IMG/VR virus record: IMGVR_UViG_3300025364_000003
Location: 62,001-126,000 of that record
DNA length: 64,000 nt
Direction: 5' to 3' (one strand)
Shown: one piece after another, positions 1-64,000 of the stretch
Layout of the letters: every line of letters begins with the position of its first letter
How positions within the stretch are numbered: position 1 is the first letter of the stretch
The notes under the pieces: generated by a model
Told to the model about the DNA's origin: nothing
Database searches by the model: none
What the model saw: only the letters and a program-made list of their open reading frames with translations
Program-made: the position numbers and the translations under genes

Positions 1-57
1 TAGAGATTAGTGTTTGGTAAACAAAAGAAAGAATATTAAAGAAAAAAGCATGACAAC

Positions 58-90
58 CAATTAAGGTGTCATGCAATTAAGGTGTCATGC
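58..90. repeat. Tandem duplication, 2 x 16 nt (CAATTAAGGTGTCATG)
   Basis: Two exact adjacent copies at 58-73 and 74-89, just past the stop of the 113..475 gene. Confidence 0.9.
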
Positions 91-112
91 TTTTCTTTTG
101 TGTCAAGTCACT

Positions 113-475
113 TTAGTTATTTTTCATACGAAACTTTTTTATGTATCGAAGATCTTTTTTTTCGATCCAAATTTTTGCTTCTTGATTGAAGAAAGAAAAG
201 TAAGTGTAAGGAGAGAACATTCCATCTGTTCTCTGAACAATTGTTTCGCCAATGTAAACAAAGGGAGGAGAGCCTACCCATCTCCAGGCCCAGGCCCCTG
301 TAATCTTACGGTCATCTTCAGAAGAGTAAGCAACAGGTTCCGTGTTCTTTCTTCTGGTATAGAGCTTACCTACCTGTAGTAGGATAGGCTTACCAGGATA
401 AGTGTGAAAATATGAAGGAGCCTGACCTTGTGAGAATTCCCCAGGGTTGTAGATGTAACGATCAGGCTCCCTCAT
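113..475 (-). CDS. Hypothetical protein (possible member of the SH3-like beta-barrel family)
   Basis: 120-aa ORF, GGAG upstream of ATG, same strand as the upstream VWA gene. Confidence 0.65.
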   Translation of the reverse strand: MREPDRYIYNPGEFSQGQAPSYFHTYPGKPILLQVGKLYTRRKNTEPVAYSSEDDRKITGAWAWRWVGSPPFVYIGETIVQRTDGMFSPYTYFSFFNQEAKIWIEKKDLRYIKKFRMKNN

Positions 476-543
476 TTTTCTTTTTTCTCCGTAGCGCTTG
501 ACCTGCTTTAGTTTATTAACGTCGTTTTCTAAAATAGAACAGT

Positions 544-2052
544 CTAATACCTTTTGAAAGCTTTGTCTCGCTTCATCTGAACTGCGAGGTCGCCCTTACG
601 GACGGCATCCATGGTACCATGCTCGGTGATGACCCAGATCACACGGGTTCCGATGATCTGACCCATGGTCGGAGCATAGCCATCGGTGAGCATAACGATG
701 CCGGCCCACTTGCCTCGGTTCTCGGGGAGGTTCATGAAATTCCGAACGCAGTCAAAATCGGTACCACCGCAGCGGGTACGATGGGCAGGAGGGAAGGGAC
801 GCCCCTTCTTCCAGACCGTGTGACTCCTCTCGTCCACCTGAGTATCGAAGTGATAGACATCGAGGTCGGTTTCACCAGCGAAGGACTCAAGCTCAGAGAA
901 CAACATTGCGATATCGTCATCGCTCATGGAACCCGACTGGTCGATGAAGCAAGCAAAGTTGGCCTTGTACTTGCGCTTGTAGCCTGGGAACATGTAAGGC
1001 GCCTTCTTGTTGATGCGCTTGATGGTGCTGTTACGCTCCATGGAACGACAACGACCGATGAACTGACGAAGGATGGAACGCCAGTCGATTTCCCTGGAAA
1101 GAATCTTACGAATGATTTCCGCAATTTCCAACGGAACCGAGCCCCAATCGTTGGTACGATCGGCACGCTTCACAGCCTTTTCGAGAACGTCACGGACCTT
1201 GTCACGAATCTGCTCCTTGACTTCCTCAGGGAGTTCGCCCCATTTTCCGTGGTCATCGATCGATGACATGCCCTTACCGACAGCGACGGTAACGGAATTT
1301 CCGTTCCCATTCTTCTTCTGCTCTTCTTCGATTTCTCGGAGCTTCTCGAAATAGAAGTCTGAGGACTCCATCTTTGGAGCGTTGGCGATAAACTCTGCGT
1401 AGGGACCATCAATTTCCTTGCCGGTAGCAGGATCAATGGGGTTCTTGCCGGGGATCAAGCAAGCGTCTGGGAGATTCTTTTCTCCAATGATGGAGTTGAT
1501 TGCAAGGTCGGTTGCCCAATTCCAAAGGACCTGATAATCCTTATCACCGGGAGCACGCTCGAAAATGTGCTGGAAAATCAGGTGGTACATCTCGTGCTTG
1601 ATGACGCCCTGTCGCTGACTCGGGGAGAGCGACTTGAAGAAATTCGGGTTGAAGCCCATGACCACCTCATGACGACGCCCGTTAGGACGAACGCCCACGT
1701 AAGCGGTAGGCATGTCATAGTCCGAGATCTTGGTAACTTCTGCGGACACCGTTCCGATGAACGGATCATTCATGTAGACCTTAAGGAAGTCGTGGTCGAA
1801 CTCACGGGCGCCTACGGTGCGCTCTTCCTCAGCCTTCTTAGCGATCTCACCAATTGCGGCATCGGCAGCAGCCTCGGCTTCCTGCCGAGACATGCCTTGT
1901 TCCTTCATGCGACGTTCGATGATCTGCTCACGGACCTGAGCCTTGATATCGTTCAGTTTTTCTGGAGAGACACCTGCGGTCTTCTTCTCCGACATTTCCT
2001 GTCCTGGCAGTCCCTTGTGAGCGGTGGTCTTATCTGACATATTTTCTCCCAT
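544..2052 (-). CDS. DUF2201-type metallopeptidase / VWA-domain protein (MoxR partner)
   Basis: HExxH motif (KHEMYH), WNWATDLAIN, C-terminal VWA with DQSGS MIDAS, FDT, GGTDF and TDG motifs; start may be 2040. Confidence 0.9.
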   Translation of the reverse strand: MGENMSDKTTAHKGLPGQEMSEKKTAGVSPEKLNDIKAQVREQIIERRMKEQGMSRQEAEAAADAAIGEIAKKAEEERTVGAREFDHDFLKVYMNDPFIGTVSAEVTKISDYDMPTAYVGVRPNGRRHEVVMGFNPNFFKSLSPSQRQGVIKHEMYHLIFQHIFERAPGDKDYQVLWNWATDLAINSIIGEKNLPDACLIPGKNPIDPATGKEIDGPYAEFIANAPKMESSDFYFEKLREIEEEQKKNGNGNSVTVAVGKGMSSIDDHGKWGELPEEVKEQIRDKVRDVLEKAVKRADRTNDWGSVPLEIAEIIRKILSREIDWRSILRQFIGRCRSMERNSTIKRINKKAPYMFPGYKRKYKANFACFIDQSGSMSDDDIAMLFSELESFAGETDLDVYHFDTQVDERSHTVWKKGRPFPPAHRTRCGGTDFDCVRNFMNLPENRGKWAGIVMLTDGYAPTMGQIIGTRVIWVITEHGTMDAVRKGDLAVQMKRDKAFKRY

Positions 2053-2113
2053 TAGGTTAAGTATGGGTCTCGATTATCACAACAGAGATACGGATCCCAT
2101 CCTCACAAGGGGT

Positions 2114-2144
2114 AGCATACATCGCCAAAAGCCTGAAGTAAACC
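2114..2144 (-). promoter_or_regulatory. Early-type promoter for the VWA gene (GG-TTTACT-17-TATGCT)
   Basis: Matches the recurrent motif with 17-nt spacing. Confidence 0.6.
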
Positions 2145-2194
2145 GGATTTTAATATTTTCGGGCTTTCCTTATAGGTCCCCTACCCTTTGGAAT

Positions 2195-2224
2195 ATATCG
2201 TGCGACTCCATATCGTGCGACTCC
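2195..2224. repeat. Tandem 2 x 15 nt ATATCGTGCGACTCC (TCGTRCGAC motif)
   Basis: Exact tandem copies in the intergenic region between divergent genes. Confidence 0.9.
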
Positions 2225-2285
2225 AGGTTTGGAAAAAATCCCAAAAGGGGTTCAAGAAAAGAAGAAATGGTGGTATGGTTTCATC

Positions 2286-2459
2286 ATGGACGATTTAGTC
2301 ATTCCAGTGTTTCGCCCGGCGAATCCTTGGTGTGGCAACGAACGTATTTCGTGCGACTCCAAAAAGCTGCTTCCGTTGGAGCAGGCAGTGGTAAACTACA
2401 TGGAATCCAATTTTGGAGACATCGATCTTCGAGATAAAAATGAAGTAGATGGTCATTGA
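2286..2459 (+). CDS. Small hypothetical protein (57 aa, leaderless)
   Basis: ATG 2286 lies 6 nt after TATGGT of a GG-TTCAAG-17 promoter. Confidence 0.6.
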   Translation: MDDLVIPVFRPANPWCGNERISCDSKKLLPLEQAVVNYMESNFGDIDLRDKNEVDGH

Positions 2460-2556
2460 CCATAAAACGAAGTTGTGGTTCACTCACAACTTTAGAGGTG
2501 CTACCTTCTTAGAGGTCATCCCACAGGGAAAAGGTTGAAAGGTAAGGAATAGATTT

Positions 2557-3876
2557 ATGAGTGTACTTTGTCAGATTGTCGGCATGGAAAGTCTCAAGCG
2601 GGTGCTTCGCCATGTTAGTTCCGATATCACCATCTGCGTACGTGGTCGCCACGCTGTCGGTAAGTCCGAGGCCGTCTACCAGGCAGCTTCCGAGATTCGG
2701 TCCGACTTCTACAAGGACCCAGCCAATTGTGCCAAGATGATGATGGCTCTTGGTGGAGAGGTTCGTACCGTTCTCAATGGCGAGAAGGTGTGGACGTCCG
2801 AGTGGAAGTACGAATACGGCATTCCCGTCGTCGAGCGCCGTCTTTCTCAGATGACGGAGGGTGATATCATCGGTCTCCCGGAGATGGTGCAGCTCACCGA
2901 CGGTGAGCGCCAGTGGAATTCTACGGCTTTCCGTCCGTGCGACTGGCTCATCCAGGCATGCCAGTTCCCTGTTATGCTCTTCCTCGACGAGCGCAACCGT
3001 GCTCTACAGGGCGTGAAGCAGGCTGTGTTCCAGCTAGCAGATTCCAAGGTGTTCTATGGTGCCAAGCTTCACAATGACACTCACATTGTCGTTGCTGAGA
3101 ACGTCGGCGAGAACTATCAGGTTGAACAGAGCGACCCGGCTGAGGTGTCTCGTTGGGTTACTTTTGAGCTGGAGCCGTCAGAGGACGAGTGGCTCAAGTG
3201 GGCAGAGGGCAAGTGTCATCTAGCAACCATCGAGTTCATTCGTGCAAACCCGAAGGCTCTAGAGCACAAGGGTACGTTCGAGGCGGACAAGAAGTACCCG
3301 GACCGTCGTTCTTGGTTCAAGCTCGATCAGGAGTGTCAGCGTCTTGGCATTTTTGATACCGACGATAAGGATCTTGTCGGCAAGGCAGGTCTTTTGTACC
3401 ACTTGGCCGGTGGTTTCATCGGGCCCGAGTGGGGTTCGAAGTTCACCAAGTTTGTCCAGGAGCGTGACCGTGAGATTAAGGCCACCGACATTCTGAATTC
3501 TTGGAAGAAGGCCAAGAAGAGGTTGTCGAAGGGTCAGAACGGCCAGATTTCCAACGAGCAGTACATCGAGGCGGTTCATAAGCTCGGTGACTGGTTGAAG
3601 GAAGAAAAGAACCAGCTTGATGTTCGTCAGGCCAAGAACTTCGCTGCTTTCATGCACGATTGTCCCCCGGAGCCCTGCATGAGTGCCTGGGCAATGCTTC
3701 AGAAGAACACGAAGAACCTTTTCAAGGTTCACCCCTACATCGAGAAGCTCATGGTCGCCCGTGCTTCTGGTCAGTCCATCACGGACCTCACTCCTCCGGA
3801 TCCGGACGAGGATGACAGTGTCAGCGATACTGAGGCTGCTCCAAAGCCTCGTAGCAAGCGAGGACGACGTCTGTAA
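2557..3876 (+). CDS. MoxR-family AAA+ ATPase
   Basis: Walker A GRHAVGKS, RLSQMTEGDIIGLP, Walker B LFLDERNRA, sensor region DPAEVSRW; SD AAGGA. Confidence 0.9.
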   Translation: MSVLCQIVGMESLKRVLRHVSSDITICVRGRHAVGKSEAVYQAASEIRSDFYKDPANCAKMMMALGGEVRTVLNGEKVWTSEWKYEYGIPVVERRLSQMTEGDIIGLPEMVQLTDGERQWNSTAFRPCDWLIQACQFPVMLFLDERNRALQGVKQAVFQLADSKVFYGAKLHNDTHIVVAENVGENYQVEQSDPAEVSRWVTFELEPSEDEWLKWAEGKCHLATIEFIRANPKALEHKGTFEADKKYPDRRSWFKLDQECQRLGIFDTDDKDLVGKAGLLYHLAGGFIGPEWGSKFTKFVQERDREIKATDILNSWKKAKKRLSKGQNGQISNEQYIEAVHKLGDWLKEEKNQLDVRQAKNFAAFMHDCPPEPCMSAWAMLQKNTKNLFKVHPYIEKLMVARASGQSITDLTPPDPDEDDSVSDTEAAPKPRSKRGRRL

Positions 3877-3897
3877 AATCCCAACCTCCCTTTCCCC

Positions 3898-3925
3898 GGC
3901 CGGGGGGCAATTCTGCCCCCCGGCC
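3898..3925 (+). terminator. 12-bp GC hairpin after the MoxR gene
   Basis: GGCCGGGGGGCA-ATTC-TGCCCCCCGGCC followed by CCTCTTT. Confidence 0.65.
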
Positions 3926-3951
3926 CCTCTTTGTCTGGATACCCCTTCATA

Positions 3952-3982
3952 TATTTCGTACGACTCGTATTTCGTACGACTC
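3952..3982. repeat. Tandem 2 x 16 nt TATTTCGTACGACTC(G) (TCGTACGA palindrome)
   Basis: Exact tandem copies upstream of the 3995 gene. Confidence 0.9.
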
Positions 3983-3994
3983 AGAAAAGAGGAT

Positions 3995-4297
3995 ATGAGA
4001 GATCTTGATGAAGCCATCGGAAAGTTTGTTCGTATTGGTTACAACACAGTTGAATACAACAACGTAACCAGACCACGAGCTTATCCTGCGTGGCTCCCAG
4101 GTGTGGCTTTGAAACCAAGTTCATCGGAACCATATCTTTTTATACCACATGGTTCGGTAGTTTTGTTGATTTCGGCAGGTTACGACTTTAGTAGCATTTT
4201 TTATGGCGAGCAGGTTTTATTTGTTCATTCTGGACATTTGAGCAAAATGACTTCTGAAGAAGTAGAGGAGTGGGCAAATGCCCAACCGCAAGTTTAA
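3995..4297 (+). CDS. Hypothetical protein, SH3-like beta-barrel family
   Basis: GAGGA SD before ATG 3995 (MRDLDEAIGKFVRI...IPHGSVVLL). Confidence 0.65.
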   Translation: MRDLDEAIGKFVRIGYNTVEYNNVTRPRAYPAWLPGVALKPSSSEPYLFIPHGSVVLLISAGYDFSSIFYGEQVLFVHSGHLSKMTSEEVEEWANAQPQV

Positions 4298-4622
4298 AGT
4301 TCCTGAACCGGGGACATTAGTTTTGGCTAAGGGCCGTTGGTCTTTGTTTACCAAGGCTCCAAGTGTTATAATTAAAAACTATACAAGTTGGCCTGATGGT
4401 CGTGGTGAAGTCATTGAGCTGATTCCAGGACAACCTTTGATGTTTTTGGAGACAATAACCTGCCCAGGTAGTGTTACACTTGGCTACAATAAATTTGTTT
4501 ATAAGTTTTTGGCAGATGGTAAAGTAGCTTATACAGTTCCTACCAGAGACAAGCCGAAGAAGTTTTTGGCGCAACACGTTAGAATACCAAAGAATAAAAA
4601 TGAACGCAAAACCAGAAGTTAG
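4278..4622 (+). CDS. Hypothetical protein, SH3-like beta-barrel family
   Basis: PEPGTLVLA...IPGQPLMFLE...YKFLADGKV signature; overlaps both neighbours as in an operon. Confidence 0.75.
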   Translation: MPNRKFKVPEPGTLVLAKGRWSLFTKAPSVIIKNYTSWPDGRGEVIELIPGQPLMFLETITCPGSVTLGYNKFVYKFLADGKVAYTVPTRDKPKKFLAQHVRIPKNKNERKTRS

Positions 4623-4827
4623 TTCTTCAGTTGAATCATTGCTCATAAAAGAAGTTCATTATGATCCTTTTATGAGTGTAATGACACTTACATTTTCCAA
4701 TGGTGGAATCTACGAGTACATCGAAGTCCCTGAGGAAACTTACAAGGAACTTACGGAAGCCCCTTCAGCTGGAAAGTATTTCCACATGAACATCAAGAAC
4801 AAGTTCCAGTTTCTTAGAAGAAAGTGA
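4600..4827 (+). CDS. KTSC-domain protein
   Basis: SS..I.EVHYD...L.F.NGGIYEY..VP...Y..L..APSAGKYF..NIK pattern. Confidence 0.9.
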   Translation: MNAKPEVSSSVESLLIKEVHYDPFMSVMTLTFSNGGIYEYIEVPEETYKELTEAPSAGKYFHMNIKNKFQFLRRK

Positions 4828-5045
4828 GATTTATTTTCAATGAAGTTTTTCATTCCGGTTACTTTATGCCGGAAAGACGAAATCTGGAAAACAGAAGAAG
4901 TCCTTAGGAGACTTTTGGGCGAAACTCGTGGATTTCAACCAGATTGATTCGGAAATTATCGACGATAACGTACGACTTCATAAGTAATAAATCGTACGAC
5001 ATGACCGAAGTTTACATCTAATCTCCAATATGGTATATTGGACAT

Positions 5046-5540
5046 ATGTCTAAGGGAATTAAAAATCCACGACTCACAGACCAGCCCTGGATGCTTCCTC
5101 AGCCGAGGAATGCAGTAAATACTCCAGATGAGCCGCTTACCCGAGGTCAGGAGTTAAAGGTAGATTGTATTGAGCACGGATTTGATTTTATTCCATGCTT
5201 TCCTAAACCGGGTGAAGAGCGTACGATTACAAGGATTGCTAATGGTACATGGATTATCTACCTTGGAACGGTAGAGTTTAATGGTGCGACTTGTATGGAG
5301 TTTATGACCAAAGAGGGAGAACAATTCTTCTATCTTGGTGATGGAGCCCTACGGCATCTTTTGAATATCCCGGTGAGGAAAATCAAGAAAGGCAACCCTT
5401 TTAGAAAAAAGAGCGGCTCCAAGGTTGGTCATCGGGGTGGTCAACGACATAAACCCCATGGTCGCAAGAAGCGTCCTGGGGAGGGATTGATCAATTTAGC
5501 TAGTGGCAAAGCTCGAACTAAAAAGGAACGTAGGAAATAA
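5046..5540 (+). CDS. Hypothetical protein with basic C-terminal tail (leaderless)
   Basis: TTTACA-17-TATATT-6-ATG promoter; IANGTWIIYLG beta-barrel-like core; K/R-rich tail. Confidence 0.75.
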   Translation: MSKGIKNPRLTDQPWMLPQPRNAVNTPDEPLTRGQELKVDCIEHGFDFIPCFPKPGEERTITRIANGTWIIYLGTVEFNGATCMEFMTKEGEQFFYLGDGALRHLLNIPVRKIKKGNPFRKKSGSKVGHRGGQRHKPHGRKKRPGEGLINLASGKARTKKERRK

Positions 5541-5755
5541 TGACCGACTTTAAAAAGTATCAAGTGGAAGCTGCATGTTGGGAAGACTCTATTACTAGAA
5601 TTTTTTTTGCTCCCAACAAGGAATCAGCTTTTAAAGCGGTCTTTAAAGAAATAAGCCGTACGCATCCTGGTTTTGATATCGTACGACTTTGGGGAGAAGG
5701 TAAGCTTCTCTGGACTATTGATGAAGGTTGGCTTAGGGAACACGAAGCCTTCTAA
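5540..5755 (+). CDS. Small hypothetical protein
   Basis: TAATG-coupled to the upstream gene. Confidence 0.7.
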   Translation: MTDFKKYQVEAACWEDSITRIFFAPNKESAFKAVFKEISRTHPGFDIVRLWGEGKLLWTIDEGWLREHEAF

Positions 5756-5761
5756 TCTACC

Positions 5762-6019
5762 TTAGACTCCTAGGATGTATCCCTCCACCAAGGAGGCCGA
5801 CACCCAACAGATTAAACCATTTGGTAGTGTCACTCGATACTCCAGTTCGGGTGTTCCAAGCCATTGGCTGGCTTCCATGTCGATATTCCAGCCGATGATA
5901 CGACACATCCTCTGTCGGATGTCCCCAAACAGGAATGCATCCCGAATAAAGATTCTGGTGCCCTCTGGAAGGATGTTCAGTCCATCCAGCTTCAAAATTT
6001 GCTTAGCATTACCTCTCAT
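5762..6019 (-). CDS. Hypothetical protein, SH3-like barrel
   Basis: LPEGTRIFI...CRIIGW...YRVTLPNGLICWV; start uncertain (6019 or 6028). Confidence 0.6.
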   Translation of the reverse strand: MRGNAKQILKLDGLNILPEGTRIFIRDAFLFGDIRQRMCRIIGWNIDMEASQWLGTPELEYRVTLPNGLICWVSASLVEGYILGV

Positions 6020-6320
6020 TTGAGCCATCCTCACGGTACGGAATTTGCTTTTTGGTAAAGTCCTTGATCGAGCCATCATAAACGTATTCGAGGCCGTACG
6101 ACTCAAAACAATGAAGCCAAGGGTTCGAGCGACCCTTTCTCATTCGTTTGATATAAACGAGATGTTCACCGGGCCAGATTACCCTTTGGATACTCTCAGT
6201 ATAATCCCAGCTTTCATCCGACGGAAACACTTGCTGAGCTTGTTTGAAGAAGCAAATGTCTCCATTGTGAATAAAGTTTGGGTTCTTTTTCTTCGTTGCG
6301 AATCGCTGCTTGTGATACAT
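6009..6320 (-). CDS. Hypothetical protein, SH3-like family
   Basis: IHNGDICFFK...IWPGEHLVYI signature. Confidence 0.65.
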   Translation of the reverse strand: MYHKQRFATKKKNPNFIHNGDICFFKQAQQVFPSDESWDYTESIQRVIWPGEHLVYIKRMRKGRSNPWLHCFESYGLEYVYDGSIKDFTKKQIPYREDGSNER

Positions 6321-6321
6321 T

Positions 6322-6543
6322 TTAGCTCTGGCTTAGCTCATCTGCTACAGCAATTAGCAACTCTACCCAATCCCTCGATTCGATAGCAGCTTCCATGCAA
6401 AGGGTAAGCAGATGGATCTTTTGTTCAAAATTCAGTGTGATAGGCTCGGTAACTTTATTGAGGTAAACGGTTACCTCTTTTGCTTTGTTCCATCCTGGCG
6501 TGTTCCAATCACCCAGCTGGAATGCTTCGGTTACCTTGTTCAT
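6322..6543 (-). CDS. Small hypothetical protein (leaderless)
   Basis: GG-TTCACA-18-TACGCT-7-ATG promoter with a TCGTACGAC motif in the spacer. Confidence 0.7.
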   Translation of the reverse strand: MNKVTEAFQLGDWNTPGWNKAKEVTVYLNKVTEPITLNFEQKIHLLTLCMEAAIESRDWVELLIAVADELSQS

Positions 6544-6696
6544 TCTCTTTAGCGTAACATATTCGTACGACTATTGTGAACCGAATTTCCCATAAACCAG
6601 ATGGTATCACCTTTGATACATCATCGGGCAGGGTTGCCGTTCCCCTCCTCCTGGAGTATTTTAAAGGTACCACTTCGGCTGACACTTTTAAACCGA

Positions 6697-6733
6697 ATAA
6701 AAGAAAAGGCGGCCCCAGGGGTGGGCCGCCTTT
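6697..6733 (-). terminator. Intrinsic terminator
   Basis: 11-bp stem AAAGGCGGCCC/GGGCCGCCTTT followed by a U-tract on the minus strand. Confidence 0.75.
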
Positions 6734-6753
6734 CTAAAGGGTATCACTCAGGA

Positions 6754-7005
6754 TTACCTGTTGGGAGGTGGAGTTGGAGGAGGGAGTGCCCCGTCCGGTC
6801 CGTCCTCAAAAATTCTGAGATACTTTTCTTCCTGGACATTGGCCTTGCAGTCCTTCTTGCGCTTATGCATCCAGCCGCTGCGTTCAATGCCCTCTACGAT
6901 CTGTCCTTCCTGGTAGCCCGAGGGAACACCTGGCCCCCAGATTTCCATGTGGCAATAATCACACTCGACGTCTTCTTCGACGATCTTTTCGGCCTTATTT
7001 GTCAT
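6754..7005 (-). CDS. Small putative Zn-binding protein
   Basis: CDYC...H...C motif, Pro-rich end. Confidence 0.65.
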   Translation of the reverse strand: MTNKAEKIVEEDVECDYCHMEIWGPGVPSGYQEGQIVEGIERSGWMHKRKKDCKANVQEEKYLRIFEDGPDGALPPPTPPPNR

Positions 7006-7069
7006 CGTTTCGTTTCCTTAACGTTTAGGGGAATAACGGCCTGAACAGGCCGTTATTTTTGTTTATGGC

Positions 7070-7852
7070 TCAAGCTTCGTCGAGGTCGTCCTCATCGTCG
7101 TCGTCTGCCGCTGCTGCTCGGGCCTGTTCGAAGCAGAGTCCCTTGGCAGTGAGATCGAAGTTGTAGAAGGTTCCGGCGACACCGAATCGGTTCTTGCGCA
7201 TCTCGCAGACTCGCTCCTCGTACTCGGGATCATAGGACAAATGAAGGTGACAGTCGACGATATGCTTGATCGTCTGCTTACCTGAGAATTCACCCTTCTT
7301 GTTCACGTGACCGATAAGGAACAGGGTGACCCAATTGTTCTTGGCATACTCAGTAAGCTTCTCTAGGGCCATGATCTGCTGCTTGTCCTTGCCAGGCGGA
7401 CGGCCCCGACCACCGGCCGGACGAACCGTAAGGCACTGGAGCGAATCCTGAATGAGGAAAAGCTGCTTGCCGGGGTGCTTAGCCCGGATGCGCTCGCAAT
7501 GTTCGATGATATCCTCGGCGTCTCGGTTGTACGACGGGATGAACCCATGCTTGAGGCTGAGACGCTTCGTCACACGGCGCACCTGGTAGAGGGACTCCTC
7601 ACCGGTGTTGACGATTACCTTGTGCCCCATGCGAGTCAGGTTGTCGGCCAACTGGAGCATTAGCGTGGTCTTGCCCGCACCGGGCCCACCGCTCACCAGA
7701 GAGACCGTACCGGCGATAATCCCATCGCCAGCGTAAAGCAGATCAATGTGCTGATGCCCCGTGGGGATCGCCACCTCCATCTGCGGGGGAACTTCGATAT
7801 CCAGAATGTTGCCATCGATATCGACGGTGGGCTGTCCGATTCCAAGCTTCAT
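7070..7852 (-). CDS. radA: RadA/Sms-like RecA-family ATPase (ATPase domain only)
   Basis: Walker A GGPGAGKTT, GEES, Walker B IQDSLQ, IGHVNKKG, H.VD, KNRFG signature; no N-terminal Zn finger and no Lon-like C-terminal domain. Confidence 0.85.
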   Translation of the reverse strand: MKLGIGQPTVDIDGNILDIEVPPQMEVAIPTGHQHIDLLYAGDGIIAGTVSLVSGGPGAGKTTLMLQLADNLTRMGHKVIVNTGEESLYQVRRVTKRLSLKHGFIPSYNRDAEDIIEHCERIRAKHPGKQLFLIQDSLQCLTVRPAGGRGRPPGKDKQQIMALEKLTEYAKNNWVTLFLIGHVNKKGEFSGKQTIKHIVDCHLHLSYDPEYEERVCEMRKNRFGVAGTFYNFDLTAKGLCFEQARAAAADDDDEDDLDEA

Positions 7853-8214
7853 GTTTCCCTCTTTCCTTTCGAGGCGACGCCGCCCCCTGATGTTGAATCG
7901 AATATAACTTATTCGTTCCGTGATTTAAACCGTTTGTCGGATTTTCTTTGTGACAGCCAGGTGACAGCCAAAATGGCGGCTGACCTGCTCGCTGTCCAGA
8001 AGAACGAATATGACATATTCCTTCAGGTATGTGAACCGGATGGCGGGGAAATTTGTAAGTTATTGAGATCGCTGAAGAATGCAGAAAAAATCCTAAAAGG
8101 AGTTCATACCCATGGATACCGTTGTTATTCTCTAACCATTGACGGGCCCTAGGGGGGCCGCAAGGCAAAACCAACGGAAACCAAACAAAACTTTGTGAGA
8201 AAAAGGTAGGAATC

Positions 8215-8748
8215 ATGACTCAGGATCGACTTCGTAGCACGGGCCGCAAGCCCACTCTCGACGTGACCGGCATCCAGGCGCTCCTGGAGCGCTACATGGA
8301 CGGCAGCAACGTCTCCATCTCCACCCTCGCCGAGGAGCAGAGCCTCACCACGGCCACCGTCCGCAAGTACCTCAAGGCGGCAGGACTCACCCTGCCCCGA
8401 GGCCGAGCCGCTCTCAAGCCCCGTGAGGTGATCAGCGTGCGCACCCTCATGAACCGTATGTCCGTGGAGGATCTTCTCGGTTCGGGCCGTGTGGAGCTTC
8501 TGCGCCGCCGCCTGGAGCTGGGTCAGAGCATGACCAGCCTCGCCACCGAGTTCGGCCTCAGCCGTGACCGGATCCGCAAGTTCCGGGACGAGTCGGGTCT
8601 GGCCCCGGAGGTCAGTGCGGAGGCCGAGGCGCCCGAGAGCCCCGAGGAGCCCACGGTCGAGGAGTCGGCCGAGGAGTCGGCCGAGGAGGCGGTGGCCGAG
8701 ACCACCGAGGATGCCATGGAGACGGCCGAAAGCACCGAGCGGGTCTGA
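8215..8748 (+). CDS. Tandem-HTH protein with sigma4-like C-terminal HTH and acidic tail (paralog 1)
   Basis: HTH1 ISTLAEEQSLTTATVRKYL; HTH2 MTSLATEFGLSRDRIRK; paralog of 27402..27878. Confidence 0.8.
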   Translation: MTQDRLRSTGRKPTLDVTGIQALLERYMDGSNVSISTLAEEQSLTTATVRKYLKAAGLTLPRGRAALKPREVISVRTLMNRMSVEDLLGSGRVELLRRRLELGQSMTSLATEFGLSRDRIRKFRDESGLAPEVSAEAEAPESPEEPTVEESAEESAEEAVAETTEDAMETAESTERV

Positions 8749-8915
8749 GCCAGACTTAGCTGAAAACTAAGAAAGCTTGAAGCTAGAAAACTAAGAAAAA
8801 AGGACCCTTGGTCGAAAGGCCAAGGGTTCGTTGTGTTTAACACTTGATAATAGTTCTTGATAGTTTTATTATAAAAGCTGTTCAGTAGTTGGACGTCCTG
8901 TGATAGATTTGTACT

Positions 8916-9926
8916 ATGGCAAGATCACGAAGAATTTCCAGAAAGAAGACTCCCGAGGTTGTGATTGCCGAGGGTGTTCTAACGAAAACAATTCCTGGAG
9001 ACCTTATCGATAGATTTGAGGTGCCAGAAGGCACTCGTGTTAAAATTGCACGTATTATCAATACGCCGATCGGACTACGTTTTCGTATCATTAATACGAC
9101 CAGGTGGATCCCCCAGGACAGTATCAACTGTGATTTCGATCATAATCTAATCGTCGATTATGTAAAAATCGCAAATGAAAACAGAAACAGGAAATTGACT
9201 CAGTCTGGGGACGGCTTTAACTCTAAAGGGTACAAACCTGATAAGGAGTTTGTTAGAACTGACAGTGTCTCAAGAAGGAGACATGGTAAACAAGGAAGGA
9301 CTAAAACCATGGATAAGAAAGACCTAAAAGATGCTATTGTAGCACTAACTACCGGGGACCGTGTCTCTGTGACGTTTCTTAGCACAATGCCTGGCGGTGC
9401 TTCAAACACCCGTTATGATGGCATTCGTGGCTTTGCTGGCAAGACCGTTGAGGCGACTCTTGTTGAGACGAAGAAGGGACGTGGCAAGGGCGGTTCCCAG
9501 CTGATGGTTCTCAAGACCGATGATGGTGAGAATTTTACGACTGGCACCCCACACTCTGATGTGATTCTGAACTTCACTACTCCTGCGGGTATGGTTGGTC
9601 ATGAGTCCGAGGCGGATGCTCCGAAGTCGTTCGAGACCAATGCTGGTCAGGCAGCTGAGTTGAAGGAGCAGTTCAAGAACCTCGTGGGCACTGTTGGTGC
9701 CACTGTCCGTGTTCAGTCCACCGAAAGTGAATACACGGGTGATTTCACGGTAACCGAAGTGGAGCAGCTCCGTGGCCGACACGGTCAGATTAGACTCCAT
9801 CTACAGGGTGACGATGGTCGGAACTTTACGCTCTGGAGCTACCGTCACAGTGGTGTGGTTACCAGTTTTGAAGTCCTTACTGAGGGCACCACACAGTCTG
9901 CATCTACGAGCACCGAGGCTGCTTGA
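8916..9926 (+). CDS. Hypothetical protein with duplicated beta-barrel domains (second start likely ATG 9309)
   Basis: Strong SD before 9309; internal repeat TGDRVSV..GRGKGG..TDDGENFT versus VGATVRV..LRGRHG..GDDGRNFT. Confidence 0.7.
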   Translation: MARSRRISRKKTPEVVIAEGVLTKTIPGDLIDRFEVPEGTRVKIARIINTPIGLRFRIINTTRWIPQDSINCDFDHNLIVDYVKIANENRNRKLTQSGDGFNSKGYKPDKEFVRTDSVSRRRHGKQGRTKTMDKKDLKDAIVALTTGDRVSVTFLSTMPGGASNTRYDGIRGFAGKTVEATLVETKKGRGKGGSQLMVLKTDDGENFTTGTPHSDVILNFTTPAGMVGHESEADAPKSFETNAGQAAELKEQFKNLVGTVGATVRVQSTESEYTGDFTVTEVEQLRGRHGQIRLHLQGDDGRNFTLWSYRHSGVVTSFEVLTEGTTQSASTSTEAA

Positions 9927-9980
9927 GAATTGCAGTAGCAGACTCATAGGGTTTGATAGGTTTCTGTATCTTACTCTTTA

Positions 9981-10197
9981 GGGCAAGAGCCCGTAGATTC
10001 CCCGGAGGTTGCACCCAAACAGCACGGATAAGGCCGGGTGCTGACTTGGTCCAACGGAAATAAAATTCTGGCCTTAATAGTCTTCTTGGCCTGCCCCCAC
10101 CTAGAAGATGAAGTCGCCTGGGGGAAGTCTTGGTCATGCGGGAGTGCAACCCTGATCTTGTCCAAGGCGAGCGCTCTACGGCCCTCTGAGGGCTTTT
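9981..10197 (+). ncRNA. Candidate structured non-coding RNA (~185-215 nt)
   Basis: No credible ORF; nested long-range helices GGGCAAGA/TCTTGTCC and GGTTGCAC/GTGCAACC, inner hairpins, own terminator GCCCT-CTG-AGGGC-TTTT. Confidence 0.55.
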
Positions 10198-10200
10198 AAT

Positions 10201-10232
10201 AAAGAACCGGGCTCCTGGCCCGGTTCTTTTAT
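10201..10232. terminator. Bidirectional terminator
   Basis: AAAGAACCGGGC-TCCTG-GCCCGGTTCTTTT between convergent transcription units. Confidence 0.85.
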
Positions 10233-10322
10233 TTTGGCGGTCCTGAAAGCTTCTCAGACGTTCAAGAGGACCATCTCCATCGGGTGGCTTTCCGGGATCG
10301 GTCTCATCTCTGGGAGATATTC

Positions 10323-11081
10323 TTATTCCTTTGGGAAGAGGGTTTTGACCCTCTTATTCAAGCTGGCCAGCTTCATCATCTCGCTGTAGAGTTGACCCAC
10401 TTGATTCTGGGTAGCAGTTTTATTGTTGATATCCTTGAGGTACTGTTCCAGCTCTTGGATCAGATTTGTCACCTGGTTGCAGACGGCCATCTTTCGGTTT
10501 GTCTGTTGAGCAAGTCTGCGGGCCTTTCTCTTTTCCTGAGCTTCGCCCCAATTACCGTTTTCCTTTTGTTCCTTGACCCAAGCCTTGCGGGCTTCCTTAT
10601 AAGCTGGAAGAAATCGGCGTTCCTCTAGGACTTCAAGCTTCCTACGGGTTTTCTGCCAGTCGGGATGCCGATGCGTTTCGCTCGGACCATCCACCTCATC
10701 GGTCATGTATCGAAGATGGGGAGCGCCTTTCACCCAAACGATGGTCTTGAAGAAGGACCAGCCTCCCATACGGAGGAACACCTGGCCAGAAGGTGTAATT
10801 GCAAAATTAATCCTGGCATAAGACATGTTCTTAGCCCAATGATTTACTGACTTTTCGACCTCATAAGGCTTAAAATTTGGGTCGGCCTTCTCGGTTCGTT
10901 CTATAGCTTTCAAAAATTCACGGGATGTTCCAGAGAACAATCGAATGTCGTCGTAACAGTAAAGAACCCCGTGGTGTCGAGCGTACTCATTGGCATATTT
11001 CCAAAGGTCAGGAGCCGGAGGAGCCTTGTAAGACTTATAGCAGGGTAGCAGTTCGATTTCGTAGTTCTTTTTATTGTTCAT
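10323..11081 (-). CDS. Hypothetical protein
   Basis: 252-aa ORF with plausible composition and coiled-coil C-terminus. Confidence 0.75.
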   Translation of the reverse strand: MNNKKNYEIELLPCYKSYKAPPAPDLWKYANEYARHHGVLYCYDDIRLFSGTSREFLKAIERTEKADPNFKPYEVEKSVNHWAKNMSYARINFAITPSGQVFLRMGGWSFFKTIVWVKGAPHLRYMTDEVDGPSETHRHPDWQKTRRKLEVLEERRFLPAYKEARKAWVKEQKENGNWGEAQEKRKARRLAQQTNRKMAVCNQVTNLIQELEQYLKDINNKTATQNQVGQLYSEMMKLASLNKRVKTLFPKE

Positions 11082-11374
11082 TATTGCTTCACTTCCTTGG
11101 CGTTAACCGTAGTAGAGATTGAAAAGGTACGAAGTACAGTGCCCTCATAATTCGAGACCTGAACCACTACGGTATCATCCTTGAGCGAGATGACACTGGT
11201 AGGATAATTCCGTAGCTTTGCAGCCATGTGGTAATCGCATACCACTTTACCATTTCGACTCCCTTTTCTGGGTATCTGAAATATACGATATTCAAGGGAA
11301 AGTATGAACCAGATAACGAAAAAAGGCGCCTCCCTAAACGGGGACGCCTTGGTGGCTACTGCTCAAGTGTTCAG

Positions 11375-11755
11375 TTAGCCCCAATCCTCCAGCGCCTTCT
11401 TTACGTCTGCATGGTAGTCCCCCTCATAGGTACCTCTGCCCTTGTGTCCCTCATCGGTGGCCACCACATAGAGATCCTCTGAGCCGTTATTTAGCTCCAC
11501 CCACTGGACAACTGCACCCAGGTAGGGAACCCCATCCCTGTCTTCGGTGGAATAATATTTCGCATCCTGAGGGTCCAGGGGAAAATAAATACGGTCACCT
11601 GGTCGAGGCACGATCGGATATCCAGCTTCGGCATGAACAGAGACGGGTCGGAAAGGATTTTCTCCCCTGAGCTTGGCCATCCTGATCTTTAGGTCTCGGT
11701 TGGCGAAGCCCTCATAATAAATAATATTAAGCTTATGCACCATCAACCTCGACAA
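11375..11755 (-). CDS. Hypothetical protein
   Basis: PIVPRPGDRIYF core; start uncertain. Confidence 0.65.
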   Translation of the reverse strand: MSRLMVHKLNIIYYEGFANRDLKIRMAKLRGENPFRPVSVHAEAGYPIVPRPGDRIYFPLDPQDAKYYSTEDRDGVPYLGAVVQWVELNNGSEDLYVVATDEGHKGRGTYEGDYHADVKKALEDWG

Positions 11756-11942
11756 ACTTATCCGGGGGGTAACAAACCATCAACGAATACCCATTATCCC
11801 ATTCTACGGAAATCTGCCAAAACTGTTGTGGAGCGCCGAGGTAAATTAGTTCCGCTGAGGTGACCGTTCCTTCGGTGCCAGGAGGGATACCCTCTGGGTC
11901 GTCCATTTCGATAAGACGAATTCTCTGTCCTGTTTTAACCAT
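11733..11942 (-). CDS. DUF4314-family protein
   Basis: G.RIRLIEMDDP...PPGTEGTV....ISVEWDNG.SL....D pattern; TAATG coupling. Confidence 0.8.
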   Translation of the reverse strand: MVKTGQRIRLIEMDDPEGIPPGTEGTVTSAELIYLGAPQQFWQISVEWDNGYSLMVCYPPDKFVEVDGA

Positions 11943-12493
11943 TATTTGTTCTCCGGTCCTGTGCAATCGCTTGCATCATGGATAAGGTCAGTATAGCAGT
12001 ACCAGTCCCCCTGGTCAAGCTGATTATATTCGCCCTCGGAAACCGACCACGTAGCCGTTTGGCCTCGATAGGCAATGTCGACCGTCCAATACTCGGGATA
12101 GGTCGTACAGCTTGTGTGACCGTCCGAATCCGTAGTGCAACGAGTCTCCGGGGGGTGATACTCCTTGGAAGTGACCACACCCTCCTGAATATCAGTAAAA
12201 TACTGATATACGGACAATCCAATCATTCCAACAATGAACAAGAAAATCCCGCCAATGGCTAGGTTGTGAAAGCTCGGCATTGCCGGTATAGAAGGCATTG
12301 CTGGCATAGAGAAATGCCGGCGAGACAAAGAATGCTTAAGCGAAGCCTTTTTTTCCTTGGTGCGACGAAGTTCCTCTTCGGCCTTTCGGACCTTTTCGAA
12401 CATTTCCTCATCGTCAGCCTTGGCTCTCGCCAGCTCATCACGGAGCCTGGCGATTTCCTTTTCTTTGGCTGCCAGCGTAGGGTCTCTGTACAT
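11942..12493 (-). CDS. Membrane-anchored protein (coiled coil, one TM helix, exported beta domain)
   Basis: ATG 12493 coupled to the upstream stop; TM LAIGGIFLFIVGMIGLSVY; EGVVTSKEYHP..CT..CT..YW motif. Confidence 0.75.
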   Translation of the reverse strand: MYRDPTLAAKEKEIARLRDELARAKADDEEMFEKVRKAEEELRRTKEKKASLKHSLSRRHFSMPAMPSIPAMPSFHNLAIGGIFLFIVGMIGLSVYQYFTDIQEGVVTSKEYHPPETRCTTDSDGHTSCTTYPEYWTVDIAYRGQTATWSVSEGEYNQLDQGDWYCYTDLIHDASDCTGPENK

Positions 12494-12774
12494 TAGCGCA
12501 CCTTTGCTGAAAGGGGCCAGTACCAAGGGTACCGATGGAAATAGCCAGAGACGAAACCGCCCCTGCCCAGCTTTGGAAGCTTCATTCCATTTGGGTCGTC
12601 CGCCTCGTCTGGGGGATGCTGGCACTTGTGCCCGGCGATCATCAGTGCTTTTGGCTCCTCCAGGAGCAGAGACACGAAGTGTAGGTTGAGCCATCCAGAA
12701 CGGTCAACATGGAACGTAAGATAAAAGGGACCGACTTTTACATCGGTCTCGATATCATGTCGCTTGCGGTTCAT
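12493..12774 (-). CDS. Hypothetical protein
   Basis: 93-aa ORF inside the minus-strand operon. Confidence 0.65.
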   Translation of the reverse strand: MNRKRHDIETDVKVGPFYLTFHVDRSGWLNLHFVSLLLEEPKALMIAGHKCQHPPDEADDPNGMKLPKLGRGGFVSGYFHRYPWYWPLSAKVR

Positions 12775-12785
12775 TTTATACTAGT

Positions 12786-12977
12786 CTAATAAGAGGTATT
12801 GAGGATGCACTCGTGAAAATGATAGTTCGATTCGGAGATGTAAGCCCTGGGCAATCGGACCTTCTCCTGGGCCATGTGCTTGCACATGGCTTCTTCGGCC
12901 TTTTCTTCGGAGCTGAAGACGCCCAGGAAAGTCATATCCTTGTCGGGGTGCGACTCTACGTAGGTAACTGCCCACAC
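12786..12977 (-). CDS. Small protein with LGVFSSEEKA motif (common phage beta-beta-alpha family)
   Basis: WAVTY...FLGVFSSEEKAEEA; start uncertain. Confidence 0.6.
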   Translation of the reverse strand: MWAVTYVESHPDKDMTFLGVFSSEEKAEEAMCKHMAQEKVRLPRAYISESNYHFHECILNTSY

Positions 12978-13478
12978 TTCCTGATCATCGTCCTCGTCCT
13001 GGACGTATTTGGTGGAAAAATCCTCCTGAAGGATTTTGCTCTTGAACTCGATGATACATCATCGCCCAGGACCGCCGTTGCCCGCCTCATGATGTAAAAA
13101 TAGGATACCACATGGGCATCCTGTTTTGAACTCATTAACGGATTTTGCGGACAAGAACCTCGTGGAAATCAAAACACCTCGATCACGAGGACGTAGCGGT
13201 CGCTGTGCCTGGTATAGAGCTTGCTCTTGGCGTGAGCCTCAGAACGAGCCTTGGTACGCCACCAGTGCTTGACGCCATCGATGCTATAGTGTAGTTCGAA
13301 CATTTCACACTCCCGTAAGATGTGCGAGAATCGTTGCCGTGGTACAGGGGTCGAACGACCCCAACCGCCACATGAGTTTAAACATCCAGAGTCGCATCCT
13401 TTCTTTTCCTCTCATTAGTCCTTATAAGGTAGCACAGCTAGAGGAAGATGTAAACCTATTTTAGGATATTGGTGATTC

Positions 13479-13853
13479 TCAGAACGTGGAGGTATCGATA
13501 TAGCCACGACGGAAATAGTTGGCCAAAGCCTTGGTCTCATCCGAAGTGAGCTTGTCCAGAGCCTTCGCCACCAGGTTATCAGCGTCCTTACTGTAGGGGC
13601 TCCTGATGGAGTAGGTAGCACCGACCTCGGCTCTAAGAGCATCGGTCACAGCCTTGCCGCCTCGCTCCTCCAGTTGACAGAGGCTCGGGGCGACCCGCCA
13701 CTTGGCTCCAACCTTGGTTCGACCGCCCCTTCCTCGGCCCTCCAGAGTCTGGACCAGCAAGGTCTTTCTGTTGATCTTCACGATCTGACCAAGGGTCTGT
13801 TCGCCGTTCGGACGTCCGAACGTGACCACATCATCGATTCTGAATCCACTCAT
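13479..13853 (-). CDS. Hypothetical protein, SH3-like N-terminus with RG loop
   Basis: FRIDDVVTF...GQIVKINRKTLLVQT..GRGRGG...WRVAPSL. Confidence 0.75.
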   Translation of the reverse strand: MSGFRIDDVVTFGRPNGEQTLGQIVKINRKTLLVQTLEGRGRGGRTKVGAKWRVAPSLCQLEERGGKAVTDALRAEVGATYSIRSPYSKDADNLVAKALDKLTSDETKALANYFRRGYIDTSTF

Positions 13854-13864
13854 TTTATTACCTT

Positions 13865-14092
13865 TCAGTCTAGGGGACCTTCCCCGTCATTGGGGGCAAG
13901 CCCTCGAAATTCGTTGCAGAGGTGGAAGAAATCCGTGAGACTATGCCGCTTTGCAAACAAAACTCGGTCTCCCACAAGGCCAACCTCGAAGGTACCGCCG
14001 GTATTTCGAGCGATGCGCTGCTCGAAGGTAACCCTACCAAGCTTATTCTGCTCGGCGATTTCCTTCACATCCTCATGAGTTAGACTTGCCAT
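13865..14092 (-). CDS. Small hypothetical protein
   Basis: GAGG SD before ATG 14092. Confidence 0.6.
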   Translation of the reverse strand: MASLTHEDVKEIAEQNKLGRVTFEQRIARNTGGTFEVGLVGDRVLFAKRHSLTDFFHLCNEFRGLAPNDGEGPLD

Positions 14093-14099
14093 GTTTTCC

Positions 14100-14345
14100 T
14101 CAGGAGCAGTTAGGAACCTTCGGACCATCGGGTTTGGAAAATAGCGAGATGACTTCGAAATGGTCCGGATGTTGAGATCTTACTCCTGGACCTGGTGCGT
14201 CTCCTGGGTCTCCACAGCACGCTCTGCGATGCTCAGCCCCCACCAGATAGCATATCCGATACCACCCATGGTCGCCAGGCTCAACATGATACAAAAAGCG
14301 AACCAGAGCCCAAACCGAACCCAACTCGCTTAAACGTCCTGCCAA
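14100..14345 (-). CDS. Small hypothetical protein
   Basis: 81-aa ORF filling the gap in the operon. Confidence 0.5.
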   Translation of the reverse strand: MAGRLSELGSVWALVRFLYHVEPGDHGWYRICYLVGAEHRRACCGDPGDAPGPGVRSQHPDHFEVISLFSKPDGPKVPNCS

Positions 14346-14373
14346 AATGATCTTCCCTCATTTTATTCCTTCT

Positions 14374-14988
14374 TCAGTTGGAAGCCGCATGGCTTCCATC
14401 TTCGTTCAACCAAGGGCACTTCTCGTTGTAGAGAGCCGTAGCCTTGTCGCCCAGCTTCTCCATGAGAGAGCGAATCTCATTCATCCGTCGATTGCCAGCT
14501 GCGTAGACGCTGTAGTCATCGGAGTAGTGGTAATACCAATCGTGATTGGTGACCAGGCGCTCGAACTTTTCCCAATCCGTCTCGATCATGGTCTCCCAAA
14601 CCGTGAACACGTCATGGACAGCTGCCGGGTAGGTACAACCGTCGACCGACGGCAGCTTTCCCTGAAGCTCTCCAAGCTTACGGTTACGGGCATCACGGAG
14701 GAGCTTTTCCTCGCAGCGAATGTCCTCCGCACGGCCACGGTAGCGCTTCTGGAACCTCGGAAGCTTTTCCAGCTCTTGGATCCTTCGTCGGCACTCCTCG
14801 TCCACCGGAGCTGTCAACTTCTTCCAGGCATCGGACTTGCGCTGGTTAGCCTCGCCGCAGCGCTTGACGGCTTCCTCACGGAGAGCTGTGCGCTCCGTCT
14901 TGGACAGCTGCTTGTAATCCTCGAAGTAATAGCTCTGGCCATCGACTCGGACGAAATCGAAAAACTGACCGAAGGTGTGCCTGTACAT
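14374..14988 (-). CDS. Hypothetical protein with HDWYYHYSDD motif
   Basis: Own promoter (GG-TTCAAA-17-TATATT) and GAGGAG SD; C-terminal HDW.Y.YSDD motif recurrent in phage proteins. Confidence 0.8.
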   Translation of the reverse strand: MYRHTFGQFFDFVRVDGQSYYFEDYKQLSKTERTALREEAVKRCGEANQRKSDAWKKLTAPVDEECRRRIQELEKLPRFQKRYRGRAEDIRCEEKLLRDARNRKLGELQGKLPSVDGCTYPAAVHDVFTVWETMIETDWEKFERLVTNHDWYYHYSDDYSVYAAGNRRMNEIRSLMEKLGDKATALYNEKCPWLNEDGSHAASN

Positions 14989-15075
14989 TCGCTATCTCCT
15001 CTTTCCTTGATATGCTACGAATATAGCATATTGCCAGAGGGGTTTGAACCTATTAGCAAAAGGTTTGGGTTACAG

Positions 15076-15363
15076 TTATACTGGATTCTTTAGCACGAGC
15101 TGATCTTGTGTGGCTGGAACAAAATCACCCCAACGTGCTTCTGTGCCCAGGAAACGAAGCCCCTTGACCTGATCATCCTCGAAGAGGATTCGGAACTGAT
15201 ACCTCTGGACCTTGTCCAGATGCTCCCACTGGAGTCCAGATAGCTTGGCGGCCATATAAAAGGGTCCGCCCCCTCCAACATAATCTTCGGGCCATACGGA
15301 GGCATTCTCATCCTCCACCCACATTTCCTGTTCGGGGTCGTACTCAATCGTAACGAAATTCAT
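15076..15363 (-). CDS. Hypothetical protein
   Basis: 95-aa ORF with AGGA SD. Confidence 0.65.
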   Translation of the reverse strand: MNFVTIEYDPEQEMWVEDENASVWPEDYVGGGGPFYMAAKLSGLQWEHLDKVQRYQFRILFEDDQVKGLRFLGTEARWGDFVPATQDQLVLKNPV

Positions 15364-15395
15364 GTTCGTTTCCTGTGCGAAAGGTGGAACTGGAT

Positions 15396-15545
15396 TTACC
15401 TGTAAGGTCCAAACATTATGCTTTTTTTGGGTAACCAGAATTTATTGATATACCATCGGCTGATGGCATGACCTATCATGATTCCCAGGATAAACAACCT
15501 GACATGTAGCCAAGTTTTAAACAGAAATATTGCAATTGTAAGCAT
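15396..15545 (-). CDS. Small membrane protein
   Basis: Hydrophobic 49-aa ORF downstream of tRNA-Glu. Confidence 0.45.
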   Translation of the reverse strand: MLTIAIFLFKTWLHVRLFILGIMIGHAISRWYINKFWLPKKSIMFGPYR

Positions 15546-15666
15546 TTGATTTAGGCTCCTACCCGGCATTGCAGCACGAACCAAGTCGACATTGGTTCTC
15601 GGGATCTTCTGTGAGCAATTTCCCAATGGGAACACAGATGTTCTCTGCTTGAACTATAAGAGCTAG

Positions 15667-15739
15667 TGACCCCAACGGGATTCGAACCCGTATTAACAGC
15701 GTGAAAGGCTGCTGTCCTGAACCGTTAGACGATGGGGCC
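15667..15739 (-). tRNA. trnE: tRNA-Glu(UUC)
   Basis: GGCCCCA/TGGGGTC acceptor stem, GCAGC-CTTTCAC-GCTGT anticodon arm, GGTTCGAATCC T-arm; followed by CTA, not CCA. Confidence 0.95.
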
Positions 15740-15902
15740 AAGCGTGTAGAAGTTGCGACCCACAGAGTCTACACCCTCTGTGCATGTCCAGCAGTGTCGG
15801 TGGTGGCCATTTGTAGTGCGGGCCTGTTAGGAGGCAACCGCCGGGGGACATTATTAGTTTAGCAGGAATTAGCTTGAATATGAACCCCATTGGGGAATTT
15901 AG

Positions 15903-16301
15903 TTATTCTCGGTTGTCTTTACAGCGATGACAATCATCACAAAGGGGTTGAATGTTGTCAACAGTGTTGGAACCGCCATCACTCATCGAGTGGATGTGAT
16001 CAAGTTGTAAATTGAGATCAAATGTTCTGCAATAGCTGCATTTATGCTTGTAATCAAGCAAAATCTGGGCCCAGGCCCGAGATTGCAGTCTGCCAGGCAG
16101 TTTTCTCTTTTTTGCTCGTCTGTTGTGCCGATGAGTTCTTCGTTGGCTGTCAGCAAAACAATCGTAACAAATTTTGTATTGTCGTTTGTTTGCGACGCAT
16201 TGCTGATCAATGGTATGTCCTCTGTTTTGTTTTAGGCAACAAAGCGCACAGTGCACCTTTGTCGTGTTGAGCACAACAATGGGAGGAGCTGACAGTGACA
16301 T
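15903..16301 (-). CDS. HNH endonuclease with N-terminal Cys motif, inside the tRNA cluster
   Basis: CSYC...LDHIHSMSDGGSNTVDNIQPLCDDCH. Confidence 0.9.
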   Translation of the reverse strand: MSLSAPPIVVLNTTKVHCALCCLKQNRGHTIDQQCVANKRQYKICYDCFADSQRRTHRHNRRAKKRKLPGRLQSRAWAQILLDYKHKCSYCRTFDLNLQLDHIHSMSDGGSNTVDNIQPLCDDCHRCKDNRE

Positions 16302-16335
16302 AACTTTATCAATTTACTGTAAAATGCTTCGCTTA

Positions 16336-16419
16336 TAGGGCCGGTGGGACTCGAACCCACAAGGGCTTGCGCCCGAGAGATTTTAAGTCTCCTCTGTATG
16401 CCAATTCCAGCACGGCCCC
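16336..16419 (-). tRNA. trnL: tRNA-Leu(UAA)
   Basis: Anticodon loop CTTAAAA, long variable arm GGGCGCAAGCCC, GGTTCGAGTCC T-arm; no encoded CCA. Confidence 0.95.
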
Positions 16420-16502
16420 GTGAAATGTTTAACTATAGGTCACCCAAAGTCCCTGCATCCACTTTGAAAAAATGGTGACTAAAATCTTACTCATATCATT
16501 GA

Positions 16503-16575
16503 TGGGTCCAGAGGGAATCGAACCCCCAACCGTCGGGTTAAAAGCCCGCTGCTCTGCCGATTGAGCTATGGACCC
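16503..16575 (-). tRNA. trnK: tRNA-Lys(UUU)
   Basis: GGGTCCA/TGGACCC acceptor stem, loop CTTTTAA, GGTTCGATTCC T-arm; no encoded CCA. Confidence 0.95.
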
Positions 16576-16659
16576 AATACCAGGTTCTCCCACCATTGGG
16601 ACATTGCCTGGCTAGAACATCTCTATGTTAGCATGCCCGAGCCCAAGTTTGAACCGATT

Positions 16660-16944
16660 TTAGTTCTTGCTGTTGCTCTTAGGCATGAAAGCCCAGAGGA
16701 ACAGTGTGGTCACAAAGGCGTGCCAGTACGAGATCGCATGGGGCAGCATGGGCACCATAGCCGGAACGTACCAGGCCCAGAGCAGCTGAAACAGCCAGGC
16801 GAAGCCGAACAGTAGTCCGACATTCAGAGCGAAACCCAGGAACATGAACGTGGTCGCCTGCGACTTGGTTGCACCCTTGAGCCAGAGCTTCGTGAAGCCA
16901 AGGAGGGGCACGTGTACATTGTAATTGCTGTTGTATCCGAACAT
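16660..16944 (-). CDS. Small membrane protein (2 TM)
   Basis: Two hydrophobic segments; AAGGA SD. Confidence 0.75.
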   Translation of the reverse strand: MFGYNSNYNVHVPLLGFTKLWLKGATKSQATTFMFLGFALNVGLLFGFAWLFQLLWAWYVPAMVPMLPHAISYWHAFVTTLFLWAFMPKSNSKN

Positions 16945-17055
16945 TTTCCATTCCTTCTTTTAAAGGCCCAGAGCTGCACGCTCATCAAAGGTGTGAACCG
17001 ATTATAGAATATTGGTGGCTACAGTATAGATGTAATTTGATAGGGGCGGAAAGTT

Positions 17056-17433
17056 TCAGTAGGAACTTGCGAGTTCCTTGGCATTTGCCAGGATGGTGGG
17101 CCAGGGATGGTTCTCCAGTTCCTCTTGAGCTGCTAGGAGGAGGGCTTGGTTCTTTTCGGAGTTGTTCTTCTCCACGAGAAGGCGCAGGTCGTCGACCTTG
17201 CGGAGCAAACTCTCGTATTCCTGACGAGTCGGCTTGGTGTCGCCGTGTCCGGCCTGACAGAGGAAGCAGAAGTGCTTCTTCTTGTGCATGTAAATGCTTC
17301 GGGCAATTGGTGCTCCTCGATGGTAAGGACACATACCCTGCCCCAAAGCGTTCTTCATCAAGGAATCGCCACCATTATGCCTGTAAGGCGGCTGCTGGAC
17401 CACATATGTCATATCACCGTCGTCGTTGCTCAT
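17056..17433 (-). CDS. Putative Zn-finger / coiled-coil protein
   Basis: CPYH...CFLC motif then coiled coil; GAGG SD before ATG 17433. Confidence 0.7.
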   Translation of the reverse strand: MSNDDGDMTYVVQQPPYRHNGGDSLMKNALGQGMCPYHRGAPIARSIYMHKKKHFCFLCQAGHGDTKPTRQEYESLLRKVDDLRLLVEKNNSEKNQALLLAAQEELENHPWPTILANAKELASSY

Positions 17434-17496
17434 TTGTTTACCTCTTGTTATAAACACTGGTAGGCTACCATAGATGCAGCCACAATTTTACCTAAA

Positions 17497-17679
17497 TTAG
17501 ATTGGCTTCCAATCTTCATCCAGCTCGGTTACGTGCTCCACATGGGTCTCTTCCTGATACATCTCGTCGAGTTCCCCTCGGCGAATGACTTCTTCCACCT
17601 TTTTCTGAGCTTCTCGCCAATCTTTGGCTTCGACAAAAACCTGTGTAGAAACCGAAACCTTATACTTTCTCTTAATCAC
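17497..17679 (-). CDS. Small hypothetical protein (DpnD/PcfM-like pattern)
   Basis: KYKVSV.TQVFVEAKDWREA; GTG start overlapping the upstream stop. Confidence 0.55.
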   Translation of the reverse strand: MIKRKYKVSVSTQVFVEAKDWREAQKKVEEVIRRGELDEMYQEETHVEHVTELDEDWKPI

Positions 17680-17909
17680 TAAGTTCCTCCTCTGATGTTG
17701 CTGCAAAGCCAACACCTGGCATTCCAGTCGGTCTTTTCCGCACGAAGAGCCTTGAGCCATTTCTCTTCTTCTTTGCGGCAGTCCTTGAACAGGGTCACAA
17801 GCTCTTGATCTTTATTTTTGTATGCTTGGCCCACCAGTTTTTTATAAGAGGCCACACGGGCCTCTGAGGCCGCAATGTACCTAGAAAGTGTTTTGCCCCA
17901 ATCTTCCAT
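17679..17909 (-). CDS. Small coiled-coil protein
   Basis: 76-aa ORF in the operon. Confidence 0.65.
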   Translation of the reverse strand: MEDWGKTLSRYIAASEARVASYKKLVGQAYKNKDQELVTLFKDCRKEEEKWLKALRAEKTDWNARCWLCSNIRGGT

Positions 17910-18105
17910 ATTACTTTAGATAAAAGAGAAGGTTACCCTCTCTTTTGCGAAGAGGGGAAGTTTCTTCTTTGTTCTCGAAGTGGCAATCCACGCAAACATG
18001 TGCCTGTTCCGACACTCCTGCGAACCGTTGTATCACAGTGCACGCAACGAGTCATTGTCCACCAGAAAACGAGTTTTTTCCAAAGTTTCTGAAGCCAATA
18101 CATGC

Positions 18106-18804
18106 TCACTCTCCAATGGAGAAACGCAAGCGCAAGACCCTCTCTTCTCTCGGAGAAAGAGTGCGAAGCAACTGTTTTACGATATTGGCCTGAGACTCAG
18201 ACTCCAACTGCTCCTGGGCAGATGAAACCTCGGTATCTTCGATAAAATCGCCAAGAGAAGCATCCCCCTCTTCTCCAATGCTCATATCAAGCGACAGAGG
18301 ATTTTTGATATATTCAAAAATTCGTACGACCTTATCTTTCGGCAGCTCCAAGAAAGCGGAGAGTTCTTCTGGAGAAGGTTCGGAGCCGTTGACCTCCATC
18401 ATGAGCCGAATGGCCTTACGGAGTCGGCCAATGGTTTCCTGCATATGCACAGGAATACGAATGGTGCGAGCTTTATCTTGAAGGGCTCGACCAATCGCCT
18501 GACGAATCCAGTGGGTTGCGTAAGTAGAAAAACGGAATCCCTTGGTGTGATCGAACTTCTCTACTGCTCGCATGAGCCCGATGTTACCCTCCTGAATGAG
18601 GGCCATGAAGTCCATGCCTCGACCACGGTAGCGCTTTGCAATAGAAATAACCAGACGAAGATTCGACTCGACCATTTCGTTTCGAGCACGATCACCGTCT
18701 GGTCCACCTTTGAGTACCCGCTTGGCGAGCATAACCTCGCCCTCTCGGGTGAGAAGGTTGTCCTTCATTTTGTTGATATACACGCTTGTGGTAGTTTTGG
18801 TCAT
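18106..18804 (-). CDS. RpoD-derived sigma factor A, ending before region 4.2
   Basis: Regions 1.2 (LLTREGEV), 2 ([40 protein letters not shown]), 3 ([18 protein letters not shown]) and 4.1 ([13 protein letters not shown]), then IGE-stop. Confidence 0.92.
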
Positions 18805-18839
18805 TGTTCAACCCTACCACATTTTAGTGCATCTGTCAA
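18805..18839 (-). promoter_or_regulatory. Canonical sigma70 promoter for sigma A (TTGACA-17-TAGGGT, extended -10, leaderless)
   Basis: Exact TTGACA at 18839-18834, TG before the -10, ATG 6 nt after the -10. Confidence 0.8.
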
Positions 18840-18964
18840 TCGACTATAATTTATTGGCGGTTTAGTAAACCACCTTCGGCATCACAGTGTAACCATCTGG
18901 TGACAGTCGACGAACCCTTTCCTGTGAATTCTCATAACCTGGCATGGGCCTTGCTTCGATTGCA

Positions 18965-19150
18965 TCAGCCCCACCCCAGTTCACGGTCACGACGAATCAT
19001 CCGAGCGATATATTCCTCTTCCTTGGCAGTTCCTTGAAGCAAGCTCGGAAAGACAGGCTTGAGTCGCTGACTCAAGCACCGCTCGGTCGTAGTCTTCTCC
19101 AGAGTAGTCTGCCCGACTCGAAATTCGACCCGCTCGTTACCGTCAGCCAT
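18965..19150 (-). CDS. Small hypothetical protein
   Basis: 61-aa ORF overlapping the HNH stop, GGAGG SD. Confidence 0.6.
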   Translation of the reverse strand: MADGNERVEFRVGQTTLEKTTTERCLSQRLKPVFPSLLQGTAKEEEYIARMIRRDRELGWG

Positions 19151-19559
19151 TGTTGCCTCCCATTTCCTTCAATACTAGCATGAAGTCGTCCGGGAGTGAA
19201 CCGATTAGGATCATTTTCGAGACTTCTCGCTGTAGCTGAATCAGCCTCTCAGCCTCAGGAAGATTTTCGCCCTTCTTGCACAGCTCGATTGCTTGTCCAA
19301 TCGAAATCCTGGTCTCATGGAGGATCTTCCTCCGCAAAACCATATCGAGTTGAGCAGGCGTCGGGTTACTGTCGCCCTTCGTCTTGTTGCAAGGCAAACA
19401 AGAGATAACAAGGTTCCACGCCCGGTGAGGACCACCCTTGGACTTGGGGATCACGTGGTCCACCGTCTTGGAGTCCCAAGTCAGAGACTCCCCACAGTAG
19501 AAACAACGTCCCTTGTCTCGCTTCCAGAGCGTGCGCTTGACCTTTAGTGAGGCCGACAC
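19143..19559 (-). CDS. HNH endonuclease
   Basis: CFYCG...TVDHVIPKSKGG...NLVISCLPCNKTKG. Confidence 0.92.
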   Translation of the reverse strand: MSASLKVKRTLWKRDKGRCFYCGESLTWDSKTVDHVIPKSKGGPHRAWNLVISCLPCNKTKGDSNPTPAQLDMVLRRKILHETRISIGQAIELCKKGENLPEAERLIQLQREVSKMILIGSLPDDFMLVLKEMGGNNG

Positions 19560-19573
19560 TTTCTTTCCTCGGT

Positions 19574-19915
19574 TTAGCTGTTTGGATCGAAACCAGCGTG
19601 ATAGATGTGATAGATCACATCCTCCCGCTGAGGAACGCTCAGTACAGAGTCATTATCCCAATGGATATGCCCCTGACAATCCTGTGAATTGCTCTTCACT
19701 GCCTCGTACCACTCGTCATCGTCCATCTGGACCAGGGTCCCAGGAAGAGCCTCGATATTATCATAAAACGGCACGACAGAATCGAGACTCGACCACCAGG
19801 CTACTAGCTCAGACTCCGACATCCCGGTGTCCCACCGCCAGTAACGGTAACCGTATTCCTCCTCTAGCCAGACGATAACGGTGTTGTTCATGTTTTCCTC
19901 AGCAGTCACGGGCAA
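19574..19915 (-). CDS. Hypothetical protein (acidic, aromatic-rich)
   Basis: 113-aa ORF in the operon. Confidence 0.7.
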   Translation of the reverse strand: MPVTAEENMNNTVIVWLEEEYGYRYWRWDTGMSESELVAWWSSLDSVVPFYDNIEALPGTLVQMDDDEWYEAVKSNSQDCQGHIHWDNDSVLSVPQREDVIYHIYHAGFDPNS

Positions 19916-20174
19916 TTTTCATATCGATCTCGCCGATGAGATCGTGCATCTCTTCCAGCTCTTCCAGGGTACAGAACAGGTTAAACCCCGAGCGGTAACG
20001 GAGCTCCTGAAAACGGAGCGAGTGCTCCGTTTGGATACGAACCATTCGGAGCGGCTGTCCCTTATTGATCCCGGAGGTCATCGTGCCAACATGGCACACC
20101 GTCGAGGTGTTGCCGTAGTCGTACGACTCCGGAGCATCGGTAAAGCGGATGAAAACCTTGTCTTCGTTGTTCAT
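19899..20174 (-). CDS. Hypothetical protein (leaderless)
   Basis: GG-TTCATT-17-TATATT-6-ATG promoter. Confidence 0.75.
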   Translation of the reverse strand: MNNEDKVFIRFTDAPESYDYGNTSTVCHVGTMTSGINKGQPLRMVRIQTEHSLRFQELRYRSGFNLFCTLEELEEMHDLIGEIDMKIARDC

Positions 20175-20188
20175 GTTCTGAATATACC

Positions 20189-20362
20189 TTATTCGGAGTT
20201 AGAAATGAACCGAATATGAATTTTGTCGTAGGCTTTCTTGGCCTGCTTCAGGGTGGTGACAATTCCCTCCCTGGCTTGAGTGGCAACAATCACCCTGCTG
20301 AAGAGTTCCCGACGTTTGATCGGATCCTTGAGGATCTCACGGATATTGACTCGCTGCCTCAT
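20189..20362 (-). CDS. Small hypothetical protein
   Basis: ATGA overlap with the upstream stop at 20359-20361. Confidence 0.6.
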   Translation of the reverse strand: MRQRVNIREILKDPIKRRELFSRVIVATQAREGIVTTLKQAKKAYDKIHIRFISNSE

Positions 20363-20604
20363 CGGCCACCCTGACGAGCGGTCCATTCTGCCTCGAACGC
20401 TTCCTCGGCCCGTTCGCCCACGTCCACAGCTACATCCCAAACCCAATGACCTGGATCGTCGAGCCAGTGATCGCAATCGAAGTGCCAAGCGGCATTCTCT
20501 GCAAGGCGGGTACAGTTGACCTCACCACCCTGCCAAAGGTCCGGGTGACTATGGTCGGAAAGTTGTTCCCGCATGAATTGGCGGACTTGTGTCTTGACGA
20601 ACAT
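20359..20604 (-). CDS. Small acidic protein
   Basis: GEVNCTRLAENAAWHFD..WLDDPGHWVWDVA; AAGGAG SD. Confidence 0.7.
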   Translation of the reverse strand: MFVKTQVRQFMREQLSDHSHPDLWQGGEVNCTRLAENAAWHFDCDHWLDDPGHWVWDVAVDVGERAEEAFEAEWTARQGGR

Positions 20605-20616
20605 TATTGCTCTTTC

Positions 20617-20808
20617 TCAGTAAATCTTGACCCAGCCAGCCTTTAGAGCCGGCTGTAGCTGAACGCCGTTAACCGGATGACGGTGGCCCTCGTTGAGGAG
20701 CACGAAATAATTTCCCTCGTGGTCCTTGACCAGGGACTGATTAACGTCACTGCTAACGTGCTTACCGTTTCGGTAGTAATGAACCTCGACGTAACGTACG
20801 TGCTCCAT
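20617..20808 (-). CDS. Small hypothetical protein (leaderless)
   Basis: GG-TTCACA-17-TAATAT-7-ATG places the start at 20808. Confidence 0.65.
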   Translation of the reverse strand: MEHVRYVEVHYYRNGKHVSSDVNQSLVKDHEGNYFVLLNEGHRHPVNGVQLQPALKAGWVKIY

Positions 20809-20966
20809 GGTTCCCATATTAGTAAATAAGTCATCAGGTGTGAACCGAATATGGATTTTATCCATGAATCAGACCCATATAGAAAAATACTGTTGTCCCC
20901 ATTTGGTGACCGGCCTTTTTATTTAATTCGGTGCAAACTGAGGAAAGCCCGTGATAACTTAGAATC

Positions 20967-21482
20967 ACGGACGCACTTGTAGAAAAGGCTCGTCGATTCG
21001 CCCTGGAACATCATGGGGACCAGAGATATGGTGAACATCCGTACAGTCCCCATCTGGGGGAGGTGGCTGATTTGGCTCGGCCCTGGGGTCCGGTAGCGGA
21101 AGCGGTTGCCTGGCTTCACGATGTGGTCGAGGATACGGACGTGTCGAGCTACGACGTGTTCATGTCTTTCGGGGATCCTGTGGCGTCCTGTGTCTGGATC
21201 GTTACGGATCCAGGCGGTAGGAACCGCAAGGAAAAGAAGCTCCGACTTCACGAGAGACTCAAAGAAATCGTAGCCAACGATGCTAAGGGTTATGTTCAGT
21301 ACCGTCCAGCCCTCCTTGTCAAGGTCTGTGACCGCCTGGCTAACCTACGAGCAGGCAAGGCCGGCAATCCAGGGCTCCTGAAGATGTACCGTAAGGAGCA
21401 TACTGCGTTCAAGGATGCAGCATATGTGCCAGGTCTCTGCGATCGGCTTTGGAACGAAATCGAAGAAATCCTAGCCGATTAA
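20967..21482 (+). CDS. HD-domain small alarmone hydrolase-like protein (SpoT/Mesh1 type) with ACG at the start position
   Basis: KARRFALEHH..QRYG..PY..HL..V, LHDVVEDT, LLVKVCDRLAN; frame open from 20958 with ACG exactly 6 nt after the promoter -10. Confidence 0.85.
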   Translation, partial: TDALVEKARRFALEHHGDQRYGEHPYSPHLGEVADLARPWGPVAEAVAWLHDVVEDTDVSSYDVFMSFGDPVASCVWIVTDPGGRNRKEKKLRLHERLKEIVANDAKGYVQYRPALLVKVCDRLANLRAGKAGNPGLLKMYRKEHTAFKDAAYVPGLCDRLWNEIEEILAD

Positions 21483-21528
21483 CAGAAATAGGTTCAAACC
21501 TAGTCTAGGGCATGGTATATTCATAAGC

Positions 21529-22119
21529 ATGAAGGTACACGTCAACAGCTTCGTCAAGCGTCAGACCCCGGAGTCGGAGTTTTCTCATTTCGAGGGACCT
21601 CCAGGTTGTGAGGACGTCTGGGAAAACCTCCGTGTTTCGATCGAGCTAATGATCGAGCAGGATCATGGCATCGAACCCGGTTACCGGGATGGCGTGATTC
21701 TCGTTCACGTGAACCCCCAGCATTTCTTTTCTGGCGTGGTTCAGCTCAAGGAGGGTGACCACCTTGTGGGAGAGTTCAAGGCCCGTCGACCCGGCGAGTC
21801 TCCTCGGAAGTCGATCGGCGTGGTTGGTGCAGAAAAGATGCCCGCCAAGACCGCTTTCGTGGTTCTCTACGCTTCCACCGTGCTTGCGGAGGGTGGAGAT
21901 AACGAGCTTCCGGCCGAGGAAGGGAATTGGGAGATCATTTCCTTGAATGCCAGTCCGGTCGAGGGTGAAATGCCCATCAGTCCGATGGTGCTTCTTCACA
22001 ACCACTTCGGTAGCGACGGTGGCACCAGTACCAACCTAAGCGATTCTGAGCTGGTCGCCATGCTCCGTGAGTCTTTCGAGTTCTGGAAGGACAAGGCAAT
22101 GGTAGCCCCGAAGGGTTGA
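21529..22119 (+). CDS. DUF3228-like protein (leaderless)
   Basis: F..RQ, GYRDG, VVLY, WEIISLNA, E.P..P...HN.FG..GG, FEFW..KA pattern. Confidence 0.65.
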   Translation: MKVHVNSFVKRQTPESEFSHFEGPPGCEDVWENLRVSIELMIEQDHGIEPGYRDGVILVHVNPQHFFSGVVQLKEGDHLVGEFKARRPGESPRKSIGVVGAEKMPAKTAFVVLYASTVLAEGGDNELPAEEGNWEIISLNASPVEGEMPISPMVLLHNHFGSDGGTSTNLSDSELVAMLRESFEFWKDKAMVAPKG

Positions 22120-22337
22120 ACATGTCCCAAAAAAGCCCCGAATATCGAAATGGATACGGAGACGCAAAAGCTGATCTCCTACGGCTAGTCAAGGAGGCTC
22201 TCAAGAGCCTCCATGAGGCTTGCCAAAATAATGGCTTCTGCGACCCCTCCGAAAAAGATAAGGAGCTTCTGAGGCTCCGTGAGGCCGAGCTACGCCGCAT
22301 TAGGGGCATGATCAAGGCATTAAAGCCAAAAGAGTGA
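22116..22337 (+). CDS. Small helical protein
   Basis: TTGA overlap; EYRNGY motif. Confidence 0.65.
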   Translation: MNMSQKSPEYRNGYGDAKADLLRLVKEALKSLHEACQNNGFCDPSEKDKELLRLREAELRRIRGMIKALKPKE

Positions 22338-22379
22338 ATTCTCTTTACCTGGGAAACCGGAAAAGGTAAGTTGTAGCAC

Positions 22380-23153
22380 ATGAGTATCCCGAATCGTCCG
22401 TTTGGTGTCGAACTTGAGTTCAACAGTGCACCTCCACCGGAAGTGCTGGCGTGGCTTCTCAGAGATAAGGGCATCAAGGCTCATGATGACGCCGTTGCCC
22501 GTGATCATTCGTTTTGGCTCGTGCATGATGATGCCTCTATCACTGGACCTGGGGTGCATATTGAGGTTTCTTCCCCGATCCTCCGAGGAAAGAAAGGTTT
22601 GGCCGAGGTTCGTTCAGTCTGTCGTTTTCTCACCAAGTTGGGCTGTAAGACGAATTCGTCTTGTGGGCTTCATGTCCACGTGAGTGATAGCAGAATCACC
22701 AATTCGACTCTGATAAACATTCTCAAGCGCTATGCAGAAAATGAAGAATTGATCGACTCTTGGATGACAAAGAGTCGTCGTGGAAACCGAAACCCATTTT
22801 GTCGTTCTCACAAGAGGGACTGGAAAGATATGGTTGCATGTCTTTCCGACAAGGAAGAGAATCTTAGATTGCGTTTTGGTGAACGTTTTGAGGTTTCTTC
22901 TACTGTTGGTGGTGATAAGATCAACTTCGATTCCAATTACGCCACCCTGGAATTCCGTCACCATCATGGGACACTCAACTCCACAGAAGTCTCCAATTGG
23001 GTACAATTCTGCCTAAACTTCGTGGAGGTTTCTGCCGATCTCACCCCTGGAACCCGACGAGCAACCAAGCGCACCAGGGACACTGGACCTCTGATGGGTT
23101 TGTCCACAAATATTCGGAATCATTTCACTTACCAGGCCGAGCGTCTTCGCTAA
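22380..23153 (+). CDS. Putative amidoligase (Amidoligase_2 family)
   Basis: FGVELE, D.SI, EVSSPIL, NSSCGLHVHV, TLEFRHHHGTLN motifs. Confidence 0.88.
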   Translation: MSIPNRPFGVELEFNSAPPPEVLAWLLRDKGIKAHDDAVARDHSFWLVHDDASITGPGVHIEVSSPILRGKKGLAEVRSVCRFLTKLGCKTNSSCGLHVHVSDSRITNSTLINILKRYAENEELIDSWMTKSRRGNRNPFCRSHKRDWKDMVACLSDKEENLRLRFGERFEVSSTVGGDKINFDSNYATLEFRHHHGTLNSTEVSNWVQFCLNFVEVSADLTPGTRRATKRTRDTGPLMGLSTNIRNHFTYQAERLR

Positions 23154-23206
23154 CGAATAACAGTTATTTGGTGTAAATCTTAGAACGTCTATAATAGGAT
23201 AATAAC

Positions 23207-23452
23207 ATGCTCATCAAGCTCAAAGACCGCAACGGAACCATCCCGGACTTCGATCGCCAGCTCGGGGAGGCTCGATACTGTCTGCCGGACATGGAAATGT
23301 ATCACCGAGCCTGTCTCGTCCTGTACGACACCGAGGCCAACAAGTTCACCCTGTTCACCCGTGATCTGGTCACTTCGGAGTACATGGTGACTCAGGTGGA
23401 GGGAACCCGTCGGGGCTTGCAGTACAAAAAGTTCTGGGAAAAAGCTTCGTAA
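23207..23452 (+). CDS. Small hypothetical protein (leaderless)
   Basis: GG-TGTAAA-17-TAGGAT-6-ATG. Confidence 0.7.
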   Translation: MLIKLKDRNGTIPDFDRQLGEARYCLPDMEMYHRACLVLYDTEANKFTLFTRDLVTSEYMVTQVEGTRRGLQYKKFWEKAS

Positions 23453-23491
23453 TAGGTTCACAACCAGGCTTTGGCCTGATATATTAAGACC

Positions 23492-23656
23492 ATGGCCAAG
23501 CGAAACAAGAAGAACGTCTCGGACGTGAAGCGACGCAGTGCCGCTGCCGTGGCCGCTATCCTCAAGACTGGTGCTGGTAAGCACGGGGACCGTCGCTTGA
23601 AGCGGATGAAGACCCGTGCGGCCCAGAAGCGGGCTGCCTTCCGAGACTGGAGGTGA
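23492..23656 (+). CDS. Very basic 54-aa protein (MAKRNKK...GAGKHGDRRLKR...)
   Basis: Below the ORF-track cutoff; leaderless GG-TTCACA-17-TATATT-6-ATG promoter; stop overlaps the next start. Confidence 0.75.
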   Translation: MAKRNKKNVSDVKRRSAAAVAAILKTGAGKHGDRRLKRMKTRAAQKRAAFRDWR

Positions 23657-23853
23657 GCATTACTGAACGGGAAGAAGAAGCCTTCAAGAAGGGCTACGAG
23701 CGCTGTCGGCTGGATATGGCCCGAGAGCTGGGTCAACTCATTGCGTATTACTACAACAAAGGTCAGACCAATGGTGGTGATGCGCTCCGTCATGCTAGCA
23801 CCGTGCTGCGAGCTGTGAAGCCTGGACAGAAGCCTTGGAATCCAGATATTTGA
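23653..23853 (+). CDS. Small helical protein
   Basis: GTGA overlap; FKKGYE motif. Confidence 0.65.
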   Translation: MSITEREEEAFKKGYERCRLDMARELGQLIAYYYNKGQTNGGDALRHASTVLRAVKPGQKPWNPDI

Positions 23854-23879
23854 ACCGATTAATAATCGGTTCAAATATC
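23845..23879. repeat. Perfect 16-bp inverted repeat containing back-to-back GGTTCAAA elements
   Basis: GATATTTGAACCGATT-AAT-AATCGGTTCAAATATC. Confidence 0.9.
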
Positions 23880-23907
23880 GAGAAATTCGGGATAAGCTAA
23901 ATTTAAG

Positions 23908-24243
23908 ATGACCAAGCCCACCTTGATATTCTACACCACGTTCAAGAACGTTCCTTATTCCGATGAGGAGTGGGAGCGTGCCAATAAGTGGCGTGCCAAA
24001 TTGGCCCAGGACAATCCGACCTGGGCTGAGAAGCACCCCGAAGACGTAGAGCCGCTGAAAACCCGTCCCGTTCATTCGTTCAGATATGGTCACGCATGTT
24101 TCTCTCACGAGGAAGCCCGTAAGGTCTGTGAGCAAGCCTTGGAAAGTGGTGTCCAGATGGTGACCTACTCAGCTTGGGACAGTAATAAGCAGGTAGGGGA
24201 GTGGTCTAGGCGTCAGGGTGGACATTGGTACCAGAGTAAATAA
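23908..24243 (+). CDS. Hypothetical protein
   Basis: 111-aa ORF downstream of the promoter at 23870. Confidence 0.75.
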   Translation: MTKPTLIFYTTFKNVPYSDEEWERANKWRAKLAQDNPTWAEKHPEDVEPLKTRPVHSFRYGHACFSHEEARKVCEQALESGVQMVTYSAWDSNKQVGEWSRRQGGHWYQSK

Positions 24244-24508
24244 TACTAGTATTTGGGTTCACATTCATCTTTACAAGCGCACCACCAAGCGCATTCAGAA
24301 CTTGAATTCTGAGCTTCGCAGGCTTCGTGCCAAGGCTAAGGCTATGAAGCCGGGTCTTGACGACATCCATGCCTTGGAGGAGATGTATCCCGAAGAAAAG
24401 GCTATCATTTGGGGGCGTACCGAATACATCTGAGGTATCAAATATGCAGTTAGCCGAATTTTCTTGAAATAGGTTCAGAATCCAACAAATATAGGACATA
24501 TTAAGAAC

Positions 24509-24772
24509 ATGAGTAACCGACGTAAGCGTAAGCAGGCCCGTAAGCAGGCTCGCCGTGAGGAGCGTAAGACTCGTTTGGTCGAGCTGGAGTCCCGTCGCCT
24601 CCAGGAGGAGGATGCTGGGCTGGAGATGAGCACTGAGCGTGTCTCCCCGGTTCTGGTGGACGAGTGGGATGACTTCGACCCGGAGTACGAGGAGCGCATC
24701 CGCAAGGACCGTGCCATCAAGGATCGTCGTGCCCGTAAGCAGGAGCTTCTCAACGAGGCTCTGAGCCGCTGA
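24509..24772 (+). CDS. Highly charged small protein (paralog 1)
   Basis: Leaderless promoter; C-terminus EWDD..EERIRKDR..RKQELLNEAL. Confidence 0.75.
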   Translation: MSNRRKRKQARKQARREERKTRLVELESRRLQEEDAGLEMSTERVSPVLVDEWDDFDPEYEERIRKDRAIKDRRARKQELLNEALSR

Positions 24773-24822
24773 AAAAACCTAAAAAGGTTTAAAACCCCAC
24801 CCTAATAAGGTATATTCTAATC

Positions 24823-25140
24823 ATGGCAGACAACAGGACCCGTAAGCTCGACCGCAAGGCCATCAAGCGTCTCCAGAAGGCCATTCAGCGTCTCGATCGT
24901 CAGATCGAGCGGGAGATCGAAACGCACCCTGACGGAGCCGAGTCCCCGTTCCTCTTCGACTTGAACGACGTGAGGTGGGTTCTGGAGCTACAGCTACAGC
25001 GACTCGACCAGCAGATGGACCCTCCGGGCGAGTGGGACGATCGGGACGAGTCCCGTGAGGACCGAATCCGGGAGGACCGCAGCCGTAAGGCTTGTCGTGC
25101 GGACAAGCAGTTTTTGTTCGATGAGGCCCTGGGTCTTTAA
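24823..25140 (+). CDS. Highly charged small protein (paralog 2)
   Basis: Leaderless promoter; C-terminus EWDD..EDRIREDR..DKQFLFDEAL. Confidence 0.75.
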   Translation: MADNRTRKLDRKAIKRLQKAIQRLDRQIEREIETHPDGAESPFLFDLNDVRWVLELQLQRLDQQMDPPGEWDDRDESREDRIREDRSRKACRADKQFLFDEALGL

Positions 25141-25157
25141 AAGAAAAGAAGGTAAAA

Positions 25158-25442
25158 ATGGACGCTCTAGACAAGATCAAGGCCATGAGGGGTGACGCTA
25201 AACTTTCTCCCAAGGTTGCCATGTGTTTGGCACGGGAAATGCACGATTTGCCGGATGACCGACTCAAGGAAGCCTGGCGAGAGCTTACCGTGAGCAAGGC
25301 CCTTGAAGGGAGTGAGCTTTTGCTCACTCTGCATCCTTACATCGAGGTACTGATGGTGAATTTGGCCTCGGGTCTTCCTCGCCCGACCTGGGAAGAGACA
25401 CTGTCAGGCAAGGATCCTGCGGCTGGGCAGACCGTGGAGTGA
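25158..25442 (+). CDS. Stand-alone homolog of the MoxR C-terminal domain
   Basis: MHDLP..AW..LHPYIEVLMV..ASG matches MHDCP..AW..VHPYIEKLMV..ASG in 2557..3876. Confidence 0.75.
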   Translation: MDALDKIKAMRGDAKLSPKVAMCLAREMHDLPDDRLKEAWRELTVSKALEGSELLLTLHPYIEVLMVNLASGLPRPTWEETLSGKDPAAGQTVE

Positions 25443-25535
25443 CACAAGGGCTGAATCCGTTCGGCTCCAAATCCCCAAAAAGGTTCAAACCTGGCCTGAA
25501 TATGATATATTCAAGGCTAAGGAAGGGAGACCTAC

Positions 25536-25910
25536 ATGGGTTTTGAAATGCGTGACGAGTACATGGTTCGAGGTGAGGACGTGGACCACTGGTGCCCTGC
25601 TTGTGGTCACAAGATCGTTCCAATGGATACCTCGGATCGTCGGGGATGGTGGGAACACGAGAGCGTCGAGGCTTTCGGGCTCTGTGATGTGGCCGACGAG
25701 CTGGAGTCTCCGGTGATGCACGTGGAGTTCCTGCTGGCCTGGGACGACATGACCTGGGATACCGAGATTCTGGAAGTTCCGCCCATTCTCCACCACGAGG
25801 ACTGCACCGACGAAAATCGAATCGATTGGTTCCATCGGGTTCATGGAGGTGAAGCTAGGTACAGGAAGCTCGCTATGGCTGCCGTGTACCATCTTCAGCC
25901 TTACGCATAG
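25536..25910 (+). CDS. Putative Zn-binding acidic protein
   Basis: CPACG..HE...C motif; own promoter and SD. Confidence 0.7.
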   Translation: MGFEMRDEYMVRGEDVDHWCPACGHKIVPMDTSDRRGWWEHESVEAFGLCDVADELESPVMHVEFLLAWDDMTWDTEILEVPPILHHEDCTDENRIDWFHRVHGGEARYRKLAMAAVYHLQPYA

Positions 25911-26126
25911 GTTTAGGTTGGGCCTCATCAGCCCATAGTAGGGGTGGCGAGTTCCCTATGAACAAGTGAGGTGATGCTCACAAAAAAAGCCCCTAGCCTC
26001 GGAGAGGCCGGCGGTGGGAGCCGTAGCGGGACCCGTGGGGCCTGAAAAGGTGACGAAGCGGTACCGTACCCACAATTCTATCCATATTAGGTTCAAACCC
26101 CAAGGGGGATAGGATATTCTAGGACC

Positions 26127-26423
26127 ATGAAGACGATCACGAAGGCAGACCTCACCAAGATCCGAAGCAATCTTGCCCTGCACGCCCTACCGGAGGATGC
26201 GGTCAGCTACAAGTGGGAGCAGGTTTCCAGCGCCATGGGAACGGTTCCTATGCTTGAGACCGTTCGGGGGCTCAAGATCGTTCTGTTTCTCGTCAAAAAG
26301 GCCGAGGTCATAATGACGAGCGAGGTTGCTCTCCGGGGCTCTGAGGGCACCTTTGTGGGCTTCGAGAAGATTGAGACTATCAAGAACAAGGCCAATGAAC
26401 TTTTGGCCGTTTTGGAGGGATGA
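26127..26423 (+). CDS. Hypothetical protein (leaderless)
   Basis: GG-TTCAAA-17-TATTCT-6-ATG. Confidence 0.75.
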   Translation: MKTITKADLTKIRSNLALHALPEDAVSYKWEQVSSAMGTVPMLETVRGLKIVLFLVKKAEVIMTSEVALRGSEGTFVGFEKIETIKNKANELLAVLEG

Positions 26424-26533
26424 TTTATGGGTGTGTCGAGACGCATCTCGGAAATTGTCCTCCGTAAACAAAAAAGGGTTCAAAGATTAGCCAGACTATG
26501 GCATTCTAAGAACCATAGAGAGGGAGACAACGA

Positions 26534-26815
26534 ATGACCTGGTACAGCAGCAAGCGAGCGACGACGGTTCTGGACGACGGTGAGGGGATGGAAGCGTGCG
26601 TCTACCACCGAACGAAGGTGGTCCGGTGGGGCCGAGGAACGGTGACGCTCAACTCTGGTGGACACGAGACGTACACCACCAAGAAGCGCATGAACGAGGT
26701 CTCTGAGGAGTACCGCCTGGGCTTCCGGGTCTTCCAGAAGGACCACCAGTGGTTCGTCAAGCTCCCCACGGGTTCGGTGGTGGAGTTCCGGGATGGGATG
26801 ACCTTTTCCTACTGA
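26534..26815 (+). CDS. Conserved-type phage hypothetical protein
   Basis: YH.T.VV...TLNSGG..T.TTK.RMN...FQKD..WFV motif; promoter and SD. Confidence 0.75.
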   Translation: MTWYSSKRATTVLDDGEGMEACVYHRTKVVRWGRGTVTLNSGGHETYTTKKRMNEVSEEYRLGFRVFQKDHQWFVKLPTGSVVEFRDGMTFSY

Positions 26816-26872
26816 CCCGAAAAAAAGAAAAAGGCGGTTCAGAAAATAACCGCCCCATGCTATAACAAGAAC

Positions 26873-27184
26873 ATAGGCAAGAGGCTAACCCAAGGAAGGC
26901 AGGGCCGCACCATTGGACAAGTGACACCTAGCTAGCTTCGTTGTTCTCGTCGAGCTAGTATTAGGACACCCGAGAGGGCCAGTAAAACAAGCCCCCATAA
27001 GTTACCTACCCCATTAGGGATGGCAGGGGGTGCAAGCGAGGACTCGGGGAGAGCCAAATGGCCTCGGCTCTCCCTTAAAGGAACCGGCCAAAGGTTATGG
27101 GTCTAAGTGCTAGGTAAAAGACCTGAGGCGGTGGGACGTTGAACGTCCCCGGAGAGCACTCAAGCTAGGGTCTGCCCAGTCTAC
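26873..27184 (+). ncRNA. Candidate ~310-nt structured ncRNA co-transcribed ahead of tRNA-Ala
   Basis: Promoter GG-TTCAGA-17-TATAAC but no ORF; 5'/3' end pairing and several strong internal stems. Confidence 0.6.
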
Positions 27185-27257
27185 GGGGTCGTAGCTCAAT
27201 TGGGAGAGCACCTGTTTTGCACGCAGGGGGTTGAGGGTTCAAGTCCCTCCGATTCCA
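27185..27257 (+). tRNA. trnA: tRNA-Ala(UGC)
   Basis: GGGGTCG/CGATTCC acceptor stem with G3:U70, loop TTTGCAC, GGTTCAAGTCC T-arm; no encoded CCA. Confidence 0.95.
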
Positions 27258-27401
27258 TTTAAGATGAACCTCAAAAAATTGATAATCGGTTCATAATCCT
27301 GACCAAGTCTGTGATTCTTAGAATCATGGAGGTTGAGGCTAGCTCCTAAAAAGCCTCCCAACAACCAACCAAGTTCACAGAGAAACCAAAGGAAACAAAT
27401 C

Positions 27402-27878
27402 ATGCCCAAGCTCACTTCCACCGGTCGCAAGCCCGCTCTCGATCTCACCGGCGTCGAGTCCCTTCTCGGTCGCTACTTCTCGGAGGACCAGCCCGGCGTC
27501 GAGGCCCTCGCCAGCGAGTTCGAGATCACCCCGGCCACCGTCCGCAAGTACCTCAAGCTCGCCCTCGGCAGCCTTCCCCGTGGCCGTGCGGCCCTGCTCC
27601 CCCGTGAGCCCCGCAACGTCAAGGTGCTCATGAACGGCATCTCGACCGAGGATCTTCTCGGTGCCGGCCGGGTCGAGCTTCTCCTGCGTCACCGTGAGGC
27701 CGGCGTCAGCCTGACCGCCCTCGCCAGCGAGTTCGGGATCAGTCGTGACCGGGTGACCAAGCTCGTCCGGGCCCACGAGCCGGAGAGCGAGCCGGAGGTC
27801 GCCGAGGCGTCGCCGGAGCCGGAGAGCGTCCAGGTGCCCGATTCGGAGCCGGTCTGCCTCGACGAGGCGGTGGCCTGA
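27402..27878 (+). CDS. Tandem-HTH protein with sigma4-like C-terminal HTH and acidic tail (paralog 2)
   Basis: STGRKPALDLTG, ATVRKYLK, LPRGRAAL.PRE, LLG.GRVELL, LTALASEFGISRDRV shared with 8215..8748. Confidence 0.8.
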   Translation: MPKLTSTGRKPALDLTGVESLLGRYFSEDQPGVEALASEFEITPATVRKYLKLALGSLPRGRAALLPREPRNVKVLMNGISTEDLLGAGRVELLLRHREAGVSLTALASEFGISRDRVTKLVRAHEPESEPEVAEASPEPESVQVPDSEPVCLDEAVA

Positions 27879-27907
27879 CACCAGCCAAGGTCTTAGCATT
27901 GGCCGTA

Positions 27908-27946
27908 GCCCCCTTCTCCCTGACCGGAGAAGGGGGTTTTTCTTTT
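27908..27946 (+). terminator. Intrinsic terminator
   Basis: GCCCCCTTCTCC/GGAGAAGGGGGT stem followed by TTTTCTTTT. Confidence 0.85.
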
Positions 27947-27987
27947 ATTCGGTACAAACCCAGTCTCGGATATGAGATATTAGAACC

Positions 27988-28560
27988 ATGACGAACGACA
28001 CGCAGAAGACGACGACCATTTCCCCTGACCCCGAGCCTCAGAATCTCACGACTCGGCTCATGTTTGAGGATAGTTGCAAGACTGTCCCCTGGCCTGCTCT
28101 GAGTCAGAGTCTTTCTGGGCTCCTTGAAAGGGACTTCATTCGGTTGGACGAGAAGTTGCATGCGAAGGGCTGGGATCTCCTGGGCGAGGGACGACATCGA
28201 ACCGGCTATTTTCACAAGAACGCCAATGGCGTTCTTAAGGTTTCCAGCAATGTTGCTGGCGTGAAAGCAAACCTGACCGAGCTGCACTATTCCAAGCTAG
28301 GCACCAAGATTTCTGTGACCTTGCCCTGGGCCGACTACAGGGTAGTAACCCTTCCCATTCCTCGGGTGCTGGGTCATCGACGAGTGGGACTGTTGTCGGT
28401 TCTTTGCGTCGAGCGAGTGCAACGAGTCTCGTACAGGGCTGCTAAAAATTTGGCCCAGAACCATCCTTGGATTGACGACGTGGATGAAGATGAAGATGGT
28501 CCCCAGGTTGGGTACACCAACGATGGACGGCTGGTCTGCTTTGACTGGTGTAACTTTTAG
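27988..28560 (+). CDS. Protein kinase-like fold protein (atypical)
   Basis: Gly loop LGEGRHR, VLKV, N..E, terminal GRLVCFDW; catalytic loop atypical. Confidence 0.5.
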   Translation: MTNDTQKTTTISPDPEPQNLTTRLMFEDSCKTVPWPALSQSLSGLLERDFIRLDEKLHAKGWDLLGEGRHRTGYFHKNANGVLKVSSNVAGVKANLTELHYSKLGTKISVTLPWADYRVVTLPIPRVLGHRRVGLLSVLCVERVQRVSYRAAKNLAQNHPWIDDVDEDEDGPQVGYTNDGRLVCFDWCNF

Positions 28561-28605
28561 AATATTCGGTTCACTAGGCTAGCGGATTTTGGTATATTAA
28601 AGACT

Positions 28606-29796
28606 ATGACGACGTTGGTACAGAAGTTCCTCCGTGAGCGCTCGCTGGCCGAGCTTGAGGCCGAGCACGGTGTCAAGGCTCGTGTGGCCGGGCACAAGTT
28701 CTCGCTCAACTACGATCAGATCGAGGCAAAGGACAGCGATCCGCTGGCACAGGAGTGCCGTGGCTTGATCCTGACGCCCGTTCAGGGTTCGATCGTGACG
28801 GAGGCTCCGCTTGGAGAGACCCGAATTCTGGCCCGTCCGTTCAACCGTTTCTTTAATCTGGGCCAGGAGGCTGCTGCCCCGGTCGACCTCGATCACCCGG
28901 AGACTTGTTTCTACGAGAAGATGGATGGAACGTTGACGATCCTCTACTTCGACGATGTTGTGGAGAAGTGGCATGTTGCCACCCGTGGGGTGCCGGAGGC
29001 CGATCTCCCGATCGATGGTTTCGGGCAGTACACCTTTCGGACGCTTTTCGAGCACGCCTGCCGTGATACCACTGGTCGTGACTTCAAGGATTTCGTTCGT
29101 TACTTGGATGTGCAGAGCACGTACATCTTCGAGCTGACGACGCCGATGAACCGTATCGTGGTTGATTATCAGGATTACAAGATCACCCTGTTGGGTGCTC
29201 GTGCCCGAGAGACCGGGGTGGAGTTTGATCCGGTGGACCTGGCACCGGTGCTTGAGGTGCCTCACGCTCCGGTGTACCGATTCGGCTCGTTGCAGGCAAT
29301 GGTGGATTTTGTGTCATCCCGTAACCCCCAGGACCACGAGGGCATCGTGGTTTGTGACCCCTCGTATCGTCGAATCAAGGTCAAGAACGCTGGCTATCTT
29401 GCCTTGAACAAGGTTCGGGACAGTGTGCTCAGTTCGCCCCGTGGGCTCGTGGAGTTGCTTCTTTTGGAGAAGCTCGACGATGCTCTGCCTCTGTTTCCTG
29501 ACCACGTTGTGGAGTGAGCTGAGAAGCTCCGAGATGCCTTCCGTGTACTGGTTCAGGATTTCCGCAAGGATTACCTAATCTGCCAAGAGGAGGCCGATCG
29601 GGGTTCCCCGGATGCACACCGCAAGTCTTTCGCTCTGGCGGTGCAGGCTCGGAAGCTTTGGATGGCTCCAATGATGGACGTGTACCAGGGCAAGGCTGAC
29701 GATCTTGTGAGCTGGATCAAGAGCCGGCGCCAGGTCGACGGTGGTTGGCCTAACAGCTTCTTGGATCAGGTTCTCCGGCAGCTAGAAAGCAAGTGA
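28606..29796 (+). pseudogene. T4 Rnl1-like RNA ligase interrupted by an in-frame TGA at 29515-29517
   Basis: ECRGL, FNRFFN, motif I YEKMDG, FEL, EGIVV, KVKN..Y; frame stays open 92 codons after the TGA to TGA 29794-29796. Confidence 0.8.
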
Positions 29797-29847
29797 ATAA
29801 GGTATAATGGGGTTCAAATCCGGGCCCCATTATTTTATAATAAAACC

Positions 29848-30021
29848 ATGATGAACCTGGATACGTCCAATATGGCTGACAGTCTCCAAAAGGATGTCCA
29901 GGCATTGCAGGGCCAAATTGAGGACGCCAGGCGGAACGTCGCCCGAGCCCAAGGGTGGGAAGAAGGCTACAGGGAAGGGCTGCGACAGGCTCTAGAACTG
30001 ATCAATATCACCTTGCGATAA
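29848..30021 (+). CDS. Small coiled-coil protein (57 aa, leaderless)
   Basis: GG-TTCAAA-17-TATAAT-6-ATG; WEEGYREG motif. Confidence 0.7.
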   Translation: MMNLDTSNMADSLQKDVQALQGQIEDARRNVARAQGWEEGYREGLRQALELINITLR

Positions 30022-30096
30022 ATCCAGAAAATCCCATAAAGGGTTTAAATCTCTCGTCGATTATCGTATATTCAAGAGTGTTGGGAGATCACGAGA

Positions 30097-30275
30097 TGGA
30101 AGCGAAGTCTGGCATGGTCGTTTACGCCGTCCACGTGTACATGGACTACGAGTACAACGACGTGATTTCGATCCACCTCACGGCCGAGGGTGCCGAAGCA
30201 AAGCGGGCCAAGGTTCAGAAGGACGAGCCGTGGCACCACGGGGTCTATGTCCGGGAGCGAAAGGTGGAACTGTGA
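30097..30275 (+). CDS. Small beta-beta-alpha family protein
   Basis: VYAVHV...VISIHLTAEGA; GGAGA SD. Confidence 0.6.
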
Positions 30276-30520
30276 AATACGTTCGACGAAAGTTCTTCCG
30301 GGAGTACCGTAAATACGGCCTTCCCTTCATGGCCGCCCAGCGGCTTGCCAGGCTTCGTGCCATTGGCGGTTTTGCCTGCGAGCTTCAGGCAGAACTCCAC
30401 AAGGAGGGTTTCGTGGTCGAAGTCTTGACCTTCTGTGACTGCTGCGGTCCCGAGGTCGTTCGCCTGCTCAAGGACGAAAAGACGTGGGATCTTCACTACT
30501 TCAGCCTCGCCCCCTGTTGA
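30272..30520 (+). CDS. Small protein with CDCC motif
   Basis: GTGA overlap with the upstream gene. Confidence 0.6.
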   Translation: MKYVRRKFFREYRKYGLPFMAAQRLARLRAIGGFACELQAELHKEGFVVEVLTFCDCCGPEVVRLLKDEKTWDLHYFSLAPC

Positions 30521-30578
30521 GCGAAAAAAAGTTCGCTATTAGGTTCAGAACCAAGGGCGAATAAGCTATATTCTAATC

Positions 30579-31469
30579 ATGGGCCGAGGGACGGCCCGAC
30601 CGGGAGTCAGGCCGGCGCAACCCAAGCACCTGACAGAAAGCAAAAAAATGGCCATTCGTTTTCGTCACATCAAGGTCAGCTCCACCATTTCTTACGAGCA
30701 GCGCCGTGAGATCGAGGAGCAGACGGGATCCAAGATCGGTTACCCCCGAATCCACCTGAGCAACCTCGACGACGAGGTCAAGCTCTCAATGAGCACCGGT
30801 CGGAACGAGTGCCTCGGGCTCTACTACATCGAAGAGGATGAGACGAGCCATGAGGGCCACGTGGTCGGGATCGAAGTCGATTACAACGTCCGCATCATGA
30901 GCGACGTTTGGGCCGATATCACCTATGCGGTGGTCTACGAGCCTACCCGTGAGCACACTGGCTGTCACTCCACCACGGTGGTGGATTACGCCACCATGGA
31001 AAAGGGACCGAAGGGGCCTTGTGGGATGTTCCGGCGTATCCAGATCGCCAACTCGGAATTTTCCGAGGCGATCAGCGAGATCACCCGTGCCGAGGTGGAC
31101 GCCGATCCGTGGCTTTTGGAGGTCTACGAGACGTGGAAGGCTGCCCAGAAGTACGCCAAGGCGCTTCAGAGCTACAACCGAAGCCAGGAGGACATTCAGC
31201 GCCACCGGCGGGCCGTCGAGCGTGACAAGTGGGTCCGTGTGACCCGTGGTCGCAAGGTCGCCCAGGGGACCGAGGGGATCGTGTTCTGGATCGGCGAGTC
31301 CCAGTATGGGGACAAGGTCGGAATCGCCCTCCCCAGGGAGGGTGGCACCTTCCGCAAGGAAAAGAAGACCGGACGTTACGGCAAGGTTTACGAGAGCTAC
31401 GCCGACGTGGCCTGGACCTACGCAAGGAACGTGGACGTGATCTCCGGCCCTGGTGGTCGGGTCCTCTGA
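30579..31469 (+). CDS. Hypothetical protein with C-terminal KOW/SH3-like segment (start 30579 or 30648)
   Basis: Own promoter; VRVTRGRKVAQGTEGIVFWIG...VGI. Confidence 0.8.
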   Translation: MGRGTARPGVRPAQPKHLTESKKMAIRFRHIKVSSTISYEQRREIEEQTGSKIGYPRIHLSNLDDEVKLSMSTGRNECLGLYYIEEDETSHEGHVVGIEVDYNVRIMSDVWADITYAVVYEPTREHTGCHSTTVVDYATMEKGPKGPCGMFRRIQIANSEFSEAISEITRAEVDADPWLLEVYETWKAAQKYAKALQSYNRSQEDIQRHRRAVERDKWVRVTRGRKVAQGTEGIVFWIGESQYGDKVGIALPREGGTFRKEKKTGRYGKVYESYADVAWTYARNVDVISGPGGRVL

Positions 31470-31475
31470 GAGGGG

Positions 31476-31501
31476 AAGGGGCCTCCGGGCCCCTTTTTTA
31501 T
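31476..31501 (+). terminator. Intrinsic terminator
   Basis: AAGGGGCC-TCCG-GGCCCCTT followed by TTTT. Confidence 0.85.
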
Positions 31502-31715
31502 TCCTATTCGGTTCACATTTTGTCTACCGTGGGCTATTCTAGTACCATGCTGAACAAGGAACCGAGGGCTGAGGATGTTCTAAAGCGAGTTTTGGCTCGT
31601 ATCGAGAAGAACACTCCCAAGTACCATCATCACCGAGATGTGAGTCGGACCTTGGATTCGATCTAGCAGATCCTACTTACGGAGCTTCGTTCTCTACAGA
31701 ATCGAGACTGATACC

Positions 31716-31946
31716 ATGTACAAGCCCCTGTCCTACCCTTCCCGTTTTGGGATGCACTGCACCTCTTGTGGGTCCCTCGTGGAAGCCTGCGAGCTTGCCA
31801 ATGGCTCCTTGGAGCAGTGTAAGGAGGATGCCAGCTTTCATATCGAAGAGTCGATCCGAAACGGGGACATAGACCATCCCATTCTAGGGACTGCCCATGA
31901 GATGCTCTGCGACACCATCCTGAGAGCCCGTTCACGGGCCCTGTAG
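31716..31946 (+). CDS. Small Cys/His protein
   Basis: HCTSCG...C...H. Confidence 0.6.
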   Translation: MYKPLSYPSRFGMHCTSCGSLVEACELANGSLEQCKEDASFHIEESIRNGDIDHPILGTAHEMLCDTILRARSRAL

Positions 31947-32035
31947 CCTCCTGGGAGGGCCAAAGTTTTTTCCCATAAGGGTTTAGACCTGGCCCTAAAT
32001 CTGTTATTCTAAAAACAATCGAGGGAGCACAAAAG

Positions 32036-32752
32036 ATGGATACCACGACTCAGGACCGAATCGCTCGCATGAAGGCTCGGAACGCCAAGCACAACCCGTG
32101 GGATCGCTGGTCCCCGTCGGAGCGTTCGATGTCGCTCCAGACCATGGGTGGTGCTCGTCCGATCAAGTGGACCACCGACGTCACCAAGGCGGGACAGGTC
32201 ACCGAGGACGGTTTCGTGTGGGCCTTCGCTGGTGGTCCGGTGGAGGGTACGCCGCAGGCTTCGGTCAAGAAGCGTGCCGATGGCAAGGTCGACGGTCGCT
32301 CCAAGGGTGTCCGCAAGTGCGGCAAGTGCGGGGAGTCCGGCCACAACGCTCGCACCTGTGGTCGCCAGCGCAAGTCGATCGCCAGCCTTCCGGCAAGCCT
32401 TCGCAAGCCGGTGGGCGAGTCCGAGCCGGCCAAGGGGCCAGAGTCTAAGCCGGTGCCGGACCAGATTTCGGCGGCAATGGGTCTTCCGGTGATCGAGCGT
32501 CCGACGAAGAGCACGCCCTCCGGCAAGGCTCCCAAGCCCCGCACCATGGCGGACCGTGAGTCGGCTCGTGGCGAGTCTCGGGCGAGCAGGAAGGGTTCTC
32601 GGAAGTGCGGCAAGTGTGGTCAGTCAGGTCACAACGCTCGGACCTGTAGCAAGGGTGGTGCCAAGCCCAAGGTCAAGCACTCTCGGGCTCGCCAGAACAC
32701 CTGTGGTCGCTGCGGTGGCAAGGGTCACAACGCTCGGACCTGTAATAAGTGA
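32036..32752 (+). CDS. Basic protein with three CCHC zinc knuckles
   Basis: CGKCGESGHNARTC, CGKCGQSGHNARTC and CGRCGGKGHNARTC (CX2CX4HX4C). Confidence 0.9.
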   Translation: MDTTTQDRIARMKARNAKHNPWDRWSPSERSMSLQTMGGARPIKWTTDVTKAGQVTEDGFVWAFAGGPVEGTPQASVKKRADGKVDGRSKGVRKCGKCGESGHNARTCGRQRKSIASLPASLRKPVGESEPAKGPESKPVPDQISAAMGLPVIERPTKSTPSGKAPKPRTMADRESARGESRASRKGSRKCGKCGQSGHNARTCSKGGAKPKVKHSRARQNTCGRCGGKGHNARTCNK

Positions 32753-32815
32753 AGGAATATCTGAATAACCGAAAATCGGTTCATAATCCCACCCTAGACT
32801 GGTATTCTTTAAACC

Positions 32816-33016
32816 ATGGACAAGCCGCTCACGAAGAACGACCAGATCAACATCTACCCCCTGATCGAGGACGGTGTCACCTACGGCTGGGCTGCCGAAA
32901 TCATGCTCTATCCCGGCGAAGAGTGTTCCTACCAGGACCGGGAGTGGCTCCGACTCGGCTACTTCTCCGACAAGGCCACCGCCCGCAAGCGGGCGCTTGA
33001 AGCAGTCAATGATTGA
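32816..33016 (+). CDS. Small protein (LGYFSDKATA motif, leaderless)
   Basis: GG-TTCATA-17-TATTCT-7-ATG. Confidence 0.75.
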   Translation: MDKPLTKNDQINIYPLIEDGVTYGWAAEIMLYPGEECSYQDREWLRLGYFSDKATARKRALEAVND

Positions 33017-33070
33017 CAGTGGAAGGGGAAACAAAAGGAAGAGCACAAAGAATTCAGCTCGTGTTATCAC

Positions 33071-33268
33071 GTGTGGTACGGCATCTGCCCCCATGAGGGC
33101 TGGGACATGCGCTGGTACTTCGTCCAGACCTATCAAACCGATGGGAATGCTATTGGCCGAGCCAGGAAGCTAGAAAAGGAAAGCAAGGCTGTCAGGGTCG
33201 TCCAGCACTGGTGGGATGGGAAGTCCTTCCAAGTCGAGGTAATTTACGAGAAAATGGGCAATACCTGA
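33071..33268 (+). CDS. Small hypothetical protein
   Basis: 65-aa ORF; start uncertain. Confidence 0.5.
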   Translation: MWYGICPHEGWDMRWYFVQTYQTDGNAIGRARKLEKESKAVRVVQHWWDGKSFQVEVIYEKMGNT

Positions 33269-33359
33269 ACATCCTAACAGGATAAGGAAAATAGGCGGCT
33301 AACCACATTTTTTCGATAATCGGTTCATAAAAGAGGTCTACTAGGGTATTCTCTTAACC

Positions 33360-33881
33360 ATGGACAACACGCACCACGGTGCCCCCAAGGGCACGCACAA
33401 GCTCTCCACCGCCGCCGTTCTCCCCTTCCTCCTCGCCGGTCGCTCGCTGGTGACCGTCCTGAATCGCACCACCGATGGTCACTACACCTACCGGATCCAG
33501 GCCCCCGGCAAGACCGCCAAGGAGCGCCGAAACGCCTCCATCCTCTTCGTGTCCGTTCTCACTGGACCGGACAACGGCGAGCGTGGCTCGTACACCTACA
33601 TCGGAATCCTCATCCGTCAGACCGGGGAGTTCAAGCTCACGGCGAAGAGTCGCCTTCCCAAGAGCAGCGCTTCTGTTGCCGGCTTCGACTGGCTCTGCCG
33701 TCAGGCTCGCCGGGAGAACCTCGACAGCTTCCCGCACGTGGAAGTCCGCCACCACAACGAGTGTGGCGCCTGCGCCCGAACCCTCACGGTCCCCGAGTCG
33801 ATCGACACCGGCCTCGGTCCAATCTGCGCCAAGCGCCTCGGCGCCCATTGGGCCAGGAACGACCAGCGCAAGGTCGCTTGA
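33360..33881 (+). CDS. DUF6011-domain protein (leaderless)
   Basis: C-terminal CGACARTLTVPESIDTGLGPICA; N-terminal TYRI..FVSVLTGPDN. Confidence 0.85.
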   Translation: MDNTHHGAPKGTHKLSTAAVLPFLLAGRSLVTVLNRTTDGHYTYRIQAPGKTAKERRNASILFVSVLTGPDNGERGSYTYIGILIRQTGEFKLTAKSRLPKSSASVAGFDWLCRQARRENLDSFPHVEVRHHNECGACARTLTVPESIDTGLGPICAKRLGAHWARNDQRKVA

Positions 33882-33975
33882 CCCAACATGGGGACCCCTA
33901 AGGGGTCCCCGCCCTTCAGGGCTTTTCTTTTGCTAATCGGTTCAAAAGGCAGTCCGGATCGGATATATTAGAACC

Positions 33976-34209
33976 ATGAGCACAACGACCTATCCCGCCG
34001 CCGAGTCCGCCGCCAAGGCCATGCAGCTTCCGGTCACCGTCTGCAAGGTGACCCGTAAGTTGTACAACAGGACGGTGCCTGCCCTCAACGAGGAGCTGGC
34101 CGCCTCCCTGATCGCTTCCGCCGGGTTCCCTTGCGGAACCCCGGCCCACGAGGCCGCCATGGGTGTCCTTCGGGCTCGGTTCGAGTCCTACCTTTACAAC
34201 AGTTTCTAA
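33976..34209 (+). CDS. Small hypothetical protein (leaderless)
   Basis: GG-TTCAAA-17-TATATT-6-ATG; flanked by GGGGACCCC/GGGGTCCCC hairpins. Confidence 0.75.
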   Translation: MSTTTYPAAESAAKAMQLPVTVCKVTRKLYNRTVPALNEELAASLIASAGFPCGTPAHEAAMGVLRARFESYLYNSF

Positions 34210-34303
34210 GGCCCAGGGGGTCCCCAAACGGGGACCCCAACCTTTCTCGAAAAAAATTGTCTAATAGGTTCATAAAAGGGTCCAGCTAGGGTAATATCAA
34301 AAT

Positions 34304-35023
34304 ATGCCGATGACGAAGACCGCTACCGACGCCTACCTCGCTCTCCTCACCGCTGACCTCCTCACCCGTGAGGATGAGGTCGCCCTCGCTGCCATCGCCC
34401 AGGACACCGAACACCCCGAGTCCGAGAAGGCTCGTCAGGCCATGATCGAGGCCAACCTCCGGCTGGTGGTCCACGTGGCGAAGAAGTACCGTGGCCGTGC
34501 TTCCAAGCTCGGCGTGTCTTACATCGATCTCATTCAAGAGGGTAACATCGGTCTCATGACCGCTGTCGAGAAGTTCGATGGTGACCGTGGGCACCGCTTC
34601 TCCACCTATGCCGTTCACTGGATCCGTCAGTCCATCGGTCGTGCCCTCCAGAACAAGGCGAGCACGATCCGGGTCCCGGTTCACGTCCACGAGGTCGTGG
34701 GCAAGCTCAAGTCCGCCGCTCGGCTCATCGGTGAGATGAACGGTGAGGGTCCGACCCCGGCTGAGGTCGCTTCCTTTCTGGAGCTTCCCGAGGACAAGGT
34801 TACTCGCCTGTGGCAGTACGTCCGCCCCTGCGATTCCCTCGATCGTCAGGTGGGTTCCGAGGATGGTGACTCCGTGCTCGGTGACTTCGTGGAGGACACC
34901 GGCAACAGCCTGACCGATGCGGTCGACGATGCCGCTTCCAAGTCGCTCGTGCACACCGTGCTCCGCACCCTGACTCCCCGTGAGGAAAAGGTGCTCAAGC
35001 TCCGGTTCGCCGTCGGCGCCTGA
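34304..35023 (+). CDS. RpoD-derived sigma factor B, ending before region 4.2
   Basis: [71 protein letters not shown] then AVGA-TGA-TAG; GG-TTCATA-17-TAATAT-6-ATG promoter. Confidence 0.92.
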
Positions 35024-35044
35024 TAGCAACCCGTCCAGAACTAA

Positions 35045-35072
35045 GCCGCTCTCCGGGGCGGCTTTTCTTTTT
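35045..35072 (+). terminator. Intrinsic terminator right after sigma B
   Basis: AGCCGCTC-TCCG-GGGCGGCT followed by TTTCTTTTT. Confidence 0.85.
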
Positions 35073-35113
35073 AATCGGTTCACATTATCATCAATTTGGG
35101 GCAATCTCTAACC

Positions 35114-35332
35114 ATGCGATACACCCTCTTCATCAAGTACCCCGACGTCCCCTACGACTTCTACGAGGGCAATGACCTCGACTCCCACATGAAGGAAGCC
35201 AAGCGCCTGGCCAAGCAGCACCCCAAGGCCACCATCACCGTCTGTGACAGGCAGACCGATACCATGCTCTTCTCCAGGGAGAACGGTAAGGGGGGAGAGT
35301 GCAAGTTCTCCCTGTCCGGCATGTTCAACTAA
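35114..35332 (+). CDS. Small hypothetical protein (leaderless)
   Basis: GG-TTCACA-17-CAATCT-6-ATG at 35114. Confidence 0.7.
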   Translation: MRYTLFIKYPDVPYDFYEGNDLDSHMKEAKRLAKQHPKATITVCDRQTDTMLFSRENGKGGECKFSLSGMFN

Positions 35333-35356
35333 CATTCAAACCATAAGACTACAGAA

Positions 35357-35690
35357 GTCGTACGACTCAAGAGGGGTGAGAGCCCCCCTTTTCTTATGGG
35401 GGGGGCCCCCCCCTTTTCACCCCCTATCGAACCCCCCATGCTTATAGGGGGGGGTCCCCCTCCCCCCCCCCCGGACAAGATCAGTGGGGGTCCTATACTG
35501 GCATATGAGGTGCTTGACCCTCAAAAACAATTTTTGGGAAATTTTGAAAATGAAAACCCTTTTCGCAATATTTGGCCCTAAAATGAAGATTCTAAACAAA
35601 AGAGAGTGGAAAATCTGGTAGGAGACAAGGGGGGGGTATGAAATCAAATTGGGAATTAAAATTTTTGGGAAATTTTGAATTTTGAAAAGG
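35357..35690. other. Non-coding junction of G/C homopolymer runs, A/T tracts and a 20-nt direct repeat (candidate terminal-repeat end or packaging site)
   Basis: G8C8 near 35398-35413, further G8 and C11 runs, AATTTTTGGGAAATTTTGAA at 35529 and 35660; marks the GC-to-AT switch. Confidence 0.55.
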
Positions 35691-35738
35691 GTTGTTTATA
35701 GAATATTGTGCGGATATTAGTATTGAAGTAGCATTGAG

Positions 35739-36140
35739 TTGAGAATAGTTGCTTTAATGGTGGTTCTCGTAGAGGTGAAAACTGTTCACAAGAGCAAGGA
35801 GATAATTTTGGAGGGATTGCATTATCAAAAGACGGATGATCCTGCGTTTAGGGAATTTTATAAGGAACTTAGGGTTGGAGGGCTTTTTGAGGTGAGTGTC
35901 GATTATTATGAAACCGGAGCGTTCTTGGGAGGAGAATACTATGTGCTATTACCTGCTTTACTTCCAGGGAAGTCTATGATGTTTTTGGGTTGGATTGACT
36001 CTCCAGGGGAAGAGGTTGTTCTTAGGTCTGTTAGTGGATTTGAAAAAGTTTGGAAGCTTACAGGACCCAAGTGGCTCTTAGACGGCAAGGTATGGATACA
36101 ACGTGTGCCTACAGGTATACTCCAGCCTGTTGTGGGCTAG
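35739..36140 (+). CDS. SH3-like family protein (close paralog of the next gene's C-terminal domain)
   Basis: LLPGKSMMFLGWIDSPGEEVVLRS...LTGPKWLLDGKV. Confidence 0.75.
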   Translation: MRIVALMVVLVEVKTVHKSKEIILEGLHYQKTDDPAFREFYKELRVGGLFEVSVDYYETGAFLGGEYYVLLPALLPGKSMMFLGWIDSPGEEVVLRSVSGFEKVWKLTGPKWLLDGKVWIQRVPTGILQPVVG

Positions 36141-36179
36141 AGATAGTTGTGGGCTAGAGATAGTTGTGGGCTAGAGATA
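36129..36179. repeat. Tandem 3 x 17 nt GTTGTGGGCTAGAGATA spanning a stop codon
   Basis: Three exact copies at 36129, 36146 and 36163. Confidence 0.92.
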
Positions 36180-36203
36180 AAAGAGAAAATGAGGAACGGG
36201 AAA

Positions 36204-36827
36204 ATGAGTGGAAAGAAAAAAGGCGGTACAGATAAGCTTAAAGACTCTCCAGCTATTTCTAAAGAAGACAAGGGGCCTTATGATTCTCAGGGGAATCTTA
36301 GAGAAGGATGGGTACTTGACAGGGCTGGGAAACCTTGTTGGGCTCCTTTGTGGAACAAACAGGATGCAGAAGCACTTCAGTATTCTGTAGATGACACTCA
36401 GCAACGGATTGGGGAGTTGGAGTTAGAACTTGAGGCAAGTAAGCAACTAATCACGGAGCAATTCTTTCAGGCTTTAGCACCCGGTGAGTTGGTTGAGTGC
36501 ACAGGCATCTGTGACAAGATAGGTATTTATTCAGCACCTACGATAGTCTCCGGGGGTTTTTCAGAATGCTTTGAAGTGTTCCCTGGGTTATCTCCTGGAG
36601 AAACCATGCTTTACTTGGGCTGGGCAGACCCTCCAGGGGAAGAAATAAAACTAAGGTCTAACCGTGGCACAGAAAAAGTTTGCATGCTCACAGGGCCAAA
36701 ATGGCTTATAGGAGACCGAGTTTACATAGCATCGGTACCTATAGGATTGTTGAATCCTTATGAGATAGAGGTAGAAGATGAGTTCGCCCAAAAAATTGGA
36801 ATTGATTTTAAAGTTTTAGACGGATAA
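36204..36827 (+). CDS. SH3-like family protein with N-terminal coiled coil
   Basis: LSPGETMLYLGWADPPGEEIKLRS...LTGPKWLIGDRV; start 36189 or 36204. Confidence 0.75.
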   Translation: MSGKKKGGTDKLKDSPAISKEDKGPYDSQGNLREGWVLDRAGKPCWAPLWNKQDAEALQYSVDDTQQRIGELELELEASKQLITEQFFQALAPGELVECTGICDKIGIYSAPTIVSGGFSECFEVFPGLSPGETMLYLGWADPPGEEIKLRSNRGTEKVCMLTGPKWLIGDRVYIASVPIGLLNPYEIEVEDEFAQKIGIDFKVLDG

Positions 36828-36870
36828 AGTTTAGAATGGATAAAAGCAAAAGAAACTGAGGAAAGCAAAG

Positions 36871-37704
36871 ATGAGTAATATTAAGACGCCTCAAGAAATT
36901 TCGGCAGAGATTTTCGAACGGGTCATGAAGGCATTTAATGAGGAATATGATAACCATCCAATCAACGAAAAAGCTGAACAAGTTTTTTTGAAGGCAGAAG
37001 CAAGTAGACAGAAATACCTTGAGGAAATTTTTAATCAAGTAGACTTTGATATGGAGAAGGGAACATTGATCAAGATTGATCTTGGTCCTAGTGATTCTTC
37101 TATCCGTGGTCAATGGGAGCTTGGAATAAACCGTCCTAGTGAGTTAGAGGAGGGAGAAATTTTACTTTACACGGGATGGTTTTCTCGGGAGGTAAAAGTA
37201 TCTACTCAATCAAAAAAGGCAATGGTATCCAAACCTGAAGACACAGAAGTTTTCAAGAGGAAGGATGGTTCGATTGGAGTTCAAGTTTCTGAGACCAAGA
37301 AAGCAGAAATTAAGAAAGCAGAAGCTGAGAAAGAAGATAACAATGAAGATTTGGGAACCGCCTTTTCTTCTAAAATCCAAGTCTTCCTACGAGGAGGCAG
37401 GGAGGATGTGTGGACGGGTTTAATTCCTAGTTGTTATTATGTTACGGTGGCCAAGGGCTCTGGCGGCCCCTGTAAGGAGCCGTTATTTGTTCAAGAGCAT
37501 GGACTAATATTTGACCCTGCCATTATTGGCAAGGTCAAAGAAAAAAGCAGAGATGTATCTTTGCCGAAGCTTGAAGAAGAACCGCCTGCTTTGAAGCAAA
37601 TTATGGGTGAAACAGGCATGAAAACGGTTGCTGGGGAAGTCAAAGAACGCCACACAAAAGCAGAAATAGAAAAATTAGCTAAAGCTTTAAAAGCCAACTA
37701 TTGA
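36871..37704 (+). CDS. Hypothetical protein (SH3-like core)
   Basis: EKGTLIKI...LEEGEILLYTGW. Confidence 0.8.
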   Translation: MSNIKTPQEISAEIFERVMKAFNEEYDNHPINEKAEQVFLKAEASRQKYLEEIFNQVDFDMEKGTLIKIDLGPSDSSIRGQWELGINRPSELEEGEILLYTGWFSREVKVSTQSKKAMVSKPEDTEVFKRKDGSIGVQVSETKKAEIKKAEAEKEDNNEDLGTAFSSKIQVFLRGGREDVWTGLIPSCYYVTVAKGSGGPCKEPLFVQEHGLIFDPAIIGKVKEKSRDVSLPKLEEEPPALKQIMGETGMKTVAGEVKERHTKAEIEKLAKALKANY

Positions 37705-37832
37705 TTTCGTCATTTATTTGCTTGCTTGCTGACAAAGCTGGCAGACTTTTATTGTCTGATGTGGTTTGCCTTCGTTTTGGGATTTTATATCTATGTGTAA
37801 GAAAGTGAATAAAAATCTCTGGAGTATATGTC

Positions 37833-38501
37833 ATGTCTGGTCGCAACAAAAGGAATAAAGAAATCTTTAACAAGATATTCCGCAAGCTATGCAAACAGGT
37901 TAAACCTGAACAGTTGACTGCAAGCAGGAGGCGATGGGAGGATCGACATGTTGGGCCTAGATTGAATCAACCGATGACGGTATCAAAGTTTAAGCTTTTA
38001 TCGAAGGAGACCCGTAAGTGGTATTTGAAGGAACCGAGGAAATTTGAGGCATGGGCTCAAAATTGGGATAGCACTACGAGACGTATCCATGAGTTGGATC
38101 GACCGCCTTATAAAAATAAGAATGTTATTGACCGCAACAAATTGGAAAAATCCCGTGAGGGGTTGATCACGGAATATTTTGAATCATTGAGCCGTTTTGT
38201 AAGTGGCCACGAGGGCGTTGACCCTCTTTTGAGGGAGGTGACGCCCGAGGCCCGAGTCGAAGCCGTATTGGAAAGGAGGCGAGCGAAGGTCACGAATAAA
38301 ATGGCCCGAGGTGTCCTTTGGTCACCTGGGACATTGCTTGAAGTGAAGGACTTTCACAAACACACACATTACGGATGGGCCCCAACGATAGAGTGGGCAG
38401 GATGGTTTTTCCCGACGACCGACGTCAACTGGAAGGCCATGGTCGAAGCTTTTAGCGCAGGTCAATCGTTATTATGCATCTTCCATTACACATTCATTTA
38501 G
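37833..38501 (+). CDS. Hypothetical protein
   Basis: 222-aa ORF; WSPGTLLEVK segment. Confidence 0.75.
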   Translation: MSGRNKRNKEIFNKIFRKLCKQVKPEQLTASRRRWEDRHVGPRLNQPMTVSKFKLLSKETRKWYLKEPRKFEAWAQNWDSTTRRIHELDRPPYKNKNVIDRNKLEKSREGLITEYFESLSRFVSGHEGVDPLLREVTPEARVEAVLERRRAKVTNKMARGVLWSPGTLLEVKDFHKHTHYGWAPTIEWAGWFFPTTDVNWKAMVEAFSAGQSLLCIFHYTFI

Positions 38502-38502
38502 G

Positions 38503-39267
38503 ATGACAAAGAGTCGAATGACACTATCAAGAGAGCAAAGAAGAAACCATGATCCGCTAGAAATTGGCATTAACGATCTTCTAGCAATGTTGTTCAACCG
38601 CTTAGAAGGAGATTGCGATTTTGCTGCAAAAATGCAGTTTTCAAAAGTCAACATACCCGATCCAGCTATTCGCTGGGAAATGACGATGGGTAGAAATGGC
38701 AGTCCGGATTTCTGTGGTAGTCATAGCCATAAATTTGCCAATCGACGAGAACGTCGAGAATTTCTTGCAGAAAAGCGTCGATGGCTTCAGATGGCGATTG
38801 ATTGGAAGATAAAAGAACATGGCCAATTCTTCTCAGTTGGAGAGATGATAAAATTCAAGGATGTGGCACAATTTTATCCCATAACTGATGACATGCGTCC
38901 TTTTGTTCAAGAAACTATTGTCAAAGAAGGTAAAATTACAGATTTGGCCAATTTCCATGGGACGAGGCACAGACTGTTTTATCCTCAGTATCTTCATGCA
39001 GAAGACACTGCTTTAGTTGTCAAAGATCAGATCTTATACAAAGAAATGATTTCCAATCCGGATGATTGGGCAGGAGTTGTTCGATTCCAACGTGAAGTAG
39101 AATTGTTGCTTACGAGTTTTCGGAGCACTAATCATGTTGTGCCGAACGATCCTATGGACAAGAATGCCGATGAATGGAAGACCCGTAGGGCAATTCTATT
39201 GCTTTCGCCACACAACGTTTCAGGTCCTGGTCAGCAAAAGCGGCTTTTTGAACGAATGAGTGCGTAA
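38503..39267 (+). CDS. Hypothetical protein
   Basis: 254-aa ORF; FSVGEMIKFK segment. Confidence 0.8.
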   Translation: MTKSRMTLSREQRRNHDPLEIGINDLLAMLFNRLEGDCDFAAKMQFSKVNIPDPAIRWEMTMGRNGSPDFCGSHSHKFANRRERREFLAEKRRWLQMAIDWKIKEHGQFFSVGEMIKFKDVAQFYPITDDMRPFVQETIVKEGKITDLANFHGTRHRLFYPQYLHAEDTALVVKDQILYKEMISNPDDWAGVVRFQREVELLLTSFRSTNHVVPNDPMDKNADEWKTRRAILLLSPHNVSGPGQQKRLFERMSA

Positions 39268-39271
39268 ATAA

Positions 39272-39754
39272 ATGGCTTTTAATAAAAATTTCAAAAATTC
39301 TGTTATTGTCACATATACATCAGCAGATTTTCAAAGAGAGAGTCGCTTTAAAAGCTCTGAAGAAATGTTTATCAGGCTTTCGTACACGATTGGCATGGGT
39401 AAACCCAAGTCTGTTGATGATTTGTTTGGTGATTGTTTTACAGAAAAGGATTGGTGGTCAAGGTGGTATCCATTACTTGAATTGAAGGATTGGGCAGATT
39501 CGAATAATGGGTACAATCAATTAGTTCCAGGGCATCTGTCATCAGAAGTAAAAGCAAAGGCTCACACAATGGTTGAAGATTGGTCTGATATGCTTCTTCA
39601 GCTCTTAAACTTGGCTCGTCAAAAATGGCAATCACCCGCAATTTCAGTGGGGCAATTTATTAGAGCAGCCGAAGACGTGAGTAGAGAAAGCCATTCGCTA
39701 AGCTATAGACAATATATGCACCCATCTTCTGCTTTTGTTTCTAACAGATATTGA
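39272..39754 (+). CDS. Hypothetical protein
   Basis: 160-aa ORF in the operon. Confidence 0.75.
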   Translation: MAFNKNFKNSVIVTYTSADFQRESRFKSSEEMFIRLSYTIGMGKPKSVDDLFGDCFTEKDWWSRWYPLLELKDWADSNNGYNQLVPGHLSSEVKAKAHTMVEDWSDMLLQLLNLARQKWQSPAISVGQFIRAAEDVSRESHSLSYRQYMHPSSAFVSNRY

Positions 39755-39950
39755 ATGTGAAAAACGTTGGCAGCAAAAATCAACAAGTCTACCTGATGGG
39801 CTTATTCCTGATTTGTGGTTTTATCGAATTGTCAAGTGTTTAATGGTTTTGGAAGAAACGCCCAAAACCATTTGTTTGTTCATTAATCCAGAGTGGTCTG
39901 TTGATGATTTGATTCACTATGGTTTTGCATCAGCTGTAAAATAGTGTAGA

Positions 39951-40379
39951 ATGACGAGATTAAGCAGAGAAAGAATTCGCTCGTTGGATCCAAGGATTGT
40001 TCCTCCAACGCCTGAAGGATATAAAAAAGTTGTGCTTGACAGTTACGAATATTTGTCAACACTAACACCGGGAGATGTGGTATTTTCTTATTTTGCGCAA
40101 TATTGGTTGCGGTTTGATGAAACAAATGATGGCTATCCTATAACGGGTGGTATGCATTTTGTTAGTCCCGGTGTCCCTTTGATGTATTTGAAACCAACTG
40201 AATGGTATGCGGCCGATTCAATGGAAATCATTTCCTCAGCTCTTTGGCTTGTAGAAGATAAAATTAGAATTATTAATCCACTACCCGAAATAGTTGCCTT
40301 TTGGACAGATGAAAGAGTTTATGACTTCCTAAGAAAGTATGAACTTGGTTTAGATGATATTTGGATTCTGGTAGACTAA
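39951..40379 (+). CDS. SH3-like family protein
   Basis: LTPGDVVF...VSPGVPLMYL...LWLVEDKI. Confidence 0.75.
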   Translation: MTRLSRERIRSLDPRIVPPTPEGYKKVVLDSYEYLSTLTPGDVVFSYFAQYWLRFDETNDGYPITGGMHFVSPGVPLMYLKPTEWYAADSMEIISSALWLVEDKIRIINPLPEIVAFWTDERVYDFLRKYELGLDDIWILVD

Positions 40380-40903
40380 TTTCGGAGCTATGCGAGGTCT
40401 TTGTCTTGTTAAACACTATTGAAAAAACTATTGACAAGTTTTGCTGGCTATTGGTAAAAGCATTTCCAAGTAGAGTGAGAACAATTGAAGTTGAAGGTGA
40501 TAAATACCTACTTCGTTTTTATCTAAAGCATAGCAGCAAAAGATTTCCAGGTCTTTATCTACATTACTTTTATCGAGGTGACCAAGACAGAGATTTACAC
40601 AACCATCCTTGGACAAAGTCGGTATCATTGATATTGACTGGTGGTTATGTTGAGGAAAGACTCTCTAAGAAAGAGAAGATTGGACCAAACTACAAAGTTA
40701 TTAAGAGAGTTGTTGGTCCTGGCTCTTTAAACGTGATTAGGTCTGATGATTTTCATAGAATTGATTTAATCGGTGGTTCTACTTGGACTCTTTTCACAAG
40801 CGGCAAAAAAGTAAAAGATTGGGGATTTATAATCCGTGAAACTGGAAAGTACATGGACCACGTTACTTACGAAAAAACAAAATTAAATCAAAAAACTCAA
40901 TAG
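40361..40903 (+). CDS. Cupin-fold protein
   Basis: LHYF...D.DRDLHNHPW...SLILTGGYVEE...FHRIDL...WTLF. Confidence 0.8.
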   Translation: MDSGRLISELCEVFVLLNTIEKTIDKFCWLLVKAFPSRVRTIEVEGDKYLLRFYLKHSSKRFPGLYLHYFYRGDQDRDLHNHPWTKSVSLILTGGYVEERLSKKEKIGPNYKVIKRVVGPGSLNVIRSDDFHRIDLIGGSTWTLFTSGKKVKDWGFIIRETGKYMDHVTYEKTKLNQKTQ

Positions 40904-40939
40904 TAAATTCTTTCGACAAAACAAATCTACAATTTTTTC

Positions 40940-41584
40940 ATGAGGCAAAAAAAGCAAACATACAGTGTCCAAATGCCTGATAAATCAGGTGAAAACAAAA
41001 TATATTCAAAGATTGAAAACTTCATCAATATGATGTTTGATGATGAAGCTCAACATGACTTGATGGTCAAACATAAAAATCGTGCTTCCTGGGCAATGGA
41101 CAATATACGTGTTGGTTCGTTATTAACCACAAACTGTTCATATTTGTTAAACCTTTTTAACAATAAAGCTGATGGTAAACCTTTTGTTTCTAGTTGGATG
41201 GAAACGTTGCCTAAAAGCAGTCAGATTATGTCGTTGGGTTATCAACTAATTCAAATACATCGCTCTAACGTAGGGGAACCCCTCTCAGAACCAACTTACG
41301 AAATCCGTCACAAGTGGTTAATAAACGACAAAACCTTGCTTTGCAATATTCATCCAATGAATTTTGAGGTATCACAAATGGGGGCAGGGGATGTTTGGCA
41401 CGAATCTCTTCAAAAAGAACACAATAGAGCTACTCAGCTTTTGAATAAAAAATATAAAATCGACGATGAAGAAAAAATAACTTGTAAATTACTTCTTCCG
41501 CAATTAGAAACATTGGTCAATTTTTGGTCTGGTGCAATGGCAGGTAATCCAGTTCGGGTTGATGCTTTTGTAGATGATGAATAA
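40940..41584 (+). CDS. SH3-like family protein
   Basis: IRVGSLL...LPKSSQIMSLG...KWLINDK. Confidence 0.75.
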   Translation: MRQKKQTYSVQMPDKSGENKIYSKIENFINMMFDDEAQHDLMVKHKNRASWAMDNIRVGSLLTTNCSYLLNLFNNKADGKPFVSSWMETLPKSSQIMSLGYQLIQIHRSNVGEPLSEPTYEIRHKWLINDKTLLCNIHPMNFEVSQMGAGDVWHESLQKEHNRATQLLNKKYKIDDEEKITCKLLLPQLETLVNFWSGAMAGNPVRVDAFVDDE

Positions 41585-41634
41585 ACTTACGAAAGCAAGT
41601 GTTTTGTAAATGATCAACGACAAAAAACGTATTT

Positions 41635-42003
41635 ATGCCAATAGATCAACTCAACAAACTCGTGTCGCAACTTGAAGATTTTGAGCGGCAACTAAAAGAA
41701 GTAGAAGAAAAACAAAAATTGTTATTTGAGTTTGTTTTAAAAAATGGTGATATAAAACCAGGTGCTGTATTTGAAGTGTTGACAACGCAACATACATTAT
41801 GCCAAACCCAAAATGATAAAAATAAGAAAAAACACATCTTGATAAAAAAAGGCCAAACAATTATGTTTGTAGGTGTTGAAACAAGAAATGACAATTTGAT
41901 GTATGATTGGTTAATAGAAGAGAAAGTTACTTCAATTCATCCTGGTAACATAGTAACCAATATTGGTTTGGTGAAAACCGGCGGGTCGAATGAATCTACA
42001 TAA
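41635..42003 (+). CDS. SH3-like family protein with N-terminal coiled coil
   Basis: IKPGAVFEV...IKKGQTIMFVG...DWLIEEKV. Confidence 0.8.
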   Translation: MPIDQLNKLVSQLEDFERQLKEVEEKQKLLFEFVLKNGDIKPGAVFEVLTTQHTLCQTQNDKNKKKHILIKKGQTIMFVGVETRNDNLMYDWLIEEKVTSIHPGNIVTNIGLVKTGGSNEST

Positions 42004-42433
42004 TCCAGATAACTTTGATGAAAAAGTTAGAAACAAAAAAAGGCAAATCGTTTCTAAGGATGAGCTTGATTATAAGATAGAGTTGCCTGTGGTAGGTAAA
42101 CTTTATCAGGTCATTGCCGACAATGAATTTAACGATAAAATTCAAGCATGTTTTGTTCAAGAATTTGAGGAAGCAGCATATGCTAATACTGTGGCAAATT
42201 TTCCTACACTATATCGAGTTCGAAAAACTGTAGACGTACCAAAAGGCGAAGTGCTGCTCCTTCTTGATTACATTATTGAAAAATTACTTTACTTGCAATC
42301 TGCTGAAAAGAACGCAGCATACTCAATATTGTCAAAGTTTCTTTGGCAAGAACGTGTGGTATACTTTACGCATTGGGTAACCCCTAAATATAATGAATTC
42401 TACAACAAACTTTCTCTTTCTCCTGGAGAATAA
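41990..42433 (+). CDS. SH3-like family protein
   Basis: PVVGKLYQV...VPKGEVLLLL...KFLWQERV. Confidence 0.8.
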   Translation: MNLHNPDNFDEKVRNKKRQIVSKDELDYKIELPVVGKLYQVIADNEFNDKIQACFVQEFEEAAYANTVANFPTLYRVRKTVDVPKGEVLLLLDYIIEKLLYLQSAEKNAAYSILSKFLWQERVVYFTHWVTPKYNEFYNKLSLSPGE

Positions 42434-42771
42434 TGATGTCTTCCAACTGGACTAAAGAACTGTCAGCATGGTGTCAAAAGAAGAGATGGTCAAAACCAAT
42501 TTTTGATAAAAGAAAACAAAAACCAGCAGTTGTGCCCAAAAAGGGAATGTTGGTTCGAAAAAAAGAGTATTATATTTATTCTGATTTGTTACGTTTGCTT
42601 GACAGTGAAGACACTGGCAGTGGGCCGTTCTTTTGCATTATTGATTCTATTGTTGATGAAAGAGGAAGGTGCATATTCAAATATATTTCATCTGAAGAAA
42701 TCCAATGGACTGAATGGATGACGGTTAAAGAATTCAATGAAGAATGGTACATACAAAATCCTTGGATTTAA
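42433..42771 (+). CDS. SH3-like family protein
   Basis: PKKGMLVR...FCIIDSIV; TAATG coupling. Confidence 0.75.
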   Translation: MMSSNWTKELSAWCQKKRWSKPIFDKRKQKPAVVPKKGMLVRKKEYYIYSDLLRLLDSEDTGSGPFFCIIDSIVDERGRCIFKYISSEEIQWTEWMTVKEFNEEWYIQNPWI

Positions 42772-42792
42772 ACACGAAAAACTTTGAACGCA

Positions 42793-42901
42793 GATTGTAA
42801 TACAAAGATTTTTAATCCAACTTCTGAAAACATAAGGTTATGTTTTCGGGCGAACGACAATAATGGATTATAAACTTGTTTTTTATCTTTTTATTACAAT
42901 C
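42793..42901. other. Nested intergenic hairpin (three tiers)
   Basis: GATTGTAATA/TATTACAATC, TAATCCA/TGGATTA and CTGAAAACATA/TATGTTTTCGG. Confidence 0.6.
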
Positions 42902-42993
42902 AACAAACCAATAACAAAAGACCTAATTCGCAGGGTTTCTTGTTATCTTGCTAGTCAGGTAGTGGTACAATCTGCTTAGGAGTAAATTTAAAC

Positions 42994-43374
42994 ATGGCTA
43001 AGGAAACTGAAAGTATGGACAAGCTCAAAATTGATAATTCGGTTCAGGATGACGATGACCCCAAAAATTTTAAAACCGTTTCAAACGGAGCGGGTAGCCT
43101 TTTGCGGATCAAGCAAAATATTGAACATGTAATGAAGATTAAAGATCGTTCTTTTATTGAACTTGAAACAGGCGAAGGAGTTCTTGTACTTTATGATTTT
43201 CTAAATATAAAGACGGAGGAACGAACATTAATCTTCTTAATTGAAGAATCTCAGTATATGTATATGACCAAGGACTTTGACAAAGAATTTGAAGTTCTTC
43301 GTACTGGCACATACGAACATTCAAACATTGAAAAAGACTCAAATATAACTCAAGCCATTGAGGATTTGGAATGA
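42994..43374 (+). CDS. SH3-like family protein
   Basis: AGGAG SD; LETGEGVLVL..LIFLIEE. Confidence 0.75.
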   Translation: MAKETESMDKLKIDNSVQDDDDPKNFKTVSNGAGSLLRIKQNIEHVMKIKDRSFIELETGEGVLVLYDFLNIKTEERTLIFLIEESQYMYMTKDFDKEFEVLRTGTYEHSNIEKDSNITQAIEDLE

Positions 43375-43970
43375 TTCCTAATGTCAATGAAGAAAAATTT
43401 GATTTTGCAAATGTAAAGGCTGGTACATTAGTTTTTGTCAAGGACACAGTCCCATGCTTCAAACCTCAAAACCTTGAAGACAAAAGCAAAAAAATTCTCA
43501 TGAGTCCCCGCCATTACTCTGGCACGGTCAATTTATCAGGAAATGTTGTTCTTCTCACAAAAATTTCAATTGAAGAAAAAGAAAAGGACGAGCCTTTCTT
43601 TTCTGGGGCAGAAGCCCGACGTTATACTCTTGAAGTTCTTCACGAGGGAAAACTTTATTGTTGTGAAGTTGACACATATTCTCTCGTAAAAAGTTTGGAT
43701 TTTCTTCACATCCCAGAACGACCGATAACTGACAAAACAGATTTGTGGCTAACCACATATTTCGGTGTTGATTGCAACCCCTTTAGGGTCAGGAAAGATT
43801 TCCGGGCTCGCCGAGGAAATAGTTTGGAAGATTTGAAAAAATATCGTCGTCGACTGCCAAGAAGAGACGATGCAGTCAAAACCTTTTATGTTAAAGAGGG
43901 AGAGTTGTGCATTTGCATTGGTGCTCGAAGATCAGCTGCTCGCAGGCTCATCATAATTGATTTTTTGTAA
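43371..43970 (+). CDS. Double SH3-like protein, second domain cut by a stop right after T-TTT-TTG
   Basis: VKAGTLVFVKD...VKEGELCICIG; the -1 frame continues FFVNGVLCWIEL to 44137. Confidence 0.75.
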   Translation: MIPNVNEEKFDFANVKAGTLVFVKDTVPCFKPQNLEDKSKKILMSPRHYSGTVNLSGNVVLLTKISIEEKEKDEPFFSGAEARRYTLEVLHEGKLYCCEVDTYSLVKSLDFLHIPERPITDKTDLWLTTYFGVDCNPFRVRKDFRARRGNSLEDLKKYRRRLPRRDDAVKTFYVKEGELCICIGARRSAARRLIIIDFL

Positions 43971-44066
43971 ATGGCGTTCTGTGCTGGATTGAATTGGAAG
44001 AGACCAGGAAATCCAAAGCAAAGAGATTTGAGCAATTTTTTTATTCTCTGAAGGGAGCAACACCTT

Positions 44067-44492
44067 ATGAAAAGGATCTCAGCACTGAAAGCCGCATTAG
44101 AAGCGAAGAAGGCTGTTCCACAGATTTCCACATCTAGTTTTAATAAAATTAGCTTAAATGGTGAAGGCTTATTGTTGCATTGCATCCTTCCGTTTGAAGG
44201 AAAATTTAAAAGAATAACAGACAAGAGTGGTCGAAATATGTATATCATGCCTGTAATTTCAAAGGATAGCGTTGTTCTTTTCTTAGGTTGTTGGCATTAT
44301 AAGATGAAATTGAAGCCACCAGTGCTAGATGTCGTAGCTAAAAAGGAATTAACTTCACCAATTTGGACCACATGTTTGCGATTCCTGAGTGGACAAGATA
44401 TAGTTAAAGTTGATTGGCACGGAAATGACAAACTTGATCAGTTATATCAAGCTGCAAGTTTTATTTATAAGCATTTCCGACTATGCGAATAG
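44067..44492 (+). CDS. SH3-like family protein
   Basis: ISKDSVVLFLG...RFLSGQDIV. Confidence 0.7.
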   Translation: MKRISALKAALEAKKAVPQISTSSFNKISLNGEGLLLHCILPFEGKFKRITDKSGRNMYIMPVISKDSVVLFLGCWHYKMKLKPPVLDVVAKKELTSPIWTTCLRFLSGQDIVKVDWHGNDKLDQLYQAASFIYKHFRLCE

Positions 44493-44505
44493 GTGAAGGA
44501 ATGCA

Positions 44506-45045
44506 ATGATTTTTATACTTTTTCTCGTGTTGCAAGTTGTACTTGGGTTGTTTTATGGCAACTTTATGGAATGGTTGCTGCACAAATACCTACTGCATAA
44601 CTTAGGCAAAAGGAAAAAATCATCTTTTTCATTTCACTGGTTTGATCATCATAGAAAATCTAGGTTGCATAATTTCTATGATGATGATTATGAAAAAAGC
44701 ATTTGGAATTGGAATGCAAGAGGAAAGGAAGCCGCAGGACTAGGGTTATTATGGTTAGCACATTCCTGGCTTTTCTTTATAGTTCCCGTGTTTGCTTTCA
44801 CAATAACCTATTGCGTATTCAATTATTATATAACGCACAAAATAGCTCATGAGAATCCTGGTTGGGCAAAAATTCATCTTAGATGGCACTGGGAACATCA
44901 CATGGGTAAAAACCAAGAAGCCAACTATTGTGTTACAAAACCTTGGTGTGATTACTTGTTTGGGACCCGTATTCATTATCGGGAAAAAGTTTTAAGAACT
45001 GGAAAAACAAAAATGATACCAATAAAGGAAAACTTTTTTAAATGA
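44506..45045 (+). CDS. Fatty acid hydroxylase / sterol desaturase superfamily membrane protein
   Basis: His boxes EWLLHKYLLH, HWFDHH, HKIAH, HWEHH; C-terminal NY.VT.PW.DYLFGT; TM segments. Confidence 0.88.
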   Translation: MIFILFLVLQVVLGLFYGNFMEWLLHKYLLHNLGKRKKSSFSFHWFDHHRKSRLHNFYDDDYEKSIWNWNARGKEAAGLGLLWLAHSWLFFIVPVFAFTITYCVFNYYITHKIAHENPGWAKIHLRWHWEHHMGKNQEANYCVTKPWCDYLFGTRIHYREKVLRTGKTKMIPIKENFFK

Positions 45046-45476
45046 CAACAGACGAAAGCAATTTCTCAAAAAAAGTTGGAATGACGCTTTCATTTGGTAG
45101 TGAGCAAACACCGTCTAAAGGATGGATACATTTAATTAAAGAAAGAAAAGTGCCCTCTGAAGCCCCGTGGAGAAAAGGCTCCCTAATAAAGGTAAATAAC
45201 TCTCCAGCTCCCTCTAAAATTCTAAACAACTCAGTTGTTATGTTTCTCGAACACAGTCTCATCAAATATAAGGTTTCTGAAACCGAGTACGTTACTGTGG
45301 TAGAAAGCAAAGATACAGAAGATGAGTTAATGGTAACAGCACATGAAAGAAAAGAAACAGACCATCTTCAACACCGAATTACTGTCCTTTTTGACGAAAA
45401 GATTGTTAATCTATACTCACAAGAACTTAGAGGCAACTTTGGAGAGGTGGATAAACAAGAAGCAGGAACAAGATGA
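45042..45476 (+). CDS. SH3-like family protein
   Basis: WRKGSLIKV...LNNSVVMFLE...TVLFDEKI. Confidence 0.75.
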   Translation: MTTDESNFSKKVGMTLSFGSEQTPSKGWIHLIKERKVPSEAPWRKGSLIKVNNSPAPSKILNNSVVMFLEHSLIKYKVSETEYVTVVESKDTEDELMVTAHERKETDHLQHRITVLFDEKIVNLYSQELRGNFGEVDKQEAGTR

Positions 45477-45834
45477 TTGGCGGCAGGTTGAAAAAATTGT
45501 TAATGAATTTAATATACGAGGCTCGGATAGATTTTACGTTGTTCCTGGCAACTTATTGCAACTAAAAGACCAGAATTTTATTAAACCATCAACACTTTCT
45601 CCTGTCGTGTTTTTACCAAAACCTGGGTCCAAGCTTATTAAAACGCCCGAACCAGGTGACACTTTCATGGTTGTATCTCATTCTTTCTCTCAAAAAGAAA
45701 AGGGAAAATTGAACATAGAAATGCTTTGGGGGGACAGAATAGTATTGGCAATAATAGACATGAAAAAATACTCTGTAAGAGATGTATTTTTTATTATTTC
45801 GTCATCATCAGACTGTCGTAAAACCAAACTCTGA
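45343..45834 (+). CDS. SH3-like family protein (true start probably later)
   Basis: VVPGNLLQL...PEPGDTFMVV...EMLWGDRI. Confidence 0.7.
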   Translation: MKEKKQTIFNTELLSFLTKRLLIYTHKNLEATLERWINKKQEQDDWRQVEKIVNEFNIRGSDRFYVVPGNLLQLKDQNFIKPSTLSPVVFLPKPGSKLIKTPEPGDTFMVVSHSFSQKEKGKLNIEMLWGDRIVLAIIDMKKYSVRDVFFIISSSSDCRKTKL

Positions 45835-45958
45835 GCTTGGTCTAATTTATAAAATAAATTTAACAAAATCAAAAAACGTCGTTTACAACTCTGTTTTTCT
45901 TTGTGATACTCATTGAATCGAAATAAAACTTAGATAAAGTATTGTTTGAAAGACTTTT

Positions 45959-46267
45959 TTGAAGAAGACCGAGATGAAAAAAGGTAATAACGATATGCTC
46001 TTATTGAGAACAATAGCCAAGTTTGGTTTTAGCGATAGACCTTGGATATCAACTGAAATTCCTGTTGGTGTCATTGTAAAATTTGTACGTACAATTAAAC
46101 CAAAAATATCAGCACATTCGCAATGTTATTATCACGGACACGGTTCCAATAAATGTCGACACATTGTGATTGAATGGGATGGAATCGAAGTGCCGACTTC
46201 CATTTGTATGGAGGACGCAGCGCTTCATTATTTTGTCGAGGTCAAGACGCAAAATGAGCAATCCTAA
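45959..46267 (+). CDS. Hypothetical beta-barrel protein
   Basis: IPVGVIVKFV...HIVIEWDG; TTTACA-17-GATACT promoter upstream. Confidence 0.65.
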   Translation: MKKTEMKKGNNDMLLLRTIAKFGFSDRPWISTEIPVGVIVKFVRTIKPKISAHSQCYYHGHGSNKCRHIVIEWDGIEVPTSICMEDAALHYFVEVKTQNEQS

Positions 46268-46568
46268 TGGACTTGAAGGACATGAAGGAAAGCTTCTTCA
46301 AGTAAAATCCTTGATCGCCGGATACCCAAAGTGCGAAAATAAAGAGAAGTGGGAAAAATGGGAAACCGCTACACCTGCTAGATGGAGCGGCAGTCAGGAC
46401 TTAGAAGCAGGTACAGTAGGCATGATTGTTTCTTTCGGGGTAGACCGATACGAACAAGCATGGCTTGATTTACTGACAGATGAGAAGGTTTTTAGAATCT
46501 TCTTTAGATACAACCGATGGATGGACCACTTTATCCCATGGCCACATGGTGCGTTTTTAAGAGAATAA
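46254..46568 (+). CDS. SH3-like family protein
   Basis: HEGKLLQVK...LEAGTVGMIV...DLLTDEKV. Confidence 0.75.
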   Translation: MSNPNGLEGHEGKLLQVKSLIAGYPKCENKEKWEKWETATPARWSGSQDLEAGTVGMIVSFGVDRYEQAWLDLLTDEKVFRIFFRYNRWMDHFIPWPHGAFLRE

Positions 46569-46619
46569 ACTCACTCTCTTAAAATTTCGAATATTTTGTT
46601 CGCTATTTAAATTGGCAAT

Positions 46620-47012
46620 ATGGCGTTTCCGTTTATAACAACTGATAAACGTTTTTTTCTTTTACAAGATGGTGTTGAGTATCTTGTACCCGATTCAAGC
46701 TTATTTGATGTCAACCAACAGCCTTTAGATTTTGATTTTTATAAGGTAGAACCCGGTGCTCAATCCGAAGAGTTGATTACAACGCTGTTGCCAGGTGACA
46801 GAGTTTTGAAAACTCTCAACTCAAATGGTGATGTAATCATCACACTCATTAAGCTAGATCCCGACACTGGTGATCGAAATCCTACATTCCAAAATAGAAG
46901 TGCCTTGGGTGACCCAGAAGGTACAGATTATTATCTATATGTTGGCGAAGGTGTAGATTTTAGTGGAGGCCAAAGCGGTCCCCCTGGACCCTCGGGACCT
47001 GGTGGTTTATAA
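46620..47012 (+). CDS. Hypothetical protein with Gly-Pro tail (possibly virion)
   Basis: 130-aa ORF ending GGQSGPPGPSGPGGL. Confidence 0.7.
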   Translation: MAFPFITTDKRFFLLQDGVEYLVPDSSLFDVNQQPLDFDFYKVEPGAQSEELITTLLPGDRVLKTLNSNGDVIITLIKLDPDTGDRNPTFQNRSALGDPEGTDYYLYVGEGVDFSGGQSGPPGPSGPGGL

Positions 47013-47104
47013 TTAAGCGAGTTCGGGTTCTATTTGACAGCTAATCAAACTTTACACTTTTACTATTCTATATTATCCTACTCAACAGCAACAATGGTAA
47101 ATTC

Positions 47105-47941
47105 ATGACTACGGATAATAAACAAAAGAATATTTCAACTAAGTTGAAAATTGGAAATCTTGTTTTCATAAAGACACACAACGCTTTCAGTGGCCACGGA
47201 AATAATTGGGCGACACAAACAACGGGTAAAATTACTCTTCCAAGTTATCAGCGTTCTATATCGCATAGAACAGTAACGGTTCCATATGTTGAACCGCAGA
47301 CAAACACGGGAGGTTGGTACGTAGAATCTCTTGACATTGATAATCATTCATATGATTATAGTGAAGTAATCGATACTACTGGCAAGTTTTCTAGTGAAGA
47401 AATCAATTCTCTAAAACAACTTTATGATGCTTATCTAAACCAAAGTTCTGGCAAAGGTAGGGGTAATAGTGGCAACCTTGGGATGTCCACATGGAACAGA
47501 CCTCCTGCATTTAGCTCGTCAAACAACTGGAAAATCACGACCGGTACTGCCAATGCCACCATTAGCCCAACAACTTTTGGAGGCACGGCAATAATATCCA
47601 CAAGCCTTCCAACGCAGCTTGACGTTTCTTTTTATGCCCATGGATTTGAAAAAATTGAAGACTATTTCAAGGGTCGTGTAAAGCCTGTAGAACAAAAAGA
47701 AGGCTTTACTGAAAAGGAAATTGAGAGTTTGAATAAAACTAAAAACCTGTCGCTTACCTGGGGGAAACCGTTTAAGGGTATAATCGTCGATGTGTTTTCG
47801 CCCAAGTTAAAAACTGTAACTGGCGAAGAGGTAAATCTTGATGTAACCAAAATGCCAACGCTGTACAAAGTATTAATTGATGAAAACAATTGTCTTTGGT
47901 TTAACGCAGACGATGTTTACGAAATGACCGATGAGGAATGA
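47105..47941 (+). CDS. SH3-like family protein with large Ser/Thr/Gly insertion
   Basis: LKIGNLVFIK...FKGIIVDV...YKVLIDENNCLWF. Confidence 0.8.
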   Translation: MTTDNKQKNISTKLKIGNLVFIKTHNAFSGHGNNWATQTTGKITLPSYQRSISHRTVTVPYVEPQTNTGGWYVESLDIDNHSYDYSEVIDTTGKFSSEEINSLKQLYDAYLNQSSGKGRGNSGNLGMSTWNRPPAFSSSNNWKITTGTANATISPTTFGGTAIISTSLPTQLDVSFYAHGFEKIEDYFKGRVKPVEQKEGFTEKEIESLNKTKNLSLTWGKPFKGIIVDVFSPKLKTVTGEEVNLDVTKMPTLYKVLIDENNCLWFNADDVYEMTDEE

Positions 47942-48233
47942 TATGAATCCGCCACTTAGAATGACCACTGGAGTTGAAAGAGTTTTTAGAGCAACCTTTG
48001 ACGGGTTATTCCGTGAGGTTTATCTTCACTGGATTCACTTCTTAGATGAAAACAGCAACATAGTAAGAACAAAGCTTGATAAATCGGTCAAGGGTAGACT
48101 GTATAAAGTTGCTGGACCTAACGAGCACTCACAATATGGAGAAGTAGAATACAAGTTCCCAGACAGTGAAGAGCCGGTCCGCTTAATAGCACTTGGAATT
48201 GACCGTGAAGATCAAAGATATGGAAGGTTTTAG
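47931..48233 (+). CDS. Hypothetical protein
   Basis: 100-aa ORF overlapping the upstream stop. Confidence 0.65.
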   Translation: MRNDMNPPLRMTTGVERVFRATFDGLFREVYLHWIHFLDENSNIVRTKLDKSVKGRLYKVAGPNEHSQYGEVEYKFPDSEEPVRLIALGIDREDQRYGRF

Positions 48234-49408
48234 TCAAACATTTTCATCAAACGAACCTTAATCTCGTTTGGGTGAACTTTGCCTTGGCTGTTTCTTATTT
48301 CTACATTGTAATAAGCGGTCGTGGTGTAAATCTTAACGGTAACTTGTTTAGAACTACTTTTTGGATTCCAATAAGGGTAGTTCACAATTACACTTGTAAT
48401 GTCGCCAACCTTTTCCATTGCATCTTCCGCAGAGGCAAGGTTGATTAGTTGGTATCCCGGTCCTTGTGAAGCCATCTTTGGTCTGAGATACCAATATCCA
48501 TATCCATATGCACTTGCAAGATATGATTTTATAATTTCTTCATCGTAGTTGACTGGGACATTTCTATAAGGCGGGTTTGTAATTTTGTGCTGAACATAAT
48601 CATTCAGACCTTCGACGACTTTTGTTTTGTCTACTCCGCACCCATCAACTATAAATTCATCCAGTACATGAGTCCCGTTTTCAAAACCAATTATGTTTTT
48701 TCTAATAAGTTTTGGTATGAACGCAGAAAAATATCCTGAGTTTGCTAAAGTTTTACCTTCCCTATTCTTAAGGCTGATGTGAATTTTTCTTCCATTTTTA
48801 AGAAGAAAATCAAGGTCTGAGATCATTTCACCAACATCAGTTGGACCTCTTAGAATTGGTCTCTTCACTCTCTTGGAACCGACGTGAATAATTTCTGCAA
48901 CATCTGATGTCTTGATATTGAAAGCATTTAATAAAATCTTGTGAAGCTCTCCACGAGCTTTGTTGTTTTTCTTAACTGCTGCTTTTTGGCTTGCCTTAAG
49001 TTTTTCGATTGTTTGAGTTTCAAAATCGTGACCTCGGTTTGTGCCCTGACCAAATACAATGAAAAACTCAAACTCTCCATGACGCATTACGTAGGTGTTG
49101 AATTTGCTTGAGTCTGACCCTGGCGCACCAGGCGGAATGATCTTGATGACAGAAGCCCCAGCTTCTTTAATAATGTCGGCAAGTTCATCGGACGGCACTT
49201 CCACTTTTGAATTTTGCCTTTGGATTCTATAGGATTTACGTTTTTTACCACTCAGTCTAAGTCTTCCATTAGACAGGTCCACAATCCTACGAGCAATTTC
49301 AACTGGCGACCTAGCTTTGGTTATTTCCAGTTCGGAATTGGGCGTAATAGACACGTCTTCTTTGAGGGTTGGTAAAAATGTTTTGGTTAAAGTTTTCATA
49401 AAAATCAA
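48230..49408 (-). CDS. Putative PD-(D/E)xK-fold nuclease-like protein
   Basis: G..FE early helix and ISDL....ISLK motif. Confidence 0.55.
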   Translation of the reverse strand: MIFMKTLTKTFLPTLKEDVSITPNSELEITKARSPVEIARRIVDLSNGRLRLSGKKRKSYRIQRQNSKVEVPSDELADIIKEAGASVIKIIPPGAPGSDSSKFNTYVMRHGEFEFFIVFGQGTNRGHDFETQTIEKLKASQKAAVKKNNKARGELHKILLNAFNIKTSDVAEIIHVGSKRVKRPILRGPTDVGEMISDLDFLLKNGRKIHISLKNREGKTLANSGYFSAFIPKLIRKNIIGFENGTHVLDEFIVDGCGVDKTKVVEGLNDYVQHKITNPPYRNVPVNYDEEIIKSYLASAYGYGYWYLRPKMASQGPGYQLINLASAEDAMEKVGDITSVIVNYPYWNPKSSSKQVTVKIYTTTAYYNVEIRNSQGKVHPNEIKVRLMKMFD

Positions 49409-50121
49409 TCCTCAAGTGCTTCGTCAAATTCACCATAACGAGCATTGTCTTGTGTTAGAGCCGAGACAACATCAGTTTTAGAAACTTCTTCACGATCGTC
49501 AGCATCGTCGCCATGTGGTGTTTCTGGAATATTGTTCGACGAGGCAATGTTCAATTTAGATTGGTAATCAACTTCGGCACTGTCAGTAGTTTGTACACCA
49601 TATCGTGTCTCTTGCTCGTTTTCAACTATCCCGCCAGCCGAACTTTCAATGTCATCACTTTCTAAAAATAAAGCTTTGAGACTATATTTTGATTGTTTCA
49701 TGTGTTCTTTCCTGGTACGCCAAGCAATTGGTCTGCCACCTCTCATAATAGGATATCGTTTTCCCTTACTATTCTGCGAAGGTTGCCCAGACAAATTTTT
49801 CATAAAGCTCATGAGATCCATGCTGCGCTCATCGTCGTCCCCATCAGTTAATTCACGCTCAATAGCTGGAATCGCTTTATCAAGGTCCGTATCAAACATT
49901 TTTTTCACACCAAGCTTATTTAACTTTTTCAAGATACCAAGCGTTTTTTTGCTAAGCTCATATTTCCCCTTCTTATGAAATTTTTTGAGCTGGTTATCAA
50001 TTATTTGTTTAATAATTGAAGAAAATTCTTCATCCAATATACCCTCTTCAAGAATAAGTTGGTCATTGATGCTTACAGATGCGAAAGTTTCTTTTAAGGA
50101 AGTTTTGGACATTATATACAC
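49405..50121 (-). CDS. Acidic hypothetical protein (possible internal head protein)
   Basis: 238-aa ORF with several LxE motifs; divergent from the portal unit. Confidence 0.7.
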   Translation of the reverse strand: MYIMSKTSLKETFASVSINDQLILEEGILDEEFSSIIKQIIDNQLKKFHKKGKYELSKKTLGILKKLNKLGVKKMFDTDLDKAIPAIERELTDGDDDERSMDLMSFMKNLSGQPSQNSKGKRYPIMRGGRPIAWRTRKEHMKQSKYSLKALFLESDDIESSAGGIVENEQETRYGVQTTDSAEVDYQSKLNIASSNNIPETPHGDDADDREEVSKTDVVSALTQDNARYGEFDEALED

Positions 50122-50163
50122 TCTGGATGTATTTCAAGCATAATTAGACGTTGATAGGTTAAT

Positions 50164-50985
50164 ATGGCACGCAACGAATCATTCTTTCAAAGACTAATCG
50201 AAAGTCATGCTCTTATTCCCCTGGTGCGCAAAGCTCACATGGGCAAGTCTGGGATTTATTTAATTCACAATGTAAGAACTGACCGGTTTTATGTTGGAAG
50301 TGCTACCAACCTCTATACTAGAAAAAATGTTCACCTGACTCAACTAAGAAAAAATAAGCATCACAATATCTTCCTTCAAAGAGATTTTAATAAGACTAAC
50401 GGTGAAATCAAATTTTTTGTATTACATTCAACAGAGAAATCATTACTGATTTCCAAGGAACAAGAAATTTTAGACAAGGTTTTTGGAAAGTCAGATTGTT
50501 ATAACCTAAATCCAATTGCCAATAGCTGGTTGGGTCGAAATCACAATGAAAAAACCAAAAATTTGTTGTCAGTTATAGCACTCAAAAGAAAAATTTCAAA
50601 TAAAACTCGTAAAAAAATGAGCGAATCTAAAAAGGGAATTCCGCTTCCTGAAAACCACTCAATCAGAAACGGCCACAGCGAAAAAACGAAAGAAAAAATC
50701 AGAAATTCGATGATTGGTCAGAAAAATCACTTTTTTGGCAAGACGCATTCAAAAAAAACAAAGAAAAAAATCAGTGAAAGTCTAAAGGGAAAATATTTTG
50801 GTCCCAAAAGCAAAATAAAGGCAACAAACATTATTTCTAGTGAAGTGTTATATTATGAAAGCATGGCCGAAGCTGCCAGAGATTTGAAATTAAACCAAGG
50901 GCATATTAGCAGTGTCTGCTCAGATAAATTTCAACAAACGGGGGGCTGGAAATTTGTAAAGGTGGAAAACAATGGCTCGGAATGA
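50164..50985 (+). CDS. Free-standing GIY-YIG homing endonuclease with NUMOD3-like repeats; begins with the portal's first 11 residues
   Basis: SGIYLI...FYVGSA..R, HHN..LQ.DF, HSEKTKEKI and HSKKTKKKIS repeats, C-terminal YESMAEAARDL HTH. Confidence 0.92.
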   Translation: MARNESFFQRLIESHALIPLVRKAHMGKSGIYLIHNVRTDRFYVGSATNLYTRKNVHLTQLRKNKHHNIFLQRDFNKTNGEIKFFVLHSTEKSLLISKEQEILDKVFGKSDCYNLNPIANSWLGRNHNEKTKNLLSVIALKRKISNKTRKKMSESKKGIPLPENHSIRNGHSEKTKEKIRNSMIGQKNHFFGKTHSKKTKKKISESLKGKYFGPKSKIKATNIISSEVLYYESMAEAARDLKLNQGHISSVCSDKFQQTGGWKFVKVENNGSE

Positions 50986-53900
50986 AAGTTTTTTCCAGCG
51001 TCTGACGAGGCTCTTTAGATCTGGCCCTGCAATTCAGCGTAGGATCAAAGGCCAGAATGTAGCTTCGTACTATGATACAAAGCTCATTCAGGGCAATTAT
51101 GGATATCGTGCCCCTGCACCATTCGGCTTTGGCCGAGAAAATTCTCCATTTTCCGTGCTTGGTTCATACGGAATGCTCGATCGTATGGCTCGTTATGCTG
51201 AGTTTGCTGAGATGGAGTATTGCCTTCATGGGGATACAAAAATTGCAGTTCCTGGTGGATACAAAACCATCAAAGAGTTAGCTGAGCAGCATGGCCTTGA
51301 TGGTGAGTTTATTGTTTACTCTTGGGACCACTCAAAAGAAAAAATCGTTCCAGCAGTTGGACGACAGGCACGGCAGACACGAACAGATCATGCGTTTAAA
51401 GTCACATTCGACTCAGGCAAAGAAATTATTGGAACAAGTAATCATCGCCTAATGAAGCGAGATGGTACCTATTGTGAAATTGGTGATCTGAAGCCTGGCG
51501 ATGCTATGATGCCATTCTACAGACGTTCTGTTGCCTCAGATAGAACTGAAGGTCAGGAAAACCTATACCAAACAATCTATACGGTCAACAGAGAAGAAAA
51601 TCCATATGGATGGACAGCTGAACATAAGTTGCTGGCCGAGTTTATTCTTGGTCGGTCATTGACTGAGGATGAGGTTGTTCATCATAAGAATTTCAAGGTA
51701 CACGATAATAGGATTGAGAATCTTGAAGTCATGAGCGCAGAGGATCATCGTCGTTTGCATGCTGAAATTCTCAATGGTAAAAAATGGGATTACAAAACCA
51801 ATTCTGAATGGATTGAAAACTTCAAGAGACAACATAGTACATGGATGAAAGCTAACAATCCTGCGGAGCGTAAAGACATCACGTTCGAACGTATCCTTTA
51901 CTGGTGTGACACAAACAGTTTCAACCTATACAAGGTTGCACGTGCATTTGACACAGACACCAATACCATCAAGCGAAAGTTGGCCTCAAAGGGTTTCACA
52001 TCCTGGATTGATTTTGCAACGGCATATTCTCCTGGCTGGAGAAGTGAAAGCTGGATCAACGCAGGAAAGCAGAACCCGAGATACCGATCCGATGTGTCTT
52101 TTGGTAAGATTTGTGACGTGTACAAGCAAGGTATGACCAAAAAGGCGATTGCAGAAGCGCTTGGAGTTTCCGTAGTGCCAATTCAAAATCGCTTGAAGGA
52201 GGCAGGTTACCAAACTTGGACTGAATTTGTGTCAAGTTATGAAAACCACAAGGTGGTTTCGGTTGAATACTACGGAGAAATTCCCTTATATGACCTTACG
52301 GTTGATGGGTATAAGAATTTCGCAACTGACAGTGTCATCTCACACAACACTCCTGAGATTGCAACAGCATTGGACATTTATGCTGACGAATCTGTGGGAG
52401 GCGATGAACACGGACATTCTTTCCATGTGTTTTCAGACAACGTTCAGATCAAACGAGCTTTAGAAGAGCTTTTCTATGATGTTCTGAACGTAGAATTCAA
52501 CATCCGAGTTTGGGCAAGGAATCTTGTCAAATATGGAGATTTTTTCCTTTATAATGAAGTTCTGCCAGACATTGGCGTGATCAATGCACAGCCGATTCCA
52601 GTAAACGATATTGAACGTGAAGAAGGTTTCGACGAAGAGGACCCATATGCAATTCGCTTCAAGTGGCTTACTAGAGGAAACGTTTATTTGGAAAACTGGC
52701 AGGTTACACACTTCAGAATCTTGGGCAATGACTTGTTCTTGCCTTATGGTACCGCCGTTTTAGAACCAGCACGAAGAATATGGCGTCAGCTCATCATGAT
52801 GGAAGATGCCATGTTGGTCTATCGAGTTGTCCGTTCACCTGAGCGTCGAGTTTTCTACATTGATGTTGGGAATGTAGCGCCAAACGATGTTCCTTCTTAC
52901 ATGGAAGCAGCAAAACAAACGCTACGTTCTCATTCTGTCATTGATAGAACATCAGGTCGTCAGGACTTGCGTTATAACCCACTTGCAATCGACGAGGATT
53001 ATTATATCCCCGTTCGAGGCAACCAGTCAGGTACTAAAATTGAAACATTGGCAGGTGGCCAGCATGTTACTGCTACGGAAGACGTTCAATATATTCAAAG
53101 CAAACTATTCGCAGCACTCAAAGTTCCCAAACCTTACTTGAACTATGATGAAAACCTTTCCTCTAAGGCGACACTTGCACAGACTGATGTACGATTTAGC
53201 CGTACCATTTCTGCAATTCAGAAGATTATTATTGCAGAAATGTCAAAACTTGCAATGATTCACCTTTATGCCAAGGGGTTTGATGGAGAAGATTTAATCA
53301 ACTTTGAATTGAAGCTCAGTAATCCTTCTACAGTGGCACTCCAGCAGAAACTGGAACTTTGGGCAACTAAGATGGACGTTGCAGGAACAGCTAAAGAAAC
53401 TAAACTGGTTGATGAGCGTTGGATTCAGAAGGTATTGCTTGAACTAACGGACGACGACATTAATAAAATCAATAAAGGACTTTACGAGGATAAGATTCGT
53501 GAAGTGCAACTTGACCAAGTTGCATTTGAAGAAGAGGTCTTTAAACCAACCACAACGGATGAATTCTCACCAGCTGGTTATGGCATTCCAGGAGAGAATA
53601 TTCCGAAGGGAGAAGTGCCATCCCCGCCACCTAGAGGCGGAAGTGAAATTGTCGGTCCGCCACCAAAGAAGAATCCATATAAGCTTGATTACAAACAAGG
53701 AACAACTCCGATTAAAGCTACGCCATTCTTGACGAGAAATCGAAAAAATAGAAAGAGAAGGGTTGGTGCTGGTGGGAGATCCAATACTGCAAACCCGGAC
53801 TTTGGCGCAATGCTTCATCCAGGTAAGAACAGATCCCTAAGTGACATTTATGGTCGTCAATCTCGCATGGAGGGAATTGAAATTGATGGTGAGGAATTCG

Positions 53901-54199
53901 TATTTGGTGAAAGCAACGACTTTAAGCCAGAACCAGTTTTACCTGGCGAACTTAAGAGTATCTTTAGAAGGATGACAGAACATTTTCAAAAAAACCAACA
54001 AAAGAGGACAAAAATTATTACTGAAGAACTTGAAACTGATATCATCGAAGAAACCGACGAAGACCAAAAACTTATTGAAGAAGTGTTATCAAATGGTGAG
54101 GATATGGAAATTAAGTCATCCTCATTAAAGGAAACATTTAGCCTAGAATCAGATGAAGAAGTTGACATAGAAGATATTATTGAAATCGACTTAGAATAA
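50972..54199 (+). CDS. Portal protein (T4 gp20-like) containing an intein
   Basis: PEIATALDIYADES, R.LVKYGD.F, FLPYGT.VLEPAR..WRQL..MEDAM.VYR..R.PERRVFYIDVGN, DEDYYIP, I.TL.GG, KLF.ALKVP motifs. Confidence 0.93.
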   Translation: MARNESFFQRLTRLFRSGPAIQRRIKGQNVASYYDTKLIQGNYGYRAPAPFGFGRENSPFSVLGSYGMLDRMARYAEFAEMEYCLHGDTKIAVPGGYKTIKELAEQHGLDGEFIVYSWDHSKEKIVPAVGRQARQTRTDHAFKVTFDSGKEIIGTSNHRLMKRDGTYCEIGDLKPGDAMMPFYRRSVASDRTEGQENLYQTIYTVNREENPYGWTAEHKLLAEFILGRSLTEDEVVHHKNFKVHDNRIENLEVMSAEDHRRLHAEILNGKKWDYKTNSEWIENFKRQHSTWMKANNPAERKDITFERILYWCDTNSFNLYKVARAFDTDTNTIKRKLASKGFTSWIDFATAYSPGWRSESWINAGKQNPRYRSDVSFGKICDVYKQGMTKKAIAEALGVSVVPIQNRLKEAGYQTWTEFVSSYENHKVVSVEYYGEIPLYDLTVDGYKNFATDSVISHNTPEIATALDIYADESVGGDEHGHSFHVFSDNVQIKRALEELFYDVLNVEFNIRVWARNLVKYGDFFLYNEVLPDIGVINAQPIPVNDIEREEGFDEEDPYAIRFKWLTRGNVYLENWQVTHFRILGNDLFLPYGTAVLEPARRIWRQLIMMEDAMLVYRVVRSPERRVFYIDVGNVAPNDVPSYMEAAKQTLRSHSVIDRTSGRQDLRYNPLAIDEDYYIPVRGNQSGTKIETLAGGQHVTATEDVQYIQSKLFAALKVPKPYLNYDENLSSKATLAQTDVRFSRTISAIQKIIIAEMSKLAMIHLYAKGFDGEDLINFELKLSNPSTVALQQKLELWATKMDVAGTAKETKLVDERWIQKVLLELTDDDINKINKGLYEDKIREVQLDQVAFEEEVFKPTTTDEFSPAGYGIPGENIPKGEVPSPPPRGGSEIVGPPPKKNPYKLDYKQGTTPIKATPFLTRNRKNRKRRVGAGGRSNTANPDFGAMLHPGKNRSLSDIYGRQSRMEGIEIDGEEFVFGESNDFKPEPVLPGELKSIFRRMTEHFQKNQQKRTKIITEELETDIIEETDEDQKLIEEVLSNGEDMEIKSSSLKETFSLESDEEVDIEDIIEIDLE
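51221..52348 (+). mobile_element. Intein (376 aa) with HNH endonuclease and two HTH repeats
   Basis: Starts CLHGDT, block B T..H, EHKL...VVHHKN..HDNRIENL HNH, ends YDLTV..YKNFA...SHN followed by Thr+1. Confidence 0.93.
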
Positions 54200-54275
54200 T
54201 GCTTGGATATTAGGGTCAAATGTCATCTATTTAATCATGCGTAAGGAACATAATACTGAAGCAAATGGATAGAAA

Positions 54276-55151
54276 ATGCTGAAACATAATAAAAAAAGAA
54301 ACGTTGGATTGTTAAACGAATTTTTTGCTCAATACATGGCAAATGCAGCAGTTGAATTTAGATTTGATGATTATGCCAAGGCAGATCGGCTTTGGAAGAA
54401 GCACTTTAGTGAAGGAACTGAATTGGCGAAAGAACTTCAAATGTTTGAGACGGTCTCAAGTGCAAATTTAAAGGACCGTACCATTGCTCATAAAATGCTT
54501 GAACAGGTAAAGAGGCATGTTAAAACACAAAATCAAGAGAGGCTCGATAGAGAAAAGACCAACTTGATTCATGAGATTAGGAATGAACTTTCAGACGACA
54601 ACTTTTTTGACCGTCAAATTGGCGATTACAAAACAAATGCAACGATTCAATTGGTTTTAAATCACTGGAGAAACGGTGATGATGAACACACAAGAAATTT
54701 TTCTACCATTTCTCATCTAGAAGAAAAGGTTGTTGATCACATGGTTTCAGGGAAAGCTGAACTGCCACCATTTAACAACACCCTTCTCGAAACCTCGAAA
54801 GAAGATATTGACAAGTTGGTAATCAATGTCTTTAGAGAAAAGGTAGATGCCAAATATAGTGAAGTATTAAACGAAGATCAAAAAGAAATCATCGGTCTTT
54901 ATACGTTTTCAAACGACAGTGAGGAGTCAAAAAAGGCTCTTACAAACAAACTTTCCTCAATTAAGGAAACCGTACTCAAGAAGATTAACGGCGAACTTTC
55001 TAAAACCAATGGAAAGTCTCCAAACGACAAACTAAATGAAGTTAAAAATTGTATTCAAGAAGAGAGTTACAATATTAATAACCCAGGTGAAGAAACAATA
55101 ACCTTTTACCTTTCGGTTTGTTCGTTGAAACATGAACTTGAATCGGATTAA
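54276..55151 (+). CDS. Helical hypothetical protein between portal and prohead protease
   Basis: 291-aa ORF starting LKHNKKRN; position suggests a head-assembly role. Confidence 0.75.
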   Translation: MLKHNKKRNVGLLNEFFAQYMANAAVEFRFDDYAKADRLWKKHFSEGTELAKELQMFETVSSANLKDRTIAHKMLEQVKRHVKTQNQERLDREKTNLIHEIRNELSDDNFFDRQIGDYKTNATIQLVLNHWRNGDDEHTRNFSTISHLEEKVVDHMVSGKAELPPFNNTLLETSKEDIDKLVINVFREKVDAKYSEVLNEDQKEIIGLYTFSNDSEESKKALTNKLSSIKETVLKKINGELSKTNGKSPNDKLNEVKNCIQEESYNINNPGEETITFYLSVCSLKHELESD

Positions 55152-55182
55152 AAGATAATTATATTTTAACCAAGGGTGCAGC

Positions 55183-55803
55183 ATGAAATTACTACAAGAG
55201 TTAACAGTTTTTGATTATGACCAAAGTCAGGTCAAAGAATCTATTGAGAAAAACAATGGTAAAATTATTGTGCGTGGAGTAATACAACGTGCAGACACAT
55301 TGAATGCAAACGGCAGAGTTTATCCAAGGCATGTTCTTGAGCGTGAAATCAGAAACTATTTGAAGCTCGTAGATGAACGCAGGGCCACTGGAGAACTTGA
55401 TCATGCTGATGACCCGGTTGTAAATCTTAAGAACGTCAGTCACGTTATAACAAAACTTTGGATGGAACATGACGGTACTGTCATGGGTGAAGTTGAAGTT
55501 TTGGATCAATTGCCAATGGGCAAGATTCTTCGAGGTTTGATTGAAGCTGGAATCAAGGTTGGCATCTCAAGTAGAGCACTTGGTTCTGTAGAACACAATG
55601 GCGAAGGCGACGTTGTTCAAGATGATCTTCATTTTATTTGTTGGGATTTCGTTTCCGAACCTTCTACGCCTGGAGCCTGGATGATGAGAGAGGGAAAGGA
55701 ATATGGACCTGACATTCTCGAAAAAGTATTTTCTCGTGAAGATCGTATCTGGAGAGCTGCGAACGACATCCTTTCAGTTCACAAAAGTCTTAAAAGTTTT
55801 TAA
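55183..55803 (+). CDS. Prohead protease (T4 gp21-like)
   Basis: IQRAD..NANGRVYP, GELDH, VSH, GISSR..GS, WDFVSEPSTPGA. Confidence 0.93.
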   Translation: MKLLQELTVFDYDQSQVKESIEKNNGKIIVRGVIQRADTLNANGRVYPRHVLEREIRNYLKLVDERRATGELDHADDPVVNLKNVSHVITKLWMEHDGTVMGEVEVLDQLPMGKILRGLIEAGIKVGISSRALGSVEHNGEGDVVQDDLHFICWDFVSEPSTPGAWMMREGKEYGPDILEKVFSREDRIWRAANDILSVHKSLKSF

Positions 55804-55848
55804 TCAAAAGAGTTATACTCAAAAACATAAGTGTGTTAAGATTCAATT

Positions 55849-56166
55849 ATGACCAATACCATAAATGATAACACATTTGCTTCCGAGGTACTTGCCAGCG
55901 ATCTTCCGGTTCTTGTTGATTTTAGTGCTTCTTGGTGCGGACCATGTCGCTTTGTGACCCCAATTATTGACAAGCTTGCTGAGGACTATAAAGATAAAGT
56001 AAAGATAGTAAAGCTTGATATTGACGATGCTCCTGATACAACTCAAGAGTTCGGTATTCGTGGTGTTCCAACTTTTGTTTTCTTCAAGGAAGGCAAAGAA
56101 GTAGAACGTTGGGTTGGCGCTAATAAATCTGACAAGGATTTCAGAGAAAAGCTGGACACTCTTTGA
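55849..56166 (+). CDS. trxA: Thioredoxin
   Basis: VLVDF.A.WCGPC, FGIRGVPT. Confidence 0.95.
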   Translation: MTNTINDNTFASEVLASDLPVLVDFSASWCGPCRFVTPIIDKLAEDYKDKVKIVKLDIDDAPDTTQEFGIRGVPTFVFFKEGKEVERWVGANKSDKDFREKLDTL

Positions 56167-56180
56167 GTTTTAGATTTCTT

Positions 56181-56783
56181 CTACTTCTTTGAAGCCTTTT
56201 TCTTTGGCTTTGACTGCTTTATCATAGGTATGGATTTAGCTAAGATGTCAAAAATTTCTTGACCATATCGTTGAATTGGTTGCGGCAAACCTGCCGTAAA
56301 ACCTGCTACGTCGCCAGCGATAATATAGTTTCGCATTTTGGTTCCAGAAATGTCAATGTTTTCCGCTCTGGCAAAACCTCGTCTTTCAATTTGATCATTT
56401 TCCATTAGCCTTGGAAAATATTTAATCAGGGTTTTGTCAGGGTAATACTTTTCTACGTCTTCGGCATCCCCGTAAAGAATATAGGTGTTGTCATTTGTTT
56501 CGTCATTTTCAGCATCACCCAATATTTGATAAGTTGTAGCTGTTGGATTTTTGACAAACATGATCTCAACATTGCCTGGCATTGCTTTGGTGAGATATTT
56601 GTCCCAAATTGTTTCCATTTGTTCATCCCAGAAAATTGGGAGTTCGCCTTTCCTCACACGGTTGCTAGTAGACACCAATAGCAAAATCTTATCTGCATCT
56701 CTTGCAGCTTGTTCAACTAGAAAATAATGACCCTTGGTAAAGGGTTTGAACCCACCGCCAACAATTCCAATATGTTGTCTCAT
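56181..56783 (-). CDS. HIGH-superfamily nucleotidyltransferase (cytidyltransferase-like)
   Basis: GGFKPFTKGH, YGD..D and ISGTKMR motifs. Confidence 0.85.
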   Translation of the reverse strand: MRQHIGIVGGGFKPFTKGHYFLVEQAARDADKILLLVSTSNRVRKGELPIFWDEQMETIWDKYLTKAMPGNVEIMFVKNPTATTYQILGDAENDETNDNTYILYGDAEDVEKYYPDKTLIKYFPRLMENDQIERRGFARAENIDISGTKMRNYIIAGDVAGFTAGLPQPIQRYGQEIFDILAKSIPMIKQSKPKKKASKK

Positions 56784-56820
56784 TTAATCTACCTTAGAGT
56801 TTACGTCAATAATTACCAAC

Positions 56821-57156
56821 GTGATTCCAAACGAGCTAAAAGAAATCATTGATTATGTTATCGATTATGCGAGCAAAAGCTCAAATGATTGGTTTCGAAT
56901 CAAAAAAGAACTTATTAAGTTGTTTCCTCCAAAGGAAAGAAGTCGGTTTTCAAGAAGGCATTATTCAACAAAAAAACAAATAATTAACGATTTCGATCGT
57001 GAGGTGATAAAATATTGGGAAAAGCAAACTGGACAGAAACTATTCATAGATGAAACAAAGCTTCATTCAAGCTCATGGAAAAGACGACCAAAAGGTTGGG
57101 GATTAGCGGTATATAATGAAAAAAGACGCAGAGAAAAAGCTAAAAGTTCTAATTGA
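56821..57156 (+). CDS. Basic hypothetical protein
   Basis: 111-aa ORF. Confidence 0.7.
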   Translation: MIPNELKEIIDYVIDYASKSSNDWFRIKKELIKLFPPKERSRFSRRHYSTKKQIINDFDREVIKYWEKQTGQKLFIDETKLHSSSWKRRPKGWGLAVYNEKRRREKAKSSN

Positions 57157-58267
57157 GTCATTGGTTGAACAATATATCAATGAATTTGAGGACGACATTG
57201 TCGCCCAAGACCCGTTGATTAAAATTTTTATCACTCCATTTACTGACGTTATCAAAACTGCAAAAGGAGAACTGGAAAAAACGGTTGCAGTTACAGCAAC
57301 CACCATTACAAGTCTTGCCAAACAAGCTGCTGTTTTAGCTATACCATTTTTTGCTTCAAGTATGATCGATGATATTCAAGAAGAATCACAAAAAAAGTTA
57401 GAAGAAAGACTTTCAACAATTAATGAAAGGTATGCTGACGTCCTTAAGAGAAACTGGGACACAGTTCGTGGAAGAGATGTTTGGGGCATTACTTTCATGC
57501 TTGACCCAAGTTTTGGTATTGCAGAAAAATTTGCACTTAGGGCACCGTATGCTGCGCTTGGCGTCCTTGAAGTTTTGACCGGTGGGCATCCAAAAGTAAC
57601 TGAGTTAAAGCAAAAGGCAAAGAAATTAGTCCACCATGTTACTCCCGATTACCTTTCCAGTGTGGGTGCTGCGACCTACGGCGGCGGCGGCGGTTTTGGC
57701 GGCGGCTTTGGCGGCTACGGCGAATATGGTGACTTTGGAGGATTCGGAGAATCTGTTAAAAGGTTGCGAGAACAACAAGCTCAACAAGCTCAGCCACGAC
57801 AACAAGTTCAACAACAACAACAAGCTCAGCCGCAACAACAACCTACTGCACAACAACAAGCTCAACTTGAAAATGTAAAAAAGAGAATTGGAGCAGCCAT
57901 TTCAGCACTTAAGCAAGACCCTGCAATACAGCAAGCCATTCAGCAAGGTCCGGTAGCGAAACAAATGCAAGCAGCAGCCTTGGAATCGATTCAGTCAGTG
58001 GTGCAGCCAGTTTTATCTGCAAGCACATACGAACAGCTTAAGAAGGCTATTGGTTCAGAATTTAACAAGTATGAGCAAGAATATATGAAAGAAATTCCTG
58101 AAGAAGTTAAAAATGATTCACAGGCATTAGAACAATTTCAAGAACAGTTAGTTCCGCAATTAAAGCAATCATATATAGCTGTTTTAGTGAAGCAACTACA
58201 ACGTCTTGCCAAGACTCATCCAAGCATCGCCAAGCCGATGCAATCACTAATTCAAAAAATTAGCTAA
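57116..58267 (+). CDS. Helical protein with central Gly/Tyr/Phe-rich and Gln-rich low-complexity tracts
   Basis: YGGGGGFGGGFGGYGEYGDFGGFG then QQAQQAQPRQQVQQQQQ. Confidence 0.8.
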   Translation: MKKDAEKKLKVLIESLVEQYINEFEDDIVAQDPLIKIFITPFTDVIKTAKGELEKTVAVTATTITSLAKQAAVLAIPFFASSMIDDIQEESQKKLEERLSTINERYADVLKRNWDTVRGRDVWGITFMLDPSFGIAEKFALRAPYAALGVLEVLTGGHPKVTELKQKAKKLVHHVTPDYLSSVGAATYGGGGGFGGGFGGYGEYGDFGGFGESVKRLREQQAQQAQPRQQVQQQQQAQPQQQPTAQQQAQLENVKKRIGAAISALKQDPAIQQAIQQGPVAKQMQAAALESIQSVVQPVLSASTYEQLKKAIGSEFNKYEQEYMKEIPEEVKNDSQALEQFQEQLVPQLKQSYIAVLVKQLQRLAKTHPSIAKPMQSLIQKIS

Positions 58268-58324
58268 ACATATTCTATACACGACACTTTGCTTTATTTA
58301 TCCTTTCTCATATTGGAGGATCAT

Positions 58325-58591
58325 ATGCAAGGACCGGAAAAACAACCTTCTGAACTTGGGGAACTCAAGAAAACAGTTGGAGAATTTGTCAGACGTTTAA
58401 AGAATGTGGAAAACGAGATGGAGTTGTTGAAAGAGCAACGAAAAGATCTTATTGAAGAATACAAAGAACAGCTAGACATGAAAACCTTGAATGCGGCAAT
58501 TCGTGCTGTAAAAATTAAAAAAAAGGTAGCACATAAAGATACTTTTGATGTATTTGTCGACATTCTTGAAGAATATGAGACTGTTGACTAA
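58325..58591 (+). CDS. T4 DsbA / GapR (DUF2312)-like DNA-binding protein
   Basis: F..RL..VE.E...L.E..KD...E.K..LD.K.L..AI pattern; GGAGG SD. Confidence 0.7.
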   Translation: MQGPEKQPSELGELKKTVGEFVRRLKNVENEMELLKEQRKDLIEEYKEQLDMKTLNAAIRAVKIKKKVAHKDTFDVFVDILEEYETVD

Positions 58592-58856
58592 AAGAAAATA
58601 TTTGGCAACTTGGTATGTCAATGTTGATGATGTTGATCCAAGCCAAGTTTACAAGTATCTTGATGCATTTAAGAGTGCTATCGCAAGAGGAGCGGGAAGT
58701 CCCTGGTATGAACTAGAAGTATTTTTAGAAGCACCAGTTTTAGGTTACTTTATTCCCGTTAGAGGATCCGATACAAGAATAGAAGTTCAAGAAATAACGT
58801 TTAGGACAGAAGATTACAATGAAGAAGCAAGTAAAAATTCCAGTAATACTCTATGA
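58545..58856 (+). CDS. Hypothetical protein
   Basis: YVNV....Q...Y, YFIPVRG..TRIE; start probably TTG 58584. Confidence 0.65.
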   Translation: MMYLSTFLKNMRLLTKRKYLATWYVNVDDVDPSQVYKYLDAFKSAIARGAGSPWYELEVFLEAPVLGYFIPVRGSDTRIEVQEITFRTEDYNEEASKNSSNTL

Positions 58857-59265
58857 ATCAGAAGAGCAGGCATTGCCGTATATTGAAGTTGAACAAGAAG
58901 AAGAAATGCCTCACGCTTTATTCATCCAAGAGTACAAACATACTGGCGAGTTTGAACCTGACCAAGATGGGGAAGAAGCCCCCATTGTTGATATCATGAT
59001 GCACATGTTTGTAAACATGACAACCTTGCAGGAAAAATTAACTCCAGAACTTAATGACAAAGTTCGTGTTGCCATCGGACTTCAACCTTTAGCCAAGGCA
59101 AAGGAAGAAGGGCGAAAAATCATGGACAAGGTCTATGAAAATGTTAACAAACGCATGGAAGATTCACATGCTAATAAAGAACAAGTTAAAGAAGAGCTTG
59201 GCCGTCATCTGAATGAAAAACTGACTGAGAAATTCTTTAAGACTGAGGAAATAAAAGAGGATTAA
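58819..59265 (+). CDS. Acidic hypothetical protein
   Basis: 148-aa ORF in the operon. Confidence 0.75.
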   Translation: MKKQVKIPVILYESEEQALPYIEVEQEEEMPHALFIQEYKHTGEFEPDQDGEEAPIVDIMMHMFVNMTTLQEKLTPELNDKVRVAIGLQPLAKAKEEGRKIMDKVYENVNKRMEDSHANKEQVKEELGRHLNEKLTEKFFKTEEIKED

Positions 59266-59266
59266 T

Positions 59267-59464
59267 ATGAAATTGCATCCAAGTGTAGTTGAAAAACTTC
59301 TGTATCTTTACAAGACCTACGGTGGTTTTGCAGACGAAAGAAAGCTTAAAGACCACGTTCAAGCTTTGGATCTAACCGTTTACGAACGTAAGACCACTGC
59401 CAATCAAGAAATGGTCCTTGTATTGACTGAAGATTACATTAAACAACTTAACCAGAACAAGTAA
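59267..59464 (+). CDS. Small hypothetical protein
   Basis: GAGGA SD, TAATG coupling downstream. Confidence 0.7.
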   Translation: MKLHPSVVEKLLYLYKTYGGFADERKLKDHVQALDLTVYERKTTANQEMVLVLTEDYIKQLNQNK

Positions 59465-60117
59465 TGTCAGATAAAAAACAACAATCTTTTGAAATTGGAC
59501 AGGTGGTTTACGTACTATCTGATAAAGCTGAGGCTATTGTTCCTGCTGTTATCGTTGAGGAAATGGTGGTCAAAAAGCTTGATGGTAGTTCTACATCTTG
59601 GAAGGTGGCCATAGGACCGCCTGGCAAGAAGAAGGTTGTTGAAACTCATGATTTAAGTGGCGATGTATATACATCGCTAGATGAAATCAAAGAGGTGATG
59701 TCAAAACGTCTAGAAGAATTTGTTGACAATCTTCTCACTCAAGCCAAACAAAGAACGGAAGCTTGGTACGGAAAACAGATTGAAAACTCAGAGCGGGCTC
59801 AAACCCCCGAGGGAAAAATTGATCCTGCAAGTCTAATAGACAGTATTGAGGGTAGAAGTAACGCCAAAGAATTCATACAGTCGCCTGGACAAGAAGTTCC
59901 AACTGGCAAATCTCTTGCAATTAGAGCGCCGGTCAATCAAGGTCCGCTTCAACCGCAAGAAAATGTAGATCCATCAGATCCCAAGTCAGTTCTTAGGGCC
60001 AGGTTGAGAAGTATGGCCGTGCCAGACGAAGAAGAAGTTGATGAAAATTATGAAGGCGAATTCATCATGACTGAAGATGGTAGAAGAATTCCAGTAAAAT
60101 ACAATCAAAATCAGTAA
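59464..60117 (+). CDS. Hypothetical protein (N-terminal beta-barrel)
   Basis: FEIGQVVYVL...PAVIVEE. Confidence 0.8.
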   Translation: MSDKKQQSFEIGQVVYVLSDKAEAIVPAVIVEEMVVKKLDGSSTSWKVAIGPPGKKKVVETHDLSGDVYTSLDEIKEVMSKRLEEFVDNLLTQAKQRTEAWYGKQIENSERAQTPEGKIDPASLIDSIEGRSNAKEFIQSPGQEVPTGKSLAIRAPVNQGPLQPQENVDPSDPKSVLRARLRSMAVPDEEEVDENYEGEFIMTEDGRRIPVKYNQNQ

Positions 60118-60120
60118 TAT

Positions 60121-61788
60121 ATGAGTCATCCAAACCAACCAATTGCTCCACAAGAACCAAACACTCAAAGAGTGGTGTTTAGGGAAACAGCACATTCAGA
60201 ATTGTTGAAAGGTGCTGATATCCTTGCGCAGGCCGTAGCAAGCACAATGGGTCCAAGTGGTCATAGTGTCATTATCGACAATGACCTTGGCGCACCTTCT
60301 ATCACCAAAGATGGTGTTACTGTAGCAAGATCAATTAATTTAAAAGACAGACTTCAATCTATGGGAGCAGAGCTTCTCAAAGAAGTCGCTTCTAAAACAA
60401 ATGACCAAGCCGGTGATGGCACCACAACTGCGACGGTTATTGGACACGCTTTACTAAAAGAGGGAATCAAACAAATTTCAACTGGTAGAAGCCCAATTCA
60501 TGTTAAGAAAGGCATGGAAATGGCTACCGAATATATCATTGATTTTCTCAAGGAAAATCGTATTCCTGTAGGTTCTAGAAGTGACATTGTAAACGTTGGA
60601 ACCATATCTGCCAATGGTGATCGAGAGATCGGTGAACTTCTTGCTTCGGCGATTGAAAAGGTTGGTAAAGATGGAATTATAACAATTGAGCCAGCTAAAT
60701 CGGTTCAGACTACTTTAGATGTTGTCGAAGGTATGCAACTTGAAAAGGGTTACATATCTCCATTTTTTGTTACCAATTCTGAGAAATCTACTTGCGAATT
60801 AGAAGATCCATATGTTCTTACAACGAGCAACAAAATTTCGTCTATCGGCGATATTATGAATGTTCTTGAAAAGGTTGCAAGAGCCGAAAAACCTTTGCTC
60901 ATTGTTGCTGATGAAGTGGAGGGTGATGCGCTTCACACCCTTATTGTTAACAAAATGAAGGGTGTTATCAAAGTTTGTGCCGTGAAGGCTCCGAGTTATG
61001 GAGAACACAGGGCAGATATTCTTAGCGACCTATCAACCGTTGTGGGTGGTGAAGTTTTTGGAGCTACAAGTAGCGTAGCACTTAAAAGTGCAGACCTGAG
61101 CCACCTTGGCAGAGCCAAGAAAGTTGTAGTATCCAGAAACTCATGTGTTATTGTTGGCGATGCCGGCAACACTGAACGTAGGACAGCTATTCAAGAAAGA
61201 ATTGAGTCTCTAAGAACCGCATTAGAAACTGATTCCACATTAGACGATTTAAGAATTAATCGTTATCGTGAGAGACTTGCCAAACTGTCTGGTGGTATTG
61301 CTATCATCAAAGTTGGCGGTTCCACTGAAGTTGAAATTCAAGAGAAGAAAGATAGAGTAGAAGATGCTGTAAATGCAACTATGGCTGCCACGCAGGAAGG
61401 AATTGTTCCGGGTGGCGGGGTTGCACTTTTTTATGCGTCACAAGCTCTTAGAGCCCAACTTAGAGCTGGAAAATGGAATGAATATCACGATGATACAATT
61501 AACGGTGTAAAGATCATTGCAGATGTTTGCGAATCACCTCTAAGAACAATTGTTAGGAACACGGGAGTCTCTGAAGACGTTGTTGCAAACCAACTTCTCG
61601 AAAAAATGAGATTAAATCCAGACTTCCGAATCGGGTATAATGCTGCCTCCAAAAATTACACAGATTTGATTCAAGAAGGTATTATTGATCCTGTGAAGGT
61701 TACTCGTTACGCATTAGAACATGCGACGTCGGTTGTTGGGCTCATGCTCACTTGTAATTGTGTAATTGTAAACGAAGAAAGTGATTAA
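60121..61788 (+). CDS. groEL: Group I chaperonin GroEL-like
   Basis: [61 protein letters not shown]; no GGM tail. Confidence 0.96.
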
Positions 61789-61834
61789 TATGACGAAGAA
61801 AGTGATTAATATGACGAAGAAAGTGATTAATATG
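61772..61834. repeat. Tandem 3 x 21 nt ACGAAGAAAGTGATTAATATG spanning the groEL stop and next start
   Basis: Three exact copies at 61772, 61793 and 61814. Confidence 0.92.
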
Positions 61835-62203
61835 ACCAATCAAACTTATAATGCTACCAACACAGTTAATGTTGACGATGAGTCAGCTCAATTGCTCAAA
61901 GAGGCCGAAGAGTGGATGGCCGAAGCCGCAAAAAAACAAGAAGAAGTCAACAAGACAAGAACCGAACAAGGTTTGTTTGAATTAGGTGCAATCGACTTCT
62001 TATCAGGCAAGGGTCCCAATGCATTATTGTTTGAAAATTCAGTTGCATATTTTCAAGGGTACGATTTTGGTCAACGATTAAGAACAGAAATTTTAGAAGA
62101 GGCGAAAAAAAGATTTCCTTCTCCTGTCGATGGCCCGAAAGCAAAAGTAGGCTTATATGCAAATGCGTTAATTAAAAAAAATACGGAGATAAAAGAACTA
62201 TGA
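61781..62203 (+). CDS. Hypothetical protein
   Basis: N-terminus MTKKVIN x2 arises from the tandem repeat; start ambiguous. Confidence 0.7.
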   Translation: MINMTKKVINMTKKVINMTNQTYNATNTVNVDDESAQLLKEAEEWMAEAAKKQEEVNKTRTEQGLFELGAIDFLSGKGPNALLFENSVAYFQGYDFGQRLRTEILEEAKKRFPSPVDGPKAKVGLYANALIKKNTEIKEL

Positions 62204-62553
62204 AAGGTGATAGAGTAAGAATTGTAAATTCGAGTCACGTCCACGAGGATGAGAGTGGAGCATTGGCTTACGTTTATGGAGTGGTTCTTGATGATCAAGG
62301 TCGTCCAGTTCACAACCATGATGGAACTGTTCAGGTTTTTAGTCAAGGAGGCGTAAAGAATGGCTCAACTGGCGTGGTAGTTGGTCATCCAGAAAAATGT
62401 CACAGAACCCAACTCAAAGAACAGGGACAAGCTGTAGGGCTTGGTGCAAATGATTTCGTCAACATCATTCCAGTTATGCTTGACACCTACCAAAAGCTTG
62501 GTTGGTTTCCAGCAGATAAAGTTCGTGTTGTTGCAGGTGGAGTTGCACAATAA
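62200..62553 (+). CDS. Hypothetical SH3-like protein
   Basis: KGDRVRI...GSTGVVVG...GWFPADKVRV. Confidence 0.75.
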   Translation: MKGDRVRIVNSSHVHEDESGALAYVYGVVLDDQGRPVHNHDGTVQVFSQGGVKNGSTGVVVGHPEKCHRTQLKEQGQAVGLGANDFVNIIPVMLDTYQKLGWFPADKVRVVAGGVAQ

Positions 62554-62580
62554 TACCTACTTAAAGCGTAGGAGTAAAGA

Positions 62581-63036
62581 ATGACAGTACCACCAAACCC
62601 ATTACAGGCTCACGAGACTTTCCAATACAGAAAAGCAGGCCAAGCAAGTGTTCTTGAATATATGGCTAGCGGATTGCCTTATGTGACGCAATCTAGCGTG
62701 GGAACAACTCCTGAAAAAATTGAGTTTCCTTTTGTTACAAAGTTTTTTACTGTGAAGAATACTAGTGCAAATGACCTTCATGTTGGCTTCACAGAAAATG
62801 GAGTTCAGGGCACGAATAGATTCACCCTTTCTACCAGTGAGTCTTTTACTGGCGATATTCGAATCAGAGATCTGTATCTGCAATCAGCTGGTGGCACAGC
62901 CGATTTCGAGATCATTGCCGGACTAACCGGTATTCTACGCAGAGATTTCTTTATTTTAACCGGTTCTTTCGTTGGTTTTAGTGGAAGTCAGCAAGATTTT
63001 GGTTATCGTGCATTTGGTTATGACGGAATAGGATAA
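62581..63036 (+). CDS. Beta-rich hypothetical protein (probably virion)
   Basis: SG.PYV, IEFPFVTK..TVKN, VGF..NG; GGAG SD. Confidence 0.7.
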   Translation: MTVPPNPLQAHETFQYRKAGQASVLEYMASGLPYVTQSSVGTTPEKIEFPFVTKFFTVKNTSANDLHVGFTENGVQGTNRFTLSTSESFTGDIRIRDLYLQSAGGTADFEIIAGLTGILRRDFFILTGSFVGFSGSQQDFGYRAFGYDGIG

Positions 63037-63085
63037 TTTAAACATATGACCTCTGATTGTCTAAACTTATCTAAGGAGTTTAGAC

Positions 63086-63931
63086 ATGAAGAAGACATAT
63101 GGTGGAAATGCTAATAAAAGTGGGATCTATAAAATCATCAACCATTCTAATGGACGATTTTACATTGGTTCCTGTAAGCGCTTTAAGCAAAGAGCATCCG
63201 AACATCACGGAGATTTAAGAACCAATCGACACTCGAATAAATTTTTGCAAAATGATTGGAATAAATGCGGGCCCGATTGTTTTGAATTTTTAGTGTTTGA
63301 GACTATAGAGAAACCAGAAGAAGAACGTCGTTTGCGAGAACAAGCGCTGTTGGACGAATTTTACGATGATCAAGTTCTTTGTTATAATATTGCAAAAACA
63401 ACTGTGGCAATTCCTCGACGAGTTTTTTCAAACGACCCTGATATCACCAAAAAGGTTCTTTCCCAAAAATCTAAGGCAATGTGGGCCGATTCTGAGTTTA
63501 GGGCTAAGATGAAAAAAATATATTCTGACCCTGGATTCCGCAAGAAGCAGTCTGAAAATCAGAAAAAAGTTTCACAAGACCCAAGCAATGGAAATTCGGC
63601 CGAAACTCTTCGAAAAAACATGTCGAATCCAGAAACGAAAGCGAAGTTATCTAAGAAGTTGAAAGAAGCTTGGGCTAGTGATGATGGAAGTCGTCGCAAA
63701 AAGGCTTCTAAAATTGCCAAGAAAGTGTATGAAGCAAACAAAGAAAAAATTACTAAAGCTAGGGTGAAAGCTAGAGCAAAATATTACGGCAAGGTTGTTT
63801 CTCCAGAAGGTGAAGTGTTTGAAATATACAACGCCAAGTCTTTTATAAGAGAGCAGGGTTTTTCGCAGACGTTTTATGACTTTTTAAATGGAAGGTACGA
63901 AGCCTATAAGGGTTGGAAGCGAGTGGAATAG
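63086..63931 (+). CDS. GIY-YIG homing endonuclease
   Basis: SGIYKI.N..NGRFYIGS..R, H.N.FLQNDW, basic helical repeats, YKGWK end. Confidence 0.92.
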   Translation: MKKTYGGNANKSGIYKIINHSNGRFYIGSCKRFKQRASEHHGDLRTNRHSNKFLQNDWNKCGPDCFEFLVFETIEKPEEERRLREQALLDEFYDDQVLCYNIAKTTVAIPRRVFSNDPDITKKVLSQKSKAMWADSEFRAKMKKIYSDPGFRKKQSENQKKVSQDPSNGNSAETLRKNMSNPETKAKLSKKLKEAWASDDGSRRKKASKIAKKVYEANKEKITKARVKARAKYYGKVVSPEGEVFEIYNAKSFIREQGFSQTFYDFLNGRYEAYKGWKRVE

Positions 63932-64000
63932 AATTAACGAATTCCGCTTCCCTCTTCAGCTTCAAGCTCGTTAGGTTTTCTAACGAGCTTTTTCTTTTCT

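What the first reader, a model, noticed from the sequence alone, without database searches (positions are those of the whole stretch)
50164..51004. Homing endonuclease took over the portal's start: the same 11 residues twice, with 9 of 10 non-Met codons different
Seen: the GIY-YIG gene begins ATG GCA CGC AAC GAA TCA TTC TTT CAA AGA CTA and the overlapping portal begins ATG GCT CGG AAT GAA AGT TTT TTC CAG CGT CTG. Both encode MARNESFFQRL, yet the DNA differs at almost every synonymous site. Inference: the endonuclease inserted into the 5' end of the portal gene, captured its late promoter, RBS and first codons, and regenerated a recoded portal start. Recoding would destroy the cleavage site and block deletion by recombination. 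Known analogy: fungal mitochondrial GIY-YIG genes that carry a duplicated piece of atp genes (usually the 3' end).
Basis: partly seen in the sequence, partly recalled or inferred. Interest (0 to 1): 0.8.

Follow-up and report, generated by a model that had tools for sequence, protein, structure and literature searches.

The report
Homing nuclease hijacks portal gene start
A selfish DNA-cutting gene sits after the 11th codon of a phage's portal gene, uses that gene's own start signals for itself, and carries a differently spelled spare copy of those 11 codons so the portal protein is still made intact; this layout is known from fungal mitochondria and I found no report of it in phages.

Summary
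The GIY-YIG ORF (50164-50985) and the T4-type portal ORF (50972-54199) both begin MARNESFFQRL. Nine of the 10 non-Met codons differ, as do 12 of 33 bases.

Endonuclease-free relatives (L073, L076, L052, L053) have an uninterrupted portal. Their upstream region and first 11 codons match copy 1 (26-32 of 33 nt; 30-32 for L073, L076 and L052), not copy 2 (21-24 of 33). So an 808-bp cassette (50197-51004) lies between portal codons 11 and 12. It holds a linker, an I-TevI-like nuclease, a Shine-Dalgarno site, an ATG and a synonymous copy of codons 1-11. The nuclease is read from the portal's native start. The portal restarts from the cassette-borne start.

At least four further diverged lineages share this layout, with nuclease identity down to 45-48%. 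Five of the eight members have no internal Met, so the captured start is their only start.

The diverged tract is concentrated in the duplicated 33 nt (Fisher p=0.002). Cassette presence is polyphyletic on the portal tree (AU p=0.007-0.015).

Whether the recoding is adaptive is untested. It only marginally exceeds random synonymous choice (p=0.036), and lineage L069 keeps 24 identical bases.

Verdict: a new variant of a known kind, mirroring fungal mitochondrial endonuclease ORFs that carry duplicated gene ends.

The parts
50115..50149 (+). Conserved promoter-like blocks of the native portal upstream region (TATACA, 18 nt, CATAAT, extended to CATAATTAGAC). They now drive the endonuclease ORF.
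   Evidence: There is a sigma-70-like match at 50115-50144. The blocks are invariant or nearly so in 11 aligned loci, both with and without the endonuclease (alignment A1). Timing ('late') is not shown.
50156..50159 (+). Native portal Shine-Dalgarno-like AGGT, 4 nt upstream of the ATG, now serving the endonuclease.
   Evidence: Read from the sequence. The equivalent GGT/AGG is seen in endonuclease-free relatives.
50164..50196 (+). Copy 1: the native portal ATG plus codons 2-11, now the first 11 codons of the endonuclease.
   Evidence: It matches L076 at 32/33 nt and L073 and L052 at 30/33 nt, all endonuclease-free portals. It has no fixed difference from native alleles.
50197..50238 (+). Linker, codons 12-25 (IESHALIPLVRKAH), joining the captured start to the GIY-YIG core. 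This is the left end of the cassette.
   Evidence: Homology to endonuclease-free alleles breaks after codon 11. Ordinary relatives and I-TevI start directly at M-K-S-G-I-Y, which corresponds to residues 27-32 here.
50164..50985 (+). I-TevI-like GIY-YIG homing endonuclease ORF of 273 aa. The catalytic domain is about residues 28-115; NUMOD3 and the helix-turn-helix DNA-binding region are about residues 140-265.
   Evidence: Pfam. PDB I-TevI 1MK0 and 1I3J. Foldseek TM 0.83-0.86 to the I-TevI catalytic domain. pN/pS about 0.17, dN/dS about 0.11, against L067/L074.
50197..51004 (+). Inferred mobile cassette of 808 bp: linker, nuclease, Shine-Dalgarno site, ATG and the spare codons 1-11.
   Evidence: It is absent as a unit from L073, L076, L052 and L053. 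The endonuclease-linked haplotype is concentrated in portal nt 1-33.
50959..50965 (+). Cassette-borne Shine-Dalgarno site AAGGTGG for the portal, 6 nt upstream of its ATG, encoded by the nuclease's C-terminal K-V-E codons.
   Evidence: Read from the sequence. It is conserved in L067, L068, L069 and L074, and a GAAGGA occupies the same place in L070.
50972..51004 (+). Copy 2: the cassette-borne, synonymously different portal start (ATG plus codons 2-11), joined in frame to native codon 12. The nuclease stop codon (50983-50985) lies inside it.
   Evidence: It is 88-91% identical among endonuclease-carrying alleles but only 64-67% identical to the closest endonuclease-free alleles L073 and L076 (up to 73% for L053). 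From codon 12 onward the window is 84% identical to both groups. Fixed differences lie at nt 6, 12, 16-18 and 21.
50972..54199 (+). T4-type portal (gp20) ORF of 1075 aa, including an intein.
   Evidence: Pfam Portal_T4, 1.5e-65. Many homologues.
51221..52348 (+). HNH-containing intein (residues C84-N459) inside the portal. This is a second, independent selfish element in the same gene.
   Evidence: Pfam Intein_splicing and HNH_3. It is absent from L053, L055, L057, L073, L074 and L076, and present in L003, L067 and L068.

Best explanation
An I-TevI-like GIY-YIG homing endonuclease cassette (50197-51004) occupies a fixed site between codons 11 and 12 of a T4-type portal gene. The nuclease has no start signals of its own. 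Its ORF is fused in frame to the portal's native promoter-like region, ribosome-binding site, ATG and first 11 codons (copy 1), so it is expressed as a portal-tagged protein from the portal's signals. The displaced portal is rescued by the cassette's 3' end. That end carries a strong Shine-Dalgarno site embedded in the nuclease's last codons, an ATG, and its own version of codons 1-11 (copy 2), joined in frame to native codon 12. The portal protein is therefore unchanged, and its translation may be coupled to termination of the nuclease ORF 11 nt downstream of the portal ATG. Copy 2 travels with the cassette and has evolved apart from native portal starts, under purifying selection on the peptide only. 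That is why it is synonymously near-saturated against copy 1. The sequence difference probably also keeps the cassette-bearing genome from carrying an intact target site, and removes homology for precise deletion. Shown: the anatomy, which copy is native, the cassette boundaries, recurrence across a nuclease family, and presence/absence polymorphism. Inferred: the expression route, homing activity, the target site, and any selective value of the recoding.
For: 1. Endonuclease-free relatives have an uninterrupted portal. Their upstream blocks and first 11 codons are collinear with the region upstream of the nuclease plus copy 1. Copy 1 matches L073, L076, L052 and L053 at 26-32 of 33 nt; copy 2 matches at 21-24 of 33.
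2. Positions where no base is shared between carrying and free alleles number 6 in portal nt 1-33 and 6 in nt 34-249 (Fisher p=0.0018). Copy 1 has none. For codons 12-83 the window is 84% identical both to endonuclease-free L073 and to endonuclease-carrying L074.
3. Seven other nucleases of this clade (83% down to 45% identity) all begin with a portal-like leader. Five of the eight members have Arg or Asn instead of Met at position 26. Ordinary relatives start directly at M-x-x-G-I-Y. All relatives for which DNA was retrieved (L067/L074, L068, L069, L070-72, L087) have a portal with a second start immediately downstream.
4. In the distant L070 lineage, the region upstream of the nuclease is again collinear with the endonuclease-free L078 portal upstream region, and copy 1 keeps the native codons.
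5. The nuclease looks functional. The GIY-YIG residues are conserved. The fold matches I-TevI with TM 0.83-0.86. The DNA-binding domain matches 1I3J. dN/dS is about 0.11.
6. Cassette presence is polyphyletic on the portal C-extein tree. The window pairs with endonuclease-free L073, and the AU test rejects monophyly of the carriers at p=0.015 and 0.007.
7. No intron was found: there are no Rfam hits in 49800-51400.
8. Fungal mitochondrial mobile endonuclease ORFs show the mirror arrangement with similar numbers. In Glomus atp6 the two copies are 63.5% identical in nucleotides and 91% in amino acids (PMC3630166).
Against: There is no experimental or transcript evidence for which ATGs are used, for cleavage, or for homing. 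The contigs of five runs show only the endonuclease-carrying form. Synonymous divergence of the nuclease (pS 0.48) is not lower than that of the portal body (0.53-0.65), so recent horizontal spread is not demonstrated. The polyphyly could reflect losses, or recombination of the portal body, rather than gains. No donor allele with a copy-2-like start was found among endonuclease-free portals. L069 keeps nt 13-36 identical in both copies, and in L087 copy 2 looks native-like while copy 1 has decayed. The 'separate history' of copy 2 is therefore not uniform across lineages.
Confidence: 0.8

Rival explanations
1. Adaptive recoding. The 33 nt were duplicated in place when the nuclease inserted. 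Copy 2 was then driven away from copy 1 by selection, so that the nuclease does not cut its own genome and the repeats cannot recombine to delete it.
For: The two copies share fewer codons (1 of 10) than random synonymous choice predicts (expected 4.0, P=0.036). The longest identical run is 5 nt in the window, L074 and L068, and 3 nt in L070. Six endonuclease-linked fixed synonymous changes cluster in nt 6-21. For an I-TevI-like enzyme, the target spans about 38 bp around and upstream of the insertion site (PMC2988022). An unrecoded duplicate would therefore recreate a whole target at copy 2. In the window, copy 1 has CAACG (a CNNNG motif) 21-24 nt upstream of the junction, and copy 2 has GAATG there (motif rule from PMC2988022 and PMC3943268).
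Against: The excess over saturation is marginal and post hoc. With empirical ortholog codon identity of 28-53%, 1 of 10 is unremarkable at the low end of that range. L069 tolerates a 24-nt perfect repeat, with differences only in codons 2-4. Native alleles L073, L076 and L053 have TAACG, not CNNNG, at that position, and a second CNNNG (the Gln-Arg codons) cannot be removed synonymously and survives in copy 2. Simple long separate evolution of a cassette-borne fragment, as in fungal mitochondrial elements, explains the same pattern.
Confidence: 0.35
2. The reverse anatomy. Copy 2 plus the portal is the untouched native gene, and the mobile unit is copy 1 plus the nuclease, inserted between the promoter and the portal ATG. 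The cassette brought a portal-like leader from an earlier host.
For: At the protein level the two descriptions are equivalent. All sampled endonuclease-carrying alleles have the copy-2 spelling and all endonuclease-free alleles have the copy-1 spelling. This would also be seen if the nuclease targeted only copy-2-type genomes.
Against: Similarity to endonuclease-free relatives runs without a break from the upstream blocks through copy 1, at 91-97% against L073, L076 and L052. It then drops at copy 2 to 64-67% before recovering to 80-84% from codon 12 (Fisher p=0.028 for the window against L073). The window's nearest portal body belongs to endonuclease-free L073, whose start is copy-1-like.
Confidence: 0.07
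3. The shared 11-residue peptide is functional in both proteins, for example as a tag that directs the nuclease to the assembling head or portal partner, or that subjects it to the same control as the portal. On this view it is conserved in the nuclease by selection.
For: The leader is 11/11 identical in the window, L067 and L074, while the rest of the nuclease has 17% amino-acid divergence. Every member of the clade retains a recognisable portal-like leader. The model gives residues 7-14 as a helix with moderate confidence.
Against: Zero changes in 11 codons is expected 13% of the time at 17% divergence (0.83^11, my arithmetic). The leader drifts where time allows: 9/11 in L068, 11/12 in L069, about 7/13 in L070, and an indel in L087. 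Near-identity of copy 1 to native alleles at synonymous sites (32/33 nt) fits shared ancestry with native portal starts, or conservation of the initiation region, better than peptide-level selection.
Confidence: 0.05
4. Chance resemblance or an assembly chimera.
For: None beyond the general possibility in metagenome assemblies.
Against: The identical sequence occurs in contigs from five runs and in two IMG/VR contigs. The same architecture occurs in diverged relatives from unrelated samples. The peptide is the conserved N-terminus of the portal family.
Confidence: 0.01

Closest known systems
Mobile endonuclease ORFs (mORFs) of fungal mitochondria that carry a duplicate of a host gene end (Allomyces macrogynus atp6; Glomus atp6, atp9, cox2, nad3; PMC3630166)
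   Same: A homing-type endonuclease ORF is inserted in phase inside a host gene. The element carries its own copy of the displaced gene end, which becomes the expressed one. The native copy still matches relatives while the element-borne copy is strongly diverged in nucleotides but conserved in protein. The Glomus atp6 copies are 63.5% identical in nucleotides; here the figure is 64%.
   Different: This is the mirror image: the 5' end rather than the 3' end. The displaced native piece is not left as a dead remnant but is reused as the nuclease's own translation start. The duplicated piece is only 33 nt. The host is a phage structural gene, not a mitochondrial respiratory gene. The fungal cases are mostly LAGLIDADG enzymes (GIY-YIG in atp9).
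[quoted passage not shown]
   Same: Mobile insertions that bring a homologue of a portion of the host gene, proposed to lead to partial replacement of the host gene by a foreign fragment.
   Different: There the duplicated fragments are exon-sized and lie in or next to introns, and the endonuclease is not described as fused to the host start. Here no intron is present.
Free-standing Seg/Mob homing endonucleases of T4-related phages (PMC2988022)
   Same: The host is a T4-type phage. The nuclease is a promoter-less cassette that exploits an upstream host promoter. Signals for the downstream essential gene are embedded in the nuclease coding region, which favours retention. Short overlaps suggest translational coupling. 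Presence is polymorphic among relatives.
   Different: T4 elements lie between genes or split genes into two polypeptides. That review describes none that fuses to the host gene's first codons and supplies a duplicate start (the word stem 'duplicat' occurs 0 times). Here even the ribosome-binding site and ATG are borrowed, and the host protein stays in one piece.
I-TevI (T4 td intron endonuclease)
   Same: It is the best structural and sequence match for both the catalytic domain (1MK0/1LN0) and the DNA-binding domain (1I3J). The modular GIY-YIG + linker + helix-turn-helix layout is the same.
   Different: I-TevI is intron-encoded with its own late promoter and ribosome-binding site, and has no N-terminal leader. 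This enzyme has a 25-26-residue leader, of which the first 11 residues are the portal's.
In-frame fusion of organellar intron ORFs to the upstream exon ('core creep', PMC8393795)
   Same: The endonuclease ORF gains the host gene's expression signals by being read in frame from the host start.
   Different: In that case splicing restores the host mRNA. Here there is no intron, and the host gene is restored by a second start.

Membership tests
GIY-YIG homing endonuclease, I-TevI-like | GIY-YIG catalytic domain with the conserved Tyr, Tyr, Arg, His, Glu and Asn residues | tested here: met
   Pfam PF01541. The alignment to I-TevI 1MK0/1LN0 covers residues 28-115. Y32, R53, H66, E99 and N114 are invariant and Y43 and H57 nearly so across 16 relatives. 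Foldseek TM 0.83-0.86, rmsd 1.9 A. The catalytic roles of these residues are from my own knowledge of I-TevI.
GIY-YIG homing endonuclease, I-TevI-like | Modular C-terminal DNA-binding region (NUMOD3 repeats, helix-turn-helix) | tested here: met
   PF07460 and PF22083. Match to the I-TevI DNA-binding domain 1I3J over residues 167-256.
GIY-YIG homing endonuclease, I-TevI-like | Presence/absence polymorphism at one fixed site among otherwise collinear relatives | tested here: met
   The cassette is absent as a unit from L073, L076, L052, L053 and L078, and present in the window, L067/L074, L068, L069, L070 and L087. The pattern is discordant with the portal tree.
GIY-YIG homing endonuclease, I-TevI-like | Site-specific cleavage of the endonuclease-free allele and gene conversion into it | not testable with these tools
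   This needs enzyme and homing assays. Purifying selection (dN/dS about 0.11) is consistent with an active enzyme. One relative (L068) shows relaxed constraint.
Free-standing (Seg-like) phage endonuclease | Not embedded in an intron or intein | tested here: met
   No Rfam family, group I introns included, matches 49800-51400. The ORF has no Hint domain. The portal has a separate ATG and Shine-Dalgarno site.
Free-standing (Seg-like) phage endonuclease | An ORF of its own, lying between host genes | tested here: not met
   The ORF begins with the host gene's own ATG and 11 codons and lies inside the ancestral portal reading frame. Five of the eight family members have no Met at the core start.
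Mobile endonuclease ORF with host-gene-end duplication (fungal mitochondrial type) | Endonuclease ORF in phase with the host gene, plus an element-borne duplicate of the displaced end that continues the functional gene | tested here: met
   Frame and junctions were read directly. Copy 2 is contiguous with portal codon 12.
Mobile endonuclease ORF with host-gene-end duplication (fungal mitochondrial type) | The native copy matches relatives and the element-borne copy is the divergent one | tested here: met
   Copy 1 matches natives at 26-32 of 33 nt and copy 2 at 21-24 of 33. The fixed differences lie only in copy 2.
Mobile endonuclease ORF with host-gene-end duplication (fungal mitochondrial type) | Mitochondrial host, with the 3' end of the gene duplicated | tested here: not met
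   This is a phage head-gene module (portal, S77 prohead protease), and the 5' end is the one duplicated.

The most novel reading that the evidence does not exclude
The portal-derived leader is not just a borrowed start but a working tag. By wearing the portal's first 11 residues, and being translated from the portal's own initiation region with the portal's translation coupled behind it, the nuclease would be made at portal time and in portal amounts. It might also be drawn into the assembling head or onto portal partners, so that it could be delivered with the DNA and cut a competitor's portal gene early in a co-infection. The six cassette-linked synonymous changes in copy 2 would then be the immunity determinant of the carrier genome.
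Probability: 0.06. Interest if true: 0.85.

Novelty: new variant of a known kind. Interest (0 to 1): 0.6.

Why it matters
Homing endonucleases normally avoid harming an essential host gene by sitting in an intron, in an intein, or between genes. This family uses a fourth route in a phage. It sits inside the coding start of an essential structural gene, takes that gene's start signals, and pays for it by carrying a spare start.

Three consequences follow:
- Annotators will see two genes with the same N-terminus, or may misplace the portal start.
- The family gives natural pairs of native and re-spelled target halves. This makes the recognition and self-immunity rules of an I-TevI-like enzyme directly testable. 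That is useful because I-TevI domains are used in engineered nucleases.
- The 'gene-end duplication' trick known from fungal mitochondria has a counterpart in viruses. The same portal gene also hosts an HNH intein, which makes it a hotspot for selfish elements.

Tried and rejected
- **GenBank phage collection.** The 8-kb region (megablast) and the 83-aa N-extein (tblastn) gave no match. Relatives had to come from metagenomes.
- **Endonuclease-free variants in the source population.** Contigs of five hypersaline-lake runs show only the carrying form. These contigs drop rare variants, so absence is not shown.
- **'Late promoter' test.** The conserved CATAATTAGAC, or a T4-late-like YATAAWTA motif, is not enriched in the window (9 matches against 14.7 expected; 6 against 5.5). 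Only cross-relative conservation supports a promoter.
- **Nuclease younger than the portal.** This is not supported: pS is 0.48 for the nuclease against 0.53-0.65 for the portal.
- **Cleavage-motif reading.** CAACG in copy 1 against GAATG in copy 2, 21-24 nt upstream of the junction, matches I-TevI geometry. It is inconclusive, because most native alleles have TAACG there and a second CNNNG is fixed by the Gln-Arg codons.
- **Linker derived from portal codons 12-27.** Pro19 and Gly27 coincide, but only 12 of 48 bases match by my hand count on the sequences, which is chance level. Rejected for the window lineage.
- **Copy-2-like donor.** No donor was found among endonuclease-free alleles. The best matches are 23-25 of 33 nt.
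Full report
**1. The observation**

The window holds a 273-aa ORF at 50164-50985 and a 1075-aa ORF at 50972-54199 on the + strand. Both begin MARNESFFQRL.
- Of the ten non-Met codons, only GAA is shared.
- 21 of 33 bases are identical, and the longest in-register identical run is 5 nt.
- The two ORFs overlap by 14 nt in different frames.

Pfam calls the first ORF GIY-YIG + NUMOD3 + an I-HmuI-type NUMOD-like domain. It calls the second a T4-type portal (gp20) interrupted by an intein that carries an HNH domain. The region has no Rfam match, so no group I intron is involved. The sequence is not an assembly accident. Contigs from five hypersaline-lake runs carry it unchanged, and two IMG/VR contigs hold it.

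**2. How unusual the codon difference is**

Under the codon usage of this genome's own genes, two independent spellings of ARNESFFQRL would share 4.0 codons on average. The probability of sharing one or none is 0.036. Orthologous portals that have the same residue at a position share the codon only 28-53% of the time. The two copies are therefore about as different as synonymous saturation allows, and only marginally more. The striking part is a perfect peptide repeat combined with saturated silent sites. That combination needs a historical explanation but does not by itself prove directed recoding.

**3. Which copy is native**

A metagenome scan and two protein searches recovered close relatives of the portal, both with and without the endonuclease.

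Four endonuclease-free alleles of the same clade (L073, L076, L052, L053) have N-exteins 92-100% identical in protein. In each, the portal is uninterrupted and directly follows a divergently transcribed gene. The upstream region of these alleles aligns without a break to the region upstream of the window's nuclease gene, including invariant blocks TATACAC and (C/T)ATAATTAGA (alignment A1). Their first 11 codons match copy 1:

| Allele | Copy 1 match (nt of 33) |
|---|---|
| L076 | 32 |
| L073 | 30 |
| L052 | 30 |
| L053 | 26 |

Copy 2 matches the same four alleles at only 21-24 of 33. Homology to the native allele stops after codon 11 of the nuclease ORF and resumes at codon 12 of the portal.
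- For portal codons 12-83, the window is 84% identical both to endonuclease-free L073 and to endonuclease-carrying L074.
- For codons 1-11, it is 88-91% identical to the carriers but only 64-67% to L073 and L076.
- Positions at which carriers and non-carriers share no base number six in nt 1-33 (nt 6, 12, 16-18, 21) and six in the following 216 nt (Fisher p=0.0018). Copy 1 has no such position.

The simplest reading is an 808-bp cassette, 50197-51004, inserted between portal codons 11 and 12. The cassette consists of a 14-codon linker, the nuclease core, a Shine-Dalgarno site AAGGTGG (50959-50965) spelled by the nuclease's last K-V-E codons, an ATG, and a second spelling of codons 2-11.

**4. 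A family habit, not a one-off**

The nuclease has seven closer relatives, at 83, 70, 64, 60, 48, 48 and 45% identity. Every one starts with a portal-like peptide: MARNESFFQRL, MTRNESFFQRP, MARSDSFFNRL, MASPESFFQR, MTNKQKSFYQ, MANKEKSFYQRL or MTWQQKNF.

Ordinary relatives, and I-TevI itself, begin directly M-K-S-G-I-Y. This corresponds to residues 27-32 here. In five of the eight members, position 26 is Arg or Asn rather than Met, so the captured portal ATG is their only possible start.

All relatives for which DNA could be fetched (L067/L074, L068, L069, L070-72, L087) have a portal gene immediately downstream. That portal has its own ATG and a second copy of the peptide, preceded by a Shine-Dalgarno site inside or at the end of the nuclease ORF.

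In the distant L070 lineage, the region upstream of the nuclease is again collinear with the portal upstream region of an endonuclease-free relative (L078). Copy 1 there keeps the native codons AAA AGT TTC TAT, while copy 2 reads AAG TCT TTT TAC.

**5. The enzyme**

Both halves of the protein find I-TevI as their best solved relative. The catalytic domain matches 1MK0/1LN0 over residues 28-115, and the DNA-binding domain matches 1I3J over residues 167-256. An AlphaFold model (mean pLDDT 79, catalytic domain above 90) superposes on the I-TevI catalytic domain with TM 0.83-0.86 and rmsd 1.9 A. The GIY-YIG signature residues are invariant or nearly so across 16 relatives.

Between the window and L067/L074, the nuclease has pN 0.08 and pS 0.48, giving dN/dS of about 0.11. 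It is therefore kept by selection. The L068 copy shows relaxed constraint and altered motif residues, and looks to be decaying.

**6. Mobility**

On a tree of 780 nt of the portal C-extein, three pairings appear:
- the window pairs with endonuclease-free L073;
- L074 and L068 group apart, with endonuclease-free L076 nearby;
- L069 pairs with endonuclease-free L055.

Forcing the carriers together is rejected by the AU test (p=0.015 for three carriers, p=0.007 for four). The cassette has thus been gained or lost several times, or the portal body has recombined around it.

Gain and loss cannot be separated. The nuclease's synonymous divergence (0.48) is not lower than the portal's (0.53-0.65).

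One hint of recent spread comes from a microbial-mat run. It holds a 354-nt piece of the nuclease with one difference, and a 300-nt piece of the portal with eleven differences, the ten listed all at third codon positions (Fisher p=0.0018). Whether the two short contigs come from one genome is unknown.

**7. How it most likely works**

*Shown:* the anatomy above. *Inferred from it:*
- The nuclease is transcribed and translated from the portal's own signals as a protein with an 11-residue portal tag and a 14-residue linker.
- The portal is initiated at 50972 from the cassette-borne Shine-Dalgarno site.
- Because the nuclease stop (50983-50985) lies 11 nt downstream of that ATG, the portal's initiation may be coupled to nuclease termination. 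This kind of overlap is discussed for T4 endonucleases (PMC2988022).

*By analogy with I-TevI:* that enzyme binds about 20 bp centred on the insertion site and cuts 23-25 nt upstream at a CNNNG (PMC2988022, PMC3943268). On that model the native target would span roughly nt 8-46 of the portal ORF. In a carrier, copy 1 retains the upstream half only. Copy 2 plus the portal would form a complete site unless copy 2 is spelled differently.

This gives a mechanistic reason for the difference, but I could not test it, and the motif evidence is inconclusive. The window's copy 1 has CAACG where copy 2 has GAATG, 21-24 nt upstream of the junction. However, several native alleles read TAACG there.

**8. 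Why the copies differ**

Two accounts fit.
- **(a) Separate history.** Copy 2 belongs to the cassette and has evolved apart from native portal starts for as long as the family has existed (nuclease identities down to 45-48%). Selection has acted only on the peptide. This is what is seen for the gene ends carried by fungal mitochondrial endonuclease ORFs. In Glomus atp6 the native and inserted copies are 63.5% identical in DNA and 91% in protein, and the native copy matches relatives (PMC3630166).
- **(b) Selection for dissimilarity.** The difference would have been driven by self-immunity and resistance to deletion.

The marginal excess over saturation and the clustering of fixed changes in nt 6-21 lean towards some contribution from (b).

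Lineage L069 argues that heavy recoding is not required. Its two copies are identical over nt 13-36 and differ only in codons 2-4. It also suggests that part of copy 2 can be overwritten by local sequence.

I rank (a) as the backbone, with (b) as a likely but unproven addition.

**9. Rivals considered**

- **Reverse anatomy (copy 2 native, copy 1 plus nuclease mobile).** This is disfavoured. Similarity to endonuclease-free relatives runs unbroken from the upstream blocks through copy 1, and dips only at copy 2.
- **A functional shared peptide.** This is not excluded but is weakly supported. The leader drifts in L068, L070 and L087. No change in 11 codons is expected 13% of the time at the nuclease's divergence.
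- **Chance or artefact.** Both are excluded (section 1).

**10. Comparison with known systems and novelty**

The enzyme is a member of the I-TevI-like GIY-YIG homing endonucleases by every feature testable here. The genomic arrangement fits none of the phage categories cleanly:
- it is not intron- or intein-borne;
- it is not a stand-alone ORF between genes;
- it does not split the host protein.

It works like the fungal mitochondrial mobile endonuclease ORFs that carry a duplicate gene end, but mirrored to the 5' end. The twist is that the displaced native piece is reused as the nuclease's own start.

A review of T4-family mobile elements describes promoter-less cassettes, embedded host promoters and overlaps, but no duplication of host codons. 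My literature searches found no phage example. The library is limited to open-access text, so this is absence of evidence only.

I rate it a new variant of a known kind, with interest 0.6.

Noticed in passing
window 51221-52348: The portal carries an intein with an HNH endonuclease domain (C84 to N459), inserted just before the conserved TPEIATALDIYADE motif. It is present in L003, L067 and L068 and absent from L053, L055, L057, L073, L074 and L076. L067 and L074 are 99% identical in the nuclease region yet differ in having the intein.
   Followed up: partly
L069:2631-3917 (equivalent to window ~53161); L054:3233-4618: Relatives carry further insertions in the portal at other places. L069 has a ~1.3-kb insert at a second site, and L054 has a larger insert at or near the Cys84 site. 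Portal homologues in the protein search reach 1460-1856 aa with several Hint/intein Pfam hits, so this portal family is a hotspot for selfish elements.
   Followed up: no
window 63086-63931: There is a second GIY-YIG endonuclease gene (281 aa) of the ordinary free-standing kind. It has its own AAGGAG ribosome-binding site and a short N-terminus (MKKTYGGNANKSGIY), with no captured leader. L074 and L075 have a GIY-YIG gene at a similar distance downstream of the portal.
   Followed up: partly
window 60121-61788: A phage-encoded Cpn60/GroEL-type chaperonin (PF00118, 3.4e-67) lies in the head-gene neighbourhood. That neighbourhood also holds a T4 gp21-type S77 prohead protease at 55183-55803.
   Followed up: no
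window 50547-50900 and 52775-53074 (run X6, microbial mat metagenome): A different environment holds a nuclease fragment with 1 difference in 354 nt and a portal fragment with 11 differences in 300 nt, the ten listed all at third codon positions (Fisher p=0.0018). If both come from one phage, the nuclease is more recently shared than the portal body.
   Followed up: partly
L068:179-1003: The nuclease copy in L068 looks degenerate. It is 70% identical, pN/pS is about 0.3, YVGS is changed to HVES, SGIY to FGIY, and its leader is changed to MTRNESFFQRP. The downstream portal start remains intact.
   Followed up: partly
window 50172-50176 vs 50980-50984: Copy 1 reads CAACG (a CNNNG motif, the I-TevI cleavage-site preference) 21-24 nt upstream of the cassette junction. 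Copy 2 reads GAATG at the same place, as do L067, L068, L069 and L074. Several native alleles read TAACG there, so the meaning is unclear.
   Followed up: partly
window 50950-50971; L067, L068, L069, L070, L074 equivalents: The nuclease's conserved C-terminal W-K/S-F-x-K-V-E codons double as the portal's Shine-Dalgarno site. In every lineage the nuclease stop lies within a few bases of the portal ATG (14-nt overlap, 8-nt overlap, or a 4-nt gap). This suggests conserved translational coupling.
   Followed up: no
P0007 (no DNA retrievable); window residues 19 and 27 of both ORFs: The leader of P0007 (MANKEKSFYQRLTEQFPS) resembles the portal N-terminus out to about residue 17, so the captured segment may be longer in that lineage. 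In the window, Pro19 and Gly27 coincide in the nuclease and the portal, but the DNA there is at chance identity.
   Followed up: partly
IMGVR_UViG_3300005974_000004 (461 kb) and IMGVR_UViG_3300025364_000003 (207 kb): The same locus sits on contigs of very different length, from hypersaline-lake metagenomes. The true genome size (jumbo phage, or a concatenated or mis-joined assembly) was not examined.
   Followed up: no
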